NCBI RefSeq assembly: GCF_000143415.4
Contig: NW_003314308.1
Span: 1,158,654 to 1,222,653 of the forward strand
DNA from: Selaginella moellendorffii
Taxonomy: Eukaryota > Plantae > Lycopodiophyta
Reading direction: 5' to 3'
DNA length: 64,000 nucleotides
Shown here: one piece after another, positions 1 to 64,000 of the stretch
How positions within the stretch are numbered: the stretch's first letter is position 1
Layout: each line of letters starts with the position of its first letter
Program-made: the position numbers and the translations under genes
The notes under the pieces: generated by a model
What the model was told of the DNA's origin: nothing
The model's database searches: none
What the model saw: the letters and a program-made list of their open reading frames with translations, nothing else

Positions 1-35
1 TCGGCCGACTCGCATCCATCGCACTGGACTTTCAT
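1..35 (-). CDS. B-box zinc-finger protein (BBX, STO/STH-like), 5' end only; runs off the window
   Basis: ATG at 35 reads MKVQCDGCESA, matching the MKIQCDVCE N-terminus of plant B-box proteins. Confidence 0.75.
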   Translation of the reverse strand, partial: MKVQCDGCESA

Positions 36-1317
36 CTCCCTCCTCCTTGGAACTTGGAAATCTCAAAAAGTTCTTCGATCACCCGCGAGTTTGAAGGAAC
101 TCATGTACAAAGAGGGGTTCTTCGTTTAGAAGGCGGAGAAAGCAAAACAAAACAAGGCGTACCTCAGTTTGTCACTGTTAGTGTGACAGAGCATGCCATG
201 TGCTCATATTACTTGGCTTGCTACTGCGATGCTAGCTAGACTTGTCAAATATCTCCTTCCTCTGCCAAGCTTCTTTAAAACTTTTTTTTGGTAATCGATC
301 AATCGTCTTGGACCAATTCCAATTTCCAAGATTGCTTACCCCATTTCCTGCCCGGAAAAACATTAGGAATATCCAAGCAAGAGAGAAAGCTTACCAACCA
401 TTGTCTGGATGCGTTAATTCTCTAAAGTGACAGCAGCACCAGAAACGCATTCGAAGTCAAGATAAAAACTTTCCACCAAGATCTGGTTGCTTGACTCGAT
501 TGCCTTGCTAACCAAGCAACCATCGATCATCTGGGCCTGCCTTGGTTTAGTTTGATCACAAGAAGACGACGAATGAGAGCTTTACACTCGAAAGCTGGAA
601 TTAAGTAGTAAGCTTTAGCTCGATCCAAAAAGACGATTCTCCTACCGATAGCACGCACCTCGTGGTGTTGTCCCGCTGGACTATTCTCCTGGCAAATCCA
701 TTTCATACTAAGTGGTTCACATGATCTGATTGATCCCAGATTTGTTCTGGCTTCATTGCTTATTCGTGGCCTGGCTGTTGGGTATTGACTCGGTTGGATA
801 AACGACAAGCTTGTGCTTTCCACAATCTGCAGAAACAAAACACCGAAGAATTAGGCCAAACGAGAGGAAAAAGGAAATCCTTACAAATCTTTCATTGCTT
901 GACAGCATCTCTCTCTCTTCTGCTGCTGCACGCGTTTCCAAATGTTCGCCAGTCTCCCGTCGTGGTTCGCAGCACTACGTGGATGCTACAGCAAAACAGA
1001 CCAAAAAAGAAGGAAAGAGTAAAGAAAGTAAATCAAAGCAGCAAACGAAAGTTAGAAATTAGAACGAAAAGCTCAAACAATTGACAGCCTGTGAGTCTGG
1101 TGGTCTGTCTGTCTGCCAGATGAAGATATGTTTTCTCGCTGTTCTTGAGTTGAAATTTTTGAGGCTCCTAACTCTGTGTACTGCACACGCAGCAGCACAC
1201 ACTTATCCAGTTAGTGAGCCGAAATGTCACATAAGTAGCACAACAAAAATCTATATGTAGAAGACGCGTACGATCGTAAAAAGGCAAACCATTTTCTCGA
1301 GCACAAGGTACTGCTGG

Positions 1318-2047
1318 TCAGAATGTGCTGTTCTCTGGTGGTTGCGGAAGCTTTCGGTTGTGCGGCAAAGCCATCTCTCGTTTCAGAGAAATCAATATGT
1401 CTTCCATGGTGTAATCTCGTCGCCAGTTGCTTAGCATGGGGAAGTTCTTGGGATCTATCTGAGAAATCATGACGGGCAAATCAGTGCTTCCCTCAAAGAG
1501 GAGAAGGTAATGGCCATCTTCCGAAACAAAAAGACATAGAAAACTAAAAGAAGAACAACTTACAACGCCATTGTCTTGGGAGACGCAGGTCATGTTGATT
1601 CTCGACATGAATTTCACGCTCGGTGGCTTGTCCGGATACTCCTTGTCGCAAAACAACTTAAGTTGATAGATCCGGCCGTCGTGAATGGACTGCCAGCAAA
1701 CAAGTGTTCTACGCGTCAGAGAAGCACACAAGAAATAAAAAAAGAATACAAGCCACTTGTAGCACGGAGCAAGAACACCGAACGCAAAAATCCAAAGGAA
1801 AAAGAAAAGCTCACATTGCTCGGCCCAAGGATGGTGCCCGTCCAGGAGCGCATGTAAATGTCGTCCGCGTCGTCCATTCCCAAGCTCACCAGTGGATCTC
1901 CCAGCCCTTTCTCCCCTCGCTCCAGTTCATCGAGCAGCCGGAAACTCCTGGGAACTGCGAGCAAGCAACAATCGACCTGACAAATCAAAATCCAAATCGG
2001 AGCTTCTCACCAGTGACCGATGCCGACGCTGCTGCCGATCCCGCCAT
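1318..2047 (-). CDS. UEV1: Ubiquitin-conjugating E2 variant (UEV1/MMS2), 4 exons
   Basis: Spliced [29 protein letters not shown]...WTGTILGP...[14 protein letters not shown]...[13 protein letters not shown]; GT-AG introns. Confidence 0.95.
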
Positions 2048-2219
2048 CGCTCGACTGGAATGCGCCGCGCCCTACGCTCAAGCAAGACGAGGAAGAAGAC
2101 CGGACATGTCCAAAACAGTGGTGCCCTAGACTGCCAAGCCGTGCCCTAGTCCAGGTGCCGTACGTTGGTACCCCTAGGACGGGTTGACTGATTTGTTTGA
2201 CTTTGCTGGTCGTCGCCTT

Positions 2220-3457
2220 TCACTCCGGGGTGACGTAGGCGGCCGTGATGCCGCCATCAACGAGCAAGCTCGCGCCGGTCACAAAGGAGCTCTCGTCCGA
2301 CGCCAAAAACAATGCGGCTCTAGCGATCTCTGCTGCTTTGCCAAATCTTCCCATTGGAATGTGAACGAGCCTGCGATTTCTCTTCTCTTCGGTGTCCAAA
2401 ACCTGGTTAGCCAGCGAGCAATGAGATGATCATAGGAAGAACTCTTCGCTTACCTTCATCAAGAGCTCCGTCTGGATGGGTCCAGGACAAATGGAATTGA
2501 CACGGACCTTGTCACGGGCGTGGAGCACCGCGAGCTCTCGAGTTAGCGACAGTACCGCGCCTTTGCTCGCTGTGTAAGCAATCTGAGCGAGAGATCCATT
2601 AGATAGAAACCATAGAAATTCTTTTACTTTTTCTTAATCTTCTTCTTACTTGTGGTGCTGCTGCGCCTAGAAACGCGACAAAGGAGGCTGTGTTGATGAC
2701 CGAGCCACCACCTGATCTCTGGATCGCGGGGATGCCATATCTACACCCGTAAATAACTCCCTGTGCACGAAAAAGTAGCAAGGGATAAGGTTGGTTGCTT
2801 GATGGAATGCGTGGTGTTGTTATTCGGAAATGGATTACATACCTTGACGTTTATGTCGAGAGTTCGATCAATGACATCGTCTGGTGTGTTGATCGCATCA
2901 CCATCATTCGCGTCCATGATCCCAGCATTATTGAATAGTATGTGGAGACCACCAAACGCTCTCTGGACATTTGGAAACCAACAGAAATCACAGTTAGAAC
3001 ACTCCAGAAATGATCAATAAAAAATCCAGAAAATTTGGCACAAAAATCGAAAGAAGGTACCTCGGTCTCGAGCACCATTTTCTCGACGTCCGAAGGAATC
3101 GAGACATCACCACCGGCGATGGCGAGGCATTTGCCCCCAAATTCTCTCACCGCATCCACGGTTTTTGCCGCCCCGGAGACGCTCTTGTCCACCACAGCCA
3201 CACACGCGCCTNNNNNNNNNNNNNNNNNNNNNNNNNNNNNNNNNNNNNNNNNNNNNNNNNNNNNNNNNNNNNNNNNNNNNNNNNNNNNNNNNNNNNNNNN
3301 NNNNNNNNNNNNNNNNNNNNNNNNNNNNNNNNNNNNNNNNNNNNNNNNNNNNNNNNNNNNNNNNNNNNNNNNNNNNNNNNNNNNNNNNNNNNNNNNNNNN
3401 NNNNNNNNNNNNNGCCCTGCCAAATATTTTGCCGCGACGAAGCGCCGTGAAGAGCAT
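2220..3457 (-). CDS. Short-chain dehydrogenase/reductase of the microbial 3-oxoacyl-ACP-reductase-like group; multi-exon, partly in the N gap; possible mitochondrial presequence
   Basis: NNAG, NTASFVA, YxxxK (YTASK), [12 protein letters not shown]...[31 protein letters not shown]; candidate start [14 protein letters not shown] at 3457. Confidence 0.85.
3212..3413. other. Assembly gap (N run)
   Basis: About 200 Ns. Confidence 1.
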
Positions 3458-4083
3458 TGCAGCGATCGATCAAAATCCACCGCGCGCTATCATCCCGATG
3501 GAGGGAAGAATCGTCTTCTCTTCTTACCTCTCACAGCGCCATCGCCATAGCTTCAATCGATCGAAAACCCCATTTTCCAGGCAAACTTTTTTTCTACTTG
3601 CCAACGTGGCAGCCAGTTTAAATTCTTTTACCCCTTCCAGTACAAACACTTTTCCGTTTAACCCTTTTACCGGTGCTTTCGACACAACCTTGTGCGTGTG
3701 TGGAAAACCTATAATCGTTCCTTCTTCCACTGTAGCGCGCGCGCGAGCGAGCGAGAGTGAGAGAGAGAGAAAGAGCGCTAGGGCAGGGCGGGCGAGGGCG
3801 AAAGGAAGAAAGATTAGAGCGCACAGATTACTTCTCGGCTTGGATCGATCTTGGAGCAGCTGGAATGGCGCGGCATCCTCTGCGCCTCCTGGTGATGAGC
3901 TATAGCGGCTGGATTCGACTCCATATCCACGCATTTTAGAGGTAGCCGGGAGAAGAGGAAGAAGAAGAAGAAGTAGAACAAGGAATCACAGCGCTTCTGT
4001 GCTGCATAGCTAGGGTCATTTTGACGGAGGTATAAGCGAGGTTTTGGGACAAGGAAGGAAACAAGGAAAGGGCCGCGCATTTC

Positions 4084-5120
4084 ATGGCCAAGTCCAAGGT
4101 TGCAAGGAAGGTTGTGGAATCCTACACGATCAGGGGCACTCACAAGGTTGTCAAAGGTAAAGTAGTCAGTGATTGATTGATCGACTGCACAAAAAATCTC
4201 TTTTTGCTTCGCTCGGCTCAAAGTTTTTTGCTTTGCTTCTTCGCAGCTGGGGACACAGTTTTCATGCGTGCTCCCGATCCGGAGAAGCCTTCTTACGTAG
4301 CCAAGATCGAGAGAATCGAAGCTGATGCCAGGAACAACATCAAAGTTAATGTCCGCTGGTACTATCGGCCCGAGGAGTCCATGGGAGGGAGGCGCCAATT
4401 CCATGGAGCTAAAGAGCTGTTTTTGTCCGATCACTTCGACATCCAGAGCGCTGATACGATCGAAGGGAAGTGTACAGTTCACAGCTTCAAGAGCTACACC
4501 AAGTTGGAGAGCGTGGGAAGCGATGATTTCTTCTGCCGATTCGAGTACAAGGCGGCCACAGGCGGCTTTACTCCCGATCGTGTTCCAGTGTAAGTGCTCT
4601 CTCTCTCCCTCTGTCTCTCTGGCGTCTCGTTGACTAGTTGTGTTCTTATCAAGCTTCTCTTTCTTCTCTTGGTCTCGTTGTGTTCTTATCGAACTTCTCC
4701 TGTTCTCGTTGTGTTCGAACTTCTCTTTCTTCTCTTGTGTTCTTACCAAGCGCTTTATTACGTGAAGGTATTGCAAGTGTGAGATGCCATACAATCCGGA
4801 CGATTTGATGGTTCAGTGCGAGTCCTGCAAGGATTGGTAAGTCCTCTTCATCCAAACGAGCAAAGTTTTGATGCAAAATACCTCCTTTGCGTCTCCAGGT
4901 TCCATCCGACCTGCATGAGTCTATCTCCTGACCAAGTCAAGAAGTTGGAATCGTTCCATTGCCCGGAGTGCTCTTCTTCTCCGCCCGACGAGAAGAAAAC
5001 AAAGAAATCTTCTCCTCCACACGAGGCCAAGGTAGAAACACACTCCCCCTGTGCTCTCGTCTATATGACCGCTTTATTTTTTCTCTTTTCCAGAGCGAAC
5101 CAAAGCGCCGGAAGAAATGA
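4084..5120 (+). CDS. EBS: BAH-PHD chromatin reader (EBS/SHL family), 5 exons
   Basis: [18 protein letters not shown]...[28 protein letters not shown]...[28 protein letters not shown]...EPKRRKK*. Confidence 0.93.
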
Positions 5121-5574
5121 AAGGCTCGCTCGGCGATTACTACTTCACACAACGGAGTGATTTTGTCGGCTGATTAAGAGGGTTAGTCCTTGTTTTTGGC
5201 TTGTAAGATAGCTAGTCCTTAGGAGTTAGTGCGCAACACTCCGATGATAACCCTCTCTCTCTCTCTCTGTCCCTCCCCTCTCATCTCTCTCTGGAGTCGG
5301 CCTATATCTGTACCTATTTATCCCAAAGACTGTGAATAGCTTACAGAATTATATGTTAGCAAAGCGACGAAGCCATCTCTTTTCCTGGAGAAGACGAAAC
5401 TTGTGAGAAAATTTCGATAAATTAGCTCATTTTACCTGTGTTTCACTCATCGTCTCAAGTTACTCACTCCAAGCGAGGCGAAGTGGAGCTGGAGATCTGA
5501 AAAAACGAAACTTGTGAGAAAACTTCGATAAAAAAAGCTCATTTTACCTGTGTTCTCTCCATGCCTCTCCCATC

Positions 5575-7684
5575 TCATCGTCTCAAGTTCTCCCACGGAG
5601 GTGCCGGGACGCCGCTGAGGCACAGCTTCTCACACTCGTCTCTCCTAGCCACCACGCTCTCCCAGGCTGCCTCCCAGGCACTCCCGGCGCTGGAAACGCT
5701 TAGCTCAAGCATCCACTGCCGCACTCTTTCATCGTCGCAAGGGGAGAGCTCGCCGTGGATCAAGCTGTGGAAACCAAACATGACGCGCAGCGCGTTGCCA
5801 TCCCCCGATGCAAACCTGTGCATGGCCCCGAAGACGAGCACTGGCTCCGGCATCTCTGGAAGCTCGTCCCGGCCATGGCTTTTCCACCTTGCGTAGTACG
5901 TAGCGTAGCCCCGGAAATACGCACACCGCAGCTGCATTGTCTCCTCCTCGCTCAGCTCCATCTTTCTCATCTCCCTCTCCAGTTCCGAGACGAGCTCCAC
6001 CAGCTTAAAGTTGGCGCCGCCACCCTCCTCGGATCGATTCTCGGCCTGATATCTCGCGGCGATTCCATCCAGCGGTGGCCTCGACTGGAGCAAGCATCTC
6101 TCGCAGTGGAGGCCGATCGAGAGGCAAGAACCCAGGCGCAGCGAGCAGTTGTAGTAGGACTTGAGCAGCTCCTCCCCAGCCTCCAAGTCGCGCGAGGCAA
6201 GGACGAGGATGATACCGCCGCGATGGCACCAGTAGACGTTCGGTGTGCACGAGTGATTGATACAGAACGGCAGCGTGCAGTCGGCATGGTTGTGCGCTAC
6301 CTCCTCGATCAAGGAGATTTGGAGCTCTTCAGTCACTTTGATTCGTGAGTTTGGCCTGAAAGCGTCGATGCGTGCAACTTCTTCCCCCATTGCGACCATT
6401 CTCGATCGAGTCCGTGATGATCCGGCGCAGGCTCTCACCAGCATTGTGATCTTGTCACCCCACTCTCGAGTAAGATGAAGGTTGTCCCAGCTGGGATTGC
6501 TAACGAGAAGAAGCTCCCCTCTTTTCGCGTCTCTGGTGATGAAGAGGCCAATGCCATCCGAATCTACTCGGCTCGGAGCCAGTTCCAGCGGACCGACGAA
6601 GTCTGCCATGGAATGGTCACCTTCCTGTCCAAGCAAGCGTGGAAGATCGAAAACGCCGTTCTCGCTCTGCTCTTTTCTGATGAGGGACTCTTGATACGCT
6701 TTCGTGATCTCTGCCGAGTCGGGGGAGAGCTCCATAGCCTGTTTGAGAACGTCGAACGCAATTGAGTAGTGATGGAGGCCCGTCAAAGCTTGTGCTTTGG
6801 TGAGCCAGCTCGCTGCATGGAAGCTTTCGCAGCAAGCCAGTGCCGCATCGGCGTCAGCGAAAGCCCTGTCATAGTGTTTTAACTGCAGCCACGCTTCAGC
6901 TCGGCTAGACAAAACCTGGAAGAACACAAAGAAAAAGAGGTATTGTCAAAAGAAAGAATTGCAAGGAAAGAACTTACCAGTGCGGATCCCTGGCCTTGAG
7001 CCGCCTGACAGAAACTGGATTAGACACCTCTGGCAACTTCAAGAAATTCCAAACTCACACCCCAATGCTGTTGCTGTAGAGCTCGATCGCTGCTCGAAAG
7101 TTTTTTCGCTCCACCTCTTTGTCTCCCAGCTCTCGCAGCCATGCAGCGTCTCGGCAAGCCATCAGTTCTGGAAAATACGCCACCACCTCAACCAAGGAAG
7201 GGCTCCGGACTTGCATCATTGAGATCATCCGAGAGCTTGGGTCTTTGATCACAACCTCGGCTCCCCTGGGAAAAACTCTCGTCACGTCTTCCTCAGGAAG
7301 TAGAGCGAACGGAACCATCACGCACGAAGCCATCCCTCGCTCGTCCTCGAGAGCAAACACGGCCGTGTTCCGGTGTATCGGCCTCCCACTAAAAATCCAC
7401 GAGAACTTCTTGCTGCTGGCACCGCCTTCCACACACCTGATCGAATCGATGGTGCGGCCACGGACTAATTTCCCCTGGAATCCAGATTCTGAATCCTTGC
7501 CGATCTCTCCAACGCTGCTGCCGCGCGGCATTCCTGCTGGCCCCTTTCCCAGCTCCCCGATTTGCGGCAGCCCCATCAGCTCCATGGTAGCATCAGTCAC
7601 CCGATAGCTCGCGGCACTCGCGAGGCGCCACATACCTGACAGGCAATGCCGCGCATTCTCCCGGAGCGCAAGCAAAAGCTCCAT
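5575..7684 (-). CDS. TPR + SET-domain methyltransferase-like protein, 3 exons
   Basis: TPR (LRELGDKEVERKNFRAAIELYS; SRAEAWLQLKHYDRAFADA) and SET motifs GIGLF, INHSCTPN, ELLKSY; post-SET CERC. Confidence 0.85.
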
Positions 7685-7852
7685 AGCCAATAAACCCTAA
7701 GTACAAGAAAACCCTAATTTTGAAAATGCGCGCGTCTTTGGTTGACTATCTTTGACCTCCTCCCTTTTTGCATTTGTCGGTGGAGCATGCATATAAAAGC
7801 AAGGCCGCATTCTTTCTTTTTTAGGGTTCCCATAGTTTCTCTCTTACTCGAA

Positions 7853-8449
7853 ATGGCTTCGTTCGCAGATGCCCACAGAGATTTCTTTCACTCAATCTTC
7901 AAAGCGTCTTGTAACAAGGCAACAGTCGCAACAGCAGAGCCAGATTTGAGTACAGTTGCAAGAGCGGAGCCAGATTTGAGTCTTACGCTTGGGAGGAGGA
8001 GTTCTTCAAATGTTTTTATTGTGCATGGTAAAGATGAAAAGGATTGGTTGAGACTTGGGGTTCCAAACACTACAGTTTCGTCATTGCCAAGTGTTGCTGC
8101 TTCATCATTGTCAAGTGCTGCTGCTTCATCATTCTCAACATTAACTCCTGAATTAGAAAAGGTAGAGAAATCGTCAAACACAAAACCTCCTTTTCGTGAG
8201 AAGAGAACAAGGATTTCTTCCGACAAAAGCAATGATGAAGCTCCCATGGCATGTATTTTTTGTGGTGGTGCTGCTAGATTTGACTACTACAACAACAAGA
8301 ATGTCAATCAGCCAAGGTTTCGGTGCCTGAAGTGCAAGAAGAAGTTCACTCCAGGCGCAAGTTTGAGGGGAGCACAGCGCAAGAAACTTGCAGAGCTCCA
8401 CAGGATGACTCAACAAGTTTGTAAATTTAACACATCCACCAAAGAATAA
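7853..8449 (+). CDS. Atypical Dof-like zinc-finger protein
   Basis: CIFC-x20-CLKC containing FDYYNN..NQPRF, followed by FTPGASLR (cf. Dof FCYYNNY..QPRYFC...WT.GG.LR). Confidence 0.7.
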   Translation: MASFADAHRDFFHSIFKASCNKATVATAEPDLSTVARAEPDLSLTLGRRSSSNVFIVHGKDEKDWLRLGVPNTTVSSLPSVAASSLSSAAASSFSTLTPELEKVEKSSNTKPPFREKRTRISSDKSNDEAPMACIFCGGAARFDYYNNKNVNQPRFRCLKCKKKFTPGASLRGAQRKKLAELHRMTQQVCKFNTSTKE

Positions 8450-8582
8450 TTTTGTTACCAAAAATCCTTTTTTTTCATGTTCTTGTGGAAGCAGTGATTT
8501 GTAAATACAGAAATATCACCCAAAGAACAATTTTTGTCACAAAAACTCTTTTTTTCTTCTTGTCTTTGATGCTTGGATCAAC

Positions 8583-10724
8583 TCAAGCTCCTCTTCCACC
8601 AGTGACATTATCCATGAGCACATAAGCTGCAGCATCTTGATCATTCAGCTCAACCAGGCGCTCGAACGCAAGCTTCCCGACCACCAAGTTCTTCCACTTG
8701 CAGCACGCCCCTAGAACACTCCTCCACGCCACGGACTCTTTGTAGTAACTGGCAGCCTCCACCGGCATCGACTCCGCCATGGCTACCGCAGCGTCCATCT
8801 TATTCGCACGGGCAAGCGCATCCACCATGACGCTGTAGTGGTCGACCCCGGGAGCTATCCCGTGCTTGGAACTCATCCCCTCGAGGTACTCTCGGGCCTC
8901 CTCCACAAGGCCAGCGTGACTGCAAGCCGTGAGGAGGCACACGAAAGTTGTAGCGTCGGCTTTCACCACAGCTTCGCGTTGCATCCTCTCGAAGAGCGAG
9001 ATGACGAGCTTGCTGTTTCCCTGCCGAGCGTATCCGGCCATGAGCGAGTTCCAGGCGACCAGCTCTCTGGAAGCCACCGCTAGCGAGTCGAACAGCCGCT
9101 GGGAGTGGACGATGCTACCGCTCTTCGCAAAGACGTCGATCAAAGAGTTGGCTAGAACAGCATCCACGGCCTCGAGTCCATACAGCCGGCATGCTAGTGC
9201 ATAGATCGATTTGCCAGAGTCCAAGTTTGCGCAGCTTCCACAGGCCTTGAGAGCAGTAGCAAGAGTCTGGACGTCTAGCCTTGTGATGCCTTGGATCTGG
9301 ATCATTGCTGCAAAGACTTCCAGTCCCTTGTCACCATTGCCACTCTCCACATATCCCAGCACGAGTGAGGTCCACGAGAAGACGTCCGGGGCAGCCATGC
9401 GGTCGAAGACCCGTTGCGCATCCGGCATGCTCCCACACTTTGCGTACATGACGATGAGCGCGTTTCCCATGAGGCAGGAGCTTTGAACGTCTGTGACAGC
9501 TTGAGCTTCTGAGTGAAGTGCCATGCCTCGACTCAAGTATCCCAGAAGCTGATCCTGGTTTCCTTGCTCGTTATCTTTCTCTGCTAGACCCGTCACCGCC
9601 TTGAATGCCGCAACGAATGCAAGCTCGTCCGGTTGACATCGACGAGCCTGCGACTGCATGCACTGAAACAAACTCAGTGCCTTCTCTTCGTGTCCACTGT
9701 CAACATAGCCAAGCATCAGAGAAGTCCACGAGACGACATCACAGTAAAGCATACCTTCGAAAATCTTCTCCGCATCGTCAATGCTTCCACATCTGATGTA
9801 GCAATTCACGAGAGTGCTGGCCACGAAGATGTCCGAAAGGAAACCACTCTTGGCAGCTTGAGAGTGAAGAGCCACGCACTTGCCAAGCGACAAAACCTTG
9901 TTGTCCGAAAGGCTCGAGCAGGCTTTCAACGCAGCAACAAAGGACAGACCATCCGGTTCTACGCGTGCTTCCACCATCCTCCCAAACAAGTCGAGGCAAA
10001 GATCCGGCTCCCCGTTCTCGACGTAGCCCAGCATCATCGCATTCCAAGCCGCTAAGTCACGCAGCTCCATTCTCTCAAACACCCTGCGAGCGTCCACAGT
10101 GCTCCCACACCTCGCATACATGCTGATCAGCGAGCAAGCTACGTGCTTTTGCCTGTCGAAACCATACCTCCCAGCGTGAGAATGGACACAAGCTCCTCTC
10201 TCCAATGCCGCCACCTTGACGAGCTTTCCATGATCAAAGCTTTTGCCCTCTTCCCTCACAGCCAAGCCGGAGCAAGCCTTGACAGCAGCCACGAAAGTCC
10301 GAGCGTCAGGAGCTACTCGTGAGTCCTCCATCCGCGCCAAGAGATTTAAAGCCATGGCATTCTCCCCGTTCTCCACACACCCCGCCATCAAAACCGTCCA
10401 GGAAACTGTGGTGTGATGCGCCATTCTCTCGAAAGCTCGCCTCGCTTCCACCAAGCTCCCACATTTCCCATACATGTCCACCACTGTATTCGCCACCGCG
10501 ACGTTTGCATCGTCTCCTCTCTCGCTGATCCCCGCGTGGAGCACTCTCCCCCTTCTCAAATCCCTGTCCCTGCCGCAGGCCTTGAGCGCCGCAATAAGAC
10601 CCGCTATGTCGCTTGGCGATGATCTCTCCCTCGTGATTTCCCCACAATCCACTGTAGGCCCGAGCGCCGGCTTCCTGGTGATGGATCGAGGCCGCAAGAT
10701 CCTGAGAGCCAGGCACCCGGGCAT
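8583..10724 (-). CDS. PLS-class PPR protein with E-type C-terminus (long-loop variant)
   Basis: Repeated MYxKCGS..DA.RVF / VSW..L..GY motifs; C-terminal HYSVMVDALARA..W..VLGAC. Confidence 0.93.
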   Translation of the reverse strand: MPGCLALRILRPRSITRKPALGPTVDCGEITRERSSPSDIAGLIAALKACGRDRDLRRGRVLHAGISERGDDANVAVANTVVDMYGKCGSLVEARRAFERMAHHTTVSWTVLMAGCVENGENAMALNLLARMEDSRVAPDARTFVAAVKACSGLAVREEGKSFDHGKLVKVAALERGACVHSHAGRYGFDRQKHVACSLISMYARCGSTVDARRVFERMELRDLAAWNAMMLGYVENGEPDLCLDLFGRMVEARVEPDGLSFVAALKACSSLSDNKVLSLGKCVALHSQAAKSGFLSDIFVASTLVNCYIRCGSIDDAEKIFEGMLYCDVVSWTSLMLGYVDSGHEEKALSLFQCMQSQARRCQPDELAFVAAFKAVTGLAEKDNEQGNQDQLLGYLSRGMALHSEAQAVTDVQSSCLMGNALIVMYAKCGSMPDAQRVFDRMAAPDVFSWTSLVLGYVESGNGDKGLEVFAAMIQIQGITRLDVQTLATALKACGSCANLDSGKSIYALACRLYGLEAVDAVLANSLIDVFAKSGSIVHSQRLFDSLAVASRELVAWNSLMAGYARQGNSKLVISLFERMQREAVVKADATTFVCLLTACSHAGLVEEAREYLEGMSSKHGIAPGVDHYSVMVDALARANKMDAAVAMAESMPVEAASYYKESVAWRSVLGACCKWKNLVVGKLAFERLVELNDQDAAAYVLMDNVTGGRGA

Positions 10725-10992
10725 TCCATCGCTCTCAACCTATTTCTCCTCAAAACCCTAGATCTTTTTAGGGTTCTTGAAAGAAACCCTAATTCCTCAT
10801 CCTTCCTAACTGCCACAAGAAACTTGCCTTGATAGATACATTGCATACTGTTCTAATTTCCACCCTCAACCACCCTCTGTGGACGTTTCATCTACAAAGT
10901 TGAAAAGGCTTACACCAAACCCTGCTACTGCTGTTGCTAATGCTGCTGTATGGCTCTCCAAATTGCGCCTAGTCCTGTAGGAGGAGGTGAAA

Positions 10993-11050
10993 TTGTCACG
11001 TGGCGCCAAATACCTCCTTGTCACGTGGTGCCAAATTCTTGTCACGTGGC
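10993..11050. promoter_or_regulatory. Three tandem G-box/ABRE elements (TTGTCACGTGG x3)
   Basis: Exact 11-mer at about 10993, 11018 and 11039, between the divergent PPR and ICL genes. Confidence 0.55.
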
Positions 11051-12040
11051 AGCAGGGAGAAGAAGCAGCAGTTCTAGATGATGGTTGTCATTGCCTGGAT
11101 TGATCGATCACGCAGCGCGTGATGAAGCTAGAGAGAAACAGGTTGTAGCTCCTCTTTACTAGCCCTCCAAATGCTTGATAGAGGTCTTTAGCTGCATTCT
11201 TACAAGCTCACCAAGCTTCCAACCTGTGCCCTTAGCTTCATTCTCGCAGATACCCAGCTCTGAGAATCTTTCAAATCCAACCAGCTTGATACCAAACTGT
11301 ATCTATACGTTTGTATATACGTGCCCTAGAATATAGTAAGCACTGAAAGTGGAAAGGACCTAGTCCTAAATGGGGGTTGCCGTGTTTCCCCAGCCAACCA
11401 TGAGCTATATTGGGCAACCACTCATCGAAAACACTTTTAAGAAGGTGGTTTAACCCAATGGAATATTTCGGTGGATCTCCTTTTCTTGCCCTAATGCCAC
11501 GTGTTAGGGCTGAACGTCTGGCATATTCCTTTTTAATCCAATGGGAGACTGACACGCATGAGATTATATCATTTACGCTAGGTAGAAGCTTCAATTTTCC
11601 TGTCGAGATAAGCACTGAAGTGGCTGAAATGTCTGGTTTGTAAAAACAATGCACGAGGATTGCCTATTTCCCGGATAGAATTAAATCGGGGCCCAACGAC
11701 CGCGGGCAATAATACTGGTGCGAGAAAATATTCGTCAACACCGGCGGCCACGATTTGGCCACCTGGGCTTTTGGAAGGTAAGCCACGTAAGCGGGTCAGG
11801 GGCTTGCTAATTTGGGACGTAATTGGCGGTGCAATGGAATTTAAGAGAATGCGCCGCGCCAGACCACCTTGTCATCTGCTGCATTCGTCGGCGGTGTTGG
11901 ATAATTGGATCGATTGGATCGATCGCTTTTCTCGTGAGGTAAGCGATCGAGAGATCGTAGATTTCGCGCTCACGCACTTCTCGCATTTCCAGGCTGAGTT
12001 CTAGAGCTCCGGCGGGAGCAGGAGGGAGAGGGAGATAAGC

Positions 12041-13987
12041 ATGGAGTTTGGGAGAGCAACCAGAGTAAGCGATCGTTGCTTTGCTCGAATGTGGGCGATT
12101 TGATCCTCGCGGTCGCGAGTGTTTCCCATCGATTTCTCGATCCGGACTGACGTTTTCCTCTCCACAGGTGGTCGACGAGGAGGCCGAATTCGAGGCGGAG
12201 GCGGCCGCGGTGGAGGCATGGTGGCGATCCGATCGCTTCCGCCTCACGCGACGCCCCTACACCGCCCGCGACGTTGCCCGCCTCCGCGGGACTCTCCCAA
12301 TCCACTACCCCTCCAACGAGATGGCCAAGAAGCTGTGGTTCATCCTCAAGAACCACCAGGCCAACAAGTCGTGCTCCCGGACCTTTGGAGCTCTCGATCC
12401 AGTCCAAGTCGCCCAGATGGCCAAGTACCTCGACACCATCTACGTCTCGGGCTGGCAGTGCGCATCCACCGCCTCCACCTCCAACGAGCCCGGCCCCGAT
12501 CTCGCCGACTATCCCATGGACACCGTCCCAAACAAAGTGGAGCATCTCTTCATGGCGCAGCTCTTCCACGATCGCAAGCAGCGGGAGGCTCGGCTGAGCG
12601 TCGGCAAGGAGATCCGATCCAGGACCCCCTACGTCGACTATCTCGCGCCTCTCATCGCCGACGCTGACACTGGATTCGGCGGCACCACCGCCACTGTGAA
12701 GCTCGTCAAGATGTTCGTGGAGCGCGGAGCCGCCGGGATCCATATGGAAGACCAAGCCTCGGTGACGAAGAAGTGTGGTCATATGGGTGGCAAAGTTCTC
12801 GTCGCCACCTCCGAGCATATCAATCGTCTCGTCGCTGCGAGGCTTCAGCTGGACGTGATGGGAGTGGAGCAAATCCTGGTGGCGAGGTCCGACTCGGTGG
12901 CTGCGACGCTGCTCCAGAGCAACATCGATCCCCGAGACCATTACTTCATCCTCGGTGCGAGCAATCCGGCTGTCAAAGGCAAGCCGCTCGTCACGGTCAT
13001 GGCCGAGGCCCAGGCGATGAACAAGTCCGGGAACGAGCTCCAGGCGATCGAGGACAACTGGTTGGCGCAGGCGGACCTCCGGCTCTTCTCGGACGTGGTC
13101 GCGGACGCCATCCGGAAGATGAACATTGCCGAGAATGTCAAGGTGGCGAGGCTGAATCGCTGGTTTGACAGCGTCGAGGGGCTCTCCCATGCTGATGCTC
13201 GAGCTCTGGCTGCCACTCTCGGCGTCACCGACGTCTTCTGGTGCTGGGATCTTCCGAGAACTCGGGAAGGATTCTACCGCTTCCAGGGGAGCACCAAAGC
13301 TTGCATCGCTCGAGGCTGCGCCTTTGCTCCCTATGCCGATCTTCTCTGGATGGAGACTGCTACTCCGGACGTCGTCCAGGCTCAAGACTTTGCCGAAGGT
13401 GTCAAGGCCAAGCACCCGGAGATCATGCTCGCGTATAACTTGTCACCGTCTTTCAACTGGGACGCTGCCGGGATGAACGACGCTCAAATGCAAGAGTTCA
13501 TCCCCCACCTGGCGAGGATGGGATACTGCTGGCAGTTCATCACTTTGGCTGGTTTCCACGCGAATTCTCTGGCTGCTGATACGTTTGCTCGTGACTTCAA
13601 GCAGCGTGGCATGCTGGCTTACGTCGAGGATATCCAGCGCCAGGAGCGTATGAACAACGTCGAAACTCTGGCTCATCAGACCTGGTCCGGGGCGAATTAC
13701 TACGACCAGCTGCTCAAGACGGTTACTGGCGGTGTCTCGTCCACTGCGGCGATGCAGAAAGGTAACAAAGAGTTCCATACGTTTCTCTTTTTCTCTGTGG
13801 TCCTGTCCTCTTGTTTTCTGGCTCGGAGAATCCGGGCGACTGTCTCGTTGGCTTTCGTCTCGTTCCCCGATTTGGATTTTGACGCTTCTCTTCTGCTGGT
13901 GTAGGTGTGACCGAGGACCAATTCAAGGATACTTTCGGAAGCAACTTGCAAGCCGGAGCGGAAGTGTTCGCCAAGTCCAAGCTGTGA
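12041..13987 (+). CDS. ICL: Isocitrate lyase (peroxisomal), 3 coding exons
   Basis: KKCGHM catalytic motif, [16 protein letters not shown]; last exon GVTEDQFK...AKSKL* gives PTS1 SKL. Confidence 0.98.
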
Positions 13988-14177
13988 GGCTGCTCTGCCC
14001 GTTCCGAGTCTATGGATAATGACGATACCCTTCGGTGTTGAGTAATAATAATGTGGCTTGCTTGAGAAACTGCCAAATGAAGCCTGCTCTCGAGCAGACG
14101 CCCAGGAATTGTATATATATCCATCCATTCTTCTATTGCGCAATTCATCTGGGATAAAAACAAACCAAAACGTCTGA

Positions 14178-15475
14178 TCAGTAGGGCCTGAACTTACGTG
14201 CAGCTCGCATTTGCGCTATTTTCTTCTTATCTTCTTGGAACTTGAGCTGAAGTTGGGCCACCTCTGATGAATCACAAGCCAAGGTCAGGAAAGGCAACAT
14301 ATCGGTTGTTTCATTACCGTTTCGGTGCGAGTCTCTCTTTTGGAATTTGTAGAAATCATCCAGCCCCTGCGTCTTCTTCTCGGCATTAGCCGCGACAGCG
14401 GCATGAACAGCACCGACAGCAATCCCAGAGGTAGCGTCTGCGCTCCTCCTTTTCCCTTTCTGGCGAGTCACGACTGTCCAGCCGTCGCCACTGGCAGCAA
14501 CTTGTCGTTCTTTACGTGCCTGGTTTGAATAAGTGAATGGAAGTTTGAGCAAAATTGGAACATCTCTACATCCACAACACTTACTTGCTCTTCGCGTTCC
14601 TCGTAGTCAGCTATGAACGAGTCGAGCTGCTCCTGTAGCACATGAATACCTGGCCTACGTGCATTATATTCTGCTATCCATTCTGCAAAAAACAAAGAAC
14701 TTCTTAGAGACGAGAAACCCAAAAGGAAAAATGGTAGAGACTCACTCTCCATTCCTTGAAGTGTTTTTCCAGCTTCGCCATCCCCAGAACCTGCACCACC
14801 GGAGGACGCAGGGACTACGGGTTCCACCTCCTTTTTCTTTTTCTTCAGCTTCTTTTCTAGCTTCTGCTGGTTTCCATCCTCAACGAGCTTTTTCTTCTGC
14901 TTATTCAGTGCTTTTTCTACCTTCTCCTCGTGTTGTCCATCCTCAATTTCCTCGACAACCTTCTTCTTCTTCAGCGTCTTTTCCTCATGCTCGTTTTCTC
15001 CATCTTCAGTTTCCTCGACAAGCGTCTTCTTCTTCTTCTTCAGCGTTTTTACTACCTTCTGCTCGTTTTGTCCATCCTCAGTTTCCTCGACAAACTTCTT
15101 CTTCTTCTTCAACGTCTTTTCCACCTTCTGCTCGTTTTCTCCATCCTCGATTTCCTCGACAAGCTTCTTCTTCTTCTTCTTGAGCGTGATTTCTAGATCG
15201 CTGTCATCCTCCTCAACAATTTCCTTCTTCTTTCCTAGCTTCTTCTCGCTAATCTTCTTCTTCTTCTTCAGACGATCTCCATCCTCATTCTCGCTAGTTC
15301 GCTCCGGCACTGGAACCAGATCTAAGCTCCTCTTCTTCTTCTCACTCGAAATCTTCTTCTTCTCCGCTAACAATTTCCCTCCCTCCAAGACCTTCTTCTT
15401 GATCTTCTTCTCCTTCACTAGATTTACCTCACTCCGGCTCGCATTTTTCTCGCTCTTGCCGGCGATCTTCTTCAT
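14178..15475 (-). CDS. RRP7: RRP7-domain rRNA processing protein with Lys/Glu-rich repetitive N-terminus
   Basis: GWTVVT...DFYKFQKR...KFQEDKKKIAQMRAARKFRPY C-terminus typical of RRP7. Confidence 0.88.
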
Positions 15476-15555
15476 GCTAGCGACGCCACGCGCAGCGCTC
15501 TCACGCCATACCTCCTGTTCCCGCCGATAAACCCTAACTAAAGCCCCAACATGTC

Positions 15556-17640
15556 ATGGTCTCTAGGGTTTATGGCAAGCTGCCAGTAGGACGGAGGCTT
15601 CCTCGACCACCGTCGCTGGCATTCGATCGCGCTGCCAGAGATCCGCAACAGCAATCGCTCAGATCAGCTCTGCAGATCGACGCCGAGCAATATTTCCAGC
15701 ATCCATCCCCGGGGCCGCTTTCTCCAGCGATCTACGCATCCCTGCTCCGGCGATGCGCGAGTGCGCAGGCGCTGGCCGTTGGGAGGAGGATCGATGCCCA
15801 TATTTCGAGCTATCATCGCGATCCAGGTACTTTTCTTGGCAGTTTGCTCGTCCAGATGTATGGCAAGTGTGGAGACATCGACAGCGCGCGCCGGGTTTTC
15901 GATTCGGTGGGCGCCAAGACGGCATTCACTTGGAATGTGATGCTCGCAGCATATGCCCAAAATGGGCATTACAATCAAGCACTGGATTTGTTCCGGGAGA
16001 TGGGATCCAGACACAGGAATCCGGAGGAGAAGCCCAATGCCATCACCTTCTCGACTGTGACCAACGTCTGCTCGCTGTCTGGGGATCTAGAGGCCGGGAG
16101 AGCTCTCCATGCTCGAATTCTAGACAGCGGAGTGGAGCTTGATGACTTCGTGGGGACTTGCCTCATCAACATGTATGGCAAGTGTGGGAGCTTGGAGGAC
16201 GCGAAGAGATTGTTTGAGGCCTTGCCAAGGAGGAGTGTGGTGGCTTGGAACACCATGCTCGGCCTCTTCGTCCAGAAGGAACGCTGCGAAGAAGCTCTTA
16301 GTTTTTTCAGAAGGATGCAAAGCTCGGAGACAGTCGTCATCCCGGATTCAGTGAGCTATACAACTGCGCTGAGAGCTTGTTCGCTGCTGGAAACTTTGGA
16401 GGATGGGAGATCAGTCCATCGCGACTACTTGGCCAGTGGAATCAAGCCGGACGTAGTTTTTGGAAACACGCTCGTTAAGATGTATAGCGTCTGCGGCAGT
16501 GTGGAAGAGTCGAGGTACGCTTTCGACGCCATGCCGGAGAAGAACAGCGTCTCCTGGACAACCATGTCCGTCACATACACTCAGAGTGGCCGCCATCGAG
16601 ACGCGATGGAGCTCTACTGGACCATGAACTTGGAAGGCGTGAAGGCACACCAGGTGGTATTTCCAAGCGTTCTTAGCGCGTGCTGGGAGCTGAGACAAGG
16701 CAGAGACATCCACGCTCGGGTAGTTGCCGAAGGTTTTGATCGAGACACAGCCGTGGGGAATGCGCTAGTGACGATGTATGGGAAGTTTGGGGAGCTCGAC
16801 GATGCAAGGAGGGTTTTTCATGGCATTCCTGAGAAGACGGTCATTTCCTGGACGTCCATGATCGCGGTAAATGCTCAAAACGGAGAATGGGGGGAGGCCT
16901 TTCGGCTGTTTAAGACGATGAAGAGCCGGGGTGGTGTGAGGCCGAACGCCGTGACTTGTCTCATCATCCTTGACGCCTGCTCCGACGTTGGGACGGTAGG
17001 AGATGGCAGAGAAATCCATGCCGAGATAAAAGCCGGTGGATTGGACTCGCAACTCCGGGTGAACAACACGCTTGTCAACATGTATGGGAAATGCGGGAGC
17101 TTGGGCGATGCGAGGGAAGTTTTCGACAGCATGCGCGAGAGAAATGTGGTGTCTTGGACGTCCATGCTGGCTGCGTATACGCACCAGGGACACGGCAACG
17201 AGGCACTGGAACTATACAGGACTATGGAGCTTCAAGGCATGGAGCTCGACGACGTAGCATTCGTGAGCGTTTTATCAGCGCTCGGTCACGCAGGATCCGT
17301 CCACGACTGCCGGCAGTGCTTTATGACTATGGTCCGTGACCATGAGATCCAGACAATGGCAGAGCATTACAACTGCTTGATCGACTTGTTTGGTAGAGCC
17401 GGGTGGCTGGACAATGCCAAGGACTTGCTGGAAAGGATGCCGTTCGAGCCTGCTTACAAGGAGTGGATGACTTATTTGGGGTCGTGCAAGCTGCACGGCG
17501 ACTCTCACCGTGCTGCAGATGCTGCCAGGCGATGTGCCGATTTGAGGCCAGGAGTGGCCCAACCTTTCGTCATGCTGCTCAGCACGGTTGGCAACGAGGA
17601 CGACGCGGAGGAAACCGAATCAAAAGCCGACGCTCTCTAG
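15556..17640 (+). CDS. PLS-class PPR protein with E domain
   Basis: Canonical P-L-S triplets; HYNCLIDLFGRAGWL...MPFEP..W..YLGSCKLH. Confidence 0.95.
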   Translation: MVSRVYGKLPVGRRLPRPPSLAFDRAARDPQQQSLRSALQIDAEQYFQHPSPGPLSPAIYASLLRRCASAQALAVGRRIDAHISSYHRDPGTFLGSLLVQMYGKCGDIDSARRVFDSVGAKTAFTWNVMLAAYAQNGHYNQALDLFREMGSRHRNPEEKPNAITFSTVTNVCSLSGDLEAGRALHARILDSGVELDDFVGTCLINMYGKCGSLEDAKRLFEALPRRSVVAWNTMLGLFVQKERCEEALSFFRRMQSSETVVIPDSVSYTTALRACSLLETLEDGRSVHRDYLASGIKPDVVFGNTLVKMYSVCGSVEESRYAFDAMPEKNSVSWTTMSVTYTQSGRHRDAMELYWTMNLEGVKAHQVVFPSVLSACWELRQGRDIHARVVAEGFDRDTAVGNALVTMYGKFGELDDARRVFHGIPEKTVISWTSMIAVNAQNGEWGEAFRLFKTMKSRGGVRPNAVTCLIILDACSDVGTVGDGREIHAEIKAGGLDSQLRVNNTLVNMYGKCGSLGDAREVFDSMRERNVVSWTSMLAAYTHQGHGNEALELYRTMELQGMELDDVAFVSVLSALGHAGSVHDCRQCFMTMVRDHEIQTMAEHYNCLIDLFGRAGWLDNAKDLLERMPFEPAYKEWMTYLGSCKLHGDSHRAADAARRCADLRPGVAQPFVMLLSTVGNEDDAEETESKADAL

Positions 17641-19319
17641 TGGCAAGATCTGGATAAAGTCGTCACAATCAGGTACGTGATCTTCTTAGCTCGGAAGTTT
17701 TTACCATCGTGTTTTGCTTTGACGATTGCAGGCTGGCTGGAGCTTGGACGATGTCTGATTCAAAAATGAGGAGTAGAAAAGTCTCTGGAGCGAGAAACAG
17801 GCCAGAACAGGATTGACAAGGGTCCTTTCTGTGATTGAAGTTCCGGCCATTAAGAATGTGTTGGTGTCAGCTCTCGTCTCTCAGGTATATACTTGCTCAC
17901 GTGTACATCTTCTCGTTGAGACACATTGCTGGTTGTTGAACAGAAATTATTTGCGCTGCGGCTACACGACAGTTTCGCTGTGGATACAGGGATCGATTGA
18001 CGCTCGCTGGCTTTTTTATCTTCTCCTTTCCTTTCGGCGAGGTCCAAGTCCAATTGGACAATCTCTACTCTGAGAGTAAGCTATGCACACGCTGCTTTCA
18101 CCACTCGTCATTGTTGCAGTTTGGTGGCCTAGATTTCGCGAGGAACTCAACCTTTAACTGCTAGCAGCATCGATCGCCGGTGTGGCACAATAACTCACTT
18201 GGGAGCCACAGAGCAGCAGCCAGGTAAAAGAAGAGGAAAAGAAGCAGAGGGAAAGAAACTCGAAGCGTGAGCTAGTCATCTTTCATACTGAGCTGTTTTT
18301 TCTTGTGCAGCGCAGCAAGATCTCTCTTCGCAGCACAAACAGTTATATACGAGCCTCCAAGCTCTCTCTTCTCTAAAGCCTGCGTCGCCCACAGCGCTGC
18401 GAAGTCCTGCATTCATCGCTCACAAGCTCGCCTTCTCTCTTGACGTGACCCCTTCGGTTTATCTTACTTTCTCTTCGTTCTAACGCTGTTTTCCACTTCC
18501 GTGCAGGGATCTGCGACGAAGATCTTCGCAAATTCCAGGCTATAAAGGAGCGAAGCGAGAGAGCTCTTAAACAAACATTCGAGAGGTATTGGGTGGAAGT
18601 CGACACTTTTGCTTTTGACGAGATCTAACTAGCTGATTGCCGGTCTATTCTATTCTATGCCGCTACAGTGGCTTTACTCCTTTTGTTTCAAGCTGGCGAC
18701 GATTCATGCTACGCAACGATGCTCTCTCGCAACATCCTTTTTGTTTGGGGTGGCAGAGCCCACATTCCACCACCGCTCCACCATACTTTGATTGCCAGCA
18801 AATTCCATCCCAAATTTCAATGCGCGCAAAAGTAAAGGAAAAGATCAAAAGAGCTCTCGTAGCTTTCGAAACCTCACTGACTGATAGCTTTGATTGATCC
18901 ATTGAGTGATAGACACCTCCAACATTGAACTATCAGCTTCCAAACAGCGATGCTAGTGTGTGCCGTACACAGAGTACGGCAGTAGAACCTCTTGCGTTTT
19001 TCTTTTATCCGCAGTGACGGCGCGTTAAAAAAACAGCGCTTGTTTCATGTACGGACCACTGACGGCGCTGTCTAACGGAATATTTTCTCTTTCTTTTACC
19101 CTTGTTACTTTACTTTTGCCATTTTAATCCTCTGGTCTCATCAAAATGGCGGATTCCCTTGCGCGGCGATGATCGGTGATGGACGCCGACGAGAATGCGA
19201 TCGATCCATCTTCTCTCCCTCTCTCGCATCTTTCTTGATTGACTCCAGGGGAGCATTCTCGATCGATCGATCGATGGATGCACTATAGGTCGCAAGCAAG
19301 AGCTTCCATCGCTCCAGCG

Positions 19320-20366
19320 ATGGAGATTATCAGCAGCAGGAGGGGCGTGGGGTACTGCTCCAGCCTCGGCGATCACAATCGGCAAGATTATCCCCTCTTT
19401 AGCCCTGTTCTTGATTGGCAAGAACAACAACGCGAGGATCAGCTGGAATTTCGATTCTTCTCATCCTCCTCTTGCCCCTCGGCAGCGCACGGCAATTGCG
19501 TGGAGATGATATCGGCCGACGAGATCTTCAGCAATGGCAGGATGCTCCCATGCGCTCTAGATTCCGCCAAGAACACCAGCAACAAGAATCTTTCCATGGC
19601 CATGAAGCGTCCCAATCCACACGCATCCACGCCGCCGCCAGCACCGCCAGCAGCGCCAATGCCAGCAACGCCAGCCACGGCCGCGAATCGATCATCGTCA
19701 TCATCATCCACCGCCAGCGGCAACACGATCAGGAAGAAGAGCGCCGCGATGGTGGCCACCGCGACGTGCTCCAGCCACTGGAAAGAAATCTTCCATCGAC
19801 TGCGCAATCCGGGGAGGCCGAGATCATCGTCGCAGTCCTCCTGCTACGAATCGTCCGGCTCGCTCTCATCGGACATGGACGCATTCCCCTCCTCGACTAG
19901 CTCCAGCAGCCGGAGGCTCCTCCTCCTCCCGGATCACCATGGCGAGGATTTCTCCCTCCCTCTCACCAAGGCCACCAAGGCGAAGAATTCTCACAAGGCC
20001 TCCTCCCAGCAGGGCATGGATCGTCACGACAAGAGCTCGAGCTCGAGGATGATGAGGGTCTCGTCGTTCGATAGCCGATCATCGAGTAGAGTATACCCAG
20101 GTGGTGGCGGCGGCGGCGGCGATCACCATCACTCTCAAACTTCGAGGAGATCCTTCTCCAGGGATCATCACAGCAGATCCTTGTCGTCCTTTCTCTACGA
20201 TCAGCACCAGCAGCATCACCAGCACCACCATCGCCACCAATCCGTCACTCCGGTTCTCAACATGCCCGTTTGCATGGGCGATTCTCTCGTCGTCTCGGCA
20301 TCGTCTTCTTCCTCGGGTAAGCTCGCCAAACTTCACAGCTCCAGTAGCAGAGCCAAAAGGAGATGA
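19320..20366 (+). CDS. Ser-rich intronless plant protein, MAKR/DUF1645-like
   Basis: Motifs EFRF, SADEIFSNGRMLP, HWKEIF and TPVLNMPVC in a low-complexity background; start codon uncertain. Confidence 0.7.
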   Translation: MEIISSRRGVGYCSSLGDHNRQDYPLFSPVLDWQEQQREDQLEFRFFSSSSCPSAAHGNCVEMISADEIFSNGRMLPCALDSAKNTSNKNLSMAMKRPNPHASTPPPAPPAAPMPATPATAANRSSSSSSTASGNTIRKKSAAMVATATCSSHWKEIFHRLRNPGRPRSSSQSSCYESSGSLSSDMDAFPSSTSSSSRRLLLLPDHHGEDFSLPLTKATKAKNSHKASSQQGMDRHDKSSSSRMMRVSSFDSRSSSRVYPGGGGGGGDHHHSQTSRRSFSRDHHSRSLSSFLYDQHQQHHQHHHRHQSVTPVLNMPVCMGDSLVVSASSSSSGKLAKLHSSSSRAKRR

Positions 20367-20744
20367 AAATTCTTTTCTTCCTGGCAATACAATTCTTGAG
20401 AGATGGATAGATAGAAACAAAGTTCTTCTTGCTTACTCTTGTGCTCATTCCTTTGGTGTGTAAAAAATTTCGCATTGTTTGTAACTTCCCATCTGTTCCC
20501 TGTTACTTGCCAAAAACTTTTCTGGTAATGCCCATAAATTTCCCAAACTTACCCAAATTTGGTCAGTGGTGGAGAGAGGAGTTGCTAATGTTTTTAATGG
20601 AGCTTCAAAATTTAGTGTCTCTCAGTTGCTGTGCTGCTGGAGCTCGGCTCATCGATCAATCTCCTACATTCGAGAAGAGGTCAGTGATTTCGCTAGAAAA
20701 GCAAAAAAAAAAGAAGGAAAAAAGGTACCAGAGAGCTCGTAGAG

Positions 20745-21539
20745 ATGTCGATGGTGATTGCGAACGCTGCCACCTTTCTCGTCTTGGTCCTCTTTTCTCT
20801 GCGAGCTCCCACAGTTCTCAGCATCAACATCACCCAAGTTCTCGGCCTCTTCCCGGACTACACCAACTTGAACATGCTGCTGCTTCAAACCGGCGTTGCC
20901 AACGAGATCAACCAGCGTTCCTCCCTCACCATTCTCGCCGCCGAGGACTCCGTGCTTGATCCCATCCTGGATCAGCTCGCGCAGTCCGTCACCGGCCAGC
21001 AGATAGCTGACATCCTCCGCTACCACGTCCTGCTCGAGTACGAAGGAATCAACGACCTCCGGAGCCTCCCCAACAAGAGTAAGCTTTTCACCACCCTCTT
21101 CCAGACCACCGGAAGAGCCTCCAACAATGCTGGCTTCGTGAACATCACGGACGATCCCAACGGGGGCGTCTCGGTTGGCTGGCCCAGCTCCTCCACGGTC
21201 TTCAGCTCGGAGATCCTCGGCACTGTCAAGGAGCTCCCGTTCAATGTTAGTGTCGTTGACGTAAGCCGGGTTCTCGTACCGTATGGACTCCTTCCACCTT
21301 CGCTCATGCCGCTGTTTCTCGCTCCATCACCACCACCAGCTGAATCGCCATCACCGTCGGGAGGACCACCAGGACCTTCTTCTTCGCCTTCTCCAAGTTC
21401 TTGGATAAGTCCCTCGACGTCGCAGCAAGGAGGTAGCCCAGACAATGGCAATCCAGCCACAAGCTCCGCAGTAGCACCATCAGCCCTTTGGAATGTCCTT
21501 TCAGAAGTTGCTTTTCTACTTGTTCTTCTGATCGTTTGA
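20745..21539 (+). CDS. Fasciclin-like arabinogalactan protein (signal peptide, FAS1, Pro/Ser region, GPI signal)
   Basis: INITQVL, LTILA..D, ILRYHVLLEY, TTLFQTTGRA, PFNVSVVDVS; hydrophobic C-terminal tail. Confidence 0.93.
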   Translation: MSMVIANAATFLVLVLFSLRAPTVLSINITQVLGLFPDYTNLNMLLLQTGVANEINQRSSLTILAAEDSVLDPILDQLAQSVTGQQIADILRYHVLLEYEGINDLRSLPNKSKLFTTLFQTTGRASNNAGFVNITDDPNGGVSVGWPSSSTVFSSEILGTVKELPFNVSVVDVSRVLVPYGLLPPSLMPLFLAPSPPPAESPSPSGGPPGPSSSPSPSSWISPSTSQQGGSPDNGNPATSSAVAPSALWNVLSEVAFLLVLLIV

Positions 21540-21562
21540 TGTAGATGACTTTCGTTCTATCC

Positions 21563-23974
21563 TCAAAAATAACAGGAACTTCGATCTGTCTCTAGCTTCT
21601 GGCAAGTTCCCTGGATGTTGGCCATCAAAGAATAGGCCGCAGCATTGCTCCCTTCCAACTTTAAGCACCATTCGAACGCAAGCTTCCCCACTGTAGTATT
21701 GTTCCACTTTCGGCACGCTCCAAGTACTATCGACCATGACAGTGCGCTCGCCTTGAAAGGCATAGCCTCCAGTACCGCGACTGCTTTGTCGATTTCCCCG
21801 GCTCGGCCAAGGATGTCAACCAGACAATGATAGTGCTCCATCTCAGCCTGTACCTCGTATCTGCTAGTCTGCATCAAGTGAAAGAGCCTCTTTCCTTCCT
21901 CGATCAAACCGACATGGCTGCACAGCGTCAAAAGGCACAAAAAGGTGGCAGCATTTGGTCGGGAGCCTTGGTCCTGCATCCCGTTGAAAAGCTCGAAGGC
22001 CCGGGTTGTGTCACCTTGCCGACAGTAACCAGCTATCAGCGCAGTCCAAACCAGCATGTCCACCGTCGAAGCTGAATCAAACTGGCAGCTCGCATCGACC
22101 AGCTTCCCACACTTCCCGTAAAAGTCCACCAGGCAGTTCACCAGCACGGCATCGTTTTCGAGACCGGATCTGCAAACCTCTGCATGGATTGCTTTCCCGA
22201 CTTCTACAGCCACCAAACTGGAGCAGGACTTGAGAGCAGCCGCAAGAGTGTGAGCGTCCGGCTTCGTGCGCACGTACACAGCAGCAAACAGGTCCAGTGC
22301 AACCTGTCCCTCGTCAGATTCCGCGTATCCCACAATGAGCGTCGTCCACAGCACTGGATTGCAAGCGGCCATGCTGTCGAACACCTTCCTGGCATCCACC
22401 ATGCTTCCACATCTCGCATAGAGATTCACCAAACTGCTCTCAACAAACGCGTCGGTTTCCCAGCCACTTCGTCTTGCTAGAGCGTGAAGTGACATCCCTC
22501 TCTCCAGAGCCTTCACCTTTACGGGCTTCCCGTCTATTCTCTGGCCTTCTTCACTGGCAGCCAGACAGGTACACGCCTTCAGCACGGGGACGAACGTTCG
22601 TGAATTTGGATCGCAGCACTGAAGAAGCCTCATTTCTTCAAACAGCTCCAGACACAGCTCTGCTTCACCATTGTCTGCGTAGCCTAATAGCAGCGCGTTC
22701 CATGACACCACAGTCGGAAACCTTAACGTGTCGAACACCTTCCGGGCATTTAGCATGCTTCCACACCGGCAGTACATATCGATGACCGTGTTTGCGACTT
22801 GCACAGAGTTTGACACCATCCTCGTAGCCTGTGAGTGAACGACCATTCCTTTCTCCAGCCATTTCACCTTCACTGTCCTCCCATCAATCTGCTTTCCTTC
22901 TTCTCTAGCTGCCATCGTAGCGCAGGCTTTGAGTGCAGCAGCAAGCGTCAGAGCATCCGGCAGTGTGCGTCCTTCACGTTTCATCCTGTGGAAGAGCTCC
23001 AAGGCTAGCTCTCCCTGTCCATTCTCCACATACCCCCGGATCAGCGCAGTCCACGAAACCACATTGTGTGAAGTTAAGGAGTCGAAAACCTGCTGCGAGT
23101 CCGCCATCCTTCCACATTTCGCATATGCGTCAACAAGAGTGCTGGCCACGTAAATCTCCCTGTCACACCCCATCTCTCGAGCTCTATCGTGCAAAGCGAT
23201 GACCTTTTCCACGCACCGCAGCTTCACGAACTTCCCATCAACGTGACAACCATCTTCTTTTGCTGCCAGCATCGCGCAAGCCTTGAGTACCGCAACTAAA
23301 GTTCTAGAGTCTGGCTCGCAGTTTTCTCCCATTCCCATGCAGCCAAACAGCTCGAGTGCCAACTCTTCCTCCTCGTTCTCAGCACATCCCATGACCAAGG
23401 AGTTCCACGACACAACGTCTCGGAGTAGCATCCTGTCAAAGACCCGGCGAGCGTCAGCTAAGCTCCCACACTTGGAATACATGCTTACCATATTGTTGTG
23501 AAGGATATAGTCTCGGCCGCAAGAGCTTCCCTGGAACTGTGAGTGAAGCGCCATGGCTTTCTCCAAGGCCTGGGTTTTCACAAGCGTCCCATCGATCTCA
23601 CAGCCCATTTCTTTCGTCGCCAGTCCAGCGCAAGCCTTGAATCCAGCCAGAAAGATCCCTGAATCCGGCGCTGCGATCATCCCGCTCAAGATAATCTCCA
23701 CTCCCAGGCCCCCCTCTCCATTTTCCACATAACCCAGCACGAGCGAGCTCCAAGATCCCGCGTTGTGGCACGGCATTCGATCGAAGACGCCGCGCGCGAG
23801 ATCGAGACTCCCGCACCTGGCGTACATTGCGACGAGAGCATTCGCGGCAACGATCGAGCCCGCGATTCTTCCAGCGGCTTCATGGATCCTCTTCCCGCGC
23901 TCCAAATCCCTGGAGCTGCTGCACATCCGGAGATCAAGAAGGAGCTTCGCTACATTCGTCCGCGCTACTCTCAT
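21563..23974 (-). CDS. PLS-class PPR protein with E domain (long-loop variant)
   Basis: PPR motifs with repeated KACxxLAxxEEGxxIDGKxVKV..LE.G insert; E-domain HYHCLVDILGRAG. Confidence 0.93.
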   Translation of the reverse strand: MRVARTNVAKLLLDLRMCSSSRDLERGKRIHEAAGRIAGSIVAANALVAMYARCGSLDLARGVFDRMPCHNAGSWSSLVLGYVENGEGGLGVEIILSGMIAAPDSGIFLAGFKACAGLATKEMGCEIDGTLVKTQALEKAMALHSQFQGSSCGRDYILHNNMVSMYSKCGSLADARRVFDRMLLRDVVSWNSLVMGCAENEEEELALELFGCMGMGENCEPDSRTLVAVLKACAMLAAKEDGCHVDGKFVKLRCVEKVIALHDRAREMGCDREIYVASTLVDAYAKCGRMADSQQVFDSLTSHNVVSWTALIRGYVENGQGELALELFHRMKREGRTLPDALTLAAALKACATMAAREEGKQIDGRTVKVKWLEKGMVVHSQATRMVSNSVQVANTVIDMYCRCGSMLNARKVFDTLRFPTVVSWNALLLGYADNGEAELCLELFEEMRLLQCCDPNSRTFVPVLKACTCLAASEEGQRIDGKPVKVKALERGMSLHALARRSGWETDAFVESSLVNLYARCGSMVDARKVFDSMAACNPVLWTTLIVGYAESDEGQVALDLFAAVYVRTKPDAHTLAAALKSCSSLVAVEVGKAIHAEVCRSGLENDAVLVNCLVDFYGKCGKLVDASCQFDSASTVDMLVWTALIAGYCRQGDTTRAFELFNGMQDQGSRPNAATFLCLLTLCSHVGLIEEGKRLFHLMQTSRYEVQAEMEHYHCLVDILGRAGEIDKAVAVLEAMPFKASALSWSIVLGACRKWNNTTVGKLAFEWCLKLEGSNAAAYSLMANIQGTCQKLETDRSSCYF

Positions 23975-24129
23975 AGCAGCGATCGCTCACCTCGAGGCGC
24001 GTCGCGGCGGCCAATCGGCTCCATCGCCACGAAATATTTCCCTCTAGACTATAAACCCTAACTTTTCGAATTAAAAGTCAATGGTTATAAAACGCGGTAG
24101 CTCCATTGTTAGCTACAAAAACAAATGAA

Positions 24130-25247
24130 CTAGACAATGCGCTCTAGCTCCCGCGCGTAGCCCAGAGTTTGATTGATGAGCTGCAGCGATGGAATCTCCT
24201 TGCAAAGCGAAAAATCCTTCACCTTCTGGAAGTAGACGCATCGATTTCTTATCTCCCAGTCCGGATGCTCCTGCAAAAATGAAAGAGATGATATCGAGAG
24301 ATCGCAACAGTGGAGAGAGAAGTACCTCACTGATGTAAGTCATGAGGTCCTGATCTCTCGTGAACTTGAAAATCGTCTTGGCATCGTCCAGCGTCAGGAA
24401 ATCGTAAGCTTTCTCGCTGCAGCCAGCAATCTCATCCCTGGAACAAAATCGATATTGATCAAACTCTCCTCTTCTTTCAAAGGAAAAGAGAATCTTACCT
24501 CACGGTCTTGGCGAGAAGATTGATGAAGTAATTGTAGCTGTCGTGAGGAACCTTTCGGCTACGAAGGACGTGATTGTAAGCGCCCTCCATCAGTGCCTGC
24601 TCCAGCTCCACCACGATCTTGATGCAATCGTTCTTGAGAGCTTCCGGAGACAAGAGCTCGAGCTCGGTGTGAAACTCGGCGATCCTGTTCTGGACGAGTA
24701 GCCGCAGGAGATTGAGACCCAGCATGATGTACTCGAAATTCGATGGAGGAATCAGGTGTCTACAAGACCAAAGAAGAGAAAAATCGGCCCAAAGAAGAAA
24801 GATGAAAGAGCCACTCTACCTTGTGTCTGTGTAGTAAGGCTTGAGCTGGAGAAAATGGAGCTCGAAAGATTCCTGGTCTTCAGTCCCAACGCTCAAGAGC
24901 ACAGCCTGCTCAAGGATGGATCCTAGAACAAAAAAAGAGAAAGATAAAAAACTTGGATGTGAAAGAGATTCTAACATAGATTGTTCTTACGAGCAAGCTT
25001 GAGCTCCTCGACTTGAGTAGAGGTGTGGCGATAGAGCGGTGGAAGGCCGGAGAACTCGGTGAGCTTGACCTGGAAGAGCTCGATTCTACTCAGCCGAGAG
25101 CCGCATTGGATCGAAATCTAGGAAGGAACTCACCTTGAGCTGATTGAGGAAGGCGCGCGCGCTGTCGAAATTCCGGGCGAAAATGCTCGTCTCGAGGCGC
25201 CCGTAGAGGCGCTGCGCCTCCAGGACCTTGCTGTTGCCGCTGTCCAT
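24130..25247 (-). CDS. RPN12: 26S proteasome lid subunit RPN12, multi-exon
   Basis: LGLNLLRLLVQNRIAEFHTELELL...LMEGAYN...TVRDEIAGCSEKAY...QTLGYARELERIV*. Confidence 0.96.
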
Positions 25248-25298
25248 CGCTCCCTCTCCCACTCTCCCCCAAACCCTAACTTTAGGTTAGGGGCGAAG

Positions 25299-25906
25299 AT
25301 GGGTGTGGTGAGATTGATCACCAGGCTCGCAAATCCCGCGCAGCGAAGGTGAGCTATGGATCTTTCGCCCTCTTTTCTGATCGATGCGCGCTCTCACAGG
25401 CATTGGGTTCCAAAGAAGAAGATCTTGGGCACCCCCGAGCTCAATCGGATCTACAATGGCCCTGGCGTGGATCAGGACTACGGTAACGACCGATTGATTG
25501 TCTTGGAGCTCGCTCTATCGATTGAAAGCTCTCTCTTTCTCGCAGTGAATAGCGAGAAGTACAAGACCGAGATCCTCCAAGCCAAAGCTCGGATTTTCAA
25601 CTACGTGATTGGGAATGGATTGCGATCAGGCCACAAGATTCTCAGGAGGAAGCTCATCGGCCCGGAGCTCGTCAAGTGGTACCCATTCCCCTTGCAGCAT
25701 TTGGATCGGCGATTCAAGGATCCAACTGAGGAGAGGTATGAGAATTCTTCCTTCACGCAAATTTCTAGTTTGTTCTTGCGGATTGATCGCGCTCTCCTCT
25801 TTCCAGGCGATACCAGAGATTGCAAAGATTGAAACGAGCGGGCAAAGGAAGACCCAAGAAAGGCCAAGGCAAGCGAGCGACCGCCAAAGCCAGCAAGAAG
25901 AAATAG
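25299..25906 (+). CDS. Mitochondrial ribosomal protein mS33 (Rsm27-like), 4 exons
   Basis: ARIFNYVIGNGLRSGHKILRRKLIGPELVKWYP...RLKRAGKGRPKKGQGKRA...KKK*. Confidence 0.88.
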
Positions 25907-25959
25907 AGTTTCTAGGGTTCTTGAGAGGGATAGGAGTTTTAGGGTTCTTGGGGAGATCG

Positions 25960-26456
25960 ATGGCGATGGCGATGGCTCTAGGCAGGAAATGCGGCTTGAT
26001 CCCGCGGCAATTGGTACAGTTCTTTCGTTTCTCTCGCATCGCAGCGCTCTGATTTGGATGGATCGAGCGCAGCAACAGGTGCGCGGCGTGTATATCGATT
26101 GCAAGGGGCTGAATTTCGAGCAAGCCATGGCGCGCTATGGCCGGAAAATGCGACAGGACAAGACGCTCAACGATCTGCTCAAGAAGGAGTACTACGTGAA
26201 GCCGTCGGAGCAGCGGCGCCAGGCGGAGAAGGAGCGCGTCAAGCGAACAAAGAAGAGGCTCTTCCGGGAGAAGCTCAAGTTCGTCTTGATGTTGCGAGCA
26301 AGGTTTGCATTTCTCTTTCCCTCCCTTTGTTCTTCATCCACCATAGCTGGTGTTCTTTCTCATCGGAAAAATCCAGCTTTGCTTCTCTCATCTCCCTCTT
26401 TGCGAGATCTTGAATCGGTTACTGATGATCTTCTCCTCGTTTCCAGAGGGCTGTGA
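25960..26456 (+). CDS. Mitochondrial ribosomal protein bS21m, 3 exons
   Basis: QQVRGVYID..NFEQAMARYGRKM...YYVKPSEQR...LKFVLMLRARGL*. Confidence 0.85.
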
Positions 26457-26550
26457 TCGAATTTTGGTGATCTTTGATTTGTTATCCTCGCTACTAGAGT
26501 AGAGGTACTGTTCTTATGAACCAACAAGAGCCCTAAGTTTCTTTTCTATC

Positions 26551-27025
26551 ATGGCCTCGGGAGGGCCTCTTCTCGGTCTCGACGACCTCATCCATGATCT
26601 CAACAAAGACCCAGCTTCTCCGAATTTCCCCTGGTTGGATCGCCCATCAGCAGCGCAAGAAGATCATCATCTCCCTCTGGATCTCGATCTCGTAGAGGTG
26701 CTTCCTCTTTCTTTCAATCCCTCAACCTGTGTGCCAAGCAATACCATTGCAGGAAATCCAGGAGACCTGCCGCGATCTCAATGCCGCATTGGAGCGTCCA
26801 GGCTATGCTTGGACCTCACTCAACCAGAAGGTGGGTCGCCTCGATCGTCGATTCCTCCGCAATTTCTCATGTGGGTCGTGTGGAAAATCTCAGCTATGTA
26901 CGAGCCTGGCGGCCGCAGCCGAGATCCTTCGAATCAGCCACGCGAATTTCGCGCAATTGCTCCAGAAACTCCAAACCCTGCGCACGATTGTTGGCAGGGG
27001 AGAAGGAACCCTAAAGATGCTATAA
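26551..27025 (+). CDS. Small uncharacterised coiled-coil plant protein, 3 exons
   Basis: Splicing two GT-AG introns (~26698-26752, ~26831-26893) gives an open frame ...LERPGYAWTSLNQKLCTSLAAAAEIL...LRTIVGRGEGTLKML*. Confidence 0.65.
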
Positions 27026-27384
27026 ATGCCGATTTTCTAGGTCGAGTATATTCTCTTAGGGCAGGGCGTGCCATAAGGGTTTCCAACGACAGCGCGCCCC
27101 TCATCGATAGAGCTGGCTCTGCTCCATCTTCCCTGCGACGCGCGGTAAGTCTCCCTCTCCCTCAAGATCTATGCGCTAGAATTCTCGATTTCGCGCTAGA
27201 AATCTTGATTTCTACAGTAGGAATTGCTCTGGTCGGTGTGCGCTCGCATTTCAAGGGAGAATTCGCTGTGTGCTTTCTACCCGATTTTTTCGAGTACCAA
27301 AACTAATGGTTTTTTGTTCTCTTTTGTATCCAGATTATCGAATCGAGAGTGTGAGGCTTCTTCCAAGAGGGCAATTGTTCTAGA

Positions 27385-28423
27385 ATGTTTGGAGGTGGAT
27401 ACAGGAAAGACGATGGATTGCCCGCTGTAAGCACTGCGAACATTTTCTCTGCGCTTGAGCGAAAATCCAACAAGAAGAAGTTGGACAAGCATGCATTGCA
27501 AAGCAGCCAGAGTAAGCAGCAGGAGGACGCTGGCCAGTTTTGGGTGCCAAGTCCGGTTACCGTCAAGTCTTGGGCCGATGTCGAGGACGACGACGATTAC
27601 TTTGCGACCACCGCACCGCTGCCAGCGATCTGGGGCCAGACAACAACAAAGGCCTCGCAGGAATCCTCCGTGAACCATGACTTGAATCACTTGGAGGTAA
27701 CCATCTTTTCTCGTGGTTCTCTCCTCTCTTTCTTTTTCTTCTTCTTGCTGATGGTACGCTTGTTCCTTGGACAGGATTCCGAGGTTGACGAGGATTTTGA
27801 CGATGATGCCGACGAAGAGGTCGAAGAAGAGAAAAGCGAGGAAGCCGGTGTCGTGAGTTCAGGACAAGCTGAGCAACGTCCTCAAACTCCCACGGTACTT
27901 CGCGAGCTGGACAAGCAGCTCTCCAAGAAGGAGATCAAGAAGAAGGAATTGGCGGAGCTTGCGGCCGTCCTGGCCGAGTTTGGCGTTTCCACGGAGGAGA
28001 CGAAGAAAGAAGCGAAGAACGGTACGTAACGAAATAACTCGCTTCCTTCTTTCTCTTCTCGGGCTTATCGGCTTCTAACTTCCAGAAGACGACGAGGATG
28101 CCGTTCCGAGCAACGACGGCGACGCTGCAAACAACGAGGCGGAGAGGAAGATCGCGAAGAAGAAGAAGCCCAAGAAGGAGAAGACCGCTCCTGCCGTGCC
28201 CGTGATCATGGAGGAGATCGAATCGAACGTGACGGCGGTCGCGGAGCCGATGGACGTTCTCATCAAGAAGAAGCTGGTGGCGGGCAAAAAGAAGAAATCC
28301 GTCAAGGAGAACAGCTCCGCCGCCACGAGCAAAGTCGCCGCCGAGGCCGCCGCTCGAGCTGCAAAGCTGGCCGCCGCCAAGAAGAAGGAGAAGAGCCACT
28401 ACAACCAGCAGCCAGCTCGTTGA
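27385..28423 (+). CDS. Conserved plant Lys/Glu-rich protein (AT4G32610-like), 3 coding exons
   Basis: FWVPSPVTVKSWADVEDDDDYFATTAP; QLSKKEIKKKELAEL; AAAKKKEKSHYNQQPAR*. Confidence 0.85.
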
Positions 28424-29389
28424 TTGCCGCCATGGATCTCAATCGATTTCCAGCAAGCTCCGGGACGCGAGAAGGAAAGAAAGATCACAAAGACAATGTG
28501 CTACCATCATCAGCATCACTTATATTATAAAGTCGTGTTCTTTGCCTATTGGCTGAATCTCTGTCGTGTCTACAACGATCAAAAACTTGGAACTAACTTG
28601 CGTGAGCTCTTCGTCTACACGATCAAAGTAGCAACTATCCTAAACTCAAAGCTAACTTGCGTGTCCTCGTCGTGTACACGATCAAAATCAAAGTAGCAAC
28701 GATCAAAATCTTGGCAGACACGAAACAAAGGATAATACTTGAAGAAACAAACGATCTTACAAGGAAAAATTGCGTGATAAGATTGGATTACATTGAACTA
28801 TCGCGTTTAAATCTTCTTCTTCTTGGAAAGATGAATGGAGGGATGTTCCAATATCTCAGAACAGAAACGCTGCAACGTTTTTGGACAAATAGCAGTGGTA
28901 TGAGTAGCCATTTTTTGGTGTGTTTTTTTCTCTTTTTGTTTGAGAAATCAGCAAAGAATCGTACCTTTGTTTGCAGTTCGTTGTCATCTTGCCAAAAGCG
29001 AATCTTATGATGGCAGCAACCATACAGACTTTTGAATGAATCGCCAGGAACGGAAGCCATGGATGGATTCATCACGAAGCCTGGAACCTGGAACCCAACT
29101 GCAGCAAGCAAGCAAAAAAGAATAGAAACGAAGAGAAAGAATCGAGAAGATAAGAAAGAGGAGAAAATCAACAACGAGAGACTTACCCGCAGCGCAGCGA
29201 GTAAAATGTGTTCTTGAGAAGCTTCTTCTTTCCGACTGAAAACAACAGTTACTAGAAACGAAGAAAAGGAGAAGAAAGAATCTGCAGAAACGGGACGCAC
29301 ACGTAAGTGAGCAACAGAGAAAAGAGAAAAATCGAAGCTTTCCATCGATCGAGGACTGAGCGAGCAGAGAAACGAGGGACGCAAATTTG

Positions 29390-29520
29390 TAGCTGAGGGG
29401 AATGAAGCCTGGTCCGACACAACACGATCTCCAGATCAAACTGTGATGCTTGTTTCTCAACTTTGCGATTTGATCAGATCTCGGCGATGCTGTCTCGAGC
29501 CAGGCAGCACTCCCCGCAAC
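29390..29520 (-). ncRNA. MIR166: MIR166 precursor hairpin
   Basis: Exact mature UCGGACCAGGCUUCAUUCCCC at 29417-29397; star arm GGAGUGCUGCCUGGCUCGAGA at ~29513-29493; TATA (TCTATAAAAG) at 29830-29821. Confidence 0.96.
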
Positions 29521-31769
29521 ATAAACCGCTTTGTCTTTCGCTCTAGAGTCTAATTTCTCGCTCGACCGATCAACTGAAAGATGTGGGGGAGCTTCTCTTT
29601 TTCCCTTCCTGGAAAGGATGATCCAGATCTACATGCTGCTGCCATTCACATCGCAGTGGATCGAATCGATCGATTAAATTACAGTGACCCAGCAAACAAT
29701 TGCAGCGGGATGGAGAGGACTGAAGAGAGGAAGGAAAAAACGACTTCTTCTCAGGAAGAAAGTCAAGGAAAAGAGGAGCGAGCGAGCGAGCGAGGGAGAA
29801 ATGGTCTGTCCGGCCACAAGCTTTTATAGAAGAAGATTCAAGAAGGAAGGCACGCCAGTAACAATCAATCCTGGATCATAGAATAGATGGGTCAGCTGCC
29901 CCTAAAAACCTATCGATTTTTCTCACACACTCCACTCTCTCTCCGTGCTGCGCGAGCATTCATCCCACTGCTCCAGCGAAAAAAAAATTTGACACTCCAC
30001 ACATCCACAACGAAGACGAAGAAGAGGAGAAAGAAAGAATTCTTCCACTCGTTTTGTCGCTACTTTTAGTTTTGCCCTAAAAACCACTCACAGACGGAAT
30101 CAGCGTCACGTCACCGCCAAGTTGACGGCGCCGCTAACTTTGGCGCCCCTCGTACGGAATCCCTGTCATTGGCGCATTATTACTTCCGTTGCCCTGTCTC
30201 GCCTAAATTTTTTCTTTTCTACGTGCTCCTCAACATTGTTATTTGTTTCCTGCCGTACAATGATTTTCCAACCATATCTATTTGGGCCAGGGCCTGGCCA
30301 GCCATCTGAATTTGGGCCAGGCAGGGCCGACGTGGCAGCGGCAACCACGTGCGTGCATTTAATGGGCCTAGAGCGGTCATAAATAGGCCCATTGTCCCAA
30401 ATGCATGGCATGGGCCACATTTCTTCCTCCTTGTACTGGGTGGAAAAAAACTTGGAACCTCTGTCCAACATGGACTAGTACTACCACTATTACTACTACT
30501 ACCACAAATTCACTCATCCATCAAAACCATCCAGCCACGCAAAGAACTTAAAATTCTGGTTTGACCAACACTCAAGCTTATGAGTGTGTATGATTCAACA
30601 TACTTGTATCAAACCCTGTATGTACAGTGGTAGACAAATCAAACAAACCCTCTAAGTACACAATTGCAACTGGGTGGTGTTTAGGGTTTGAAGATGGAAT
30701 ATTCTCTGCCTATACTACCACTCACCTGACCAGGTGGTTGCTCCATTGGGCATTGGAGATGGATTTATGGCCACCGTACAAGCTACACACACCCCTAGCA
30801 AAATTTTCTAGGTCCTCTTAAATATACTACTGGCTTGTCAAGTGTCTTATAGTTTAGTAGAGCTGTTGTTCTAATAGTATTTTTTTGGATTTGATTATGA
30901 CTATGATCGATCTCAAGTTTGGGATCAGCAAGATCTAAGCATCAGCAAGCGATCGCCATAGTGTCGAGTCTTTATTTTGTAAGTATACAGTGTTGTATGG
31001 CCTACGTAACGCGTAGGTGGTACAGCCCTAATGTCACCGACATTGCCCCCCGAAAAACATCTCCAGCTCCCGATTTAAGGATCACACCTTACCAAGCACG
31101 AGCAGCAGTGAGCGCAGTAGTAGCAGCAGCAGAGAAGCATTGAGTTTGAGACGTCTCTCTCATGTCATTTAAGTAGAAAAAAGAGAGGGTTTTATTTTTT
31201 CTTTTAAGAAGACGAAGACCAAGAAACAAAACAAGTTAAATTCAAGGAGATTCAGTTGCTCTACGATCACGGATCTCAAAAGATTCCCCCGCTGTTTTAA
31301 AAATACGCTGCTCTTTCAAGTCTTTGTCCGTGCTTGTAAAAGTTGCAGGCAAGCTGTGTGTTTTACCTCGTAAGTAGCCACCAAAGTCAAACAAGCAAAG
31401 CCAGCCAATGTGATTCACATCGTATCAAGAAAATGCCCGCCACCTTTTCCTCTGTCTCTCTTTGCTTCGTTTTGTGTGTAGTTTTTGTATCGTTTTGCAA
31501 GGGAAAGAAGAGCGCCCATGAAGGAATTTCCTTCCTGGTGTAGCTGAAACACGAAATCCGGCTGTGTACAAGTCAAACGCCAATCACAGAGAGTAAACTA
31601 TGTTGTCTCGAGACCCGATCCCCAAGATATGAAATGTTGGGACTACGCGTCATCACCAAGTTGGGAGAAAAAACTATAATGTATAGATGATCCTGATACT
31701 GCTCATGAAAAAGAGTTCCATTTCTCCACTAAGATTTCAATTGTCTCACATGTGATGTGCTGAGGATCT

Positions 31770-33209
31770 ATGCAAGTGCACAATGTGGAGGAGATTCTTG
31801 CAAATCTATCGAGCACTTGCGATCTACTGGAGGGAAAGGTCCTCCACTTTCAGATCCAGAAAAGCCCGCATTGTCATGACAGATTGGTGGCCAACTTTCT
31901 GGTCCAAATGTACGGCAGGTGCGGCAGCCTCGAAGACGCACGGAAAGTTTTTGACACCCTTAGCAATCCCAACGTTTTCTCCTGGACAATGCTCGTCAAA
32001 GCATATGCCCATAACGGGCATCTTGAAGGTGCAAGAAGCATATTTGACGCGATGCCTATCCGAGATCTTGTCGCATGGAACACCATGATAAAACTTTATA
32101 CAGACAATGGTCGTTTTGATTCGGCTAGAACAATGTTTAACCTTATGCCGCAAAGAGACGTTGTCTCATGGAACTCCATGATCAAAGCAAATGCCCAATC
32201 CGGACTTGTGGATAAGGCTAAAGATGTATTTGATTCCATGCCGGAACATAATTTGATCTCGTGGAACTCGGTTCTCGCCACACTTGCTCAAGCTGGAAGA
32301 GAAGAAGAAGCGCAGGATGTGTTTGATCAAATGCAACTTCACGACCTAGTCTCGTGGACTGCGCTGCTCGTCGCATATACTCAAGCCGGGAATCTCCTTG
32401 TCGCAAAGTCAACGTTTGATAAAACGCCAGAACAAAACACAGTCTCGTGGACTGCCATGATTCAAGCCTATGCCCAACATCAGAAGCTTGAGGAGGCAAG
32501 ATCGATGTTTGACGGAATGTTGGAAGACAAGGTGGTGTCGGGGAATGCAATGATTGCCGCATATGCTTTGGAGGGTCAACTGGAACAAGCAAAGCTCGTC
32601 TTCTGCGATCTCATGCCGGATCACAGCCTGGTTTCCTGGAACGCAATGGTGACGGCCTACACTCACAATGGATTCTTCGCGACGGCCAAAGTGGTGTTTG
32701 AATCCATGCCTCACAAGAACACAGTGTCGTGGAACTGTCTGCTAGCGGGGATGAACCAGCACGGAGCATTTCGAAACCAAGCAAGCAAGTTCTTCCACCG
32801 GATGCCAAGCAGGGACTGCGTTTCGTGGACGAGCATGGTCGGAGAGTTCGCCCAATTCGGGGAGTGCGAGCGAGCAATGGAGGTGCTGCAAGCAATGGCT
32901 ATGGAGGGTGTGCGATGGAGCTTCTGCGGCCAGCCCCTGACGAGCGCGCTCGTCGCCTGCAGCAACACTGGGATGATCGGCGAGGCGAGAGTGCTGCTGC
33001 TAGCGGGGAGCTCAGATCACGGGCTTGATCCGTGGAGAGAGCACTACTTCTATATCATCGACGTGCTGGGGCGAGCGGGGCTCATCACCTCCGCCCGAGA
33101 TCTCGTCGCAAGCATGCAAGTCGCGGCGGATGATCCAGTCTGGGAGGCGCTGCTCAATGCGTGTAATTCTAGATGTAGGAGTATAAATTACAAGGATGGA
33201 ATAACTTAA
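31770..33209 (+). CDS. PPR protein dominated by 31-aa short repeats; C-terminus probably clipped by an AT-rich insertion
   Basis: Tandem VSWNxMIxAYA..G....A...FD.MP units; E-like HYFYIIDVLGRAG, after which the frame drifts into AT-rich DNA. Confidence 0.88.
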   Translation: MQVHNVEEILANLSSTCDLLEGKVLHFQIQKSPHCHDRLVANFLVQMYGRCGSLEDARKVFDTLSNPNVFSWTMLVKAYAHNGHLEGARSIFDAMPIRDLVAWNTMIKLYTDNGRFDSARTMFNLMPQRDVVSWNSMIKANAQSGLVDKAKDVFDSMPEHNLISWNSVLATLAQAGREEEAQDVFDQMQLHDLVSWTALLVAYTQAGNLLVAKSTFDKTPEQNTVSWTAMIQAYAQHQKLEEARSMFDGMLEDKVVSGNAMIAAYALEGQLEQAKLVFCDLMPDHSLVSWNAMVTAYTHNGFFATAKVVFESMPHKNTVSWNCLLAGMNQHGAFRNQASKFFHRMPSRDCVSWTSMVGEFAQFGECERAMEVLQAMAMEGVRWSFCGQPLTSALVACSNTGMIGEARVLLLAGSSDHGLDPWREHYFYIIDVLGRAGLITSARDLVASMQVAADDPVWEALLNACNSRCRSINYKDGIT

Positions 33210-33329
33210 TAATCATCCAAAAATTGTTCATCTCTACTTTTATCATATTTATAACTGTTTTTGGTTTGGTAGTGGATATATTTAGAATATGCTTGGATAT
33301 TTTAGAATATTCTACTATCGAACGGTTGT

Positions 33330-33575
33330 TATTCATTTAGATTAATCTTGTATTTATAATTTATAAACATATTTATAATTAATAAACTTTCTTAAACCCT
33401 TTTTAGTATATTCTTTTTTATTCTATCATTTAATGGTTGATATAATCTTGTGTTTATAAATTATAAACATGCTTATAATTATATACTTTATTTGATCAAT
33501 TGGATTAATAAGTAACAATTACACTACTATTAAGTAAACCAAGCATTACTACATGCAACAGGTAATAATTTATTT
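33330..33575. repeat. AT-rich dispersed repeat with an inverted copy at ~43735-44143
   Basis: Reverse complement matches 43735-43838 plus 44012-44143 (e.g. TTTATTTGATCAATTGGATTAATAAGTAA). Confidence 0.75.
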
Positions 33576-33721
33576 TTAAGATTGTGAGATGAAATAATTT
33601 TAAATTATTATGTATAGAGTTTAGAAAATTAAGTATGATAAACATAAAAATAATTGATTAAAAATGGGAAAATTAAATAAAATTTCTTCATTCGAACCTT
33701 AGGGTTCTTGGGAGCAATGCG

Positions 33722-35660
33722 ATGGTTGGGGCGGCATTGCTGCTGCTACTGGCTGGGCGGGAGGCATTCAGGTACTGCAATCTCCGACTACATTCCTCCG
33801 GATTCAAGGGTGCTCGCAACGCCGTCGAGTCGGCGCAGTTCTCGCGGGTACTTAGGAGCAGCAGGATCAGCCACGCCGTCCTGGGGAGCGGCGAGGGATT
33901 CCAAGAGCTGGACGAGATGCTAGAGAAGATCGCCACGATGCCCGATCCATCGCAGGGATATGGCTTCGTTCTCAGGCAGATTGGCGAGCGCAAGGCGCTG
34001 GCACAGGGCAAGCGCGTCCATGCTCACATCTTGAGGACCAGGAAGTGGAAGTCGAGCGCCGTCGTCTCCAATCTCCTCGTCCAGATGTATTGCCAGTGCG
34101 GCAGTGTGGATCTGGCGCGCGAGGTCTTCGCCGGCACGATCCATCGCAACGAGCAGTCGTGGAGCTCGATGATCGCGGGCTACGTCCACCATGGCCGCCA
34201 CAGGGAAGCGCTCGATCTCTTCCTCAACCTGGAATGCGAGCAGCGCGTCCAGCCTAATCGATCCATCTTCGCCAGCGCTCTCGCGGCTTGCACCCACTTG
34301 GGCGATCTGGAACATGGCCGAAGGATCCACGAGCGCATTCATCACTCAAAGATCGCTGGAGTTCACGACGTGGTGATTGGGAACGCACTGGTGACGATGT
34401 ATGCCCGGTGTGGGGATTTGGTGTCGGCCCGTGAGTTTTTCGAGGGGATGCGAGAGAAGAATGCCATGTCGTGGAACGCTATCATCTCGGCTTACGTCCA
34501 AGGCGGCCATCCCCGGAAAGCTCTCGAGCTCTTTGCGAGGATGACAGGGAAGTTAAACAGCTTCGTTTTCGCCAGCGCTTTCACTGCTTGCTCCATGGTG
34601 GGAGAGATTGATCTCGGTAAGAAACTCTATGCAAGGTTTGTCGAGAGTGGACTAAAGCCGGATTTGATCGTGCAGAACGCTCTGATGAGCATGTATGCCA
34701 AGTGTGGAGACTTGGACGAGGCGAGGAGGACTTTTCTCGAGCTTCCAACGCGTGATGTCGGTGCATGGGCGTGTCTCATGGCCGGATATGCTCAGCACGG
34801 AGATTTCGCTCGGGCTCTCGAGCTCTACAACAGGATGAGAGACGAGAAGGTGGAGGCTAACGCGGCCATTTTCTCCACGCTCATCGCGGCTTGTTCCACT
34901 CTGAAAGAAGGTGAGCTTGTGAGAGACCTTGCCTTTTCTTGTGGATTTGAGGCTGATCCAATCGTGCAGGCTTCTCTGGTCGGAATGTATGGGAAGCACG
35001 GCAAGATCGAGGAAGCGAGACGTTTTTTATAACATTCATGGCGAAAACAAAGACGTGGCTGCCTGGTCGAGCATCATTTCGGCTTACGCTCGGCACGGGT
35101 TGACGGACGAGGCTTTGAGGCTGTTTTGGAGGATGGTTTCTCGAGGGGTGGAGCCAAGTGCCATGATTTTCAAGAGCGTTATATGCTGCTGCGCGAGCGG
35201 TGAGGCTCTGGAGCAAGGCAAGGCCGTCCATGCACGGCTGAAGGAGAGCCCGGGCAGGGAAGACTCGGCAGTCCAGAACGCGCTCGTTGGGATGTATTGC
35301 AAGTGTGGGAGTCTGGACGATGCAAGAGCCGCCTTCGACGTGATCAAACGCAGAGATCGGCACACCTGGACGACCTTGATCATGGCTTACGTCCAGAACA
35401 GGAAGCCGGAGAAAGCGCTGGAGCTTTATCACGGCATGGACGTGGAACCCAACGAGTTTATTCTTGCCAGTGTTGCAGCAGCTTGCTCCAGCTTAGGTTC
35501 TCTCGAGCAAGGCATGGCTGTCCACTGTCGAGCAAAGTCACTCGAGCTTCTCGGGTGTGAGGTCCTGGGAACTGCACTGCTTGACATGTATGTCAAGTGT
35601 AAGAGACTGGACGAGGCCAGGAAACTCTTCTGGGAGCTCCAGGCTACGAACGTCCCCTAA
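33722..35660 (+). pseudogene. PLS PPR pseudogene (frameshift ~35025, truncated ~35640)
   Basis: PPR frame switches in the T6 run at ~35023-35028; no E domain; ends in unrelated sequence. Confidence 0.8.
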
Positions 35661-36261
35661 TGGTGGGAGGATACGCCCAACCTGGGGACTCGTCTCAAGC
35701 TCGAGAGACGTGGGCGTTCCTGGGGAGGATCAAAACGTCTCCGGGCTTGCAGCAGCTCATCACCGCTGCTTGAATTCCACACGTAGAGCCGTTCACCAAG
35801 GACCACGAGTACCCTGCTCCGAAAAGCTCGGCGGCCATTTGCTGCCCTTCGGCTATGGCTTCTTGTGGCAGTGCAAGTTATCTAGGCCTGGCAGCTCCGG
35901 GAGATGAAACTGGAAGAGTTGAGCTCCGAGAAGCTTGGAAATCGAAGAGGGCGTTGAGGAGCCGCGGCCGTGGCCTGGGAAGTGAAACGCAGCGGCACGC
36001 TCCTCGCCAGTTCTCTTGAGAGCTTCAAGCAAAGGAGCTGAGGTAGAAGGGAGCAGTATGATTGTTGAGCATAGCTGACAGGGAAAGAAGCACGAATACT
36101 TGATACACTATACTGCTTCAGGAATAGAATGCACAATACAGCACCCCCCTTTATTTAGGGTGGGCCCCTTTTGCTTATTCATTACCATAAATTAAAGATT
36201 GTCCTAGTATATTATTTTCAATTATTTTTAAGTATTTATAAGTACAAAATCAAATATACTA

Positions 36262-37264
36262 TTTATTCTATTATAACAGCATTCTCTTGATTGTATAGCT
36301 TAATATGACTGTATAGAATATTAAATGCAGCTTCCTTTCTTTCAATATATATTTTTCGCTAAATATATTCTTGAAAGTAAGAGCTGTATAATCCTTTTGT
36401 TGTACCATAGTGAGGAAAAGATCTTTTCACTGCATTCCATATTGATTCAATATGATTTGCATGAACTCTAGTTATGGGATCAACAAAATTTTAAAAGTGG
36501 TTGACTATATAATGAATGAAGTTCAATTAATTCAACCACTTTGAATTATAACTAGCCCAACAATCACTATATATATTTGTTCCTAAAAAATTAATTATAA
36601 TTATTAGTTAAGAATAATAGTAGAAATAGAACTTACCTGGTCTAACATATGTATATAATATATCAGTTAAAGTTTGTGTAGTACAATAGGCCACTGAAAC
36701 CATAAACATTCGATCCAAATCACGTTCAATTCCTCCAACAACTCACCGGCCTTCTACTCTTCTACCACGATTATATTTCCACTTGCCAAACTTACTTTCA
36801 TTAATTTCCACAATTCTTCCTAGACCATCAATTTTTTTACTACCTCATTGTAATGTGATAACACAAATATCACGACAAAAGTTGTACCAATTTGTTGTTG
36901 TGTGCTCACTTTTAATACTACACTCAATATGAGTTTTATCTTGTGGCATTTTAATGCACCAACAATACATCACTTTAAGCATTTGAGCAAATGTGAGATT
37001 ACTATTTGCAAACCATGTATTAATTCTAAGAGATTTTGTGGTATTGCAATTTTTACAATTCCACTTTAAACCATCTTTACAACCTCGATTATTAGATCAA
37101 TATCTTATTGGTCGATGGCATCTTTCACATTCTCTCCCTTGTGGAAGAAGACTAACCGTAATACAAAAAGTAAAAGAATTTACTTTACTATTAGTTCTCT
37201 TAATAAGATCAGAAAAAGAAAGAATACTATCTTGAGTATGATCTACATATTCCAATCTAGCCAT
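36262..37264 (-). mobile_element. Degenerate Merlin/IS1595 (ISXO2-like) DDE transposase with a 54-bp spliceosomal intron
   Basis: Manual translation: CERC...WNCKNC zinc ribbon, WYNFCRDIC, IVEINESKFGKWKYNRGRRVEGR*VVGGIER, RPG|TNIYSDCWASY, VNHF*NFVDPITRVHANHIESIWNAVK; intron 36636-36583. Confidence 0.88.
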
Positions 37265-38058
37265 AATACTAAAGAGAATGAATAAAATTAAACCAATTGT
37301 AGATTATATATTTATAAGTTATAGCCATTCATTCACTAGCTAATTAAAAAATTATAGTTGTTAACATATCTGTTAACAACATCTACTAACTAAAGTTTAA
37401 CGTTACTAATTTAGAGTTAGTCATTAAACATTTAGGGTGCAAAGCTGGGCGTGACTAAGCATACTATGAAGGAAGCAAGGGGTGAGCGTGGCAAAGAAGC
37501 AACCACATAAAAGAGGGGGGTGTTGTATTATGCATTTCCTAGAAGCTTTCATCTAGTGACACAAAAGTCTCCAACTAATTCTTCTCTTCCACAAAAGTGT
37601 GGAGCAAATTCCTCCAGCAAGGGAAAAAATGCCAGAATCAATTTAGAGTGAGTAGTGTTACAGCATAAACAATCAGAGTGTTTACATGAGTTTATTTAGC
37701 TTCTCCAATGCTTGTTTTACATCTTCAACACTTGCAATTTTCTTAAGTAAATTGTTTATCGTCTTCAATGCATAATATTTATGCCCTTTTCTATTTTTGA
37801 ATGCTTGAATGACAATTCCATTATTGGGCTGCAAGCAAAAGGACTCTGGCTTGTCGTCCACAATCACTGTGTGTTTGAGGTCCCGCCTTAATCTCAAGAG
37901 ATCCTTCACAACCTTTTTCCCTTTGACTTCCTTAGTCGAGCACGAATCTTTGTAGAGATGATGGGCAAAGAGATTCCCAGCTAGGTTGAGCTTGTCCAAA
38001 GTCTTGTCCACATATGGCTTGATTGCTCAAGTAAAAACCACAATCTCATATATCTTAC

Positions 38059-39546
38059 TGTAACGTATATAAATATGGGATGAGATTTGGATATACTGTT
38101 ACTGTGGATCCTTACAACTTTGGAGAATAAATAAGGATAAAATAGCTATTAAAGGCTTTTTCATCAAGTAATTACCTCATTGTAAACTCTTGAGTTTGGA
38201 CTTCCCAAGAGATCACCCAACCCAGTACTATTCAAACCCAAAGATGCTTAACTCCAACTATTGCTTAAAGATGCTTAACTCTTAACCGATTGGAAAAGGG
38301 GGTGCGCTCTTGTTTATGGGCCCTTTCCTTCTATATTTGAACCTCAACGGATTGTCTCTCAAATTCACGCCTTCGTGAACGGAAATTGAGAGCCGCAGCT
38401 CTCCCGAGAGCCCCGCTCTCTTGACACCCTACCCCTCGGGTCGAGCACAGTAGAAGTAAACTAGACCAGCCAAATGTCAATCAACATGTGGTGTGATTCC
38501 CCTAGCCAACCAATAGAGTGTAAGCAACCAAAGGGAACAACTTGAGAGACGATCCGTTAGGGTTCAAATATAGAGGGAAAGGGCCCATGAGCTAACATAC
38601 AGTCGGATCCGACACCCACTCTAATACCGAATGTAACCTCCTGAGTTTGGACTTCCTAGGTCACCCAACTCAGTAATATTCGAACCCAAGGACGTTTAAC
38701 TCCAACTATCCCAAGACCCTTAACCGATTAGAAAAGAGAGACGATCCGTTAGGGTTCAAATAGTACTGGGTTTGGCTTAGGAGCTTACATAGAGTCGGAC
38801 CCGACACCCACTCTAATACCAAATGTAAGCTCCTGAGTTTGGACTTCCTAGGTCACCCAACCCAGTAATATTCAAACCCAAGGACGTTTAACTCCAACTA
38901 TCCCAAGACCCTTAACCGATTAGAAAAGAGGGTGCACTCTTGTTCATGGGCCCTTTCCCTCTATATTTGAACCCCAATGGATCGTCTCTCAAGTTGTTCC
39001 CTTTGGTTGCTTACACCCATTTCTAGTTGGTTTAAGAGGAGAAAGATAGGGTATGCTATATGTGGTATCAGAGCAAATGGCATAAGTGGCTACTTAAAAA
39101 TATAATATACCCTTGAGTAAGGTATATTCTTACCTTTAAATTTGAAATTATACGTATTAGGCATCCATACGTACGTCCTTCCTTTTGGTGGAGCATCTAT
39201 GGACGAAGGTATCCACCGTAAGACTGCAGTACAGGTGACTAGTTGCCTCACATGGAATAGTTAATCTACATAATGGAAGGATTTGTATATTCAATGTGAA
39301 GATAAAAATGTTTGTTCCTTTTGGCTCAGTAGGGGTTGTTAGTCAATAGTTAATGAGGACATTGACATCTCTGAAAGGGGGTGAGTGTAACACATATGAT
39401 TATGAAATGAGATTTGGATATACTGTCATCATAGATCCTTGGAACCTTGGGAATAAATAGGGATAAAATAATCATTAAAGGTTCTCTCATTAAGTGATTA
39501 CCCTTTTTCCAATTGGTTTAAGGGAAAAAAGATAAATCATGCTACA
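38059..39546 (+). mobile_element. TRIM (miniature non-autonomous LTR retrotransposon)
   Basis: ~161-bp LTRs (39386-39546, TG...CA; left copy 38059-38180 + 39016-39060); PBS TGGTATCAGAGC 39063-39074; PPT GAAAGGGGGTGAG 39373-39385; TSD CTTAC/TTTAC. Confidence 0.9.
38181..39015 (-). mobile_element. Cassandra-like TRIM with 5S-rRNA-derived LTRs, rearranged tandem, nested in the left LTR of the host TRIM
   Basis: 192-bp LTR TGTAAGC...GCTTACA (38824-39015) plus copies at 38181 and 38632; each carries a 5S-like A/C-box core; degenerate tRNA-iMet PBS; TSD CTCAT/CCCAT. Confidence 0.82.
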
Positions 39547-39880
39547 TTTACTCATCTCTTTTAAAAAGTTATTCACACCTGGCCTCTTTGCCACAAGGTA
39601 GCATTGTAGTGAAATAGTTTCCCCACTAAAGAGCTTGAGGGACACTATGGCCTTGTGAGCATGGATTAATGTCTTATTTATGTCCAACACAAACATGGGT
39701 TTCTTCTCCAAAGCTGGCAGCAGTAGCAAAAAATGGTTTAACAACTTCACCTTTTTCTTTTTCTCTTTAGTGGTGATGTCAAGCATCACAAAACTCCACT
39801 CCTACTCCTGTGGCTTTTTCATAGATGATAGAAACAATGTAAGCCCTAGCTTAATCATAACAAACCTTTATATATCAAGT

Positions 39881-41560
39881 TTAATTTTGGCTAAGCAGCA
39901 CATAGAAATTTGACTGTAACACCAACCCTAGCGCCGAGAGTCTCTGGGCAGCTCGAGCTCCACACTCAAAATCCTTGTGAATCTTCTGGCAAGCAGCCAA
40001 CAGTGAGACCCAAGCAATGCTTTCGGGCTCGAAGGGCATGTTGTGGATGAGCTCCTCGGCCTTGTCCAGCTCTCCAGCCCTTGCAAATGCGTCAATAAGC
40101 CCACAATAGTGTTCTCCTGTGGGCTCGACTCCATAGTCCCAAATCATTGATTGGAAGTAGTCTCGAGAGATTTTCACCACGTCTGAGTGGCAGCATGCTG
40201 CAAGCATGCTTGTAAAGACTATGTGATCAGGCATCATGCTCTCCTGGATGATCCTATGGAAGGTTTCCAAGGCCTCAGTTACATGCCCAGTGGAAGCATA
40301 CATGGCCACCATTGCAGTCCATGAGACCAAGTCTTGCTCTGGCATTCTCTCGAACCAAACTCGAGCTTCCAAGAGGAGTCCCTTGTGAGCAAAGCCAACC
40401 ACTATTGCCATCCAGGCGATTGCATTGCGCTCCTCGATTGCCTGGAAGAGGCTTATCCCTTCTTGGAGGTGGCCATTCCAGAGATAGGCCGAGAGGAGTG
40501 CTGTGCTCGCCATCTTGCTATTGTAAGGCATTTGATCGAAAATAAACTTTGCATTTTCAAGATGGTTTCTAGAGGCGAGCATATGGATCATTGTTGTCCA
40601 AGAGATCTCATCGCGGTGAGCCATCTTTTGGAAACAATCTAGTGCCTCATTCAAATGCCCATTTGCGGCATATGCTCAAAGCATGGAGTTCCAAGCCACC
40701 ACGTCTTTGTTTGGCAGCCTCTCAAACAAGGCTGTAGCCTCTTCCACGCAGCCATTAGATGTGTAGCCGTCCATCATAGCCGTAAATGCCACCTCATTAA
40801 GATCCGGAGCATCTTCAAAGAGAATCTTTGCTTGCTCCGTGTGCCCTGCCTGGGCATATGCTGTGATCATGGTCGTCCATGTTACTACATTCCTTGTGGG
40901 CATTCTATCAAAGAGATCCTTAGCTTCATCCAGCCGTTGGTTCTGGCAGTGGCCTTGGATCATGGCCGTCCACGCCACCACGTCCTTTTGGGGCAGGGAA
41001 TCGAACACCTCACGCGCGCGTAAGAGATGCCCGTTATGGGCATATGCCACGATCATGGCGGTGCTAGAAACGAGGGTTTGCTCCGGCATGGAGTGGAATA
41101 CCGCCTCCGCCTCGCCGAGATTGCCAGTCTGCGAGTACATCTCGATCATCACGTTCCAGGTGATGGAATTCTTGGCAGGGATGCGATCGAAGAGCTGCTT
41201 GGCGCGCTGCACGTCTCCGGCCGCGGCGTATGCCGAGATCATGGCGTTGCTGGACACAATCTCCTGCTGCGGCATGCTTTCCAGGACCGATCGCGCCTGC
41301 TCCAGGTCGTGGTTGCGAATGTAGGCCTGGAGGATGAGATTCCAAGAGAAGAGATTGCGATCCGGGGTGGAATCGAAGACCGATCGCGCTTCCTCCAGGC
41401 AGCCGCAGCGGCCATACATCTGGACGAGGAGATTTCGCAGGAAAACGCTGTTCTTGTGGTCGCTGTGAAGGATCTGGGCGTGGATCTGGCGGCCATCGCT
41501 GGGATTGTCGCAAGATCTGACGAGGGCGGCAAGCTCTTGGACGCCAAGAACGCGCATCAC
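39881..41560 (-). pseudogene. PPR gene (short-repeat type, E domain) with a single in-frame TGA
   Basis: The two ORFs share one frame: VVAWNSML*AYAANGHLNEALD; stop at 40678-40676. Confidence 0.85.
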
Positions 41561-43179
41561 ATCATGGCCGTTGGATGATGGGGACGTCCGAGGTTCAAAT
41601 CCTGGCAGGTTCTAGCTTCTAGCCACGAAGTTTTTATGGTACGCGGCGAAAACTCTTCCCCCATCGCGCAGCCTCACTCCAAATGCCGGAGGCAGTCGCA
41701 ATTCAATTAATTTCCATTTTTTCTTGTGGCTTTGGATGGATTTCTCTTGCTGCAAATGCCCAGACCAGGCTGCAAGCAGTGTAAAATCAAATGCTCTATT
41801 CATCCCCTTTTTGGATCAGATTGCAAGAAGGCACACTACTACTCTTTAGAAAAATCCAGATGTCAAAGTTACCAGCTTTGATGTTTTTGGGTTCTTGTCG
41901 TTGTGTTGATAATGGGGAGCTGTTCTGATGGTATATTGTTAATAGTTTTTGCAAGCTTGTGGAGAGAGCATTAGAAATATAACTTGTGGTTGGCACTTTG
42001 TCATTGTACGTAGTCCTGTGTGATTGATGAGGCAATCTCTATATTAAATTTCAAACCCAAATTTCTTAGGATTATATCAATACAAAATTCAAAATAGATC
42101 CATTATATTCAAAGCAAATTGAATTGGTGTTAAATGAACCCCTTGATAATATTCCCAAAAAAAAATAGAGGGTCATTGATTTATTCGTACAAAAATTTTC
42201 TACTACTCATGCAATTTTTTATTTCCAAAAAGCATCTTAGTGTTCAGACCTTCCACTATAACAGCACTAACAAACGTTGTTAACACCAAAGCCTCTACCC
42301 AAAAAATGAATGTCATCAATCTAAAAAATGCCAATAACACCAATAAATATAACCAACTTTATCACATATTCAATATGAGCCAAACCACATCTTTGCCTTT
42401 GTCTTTGAATTCAATTAACGATAACATTAACCTCCACTAGAATAGGATTATCTTTCATATGAAGTGGAGTTGAAAGATGTTTAACAAAAAGTGAAAGAGG
42501 TAATGTTTTATAACATTATGTCATGTGAAAAGTATTGTCAAGGGTGGCTAAAGTAAATGTATACACAAGTTTTATAAAATTTTGACAAAATGCTAGTAAT
42601 AACATTCCTAACTTGATCTACTTTAATATATTTAACTCTACATGAAGCAAAAGGTTTTAAAAATGAATGCCAAATTGCATCACTCACTCAAATGCCTCTT
42701 GATGAAAATTGTCCAATTACTATAAAGCATCATCACAATTGTCAACATGCTTAAATGTGTAGTTTAAAACATTCAGAAAAATACTCTAATCTACATGAAT
42801 GGCTACACTAAAAGTATTATACTACTATAATGTTATCCTTGGAAACTCATGCAAATATAGAGCATTATCCCAAAAATGATATGTGATAATCACCATAAAG
42901 CAATCAAACTAATGATATATATCAATCGCTAGGATTACCATGAAAGAACTCTAGCCAAACATAACGATTAGCAACAAGAGCAAGAAGAATTGTACCATGC
43001 ACCATGAATGTTGCCATTAATTGAATTTGATTGTTCAATTGCAACAACAAAGCAAAAAGAAAATAAATTGAAAAAGCTACAAAGAAAAGGAAATTTAGAC
43101 AATGTAAAATTTAGACTTAAACCAAAATCCCAATTCTAAGCACTTCTTAGAGACAATTACTATTCCTCACTTCCATCAA

Positions 43180-43352
43180 TGTGAGTGTATGAAATATAGA
43201 AATGGAATATAGAAATATACATACCAATTAGCCAAAAAACCTTAGCTTATATATAAAAATGAGTGGTCCAAGTTACAATTAATCTAATGGTTATCAAAAT
43301 TCAATTACACTAATATTAATATATAGCATCATACATGTAAACTTGGACCTCA
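43180..43352. repeat. ~172-bp TG...CA repeat, copy 1 (solo-LTR-like, older)
   Basis: Colinear with 43839-44010. Confidence 0.7.
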
Positions 43353-43838
43353 TAAACAGACCTTTTTAAAAATATATAGTGTTCTTAAAAGAATGAACTA
43401 TATTTATTTATTATATGCAATTCAAAAGGAAGGAATTTACAATTTCATTTATAATGGTGGTAGGGTATTTGGCATAATTGTAAAATGGTATTTCTTTGTT
43501 ATATAAAATATAAAAAATACATCTTAATACTTCTAAATTTAAAATTAAATGAATTATCAAACATTAAAGTATTACACAAAGTCAATTTCTTCAAATCAAA
43601 GTTAATGTTAATTAATGTTTAAAATACAATGCTAAGCAATTTTTACTAAAGAAACTAAAATTTTAAAAATTAATCTATGCTAAATACTATATGAATTAAA
43701 TATGTGAAAAATGATAAAATCATATTATAATTCTAATAAATTGCTACATGTTATATGTAGCAACGCTTGGTTTGCTTAATAGTAGTGTTATTCTTACTTA
43801 TTAATCCAATTGATCAAATAAAATTTATAATTATAAGT

Positions 43839-44010
43839 TGTGAGTGCCTGGAATATGAAAAGGGAATATAGAAATGTGCATATCAATTAGCCCAAAAACC
43901 CTAGTTTATATACAGGAGCGAGTGATCCGGATTGAAACCAATCCAACGGCTACCAAAATCCCACTACGCTAATATTAGTATACGGCATCATAGCCGTACA
44001 TTGGCCCTCA
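43839..44010. repeat. ~172-bp TG...CA repeat, copy 2 (solo-LTR-like), inserted into the AT-rich repeat
   Basis: Interrupts the sequence that is contiguous at 33330-33575. Confidence 0.7.
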
Positions 44011-44216
44011 TAAAGCATATTTATAATGTATAATTACAAGATCATATCAACCATGATAGAATAAAAAGGAATATACTATAAAGGGTTTAAAAAATTTATA
44101 AATCATTAACATGTTTATAAATTATAAATATAAGATTAATCTAACAAGTTTGCTTAAGCAAACCAAAAACTCATAAATAAAAGAACTATATAAATATCAT
44201 TACAAATAATGTCTAA

Positions 44217-44328
44217 CTTAAATCTACTTCTAAAATGTGCAAATAAATTAAATTATTATTTTAAAAAATATCTTAAATCTACTTCTAAAATGTGCAAATA
44301 AATTAAATTATTATTTTAAAAAATATCT
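44217..44328. repeat. Tandem duplication of a 55-bp AT-rich unit
   Basis: CTTAAATCTACTTCTAAAATGTGCAAATAAATTAAATTATTATTTTAAAAAATAT x2. Confidence 0.9.
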
Positions 44329-44899
44329 CAATGTGTGTTTTTGTGTTGCAATTAAGATATATAAGGTGGTTAAGCTCGTGAGGGGAACTTAGCCCTGACA
44401 AAACATATAAGATCAAACTTAATAATTAAATAACATAGTGTGCATTATCCTTATTTAGATATTTTTATTTAAATTTTAAGAATAAATACTCTTTCAAATT
44501 AAAATTATTACCTCCCATTTTTCTTAATAATCTTACCCTATTTAGTTTAACTATAAATTTTAATTGTAAAATAACATAAAAAATTAAATATAAAAAATTG
44601 GATTAACTTTAGTGTTAGTTTCTTTATGACTTAATTATGTTGATTTAAACTCAATTCCACCTAACTGAATCATCATGACACTTAGAAATGTTAATCTCTG
44701 TCTGCATTTGAAATATTATAAAATTGACTATATAAAGCTTTTTGTATTTTAAAATTATTATATTAATTATTATATCATGTACGTATAAAATAAGAAATTA
44801 ATGATAATTTTGGTTCGATTTAAGTAAAAGATCTTGAAACTATATTACTATCATACTTTATTTATGAAATTTAAATGATCGTGGAGTAAGTCCAAAATG

Positions 44900-45620
44900 G
44901 CCACTCTTCCTCCACCTGGTGTGCCAGCCGTTTGCTCCCGCCTGGGGGATCTGGAGCCCCGGGAAGCTCTCCAGCGATGATGACAAGGAAGGTAAATCGC
45001 CAGTGCTTGCTCCCACTTGAAGCTGGATTTGATCGTGGATGGGCATGTATGAACTGGATGTCTGTGGATGGGATGGCCGGTGTCGCCCGGGCTCTTGAGC
45101 TCTACGACAAGATGAGAGGCGAGAATGCAGACATTTTCTCGACGCTCTGAAAGAAGGATCGAGGAAGCAAGACTTCGCGTCGATCAAGCTCTCACACTTG
45201 CTATACATGCTGATGAGCGCATTGCCCAGCACGGAGTTCTCCTCGATATTATCCTCGAGCGGCCTTTGACAAGCTTTGCCTCAGAGAAACCGTCGCGTGG
45301 AACGTGATCCTCACGGCTTACGCACAGCGGCCAAGTTTTGGAGCTCTACATCGACATGGTCCAGTTGGGAGCTAGCACTTTCATCGCCATCCTCTCCTAC
45401 GGCCACGCCGGGAAAGAAAGCTCTACTTTGGACTCATGACTTTGGAGCACGGGATTCCTTTCGGCCCGGAGCATTTCCAGTGCGTAACCGATCTCCTCGC
45501 TCGAGTTGAACACTGCCGACACCGAGGACTTGCTCGTCAACGAAAGCGGTGGCCTGGTTGACGCTGCTCGCGGGCTCTAGAGATCATGGGAACGCCGATC
45601 GACGGCAACGTGTGCAGCAC
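44900..45620 (+). pseudogene. Heavily deleted PPR relic related to 33722-35660
   Basis: Colinear short blocks, e.g. GCTCTTGAGCTCTACGACAAGATGAGAGGCGAGAA vs 34814-34848; inverted fragment LGNALISMYSKC at ~45175-45235. Confidence 0.7.
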
Positions 45621-45704
45621 TACACGTTTTCGAGCTGGATCCACTTTGACGCTATGCAAGGAGGAGAAGAGGTCAGTTTGTGTTATTTTGTTATATGCTG
45701 TTTG

Positions 45705-47562
45705 TTAGCTTTCAGAAATATCAGCGTTCTTTACAGTTGATGGCTTGCCAACCGAGGAAGACGAAGAAGTTACTCCCTTTCGAGCTTTGTTGGCTTGCGC
45801 TGGTGGTAGCGGTGGCGGTGGCGGCGGCGGTGAATTGTTGGAGGTCTTGGACATGTTGCTGGCGAGATGGATTGGCATCAAGCAGAGGCCTTTGTTTTGG
45901 AGGTACTGCATCGCGGAGCCCATGTCTTCCTCCATGAGTTTCGCGACTTGTCTCTCGGTGAGAGCGATTCCGTCCTGCGCGCCGTTTTGTCCCAGAGCTG
46001 CGAGGAATTGGTTTGAGTCCTGCTCGAAAGATAAAACAACGGACAAGTGACTCCATTTCCTTATTGTATGATCGTTCTGATTATATTCTTCTCTTTGTTA
46101 CCTCGGGTGGAAGATCGGTCATGACAGCTCCAGCGTTTCCCAGCCTGCTCATGCTAAGAACCTGACAAGAAGGAAGGAATTAAACAAGTCGAGTGGATCA
46201 TGTGACGACGAAGAATTACTGTACCTTCACTTGGAGTTGCAAAAACTTGACGTAATCGATGATCTCATCCAGCATGGACGCCTTATCAGTCTGTAGAGAA
46301 GCCAAGAAAAAAAAGGAAGAAAAACAAGAACCAAGGTGGTGAGTTTTTTCACGCAAAGCAGCAAAAAGTCAACCTTGTTAGAATTGGGAACGAGCTCTTG
46401 CAGCGATTTCATCCGCTCGGCGATTCTCTCACGTCTCAGCTTCACGAAGGTGGAAGAAAGATTATAGCTAGAAAGAAAGAATGGGAGCTTGAGAGATTTC
46501 TACTCACTCTCTCGGCGATGCTGTGAGGATCGGTGGCTTGGCCACGACGAGCACGAACTCGAGGCCTTGCTGCTCCACCCGGAATCGCTGCTGCTGGTTG
46601 CTGCTGGGACACTGGCGGTGGCACCTCCTGGATCTCGGTTCTCAATCCTTGGCAAGCCTAGAAGGAAAGAAAAAGAGATCACACTCACTTAGAACACCAA
46701 GCATGCAACAATGCTCTAAGATCTTCCTTGGACTCTCGAGAACAAACCAAGTTACGTCCAAAACACAAGAACTTATCTTCTAAGAGATCCAATATCACGA
46801 ATTTCTAAGCGGCCACTGTCACTCACCTGACCGGATTTTGTTCTTGCGAGGTTAGTCTGTCCCGGATGTCCACCAAACGTGTTGAAAATCCCAGCGTCTT
46901 GTCCCTGGATGGAGTAGCAAAAGGAATTTTTATCGAGAAAGCTTCGATTTTTGTAAAGAACTCACCGAGATTGCCGAGAGATTCTCCATCAGCGACGCAG
47001 CTTGCTGCTGCTGCTGCTGCTGCTCGTCGCGGATTCTCTTGCCGAGCATCTGTGCTTCCGTGAGAACATCTCCTCCGGATCCTCCTCCAGGCTTTCCAAA
47101 ACTTAGCGGGAGATTGGACGCGTACTGCTGGCACCATGTCGAGTCGGACCTCTCGAAGACCGGGGAGGAAGAGTCGCCGTTGTTCTTGTTGGAAGAGATG
47201 GAAGAAATCCTACACGAATCGTGCACGAGGTGGTGGTGGTGCTCGTGTTCTTGCTGCTGCTGCTGCTTGAGCTGCGAGAGGAGCGTAGATCCATGATCCT
47301 GGACTTGCAAGCTCCCAGGATCCAGCAGCGACGACGAGGAGATGATCCCATTGTTGATGCTAGAACTGGTAGTGGTGGTGTTGTTTGTGTTGAGAAGCGC
47401 CACCATGGTCTCCAATCCCGCCATGCCACCCGAGAAAGAATCCCATGGAGCAGCACCAGCCACCCTGCCGGAATCGCTCCACGATGGCATCGACAAGATT
47501 TGCTCCATCATCTCGTCCATGACCAGCTGCTGCTGCTGCTGTTCTTGGAGATTGTGAGCCAT
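45705..47562 (-). CDS. LRL: bHLH transcription factor, LRL (subfamily XI), multi-exon
   Basis: [60 protein letters not shown]; LRL domain [29 protein letters not shown]. Confidence 0.95.
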
Positions 47563-48607
47563 TTTCCTGAATCTTTCTTGTCTCTACCCATGCGCTCTCA
47601 TCCTCCTGAGCAAAACCGAAAGAAATTCTCACTCACAACGTACATTCTCGAGATCCCGCCTCGCAATTCCTCCCAGATGGATCAAACAGGAAAAACCCAC
47701 CAAAAACCCGCGACCCAATTCCTCCCGGACGATCCTGGGCAGAGTTTTAGGGTTTTCTCGTGTCATTGACAATGTCTAGCTTTTCTTCATCGTCCTCTTC
47801 CTCTCTTCTTCTTCTTCTGCTTCTTCTTCTTCTTCTTTTATTCCTCTTCATTAAATTCCTTGTAAAATTCCTTGATTTAGCCTAACAGTTTTCGCCCAGT
47901 AAAAACTCTTGCCTGTACTTATTACCGTCTGTTACCGTATTTACGCGGGCCTTTACTTTACCGATGGTAACTCCTGGCGATGGTAACTCGTTACTTTTGC
48001 GATCGTGGAGTTTTCAAAGGGGTGCATGATTCGAGTCCACGTCACTGCTGCCATGGCCGTCCGTGTACTGTAATTTACCAGCGGTCAAATCCCTTGGAAA
48101 GGCCCTTATGAGACATTGACGGCCGACGACGACTTTTTACCACCGGAGGTGAAAGAATACTTCGTACAATAGTAAAATATGTGCGATCGATTGTCAATAC
48201 GATGTGATTATTTAGAACTAATCGAGATGATGGATAGAAACTTCTTCTGGGACCCCAGCGATTTGCTCCAGGATCTTAGGCGTATGGGGACGTGAGGTTT
48301 TAGAATAGTTTTCGAACCTTGGCTGCGAGGACCAGATCAAATTAACGAAAACAATGCCATGGTCCATGGGTCCAATCCAGCTGCACGAACTCCACCACGC
48401 GGGGACTAAACAAGATTATAAACTAGATAAAACAATGCTAAACACGTGTTTTTCGTTCACGCATGTCATTGAGCGAGGGTGTGCTGGCTTTGAGACAAAA
48501 GACGAGCTTGATCTGAATGGACTTTCCGTGTTTTTTTCCCAAAGCTTGTGACTGATAATTTGTCCTTAATTAAGTTCTATAAACTTGAAGGTAAGTAAGT
48601 ATAAGCA

Positions 48608-49022
48608 ATGTCTAAGTTTTGGGCTTTCACGATGGCAGTCGCCACGGCGATTCTAGTGCAAAGAGCTGTAAGATTGGTTTTCCTATTGAAGAATGCTATG
48701 ATCTTTCCGGATCTTGCAGGATGCTTGCGCTGGATTCATTAATTCTTGCGAGATTTTTGATTACGAGGATGGAGTTCTCTATGCGAAGTGCAAAGACGAG
48801 AGAGGGAACTTTGCATGGCCAAACATCGATCTAAAAAACTTTGTAGGGACCAGAAATGGGGAGATTGGAAGCGGCCCTGGATTTACAAACTTCTTGGATG
48901 GATGCTTCGGCTATGGCCTCAACTATAAGGGGGTCTTGAGGGGGACATGCAATGGAAGGGCAAATGCTTTCGACCTCAATAATTACGTCTCCAACGAGAA
49001 TGGACGGCTTAATCTGTGCTAA
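48608..49022 (+). CDS. Secreted cyanovirin-N homolog (CVNH lectin), 2 exons
   Basis: Signal MSKFWAFTMAVATAILVQRA; intron 48668-48719; F.NSC...LYAKC...G...IDL...G.RNG.I, repeated as ...LRGTC...FDLNNYVSNENGRL. Confidence 0.85.
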
Positions 49023-50194
49023 ACTTTGTAAGAAAATCTTTCTAAATAAAGGACCAACGGTCCAGATTGATTAGGGATGATGTTAAGTTTATGGAGAGAG
49101 AATCAATGGAAGTCGTGATTTTGCAACTTGAATTTCCAGGTGCTCCCTGCTGCATCCGCCTGAAGTTGAGCGCTGCAAACACAAGATCAAGCGTCTGGTG
49201 CAAACTCCAAACTCATTCTTCATGGTTTGCAGAACAGTGATTTCTTCCCGAGGTTTTAGGCAATAATCTTGGTCTTGCAGGATGTCAAGTGCCGAGGCTG
49301 CTTCAGCATGTATTCAACTCCTCGTATTCATTTCTTTTGTGCATCATAACTTTTTTCTTTCCTTTTCTGTAGTACGACTTTCTTTAGTCACTCTCAGACG
49401 GTCATTTCTTGTTCGAATTGCTCGACGGTGTTGTGCCAGCCGACTGGTGGCAAAGCCTTCCTCACAGTGGGCTGCGAGTACAGGAAGAAGGGAAACTAAA
49501 TGAATCGGCTAAAGTAAGTTTTGATCACAGTGGAATAAACTATAAGATCGTTCTTTGAAGCCACGAACTTAAACGAGAGAGAGAGAGAGAGTAAACGATG
49601 CCGGCGCGATCCACGCCGTGCCGCAACCAGGCGTCTTGAAAGCTCTCTCGATCCATCCACAGAAGTTTCATTCATTCGCGCGGGTCAAGGAAGAAGAGAA
49701 TTGAAGAGGCCACACCACAAAACCAGCGTAAGTATGTTGTACACGAGTGTCGGGAAATCCTTTTCTTCCCTGAAAGAAGAGCACAAAAGCTGGCTGCCAT
49801 GTGATGGGACTTGATGAAGCTCTTGAATTCAACAAAGGTGGTGGCTTTTATCTTGATATCAATCCATTTTTTTATGAATTGTTTTGGAAAGGAATTCTAT
49901 GATACTCTGTCGGTTCGGCAATGAATGAATGGATCGGTCGTTTTCTTGAGGCTGATGAATGTCTATTATAATCAATACAACATTGTCAATACATGGATGC
50001 TCCTATCTTTCACGACTCCATCTCTTTTTCCTTTCTCTCTTACATATAATCCTTGCTGCAGCTGGAATTTGCGAGACTGCGATGGGCATGTCATTGAATT
50101 CGATCGGAACCTCCTTTTGTGGCGAGCGATAAAAGAATCAATCGTTTGCAACTTCTGGGTTTAGTCGTTTTGGGTTTGATCTTCCCTGCAGGCG

Positions 50195-50325
50195 AGCGAG
50201 AGCGATATTGGCTCTGCTCAATCGCATGACGCTGCTGCATCGCACGAAAAATTTGCGATGGGAATGGATCGATGGAGTCGCAGCAGAGGCATGAGATTGA
50301 GCCGTGCCAATATCACTGGTGTTTT
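50195..50325 (+). ncRNA. MIR171: MIR171 precursor hairpin
   Basis: Mature UUGAGCCGUGCCAAUAUCACU at 50297-50317; complementary arm AGCGATATTGGCTCTGCTCAATC at 50201-50223. Confidence 0.93.
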
Positions 50326-50549
50326 TCGCTTTGTGAGTGACGGATCTTCAAGCATATTCTAAAGGGACGGCCCAGATTGACGGACAACGGTCATCGTGTT
50401 AGGGTTCTTCATCTTTCACCGCGCGAGGCGATTCCTCCATCGGCACGCGAAGTGACCAAGAAATCTGTGATAGAACGAGGCGCTACACTGTCTGGTAGGA
50501 ATCATATTGCAAAAAGACTTATTACTATACCACCAGGGCGATTTCTATC

Positions 50550-52435
50550 GAGCGGAGTGGACGCATAGCTCGCCGCTACAGTTGTAGAGCACTCTATCGG
50601 CCATGAGCACGCCGCCGTCTAGGCGCTCCAGTGGCTTCTCTCCGCAGAGCATTGTCACAACGCTAGACAGAAGTTTGAGCACATAAGCGGCCCACGCTTA
50701 TCACTCTCTCCACTTGTTCTTCGTCAAAACTTGGCCCAGGTGAGCTGACGATTCTCTCGTCTAGCAGCTCCGGTATCTTGTTCTCTTCGTGTAACTTACA
50801 GGCCTGCGATGGGATCGCTCCAGCTTTTTCAAGGAGGAAAAAAGTTTTTTTCGATCACTCACCCATTCCAGAAGGTACTGGGTTGATCCCAATCCGTGCT
50901 CTTTCGACCACTCACGATTCCCAGGCTCAGGATTCCAAAGCTGAAAACATCTGCTTTGTCCGTCAAGAGGCCATGGAGTGCCTACTCCGGTGCCATATAT
51001 CCCCCGCAAAAACAAAGGTTTGCTCTCGTATCTGAAGAATGTGGTGTGACTTTGCCTACACAGTTCCTGCGATTTGTGTGTTGATGGATTTCTCATCCAA
51101 GTACAGTTTCGCCCGAAGTCCGCAATCTTTGCCTCGAACCGTTTGTCCGAAAGTACCTTCCCGGCTTTGATGTCTCTGTGGATGATTTTTATCTGGGAAT
51201 CCTGGTGCAGGTAAAGGAGTCCTCGAGCTACATCTAAGATGATATTGTATCTTTGCTCCCAGGAAAGGCAAGGTTCTCCTGGATCAGCCGGTACGTAAGT
51301 AGAGCATTGTCAAAAGCTTTCAAGAGATGGGCTTGGCTCTTACCAAACAGGACTTTGGCCAGGCTGTTCTTCTCCAGGAGCTCGAACACCAGCAGCCTTT
51401 AGATTCCTCGGTGCCGTATAGCTTGACCAGGTTCCGGTGCTGGACACTGCTTACAAGCCGGACCTCGTTGAGGAACTCGTGTTTTCCTTTTTGCGACTCC
51501 GTGGTAAGTCTTTTGATGGCTATCTTTCTACCGTCTTGCAGAATTCCCTGATTAAAGATCTTCTCAATCATACAAAACTTTTCCCAAGGCAAGTCACTGC
51601 TCACCCTGTAGACCTCCACATCCTCCCTCGCCTAATTTGATATCATCGCTGAAATTGTTTGTGGCTGCTTTCATGGGTAGATGGTTGCTCCCTGATGAAT
51701 GCTCGTCCTTGTCCAGCAAATTATAGAAAACGAGCTTCGAGGTAATAGTTCTCTTTCGTAGCAACGTACCTTCGTTGACGCAAGTCCTTCCAGGATTTAA
51801 ATATCGGTGCTTGATCCTCAGGCAGCAGAATACAATCCAGGACACCTCTCAGTCAAGTTCTTTGTCGCGACGGCCATGCAAGTGTTACACTGCTCGGCGC
51901 TCATGTCCCATCGACACTCGCCCAGCCCGAAGACTCGCAACTTGCCGTCTCCAGAAGTGACAGTGGTGGAAGATCCATGACTAGACAACACCACCATCGC
52001 GGAGTTTATATTCTGGCCATACTGGGAGGAAGGAGCTACGCCGCTACAGTTTGCAATAGGACGGAGAAGAAAGGATGGTTATCATAGATGAGGTAGCAAC
52101 CGTAGAGGAGGATCCGAGCTTCAAAGCTTCCGGGGCAGACCGACTTGGCGGCCTGGGCTGCGTCTTGGGCGCAGGTCCTGGCGGCACTGGAGGACTCCGT
52201 AACCTGTGAGTTTGCCATCGCGGCTGGGAGCGGAGCTCCGGAAGTGACCGGTGATGGGGGCATTGGCGACGAGAACTGCGAGAAGATCGTCGACAGCGGT
52301 GGAGTAAGAGGAAGAAGCGATGGTGATCTGGAGTGCTTCTCTCGGCACGAGGACTCGATCAGTGTGGCAAGCGTTTGATGGTGGTGGGAAGAAGATGAAG
52401 CTTGTGAGGAGGAGCATGGTGTGGAGGAGCGTCAT
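50550..52435 (-). pseudogene. Cysteine-rich receptor-like kinase (DUF26) pseudogene, tandem copy
   Basis: Signal peptide and one DUF26, a deleted second DUF26/TM, and kinase fragments colinear with the neighbouring CRK but frameshifted. Confidence 0.85.
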
Positions 52436-52561
52436 CTCATTGCGTGACTAAATTGGAGGACCAAAGAATTTAACTTTGAAAGTTTTAAGATTTTAGGGTT
52501 CTTTGCTCATTCTCGTTAAAGGTTTTAACGAGTAGATTTTAAAGATTTTTAGGGTCTTCGA

Positions 52562-54721
52562 TCATCGCGCCGAGGAGATGCATTGCGACGAGTGGAGTTC
52601 CTGGCTGCTGTAGCTGGAGTTTAGCGTGTCCGCCTTGAGCACTCCATCGACGAGCTCTACCATCGCCGGCCGCGACACTTTGCCCAGCTTGGCCTCTCCA
52701 CAGATCATCGTCACGACTCGTGACATGCTTGGGCGCTGCGATGGCGTAGCTTGGGTGCACAGGAGTCCAACGCAAACCACTCTTACCGCTTGCTCCTTGT
52801 CAAAGCTTGGAGGTACAGTGTTGAGTCGCGCGTCTACAAGGTCCAGTTGTTCGTTCCTTTCGTGTGACTTCCAGGCCTACGATGCGAGAAAAACTCTTTC
52901 GATCCAAAAAACGAATGAAGAATGCGATCGCTACTCACCCATTCCAGAAGGTATTGTCGCTCGATCGGTTGATTCAAGTCCGTGCTCCTTCGTCCACTTA
53001 CAATCTCCAGGCTGAGGATCCCAAAGCTGAAAACGTCTGCTTTGTCTGTGAGGTGACCGTGGAGTGCGTACTCCGGTGCCATGTATCCCCTGCAATGCGG
53101 TAAGAGATTGTGAAACTTTCTCAAGAGATTTGTTCTTACAGAGTTCCTGCGATCTGAGTGTTGATAGATCTCTCGTCTGAGTACAACCTTGCCAGGCCAA
53201 AGTCTGCGATCTTGGCCTCGAACTTTTCGTCGAGAAGTACGTTCCCTGCCTTGATGTCTCTGTGTATGATCTTTACCTGCGAATCCTCGTGCAGATAGGC
53301 AAGGCCTCGAGCTACACCAAGGATGACATTGTACCTTTGCTCCCACGAGAGACAAAGATTTCCTGGATCACAGGTAACTACTTAGTTCCTGATCTTTTCA
53401 AACTTTCACGAAGCACGTACCTTGAAACAGGACTCTGGACAAGCTGTTGTTCTCGAGAAGCTCGTAAACGAGAAGCCTTTCGGATTCCTCGGTACAGCAG
53501 CCGTATAATTTGACCAAGTTTCGATGCTGGACGCTGCTAACAAGCTTAACTTCGTTGAGGAACTCCTGTTTTCCTTTTTGGGACTGCGTCGTGAGCCGCT
53601 TGATGGCTATTCTTCTTCCGTCTGGCAAAGTGCCCTGCATTTCTTCGAGGTAAACGGATTTGGAACTCTACATAGTTTTTGCTTACCTTGTAGACGACTC
53701 CGAATCCTCCCTGGCCTAGTTTGTTGTCATCGCTAAAGCTGTTTGTGGCTGTTTTCAGTGCATGATACGAGAAGATGGTTGCTCCGTGGTGAATGTTGGC
53801 TTGCAAGTCGAGATCTGCCATGTAGAGGTAAAAAAGAAGGATCTGTTTCAGAAAACACACTATACCTTCTTTAAGCTTCTTTCTTGCAGCAGGAGTCAAC
53901 CGATGCCTGTTCTTGACACAGCAAAATGCAAAGATCCCCAGCAGCAACACACCTCCAATAATCCCAAACACCAACTTGAGAATTCTATCCCTGCCCGACC
54001 CGGATCTGGATTCACGGTCGAGGCTGCTGTAGAACTTGAAGGCGTCAAAGCGCGTGTAGCAGCTGTTGAGAAGAATGGATCCACTGGTGTTCCCGATGCA
54101 TCGATCGGTCATGTTTCTCATCGCCACTCTCACGCACGAGTCGCACTGCTGGGAACTCAAGTCTCCTCGACACTCACCGAGCACGAAAACTTGAGACTTT
54201 CCACTTCCAACCGTGGCTGTGAACGAAGATCCACGCCGAGACAGCGTCGCCAGTGCGGACTTGAGGTTGTCGTCATATCCGGGAGACGAAGCTATGCTGC
54301 TACAGTTCAGACAGAGCAGGGACTCGTCCAGGACGGAGAAGAAGGGATGGTTTTCATACCGCAGGAAGCAGCCGTAGAGCTGGATTTTGGCTCCAAGGCT
54401 TGAGGAGCACCTAGATTTGACGGCCTGGCCGATGTCTCGAGCGCACTGGTCGCAGGAGTCTCTCGACATGTCTTGGCGGCACTGGAGCAGTCCATAGAGA
54501 GTGAGCTCTGCGCTTTGGACGGAGCTCTGGAAGAAGCCAGTGACCGGAGCATTTGTGATGAGAGTTGCGAGGAGGTTGTCGAGGGCGGTGGAGTAAGAGC
54601 TGCCGTTGGTGAATTTCTCTTCTCCGCAGCTCCAGCAGGAGTACTCGATTGGTGCCGGGACTGGAGCAGCATTTGATGCGATCGAGAGAGTGAGGAAAAG
54701 CGAGATGTGGAAGAACACCAT
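52562..54721 (-). CDS. Cysteine-rich receptor-like kinase (2x DUF26, TM, Ser/Thr kinase)
   Basis: C-x8-C-x2-C motifs, [31 protein letters not shown]. Confidence 0.93.
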
Positions 54722-55054
54722 GACAAAGTGTGAGTGATCGATGGACGTTGTCAACCATCTTAAAGTCAAACATATTTGAACAGAAGTATCGGACAAAGGT
54801 GTGCTTGTTTATTCTTTCAAGCTTACACCATGGACAAATCAAAAGAATCGTTATGTCTCAACACAAATGAAAGAGTTGCCTTTGTCAAGAAAAGACCATG
54901 TTGGCATTGGAAAACGCTAAGGGGATTGGCAAAAGTGGTTTATGAGTTTGGCTTTTTACGTCCATGCTTCGATGGCAGTATAAAGCTAGCTCGCCTAGCA
55001 AGCGGAAAGATCAATCCACTCTCCTTGCTCTCTTATATGAGTTTTTAAGGAACG

Positions 55055-56117
55055 ATGATGTCACAAGTGCTCCTCCTCCTCCTGCTGCTGTGCGTCTCGA
55101 CTTTCAGTGCCTCGGGGAGTGCAAGCCAAGGTTACTCTCAGCCTGAGAAGCCGGGCATGCATCCCAAGAGATCCAGCACCGTAAACATTAGTAATGGCAA
55201 AGCTTTTTCAAGAACTTCGGTTCTAATGTGAATGGCAATACCATCTTGGGATCTTCCTGACGAGCTGTCCTCAAGCAATTGAGTCGCCATCGGCGAGCTT
55301 GAGCGAGAGAGATGCCGCCCTCCTCAATAGCCTCCTCGTCATGGAGACCATTCATCGCCAACAGAAGTGGCAGCATAGCTCCAATGGCAAATTCCTCGCA
55401 GCCCCCCTCTCTGGTTCACGGGATGGTGGTGGAATTCAAGGGTCATCAGCTCGACCATACGAGGTAGCTATAGTTCTCGTTGAAGTTGTGATCAATAGTG
55501 GATGGTTTGCTGCAGTGCACTTGCGAACAACAGTGCTATCAGGGCGGCACGCATCAACGTCGGGCAGCAAACTTTCGCTGGGATCATCGACGCTGCACTT
55601 AGTCAGAAGTTATCGCCCAAGTTCGATGCTTTTGGAAACGCGGAGAGCGTGCTCCTGGCCTCTTCCGTCCTGTCTCCACTAGCATCTTCTCTCGCAGAAG
55701 CGATGCTTCCCTGGCTGGAAAGCGTGGCTGCAAGAACGGTAGTGTAAACTGCGAGATCTCTCGAGCACTTGTTTAAATTCTTTGTTTTCGCAGATGGCGG
55801 CAGGAACGTTGCGAGCGCTATCGAGTGAAAACGCGGCCATCAAAACAATGGTCCTGCAAATGAAAGACAAGAGAGTGGATCCACTCTCGCTCACGGTTGG
55901 GACACTCTCGGGCAGGATCGGCGACCTCCACACGCGTTTGGAGGAATTGAGCAACGCCCATTGCAGTACGGGACCCATGAAAGCATCCGCTTTACAGAGC
56001 AACACCATGAAACTGGTGGAACCGATGAAATTGGTGGCAAAGCGAAGTCCAGTGGCAGTCTTTAGAGTGCTTGGCAAACTTGGAATTATAGATCAAATGT
56101 TTTTGTTCCAGTTATAA
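55055..56117 (+). pseudogene. Desiccation-related PCC13-62 (ferritin-like) paralog without extensin, apparently frameshifted
   Basis: Signal MMSQVLLLLLLLCVS; frame breaks at ~55230 and ~55350; domain and intron positions colinear with the 56485-58906 gene. Confidence 0.75.
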
Positions 56118-56484
56118 AACGAGAAATGAATCTATGTCTATGCTGTTTATAGTTTCACTGTCCCAGCTTGAAGCATGTCACAAATGACTGCAATCTTAAA
56201 GTTAACCAGCTAGAATGCACGGAGAGAGATTTCGTCCAAGCCACAAAAGCTTCCAACAAAAAATTCTAACTAAGATGGATCTGTATTATTTCCTCATCTT
56301 GTATGATATGTATTTTTTTGTGATTCATTAAATATTAAGTTGAAACATTTTGATGGATTGCTAGTCTCAAAAAAAAAAAAAAAGAAAAAGTTATGACTGT
56401 TTGTCAAAATAAATGGATGTATTCAAAAGCTTCCAAAACAAATATGTATGGAAGGATCATGCAATGAATGAATTTCTGAAGCTT

Positions 56485-58906
56485 CTAGGCTAGGATTCCG
56501 AGGTCACTAAGCACATTAAACACGCCCATGGTACCCTGTCTTGCAACCATCTTCACTGGCTCCACCACCATCGAGTTGTCTTGGCTCAAAGACGGTGAAG
56601 CGAACGGCTTTCCGGCACACTCATCGCTGAGGAGAGCCAAAAGATGGCGCAGCTCCGTGATCTTGCTGGAGAATGCGCCCACTGTCATTGGAAATGGAAC
56701 GACTTTGTTCTCGCTCATTGAAATTAGCATCGTTCTCACGGCCGCGTCCTCACTCGTCAGAGCTCTCAGCATTCCTGCCACGATCTATGTACATGCACAA
56801 AGAAAGACAAAGAGCAGGGTTTAGATCTTGATCGAGAGAGATGGCGTGTTTTACCGCCTTTGAAGCCTCGTTTTCCAGCTGGGGAAGAATCGCCTCAGCA
56901 AGCGAAGGTGCCATAGGGGACATGACAAAAGATGCCAAAAGAACTCTCTCGGGGCTTCCAAACGCATCGAATTCGGGTGGAAGTTTCTGGCCAATCGCCG
57001 CCTGGAGGATTCCAGAGAAAGCTTGCCTTCCAACGTTCATGCGTGGCCTTGCAACAGCTCGGTTTGTCAAGAACTGGGACAGCACACTGCACCCAAGGAA
57101 GAAGAGGGAAAAGTAAGAAACAAAAACACAAAATTTGACCAACCTGATGTGATCTAGCTGATGAACAGCAAATTCGTTCATTAGCTTGTGCACCAGCGAA
57201 GAGGTTTGGGAAGAATTGTGGTTACTCATGTGAAAGGTGCCACCATTGGCTACCGTCACGTAAAACTGGGAGAGTATGTATTCCATCTTGAGGAGGCTGT
57301 TGAGAAGTCGGGTATCAGTGTCACTCAATGATGTTGGTGTTTCCAAACGCCTACAGCTGGTCGTTCTTCCTCCAAGGGGGTTGTAACTTGGTGGCGGTAA
57401 CTCATAACTGGGCGGAGGTGGTGGCGATGAAGGCTCATAGCTTGGTGATGGTGCCGGTGGTGGCGGTGACTCGTAGCTCGGTGACGGTGGTGGTGGATAC
57501 TCAGGCGGTGGTGGACTGGAGTAACTTGGTGGTGGAGCATAACGTGTTGGTGGTGGTGAATACTCAGGTGGAGGTGGTGGACTGGAGTAATTTGATGGCG
57601 GAGTTGGTGGCTCATAGCTCGGTGACGGGGGTGGTGGATACTCAGGTGGCGGCGGTGGACTGGAGTAACCTGGTGGCGGGGTTGGTGGCCCATAGCTTGG
57701 TGACGCCGGTGGTGGATACTCAGGTGGTGGCGGTGGACTGGAGTAACCTGGTGACGGTGGTGGCGGTGGACTAGAGTAACTTGGTGGCGGAGTTGGTGGC
57801 TCATAGCTTGGTGACGCCGGTGGTGGATACTCAGGTGGTGGCGGTGGACTGGAGTAACCTGGTGACGGTGGAGGCGGTGGACTAGAGTAACTTGGTGGCG
57901 GAGTTGGTGGCTCATAGCTTGGTGATGGCGGTGGTGGATACTCAGCTGGTGGCTGTGGACTGGAGTAACCTGGTGACGGTGGTGGCGGTGGACTAGAGTA
58001 ACTTGGTGGCGGAGTTGGTGGCTCATAGCTTGGTGACGCCGGTGGTGGATACTCAGGTGGTGGCGGTGGACTGGAGTAACCTGGTGACGGTGGTGGCGGT
58101 GGACTAGAGTAACTTGGTGGCAGAGTTGGTGGCTCATAGCTGAGTGATGGTGGTGGTGGATACTCAAGTGGCGGCGGTGGACTGGAGTAACCTGGTGACA
58201 GTGGTGGCGGTGGAGAGTAACTTGGTGGCGGAGTGGGTGGCTCATAGCTTGGTGACGGCGGTGGTGGTGGATACTCAAGTGGTGGCGGTGGACTAGAGTA
58301 ACTTGGTGGCGAAGTTGGTGGTTCATAGCTTAGTGGCGGTGGTGGTGAATACCCAGGTGGTGGCGGTGGACTGGAGTAACTTGGTGGCGGAGTTAGTGAT
58401 AACGTTGGTGGTGGCGGTGGACTGGAGAAACTTGGTGGTGGAGTTAGCGATAATGCTGGTGGTGGCGGTGGACTGGAGTAACCTGGTGGCGGAATTGGTG
58501 AGCTTGGTGACGGTGGTGGATACTCAGGTGGTGGCGGTGGACTGGAGTAACTTGGTGGAGGAGTTGGTGGCTCATAGCTTACTGACGGTGGTGGCGGTGG
58601 ACTGGAGTAACTTGGTGGTGGAGATGGTGGCTCATAGCTTAGTGACGGTGGTGGTGGTGGATACTCAGGTGGCAGCGGCGGACTGGAGTAACTTGGTGGC
58701 GGTGTTGGTGGCTCTGATGGTGGTGGCTCATAGCTTGGTGACGGTGGTGGTGAATACCCAGGTGGTGGCGGTGGACTGGAGTTACTTGGTGGCGGAGGCG
58801 GTGGGTCGTCCTTCACTAAGTGTGTTAGTCGAGCTGCACTGCCTGCAACAGAAGATGTCACACACAGCACTAACAGCAGCAACCTGATCATAGAGAACGA
58901 CTCCAT
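56485..58906 (-). CDS. Chimeric extensin + PCC13-62/ferritin-like secreted protein, 3 exons
   Basis: Signal peptide; ~480 aa of YSSPPPP/SYEPP/EYPPP repeats; then LLNSLLKMEY..QFY...EF..HQLDH...RP.MNV...FDAFG...LLASF...VAGML....EDAAVRT. Confidence 0.88.
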
Positions 58907-59386
58907 GATTCGACACGGAATGGTGTGATGCCGCTGCTCTAATGAGCCACGGTTTTATACTGCGTAACACCATGCACACATTCCACAATTCAACATTACA
59001 AGCATGGAAAGTCATCCGCATTTAGCAAAAGTAGTGAACGGGCTTTACGTTTTTGGAACTTCCACTTTGCCAATCTAGGCATCCTTGCTTGAATATCAAG
59101 AAGTTCTATGGAGCTTCATGGCATGAAGGCTTTATCCACGAACTATGTGATGCTAGATCACGCCCCTCTTTACATTAAAAGTCACGTCTTTCAGTTTGAA
59201 ACAAATCCCACTAAACGATCTTTTAATTTCATCCTTGCTAGCAAACTGGATAGTATAAGCTGGTCGTTTTTTCCTCGTCCCGACCCTGTGTGTATGTTAA
59301 AACTCGGAGAAACAAAACTCCATTGGCCGCTCTAAAAGAAAGATGACTATAAAAACTTCCCTGGCCTTCGATCTTTTGTTAGACTT

Positions 59387-61380
59387 TCATTGTATGGTGC
59401 AGCTACCTTGCTGGCTTCTGTACGAGAAAGAACAAAGCTCAGGTTGAAAGACAACTACTTGTGACACTTACTTTGGTCTGGGATGATACTCCGGGAGCGT
59501 GTCCAGGTATTTTAGCCAGAACGGCCCAGCTTCAGCACTATCTACACACAGAGGCCCACCTCTGTACGACTGGACGATGAACTGGTCACTTCTCGTCCTG
59601 CCTTGCTCAGAGTTAGACATAGAAGTGGATGATTCTTTCCACACGAACCTGTTCTTGTAACCTGCCAACCAGGAGACATACGCCGCTCCAAAATACATCG
59701 ACACAAAGGGCTTAGTTAAGTCTTCGCATGATCTTAGCCTGTATGACTTGTACCCCAAATCTCTGACAGGGAGAACAAAGCAAATAAAAAACATGTAAGG
59801 AATGATGCACAATTTGCTTACGAATAGAGCCATAACGCGGTGGTATATGGCGTCTGCATTAGTCCTGTCGGAGATTCCAGCCCGAACAAAAGCCTTTTAC
59901 TGCTGATATCTGCTAACGTGCAAAGCATAGCCTGACAAAGGAACAAACAAAATCAAGCATAGATTTATAAAGGCATGAAAGAAAATTCCGCTTACTGGGC
60001 TAATTCCTCTGTCAGTAAAGTATCTCGATACGATTATTCCTGCAATGGCCTAGAAGAACATAGAGATTTAGACACGCGAAGTAAAATACAGGTTTTACCT
60101 TCAACTCTGTCCTTGTAACAAAAGGTCGCATCTGAGTATCACGGGAAAAGCGCACTTTTCCTGGTTTTTCTCCTGCCTTGGTCCATTCCTTTTTCACATC
60201 TGGTTGTCTCCACATTTCTGCCATGTCCTGTGCCGAAGTTCTTTCCTCCCAATAAATCCACTGGCGTCCTAAAACAACGCAAAAACAAATAAAATACTCT
60301 GGGGACGTAACAACAAAAGTTTACCTGGTGAAGGACTCGGTTGCACTGCAGCGGAACCCAGATGAGCAGGAGCTGGCGTTGAAGCAGGCGAGTCAAGAAC
60401 AGGCAACTCCCTGATGCAAAACGAAAGTAAACATCTGATCCATGTCGTTTGAGATAGTATTACCTTCCAATAGGTAGGTTCTGCTTGGCTTGTAAGTAAC
60501 GGTTCCAATAACCGAGAGTGAACTTGCTTGTCGCATGCTTCGGTCCTGAGTTATATGCCCGAACCATGAACTCTTCACTCCGCCTCCTACAGTGGCATTG
60601 CATAAGTCAAAGAACCGCTAGCTAAAAACTATTAGCTTACTTATGCTCGTAAGTAGACAACCATTTCAAATATGCCGCTCCAAAGTAGACACAGACAAAA
60701 GGTCTGTAGAGCATGTCAGCAGAATAGGCATTGAAGCTCATGTCCCTATGGAAACAATTTTATTTGCGTTCGGTTACGAGGAAACCAAGGAGAGCTCAGA
60801 AAACAACACTTACTTGGCTAGCCATTCAGCCGTGGACGCTAACACTTGCATAAGACCCGTGCTTGCTTCCTTTAGCTTGGGCTCATAGCGATGTGCTAGA
60901 GGTTGACGATGGCTCTCGATCTCCGCAATAGCGCAAATCATCGACTGCATTGTCAAACAAAGAAGAAGACAAAAATCCATCAATCCAGCAACAGGCACAA
61001 AAAAGAACAAGAACTTACTGGACAAAAATCCATCAATCCAGCAACAGGCATAAAAAAGAACAAGAACTTACTGGATCGAGCCTTCGCTTGAAGTGCCTTC
61101 CAATGATAAGCTCCGCCACAGCCTATACCAGAAAGCACGGACAAGAAGAGCTTGCGTTAGCTATGGTAGCGTGCAAGAGAAAGTAAGAAAGGAGCTTTCT
61201 TACCCGCATTTCCGTTTGAGTGAGGTATGGATGGCCGTCCGGATTTCTCGACATATGAACCTTGCTTCCTGGAGCTTCCCCGGCGGCGATCCACTCCTTG
61301 CGGACATCGACATGCGACCACATCGCGAGCATGTCCTCGGGATCCACACAGTCATCCCAATATTTCATGCCCGGCGGCAT
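59387..61380 (-). CDS. Plant lytic-transglycosylase-like (SLT) protein with two domains and C-terminal CaaX
   Basis: ICAIAEIES, TGLMQ, YFGAAYL, RAYNSGP in domain 1; second repeat TGLMQ/YFGAAY/SYRGGP; last exon KSQQGSCTIQ*. Confidence 0.88.
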
Positions 61381-61959
61381 TTTCGAGCTCGCGATCTCAA
61401 GACGGCATTCAGCGCCGCGCTGCGACTGGCAAGATCCTGGAGCTGGAGGAGCCGGAGAGGCGCTTCCGGGAGCGCGGAATTGGGGAGAGATCGGCCTCGC
61501 CTACCTGATGCTGGCGCTGGTGCTGCGCAGCTCCGCGGCGCGCTGGAGGATTCCTCGCGAACCCTCGCTCTCCCCCTTCCCCCAAACCCTAAATACTTCC
61601 ACACGCGATTTCCTCTTCATCGTTTTTTTTTGCATGCGTCTTGTGCCCTTCTCGCTTCTTCCATGGCATTTTTTTATGCCAGAAATTTTTTCCACGGCAC
61701 CGTTAGGGCAGGCCCGAGATCGTGCCACGTGCAGCCCGGAACTGCCGCCACGTGGCAAAGTCTTGGCTTAGAAAGAACCATGTCTTTGTGGTTTTTTTAA
61801 TGGAGTCATGGATCAACTCTTTCTTCCAAAGTGGAGCATTTCCTTGTAACCACTAAGAGGGAATTTTGACTTTAACATGAGTGTTTCCCTGCTATATAAG
61901 ATTAGCTTCCCTAGGCAAAGAGTGTGTAGAAAAGCACACAATTATAAGTTTTGAGAAGA

Positions 61960-62172
61960 ATGAAGAGCAAGAGCATGGGCAAAAGTGCGTTTCTTTTGTT
62001 GTCACTGATGGCATTTTGGATTGTGTTGCTGCTTCTTGCACCAAATTTTGCTGCTGCTACTGCTAGAAATCCCACTAAGGATGCGGTTTCTGCCAGAGGA
62101 GCGCCTGGTGCATCTTACCACTTGGAGCACAACGACATAAACGAGCGCGGCAGACATCCCCCACGCCCTTGA
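61960..62172 (+). CDS. Putative small secreted peptide precursor (70 aa)
   Basis: Signal peptide ending AAATA/R; Pro/His/Arg C-terminus NDINERGRHPPRP*; TATATAA at ~61893. Confidence 0.65.
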   Translation: MKSKSMGKSAFLLLSLMAFWIVLLLLAPNFAAATARNPTKDAVSARGAPGASYHLEHNDINERGRHPPRP

Positions 62173-62369
62173 ATCCAGTATGTGTTACCAAAGTCTTATA
62201 AAGATATGGACAAGCTTGCGAAATAGACGATACATAATCTGGCCACAAGTCACCAAAAATAAAAATTGGTTTAAGGTGTGAATGTCTCAAGTCTGTCAGT
62301 CTCTCCTCAAAGATCAAGATCTAGTCAACTGCCAGTCCACAAAGGTCAAAATGTTTGACTAGCCATATA

Positions 62370-62885
62370 AAGCATCAATATAGTCTGGACTGGAGAAAAG
62401 AAGATCAACTGGAATGTCTCAGCCCTTACAATTTGGAAGGCTGTGAAGAACTTGCAAGAAAAGCAAGCTCCACTTTTTCCACTACAGGGTGAGATATTTA
62501 GCTAGAAATTGTATACTACCAATTTCAAACATTGTAGCTTTCCAAGACAGGATATATGAAAATTGATGCAAAATGGAAAGAACTACCTGAGGAATTTTCA
62601 CGAAATTAATTAGAGATTCAATTTTTTTTTTTTTTTTTATGAAGCATCAATAGAGTCTGGACTGGAGAAACGAAGATCAGCCCTTACAATTTGGAAGGCT
62701 CCGAAGAACTTGCAAGAAAGCAAGCTCCCCTTTTCCTACTACTGGGTGAGATATTTGGTGAATTTTAGCTAGAAATTGTATACTACCAATTTCAAACATT
62801 GTAGCTTTCCGAGACAGGATATATGAAAATTGATGCAAATGGAAATATACTACAATTAGAGATTCAATTTTCTTTTTTCTTTTTC
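62370..62885. repeat. ~270-bp tandem duplication
   Basis: AGCATCAATA.AGTCTGGACTGGAGAAA...CAGCCCTTACAATTTGGAAGG... at ~62371 and ~62643, each ending in a T-tract. Confidence 0.9.
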
Positions 62886-64000
62886 CAAGTTTTTCAACGA
62901 AATCTCTAAGAGAACTCAAAAAAGATGTGTACAGCAAACTCGTGAACTTTAGATTTGGCATATAAAATACTTTCTCCTATACACTTGCACTGTACAAATA
63001 CAAAGGGCCTGGCCGTACGCTTCTTGCAAGCTGGCGGTCACAAGCATTGGTTGTGTCATATGGTGGTTGGCGCCTGGCGTCAGCGGCGGAGGGGACAACG
63101 TGGCATCCAGTACGGAGGAGACTCCCGTACGGGGGAATCTCCCCCGGATTCCCTGGGAATCTCCTGTCGCCCCTGCAACACCAGCCTTGTCGTTGCCCCG
63201 CTGAAGCGCAATAAAAACAAGGCGCAGGAAGAAACGAGGAACTTTGCGACACTGACAAACACAGGAAAAAGCAAAGCGACGGTTTGGTGGTGGCAATGGA
63301 AAACAATGCCCAAATTCAATTCAAGCTATAATCAATTGCTGCCAGGAGAAAAACATTATAAAAACAATGGTTTTGATGCAAGGATTACATACATACCTTT
63401 AGTTTTTTCATTCTTCTTCTCAGACTTCTTCTCCTTGGCTTGGCTTGAGAATCAAATCCCTGCCTGCAACAACATTACAATAAAACTAATGGCCCCTGCT
63501 GTGGATCTGATATTGTTGGTGAGAAAAGAAGGGGCGCTTTGAAGCTTTTAGAATGAAGTGAAAAGAGAGGTTCGTTCTTATCTAAAAGCCATACTCCGGC
63601 GGGGCAAAAGGATAGATTTAAGTAGTTCTTTGATGTCGCTAGTTAAGATCCAAGCGTTGTTCCTTGACAATGGATCTGGATTTCCGGATGCAACCTTCTC
63701 CTTTTTCTTTTTGGCCTTCGGCTGTTGATTGTCTCGCCAGAAGCCAGCAAGTAGCGCAGCCAGCGAGCATCAATCAATCAGCTCACTAGAAAGGAAGGAA
63801 TAAAAAAAAAGCCAAGAGAGGAGCAAACCTTTGAGCTTGGCTGCTGCCTACAGCACGACACATTTATAAAGCGACCTTCGTACGCGTGTATTCCGCTTCT
63901 TGCTTTGTTGTTTGCCTTTACTTGCTTGCCTTGGTGCTCGCTCACTCGCTCCCTTCCACTAGAGGAGAGTCCCTGTGAGAGAAGGAGAGCGTAAGTTAGC

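Follow-up and report, generated by a model that had tools for sequence, protein, structure and literature searches.

Positions 36121-37542 (minus strand) of the 64,000-nt stretch of Selaginella moellendorffii DNA analyzed here, hereafter the window, very probably represent a full-length, dead copy of the S. moellendorffii Merlin family (Repbase Merlin-1_Smo), an IS1595/Merlin DDE cut-and-paste transposon. More tentatively, and with somewhat more doubt than confidence, we propose from sequence comparison that a 54-nt segment in the transposase gene is a spliceosomal intron gained within the S. moellendorffii lineage, that a sibling copy on NW_003314411.1 is intact, and that a land plant may thus still hold a mobile Merlin. 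The element is 1.42 kb long, with a GC content of 30% compared to 55% in its left flank and 48% in the whole window; this composition step, the inverted repeats, and the register of sibling copies place the ends to within 1-3 nt. It lies between the 3' end of a NIF-phosphatase gene, whose last exon occupies 37685-38011 (minus strand), and the 5' end of a decarboxylase-like gene, represented by an Orn/Lys/Arg-decarboxylase-like (OKR_DC_1) exon at 35698-35838 (minus strand).

Neither the family nor this copy is new. Lopes et al. (2021, PLoS One 16:e0251133; PMC8101967) described Merlin elements in S. moellendorffii, S. kraussiana, and S. tamariscina and found no signs of contamination, noting, with reference to Repbase and to Yuan & Wessler 2011, that Merlin-1_Smo was already in Repbase. 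The window copy is their entry NW_003314308.1_1194264_1196917, and both of its junction strings are present in the S2 Appendix of that paper. Hence, the original prediction, made from the letters of the window, was right in recognizing a Merlin/IS1595-type relic among the genes of a land plant (the NIF phosphatase exon, the OKR_DC_1 exon, and a PPR gene) but not in regarding it as an overlooked plant Merlin lineage, since Merlin families had already been catalogued in this lineage. The presence of Merlin in a land plant is nothing new by itself. What remains of value is a correction of the literature, in which the truncated domain of the Selaginella elements would be an artefact of an unrecognized intron, and a datable lineage-specific intron gain within a transposase gene.

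The transposase is read in one minus-strand frame from 37264 down to 36263 (334 codons, including the natural TAA) with no frameshift. Exon 1 (36637-37264) begins with an ATG at 37262-37264 and encodes a putative zinc ribbon and the first catalytic block, and exon 2 (36263-36582) encodes SDCW (D at 36563-65) and NFVDP..HIES (E at 36446-48) and ends with the natural TAA at 36263-65. The predicted ISXO2/Merlin motif series (a CxxC...CxxC zinc ribbon, VEINESKFGKWKYNRGR, SDCW, and VNH..NFVDP..H.NHIESIW) is real and lies entirely in this frame. Seven stops break it, one within the 54-nt segment and six outside: TGA at 37097-99, 36845-47, and 36743-45 in exon 1 and TAA at 36527-29 and 36491-93 and TAG at 36359-61 in exon 2. 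These six stops explain why no long open reading frame was listed for the transposase, an omission that the prediction had remarked upon. The putative zinc ribbon, CERC ... CKNC, aligns with the Cys pairs of relatives, and Pfam PF12760 is matched by neither the pieces nor the relatives. The second catalytic D (SDCW) and the E (IES) are retained, and the first D is replaced by N (VEINES, codon 36800-36802), leaving the D, D, E triad incomplete. With six nonsense codons and this Asp-to-Asn change, the window copy cannot transpose. All three residues are present in the sibling on NW_003314411.1, so that loss of the Asp reflects decay of the window copy and is not a property of the family.

Comparison with the published Selaginella copies, here and below, was made by eye. 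Relative to the well-preserved NW_003314411.1 sibling, the six stops arose as CGA>TGA twice, TGG>TGA, CAA>TAA twice, and TGG>TAG, and the Asp codon changed from GAT to AAT. All six stops and the Asp-to-Asn change are therefore C>T or G>A, the pattern that would be expected of a silenced, cytosine-methylated repeat. A frame with six stops and zero frameshifts, in which the TGA at 36743-45 aligns to an invariant Trp and the TAG at 36359-61 to the Trp of some relatives, could alternatively be read in the variant code of a foreign donor, with TGA specifying Trp and TAA/TAG specifying Gln or Glu. The probability of this is negligible, and a variant genetic code was ruled out because siblings have sense codons (CGA, CAA, or TGG) at all six sites. 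At the exon 1 stops and the D site, for instance, the sibling reads CGA, CGA, TGG, and GAT by eye. Furthermore, position 36360 is C in reads from most other copies, giving TGG at 36359-61 in place of the TAG of the window copy, and TGG is used for Trp elsewhere in the window copy itself.

Assignment to Merlin rests on the DDE_Tnp_IS1595 domain, which is diagnostic of the superfamily (PMC8101967). Because the stops chop the domain into short pieces, a direct Pfam match was limited to the 43-aa piece at 36362-36490 (E 0.002, 18.6 bits; cut-off 27), and one piece matched NCBIfam transpos_IS1595 at a subthreshold 14 bits. The 43-aa piece nevertheless recovered 81 proteins at E<=1e-3 among 1.84 billion representatives, and 10 of 10 long matches passed Pfam DDE_Tnp_IS1595 (PF12762). 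A local profile of 297 positions was built from 11 full-length matches, each passing PF12762, and the eight frame pieces are collinear on it, at positions 3-38, 48-123, 127-157, 160-198, 197-210, 215-223, 226-268, and 278-289; seven of the eight placements are independent of how the matches were found. Thus, the profile search suggested with the original prediction fell short of threshold on the single pieces, and the domain was established through collinear mapping on the 11-protein profile. Nearest full-length relatives show 49-57% identity over the pieces, those with names being a Mytilus ISXO2-like transposase and a Scutellospora protein. A protein homologue search with an 83-aa piece returned no match.

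The ends of the element are also those of a Merlin transposon. By definition (Feschotte 2004, Siguier 2009), Merlin elements have terminal inverted repeats of 24-462 bp that begin 5'-GG, and an 8- or 9-bp target duplication. The window copy conforms to the first part: GG starts both arms (36121-22 and 37538-39), a 23-nt core (36128-36150 versus 37514-37536) pairs with 2 mismatches where shuffles predict 0 chance matches, and a gapped inverted repeat reaches ~45-55 nt. The arm on the 5' side of the transposase spans 37494-37542 (minus strand) and that on the 3' side 36121-36179 (plus strand). From the register of siblings with clean target duplications, the termini fall at ~36121/36122 and 37539-37542; by eye, the first 12 nt of the 5' arm differ from those of siblings by a 3-nt gap or three mismatches. 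The inverted repeat had been predicted at 36115-36162 versus 37501-37546, and the repeat is real, although its ends lie ~6 nt inside 36115 and 37546. The 64-kb window holds no second copy and no miniature element sharing these repeats.

The target duplication is where the window copy departs from the Merlin definition. Among 40 x 45 boundary pairs, the best 8-mers match at 6/8 positions, and ~7 such pairs are expected by chance, so neither an 8- nor a 9-bp duplication is recognizable. The sequence GCTTCA abuts the left end (36115-36120, plus strand) and GCTTTCA, which resembles it, is found at 37545-37551, 5 nt beyond the right GG; these flanks are possibly a remnant of the duplication, with a match that is not above chance. 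Just outside the two ends (36113-36120 and 37540-37551), 6-8 nt are mutually inverted, GCTTCAG and GCTTCTAG, so that the locus reads ..TGCTTCAG / element / CTAGAAGC.., without direct duplication. By contrast, inspection by eye found 8-bp target duplications in five of six siblings, three of them perfect (GAGGAGTC, GCCTACGC, and AAGAATAA) and two matching at 7/8 (AGGAGATT/GGGAGATT and GTGATTGT/GTGATTGC), with 5/8 in the sixth. A search for 8-9 bp duplications had been part of the original prediction, and it succeeds in the siblings rather than in the window copy. The odd flanks of the window copy may reflect decay of the duplication, or the 5' terminus may have undergone a small rearrangement.

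Central to our proposal is the 54-nt segment at 36583-36636 (minus strand), a candidate spliceosomal intron reading GTAAGT...CTAAT...TTTTTTAG that lies in phase 1, has an in-frame TAA inside it, has a GC content of 15%, and is bordered by CCAG and GAAC. This is exactly where a 54-bp GTAAG..TTTTAG intron had been predicted within the PG|T motif. The donor carries the full AG|GTAAGT consensus, and CTAAT occurs ~20 nt upstream of a T-rich AG acceptor. On the profile, exon 1 reaches position 197/198 and exon 2 picks up at 197, and the 54 nt are therefore without counterpart in relatives; none was found in any homologue aligned, in the DNA of the Mytilus gene, or in the S. kraussiana and S. tamariscina copies. 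Removing the segment restores exact collinearity, with relatives reading PG-T (or KGS, RGS) ungapped, as is expected of a spliceosomal intron with GT...AG borders. Its length and composition also suit the host, in which introns have a median length of 59 bp and a mean of 110 bp (PMC3729371 Table 3) and a length distribution unlike that of other land plants (PMC6157073). Taken together, these features are, at the level of sequence, those of a spliceosomal intron whose size is typical of the host. At the intron site, DNA of the S. kraussiana copies (..YVEKGSTIYSDCW..) and of S. tamariscina (..YVARGSIMFSDCW..) is uninterrupted, which confines the intron, in all the sequences compared, to the S. 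moellendorffii family; parsimony would favor gain over loss in its history.

Alternatively, the 54 nt may be an in-frame insertion or indel that bears GT and AG by chance, in a family that encodes a truncated protein as published. The length is divisible by three, the published analysis ends the open reading frame within the segment, and no RNA reads cross it; contigs from RNA-type runs are confined to 35705-36243, with none over the transposase body and none spanning the 54 nt. We consider this explanation unlikely. It does not account for the exact collinearity with ungapped relatives, the consensus donor and the CTAAT ahead of the acceptor, or the resemblance in length to the median host intron. 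In addition, GTAAGT and AG are retained, by eye, in 5/5 siblings keeping the region, and exon 2 of NW_003314411.1 stays open for ~106 codons past the intron stop, which by a rough estimate at 30% GC would have a chance of ~1e-4 if the sequence were untranslated.

A spliceosomal intron would also change how the published copies are read. According to Lopes et al. (PMC8101967), active copies are absent from Selaginella because the domain is truncated, and CD-search in their data finds the domain of the published S. moellendorffii protein incomplete at its C end; the word "intron" has 0 occurrences in the text of the paper. By eye, ...PGKFYFYYYS closes three of the four "proteins" published for S. 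moellendorffii: their translation passes beyond exon 1 and terminates at the in-frame TAA of the intron, which explains the reported truncated domain and lack of an active copy. The S2 Appendix entry NW_003314411.1_249986_252639, for example, lists the first 218 residues and ends inside the intron. In that copy, by-eye reading finds exon 1 open, an intron of 54 nt (GTAAGT...GTTAG), and ~106 open codons in exon 2 up to a TAA. D, D, and E are all retained and the 8-bp target duplication (GAGGAGTC) is perfect; there is one Gly-to-Arg change in the GGIER block. Judged by these features, the two-exon transposase gene of NW_003314411.1_249986_252639 (~315 codons) seems to be intact. Both the intron overrun of the published proteins and the intact exon-by-exon reading of this copy seem to be unreported. 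If the intron is real, it overturns the published view that Selaginella Merlins are only truncated, with at least one listed copy intact (~315 codons).

The workings of such a copy can be outlined from the families involved. The two-exon gene would be transcribed and the 54-nt intron spliced out, yielding a ~315-aa transposase that would bind the GG-terminated inverted repeats and carry a zinc ribbon at its N terminus. The transposase would then excise the element, and reinsertion at another site would create an 8-bp target duplication. Provided that the best-preserved copy is spliced and active, no candidate autonomous Merlin other than that of S. moellendorffii would be known among land plants.

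The published S. moellendorffii copies, of the Merlin-1_Smo family, have termini, a MARLEYVD... start, an intron, and an exon structure in common with the window copy, which is more decayed than its siblings in its six stops, its D>N change, and its lack of a recognizable target duplication. Further afield, by eye, the Merlins of S. tamariscina and S. kraussiana encode a collinear transposase with the same motif series but lack an intron at PG|T, reading ..RGSIMFSDCW.. or ..KGSTIYSDCW..; in S. tamariscina the 3' terminus is also much like that of the S. moellendorffii family, and an 8-bp target duplication is likely. The ISXO2-like transposase of Mytilus (XP_076106327.1) shows 49% identity over ~197 aligned residues in five pieces, has the same zinc ribbon/D/D/E order, and passes Pfam DDE_Tnp_IS1595 at 74.8 bits. 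It differs in that its gene is a single, intronless 1032-nt exon with contiguous Pro-Gly-Thr codons, an intact open reading frame, and different termini. Bacterial IS1595 elements (ISXO2-like, IS1016 group) share with Merlin the catalytic domain family and the 8-bp target duplication rule (Feschotte 2004, Siguier 2009), but they have no introns, and the direct match to them is weak (14 bits, one piece), with none on plasmids. The window copy is clearly closer to the eukaryotic Merlins than to bacterial IS1595.

Recent horizontal transfer into S. moellendorffii, for instance from an animal or fungus, might be suspected from an element of 30% GC in a window of 48% GC, from nearest named full-length relatives that come from a mussel and, in another case, a glomeromycete fungus, and from the patchy occurrence of Merlin in plants (PMC8101967). 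We regard such an arrival as highly improbable. The S. tamariscina relative, compared by eye, has protein motifs very similar to those of the S. moellendorffii family (YDSEWL.QLN..HYTVNHSQNFVDP), and the 3' ends of the two are nearly alike (TATTATGCATTCTAGCCC versus TATTGTGCATTCTACCC); a further relative exists in S. kraussiana. Moreover, the intron is host-like and restricted to the S. moellendorffii family, which indicates evolution inside that lineage. Since the element ends of a close relative in S. tamariscina are almost the same, long residence in the genus, as originally suggested, is favored over a recent horizontal arrival, and ancient transfer into an ancestor of the genus Selaginella is possible.

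Most Merlin-like matches in plant assemblies are contamination (PMC8101967), and a contaminating bacterial IS1595 sequence or a misassembly therefore had to be considered here. Junction and copy-number data refute this explanation, the likelihood of which is minimal. Plant genes flank the element on both sides within one contig, and contig X8 from a different study spans the left junction without mismatch (36014-36209), providing read support for that junction, a check that had been called for at the outset. The family is multicopy, with 371 contigs of 90-99% identity to the element in one DNA run of S. moellendorffii and dozens of diverged copies among the contigs, and it is multicopy in independent S. 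moellendorffii runs as well; assembly GCA_000143415.2 contains roughly 90 copies. Reads and contigs from other genomic copies diverge from the window copy, as loose ends, beginning at 36125, which likewise shows the family to be multicopy. The 3' flank of NW_003314390.1 is identical to one such loose end and so links the reads to a published copy. The presence of a GT-AG intron, the failure of a tblastn search with the 43-aa piece to match any of 72,556 plasmids, and the report of Lopes et al. (PMC8101967) that no contamination is evident for Selaginella also speak against a bacterial source.

Several further observations concern the surroundings of the element and its relatives. Contig X8, from an RNA-type run, continues past 36209 with 12 A residues absent from the genome, and an ATTAAA is found at 36191-36196. 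This suggests that X8 is a plus-strand transcript polyadenylated in the transposon end, antisense to the transposase, and it may represent the 3' UTR of the PPR gene ending at 35660. That gene, left of the element, consists of two overlapping open reading frames in different frames (33722-35032 and 34929-35660, plus strand), both rich in PPR repeats, and the split gene at 33722-35660 could be a frameshifted pseudogene or could reflect a sequencing error or an intron. Exons of the decarboxylase-like gene on the opposite strand begin only ~35 nt from its end at 35660. A 5S-rRNA-carrying, Cassandra-like TRIM has been proposed at 38181-39015; an Rfam scan of 33000-41000 at gathering thresholds matched no family, 5S included, at a stringency below which a rearranged 5S fragment could score. 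Positions 3212-3413 are an assembly gap of 202 N. In Mytilus galloprovincialis (OZ263149.1), two Merlin-like genes lie ~20 kb apart and are 100% identical over 2.5 kb including flanks, and both are in glycosyl-hydrolase-like host genes, a pattern better explained by recent segmental duplication than by two transpositions. Finally, the PPR open reading frame at 15556-17637 of the window (694 aa) is present exactly in NCBI, in a 90% cluster with SELMODRAFT_116494 and XP_024543440.1 of Selaginella moellendorffii.
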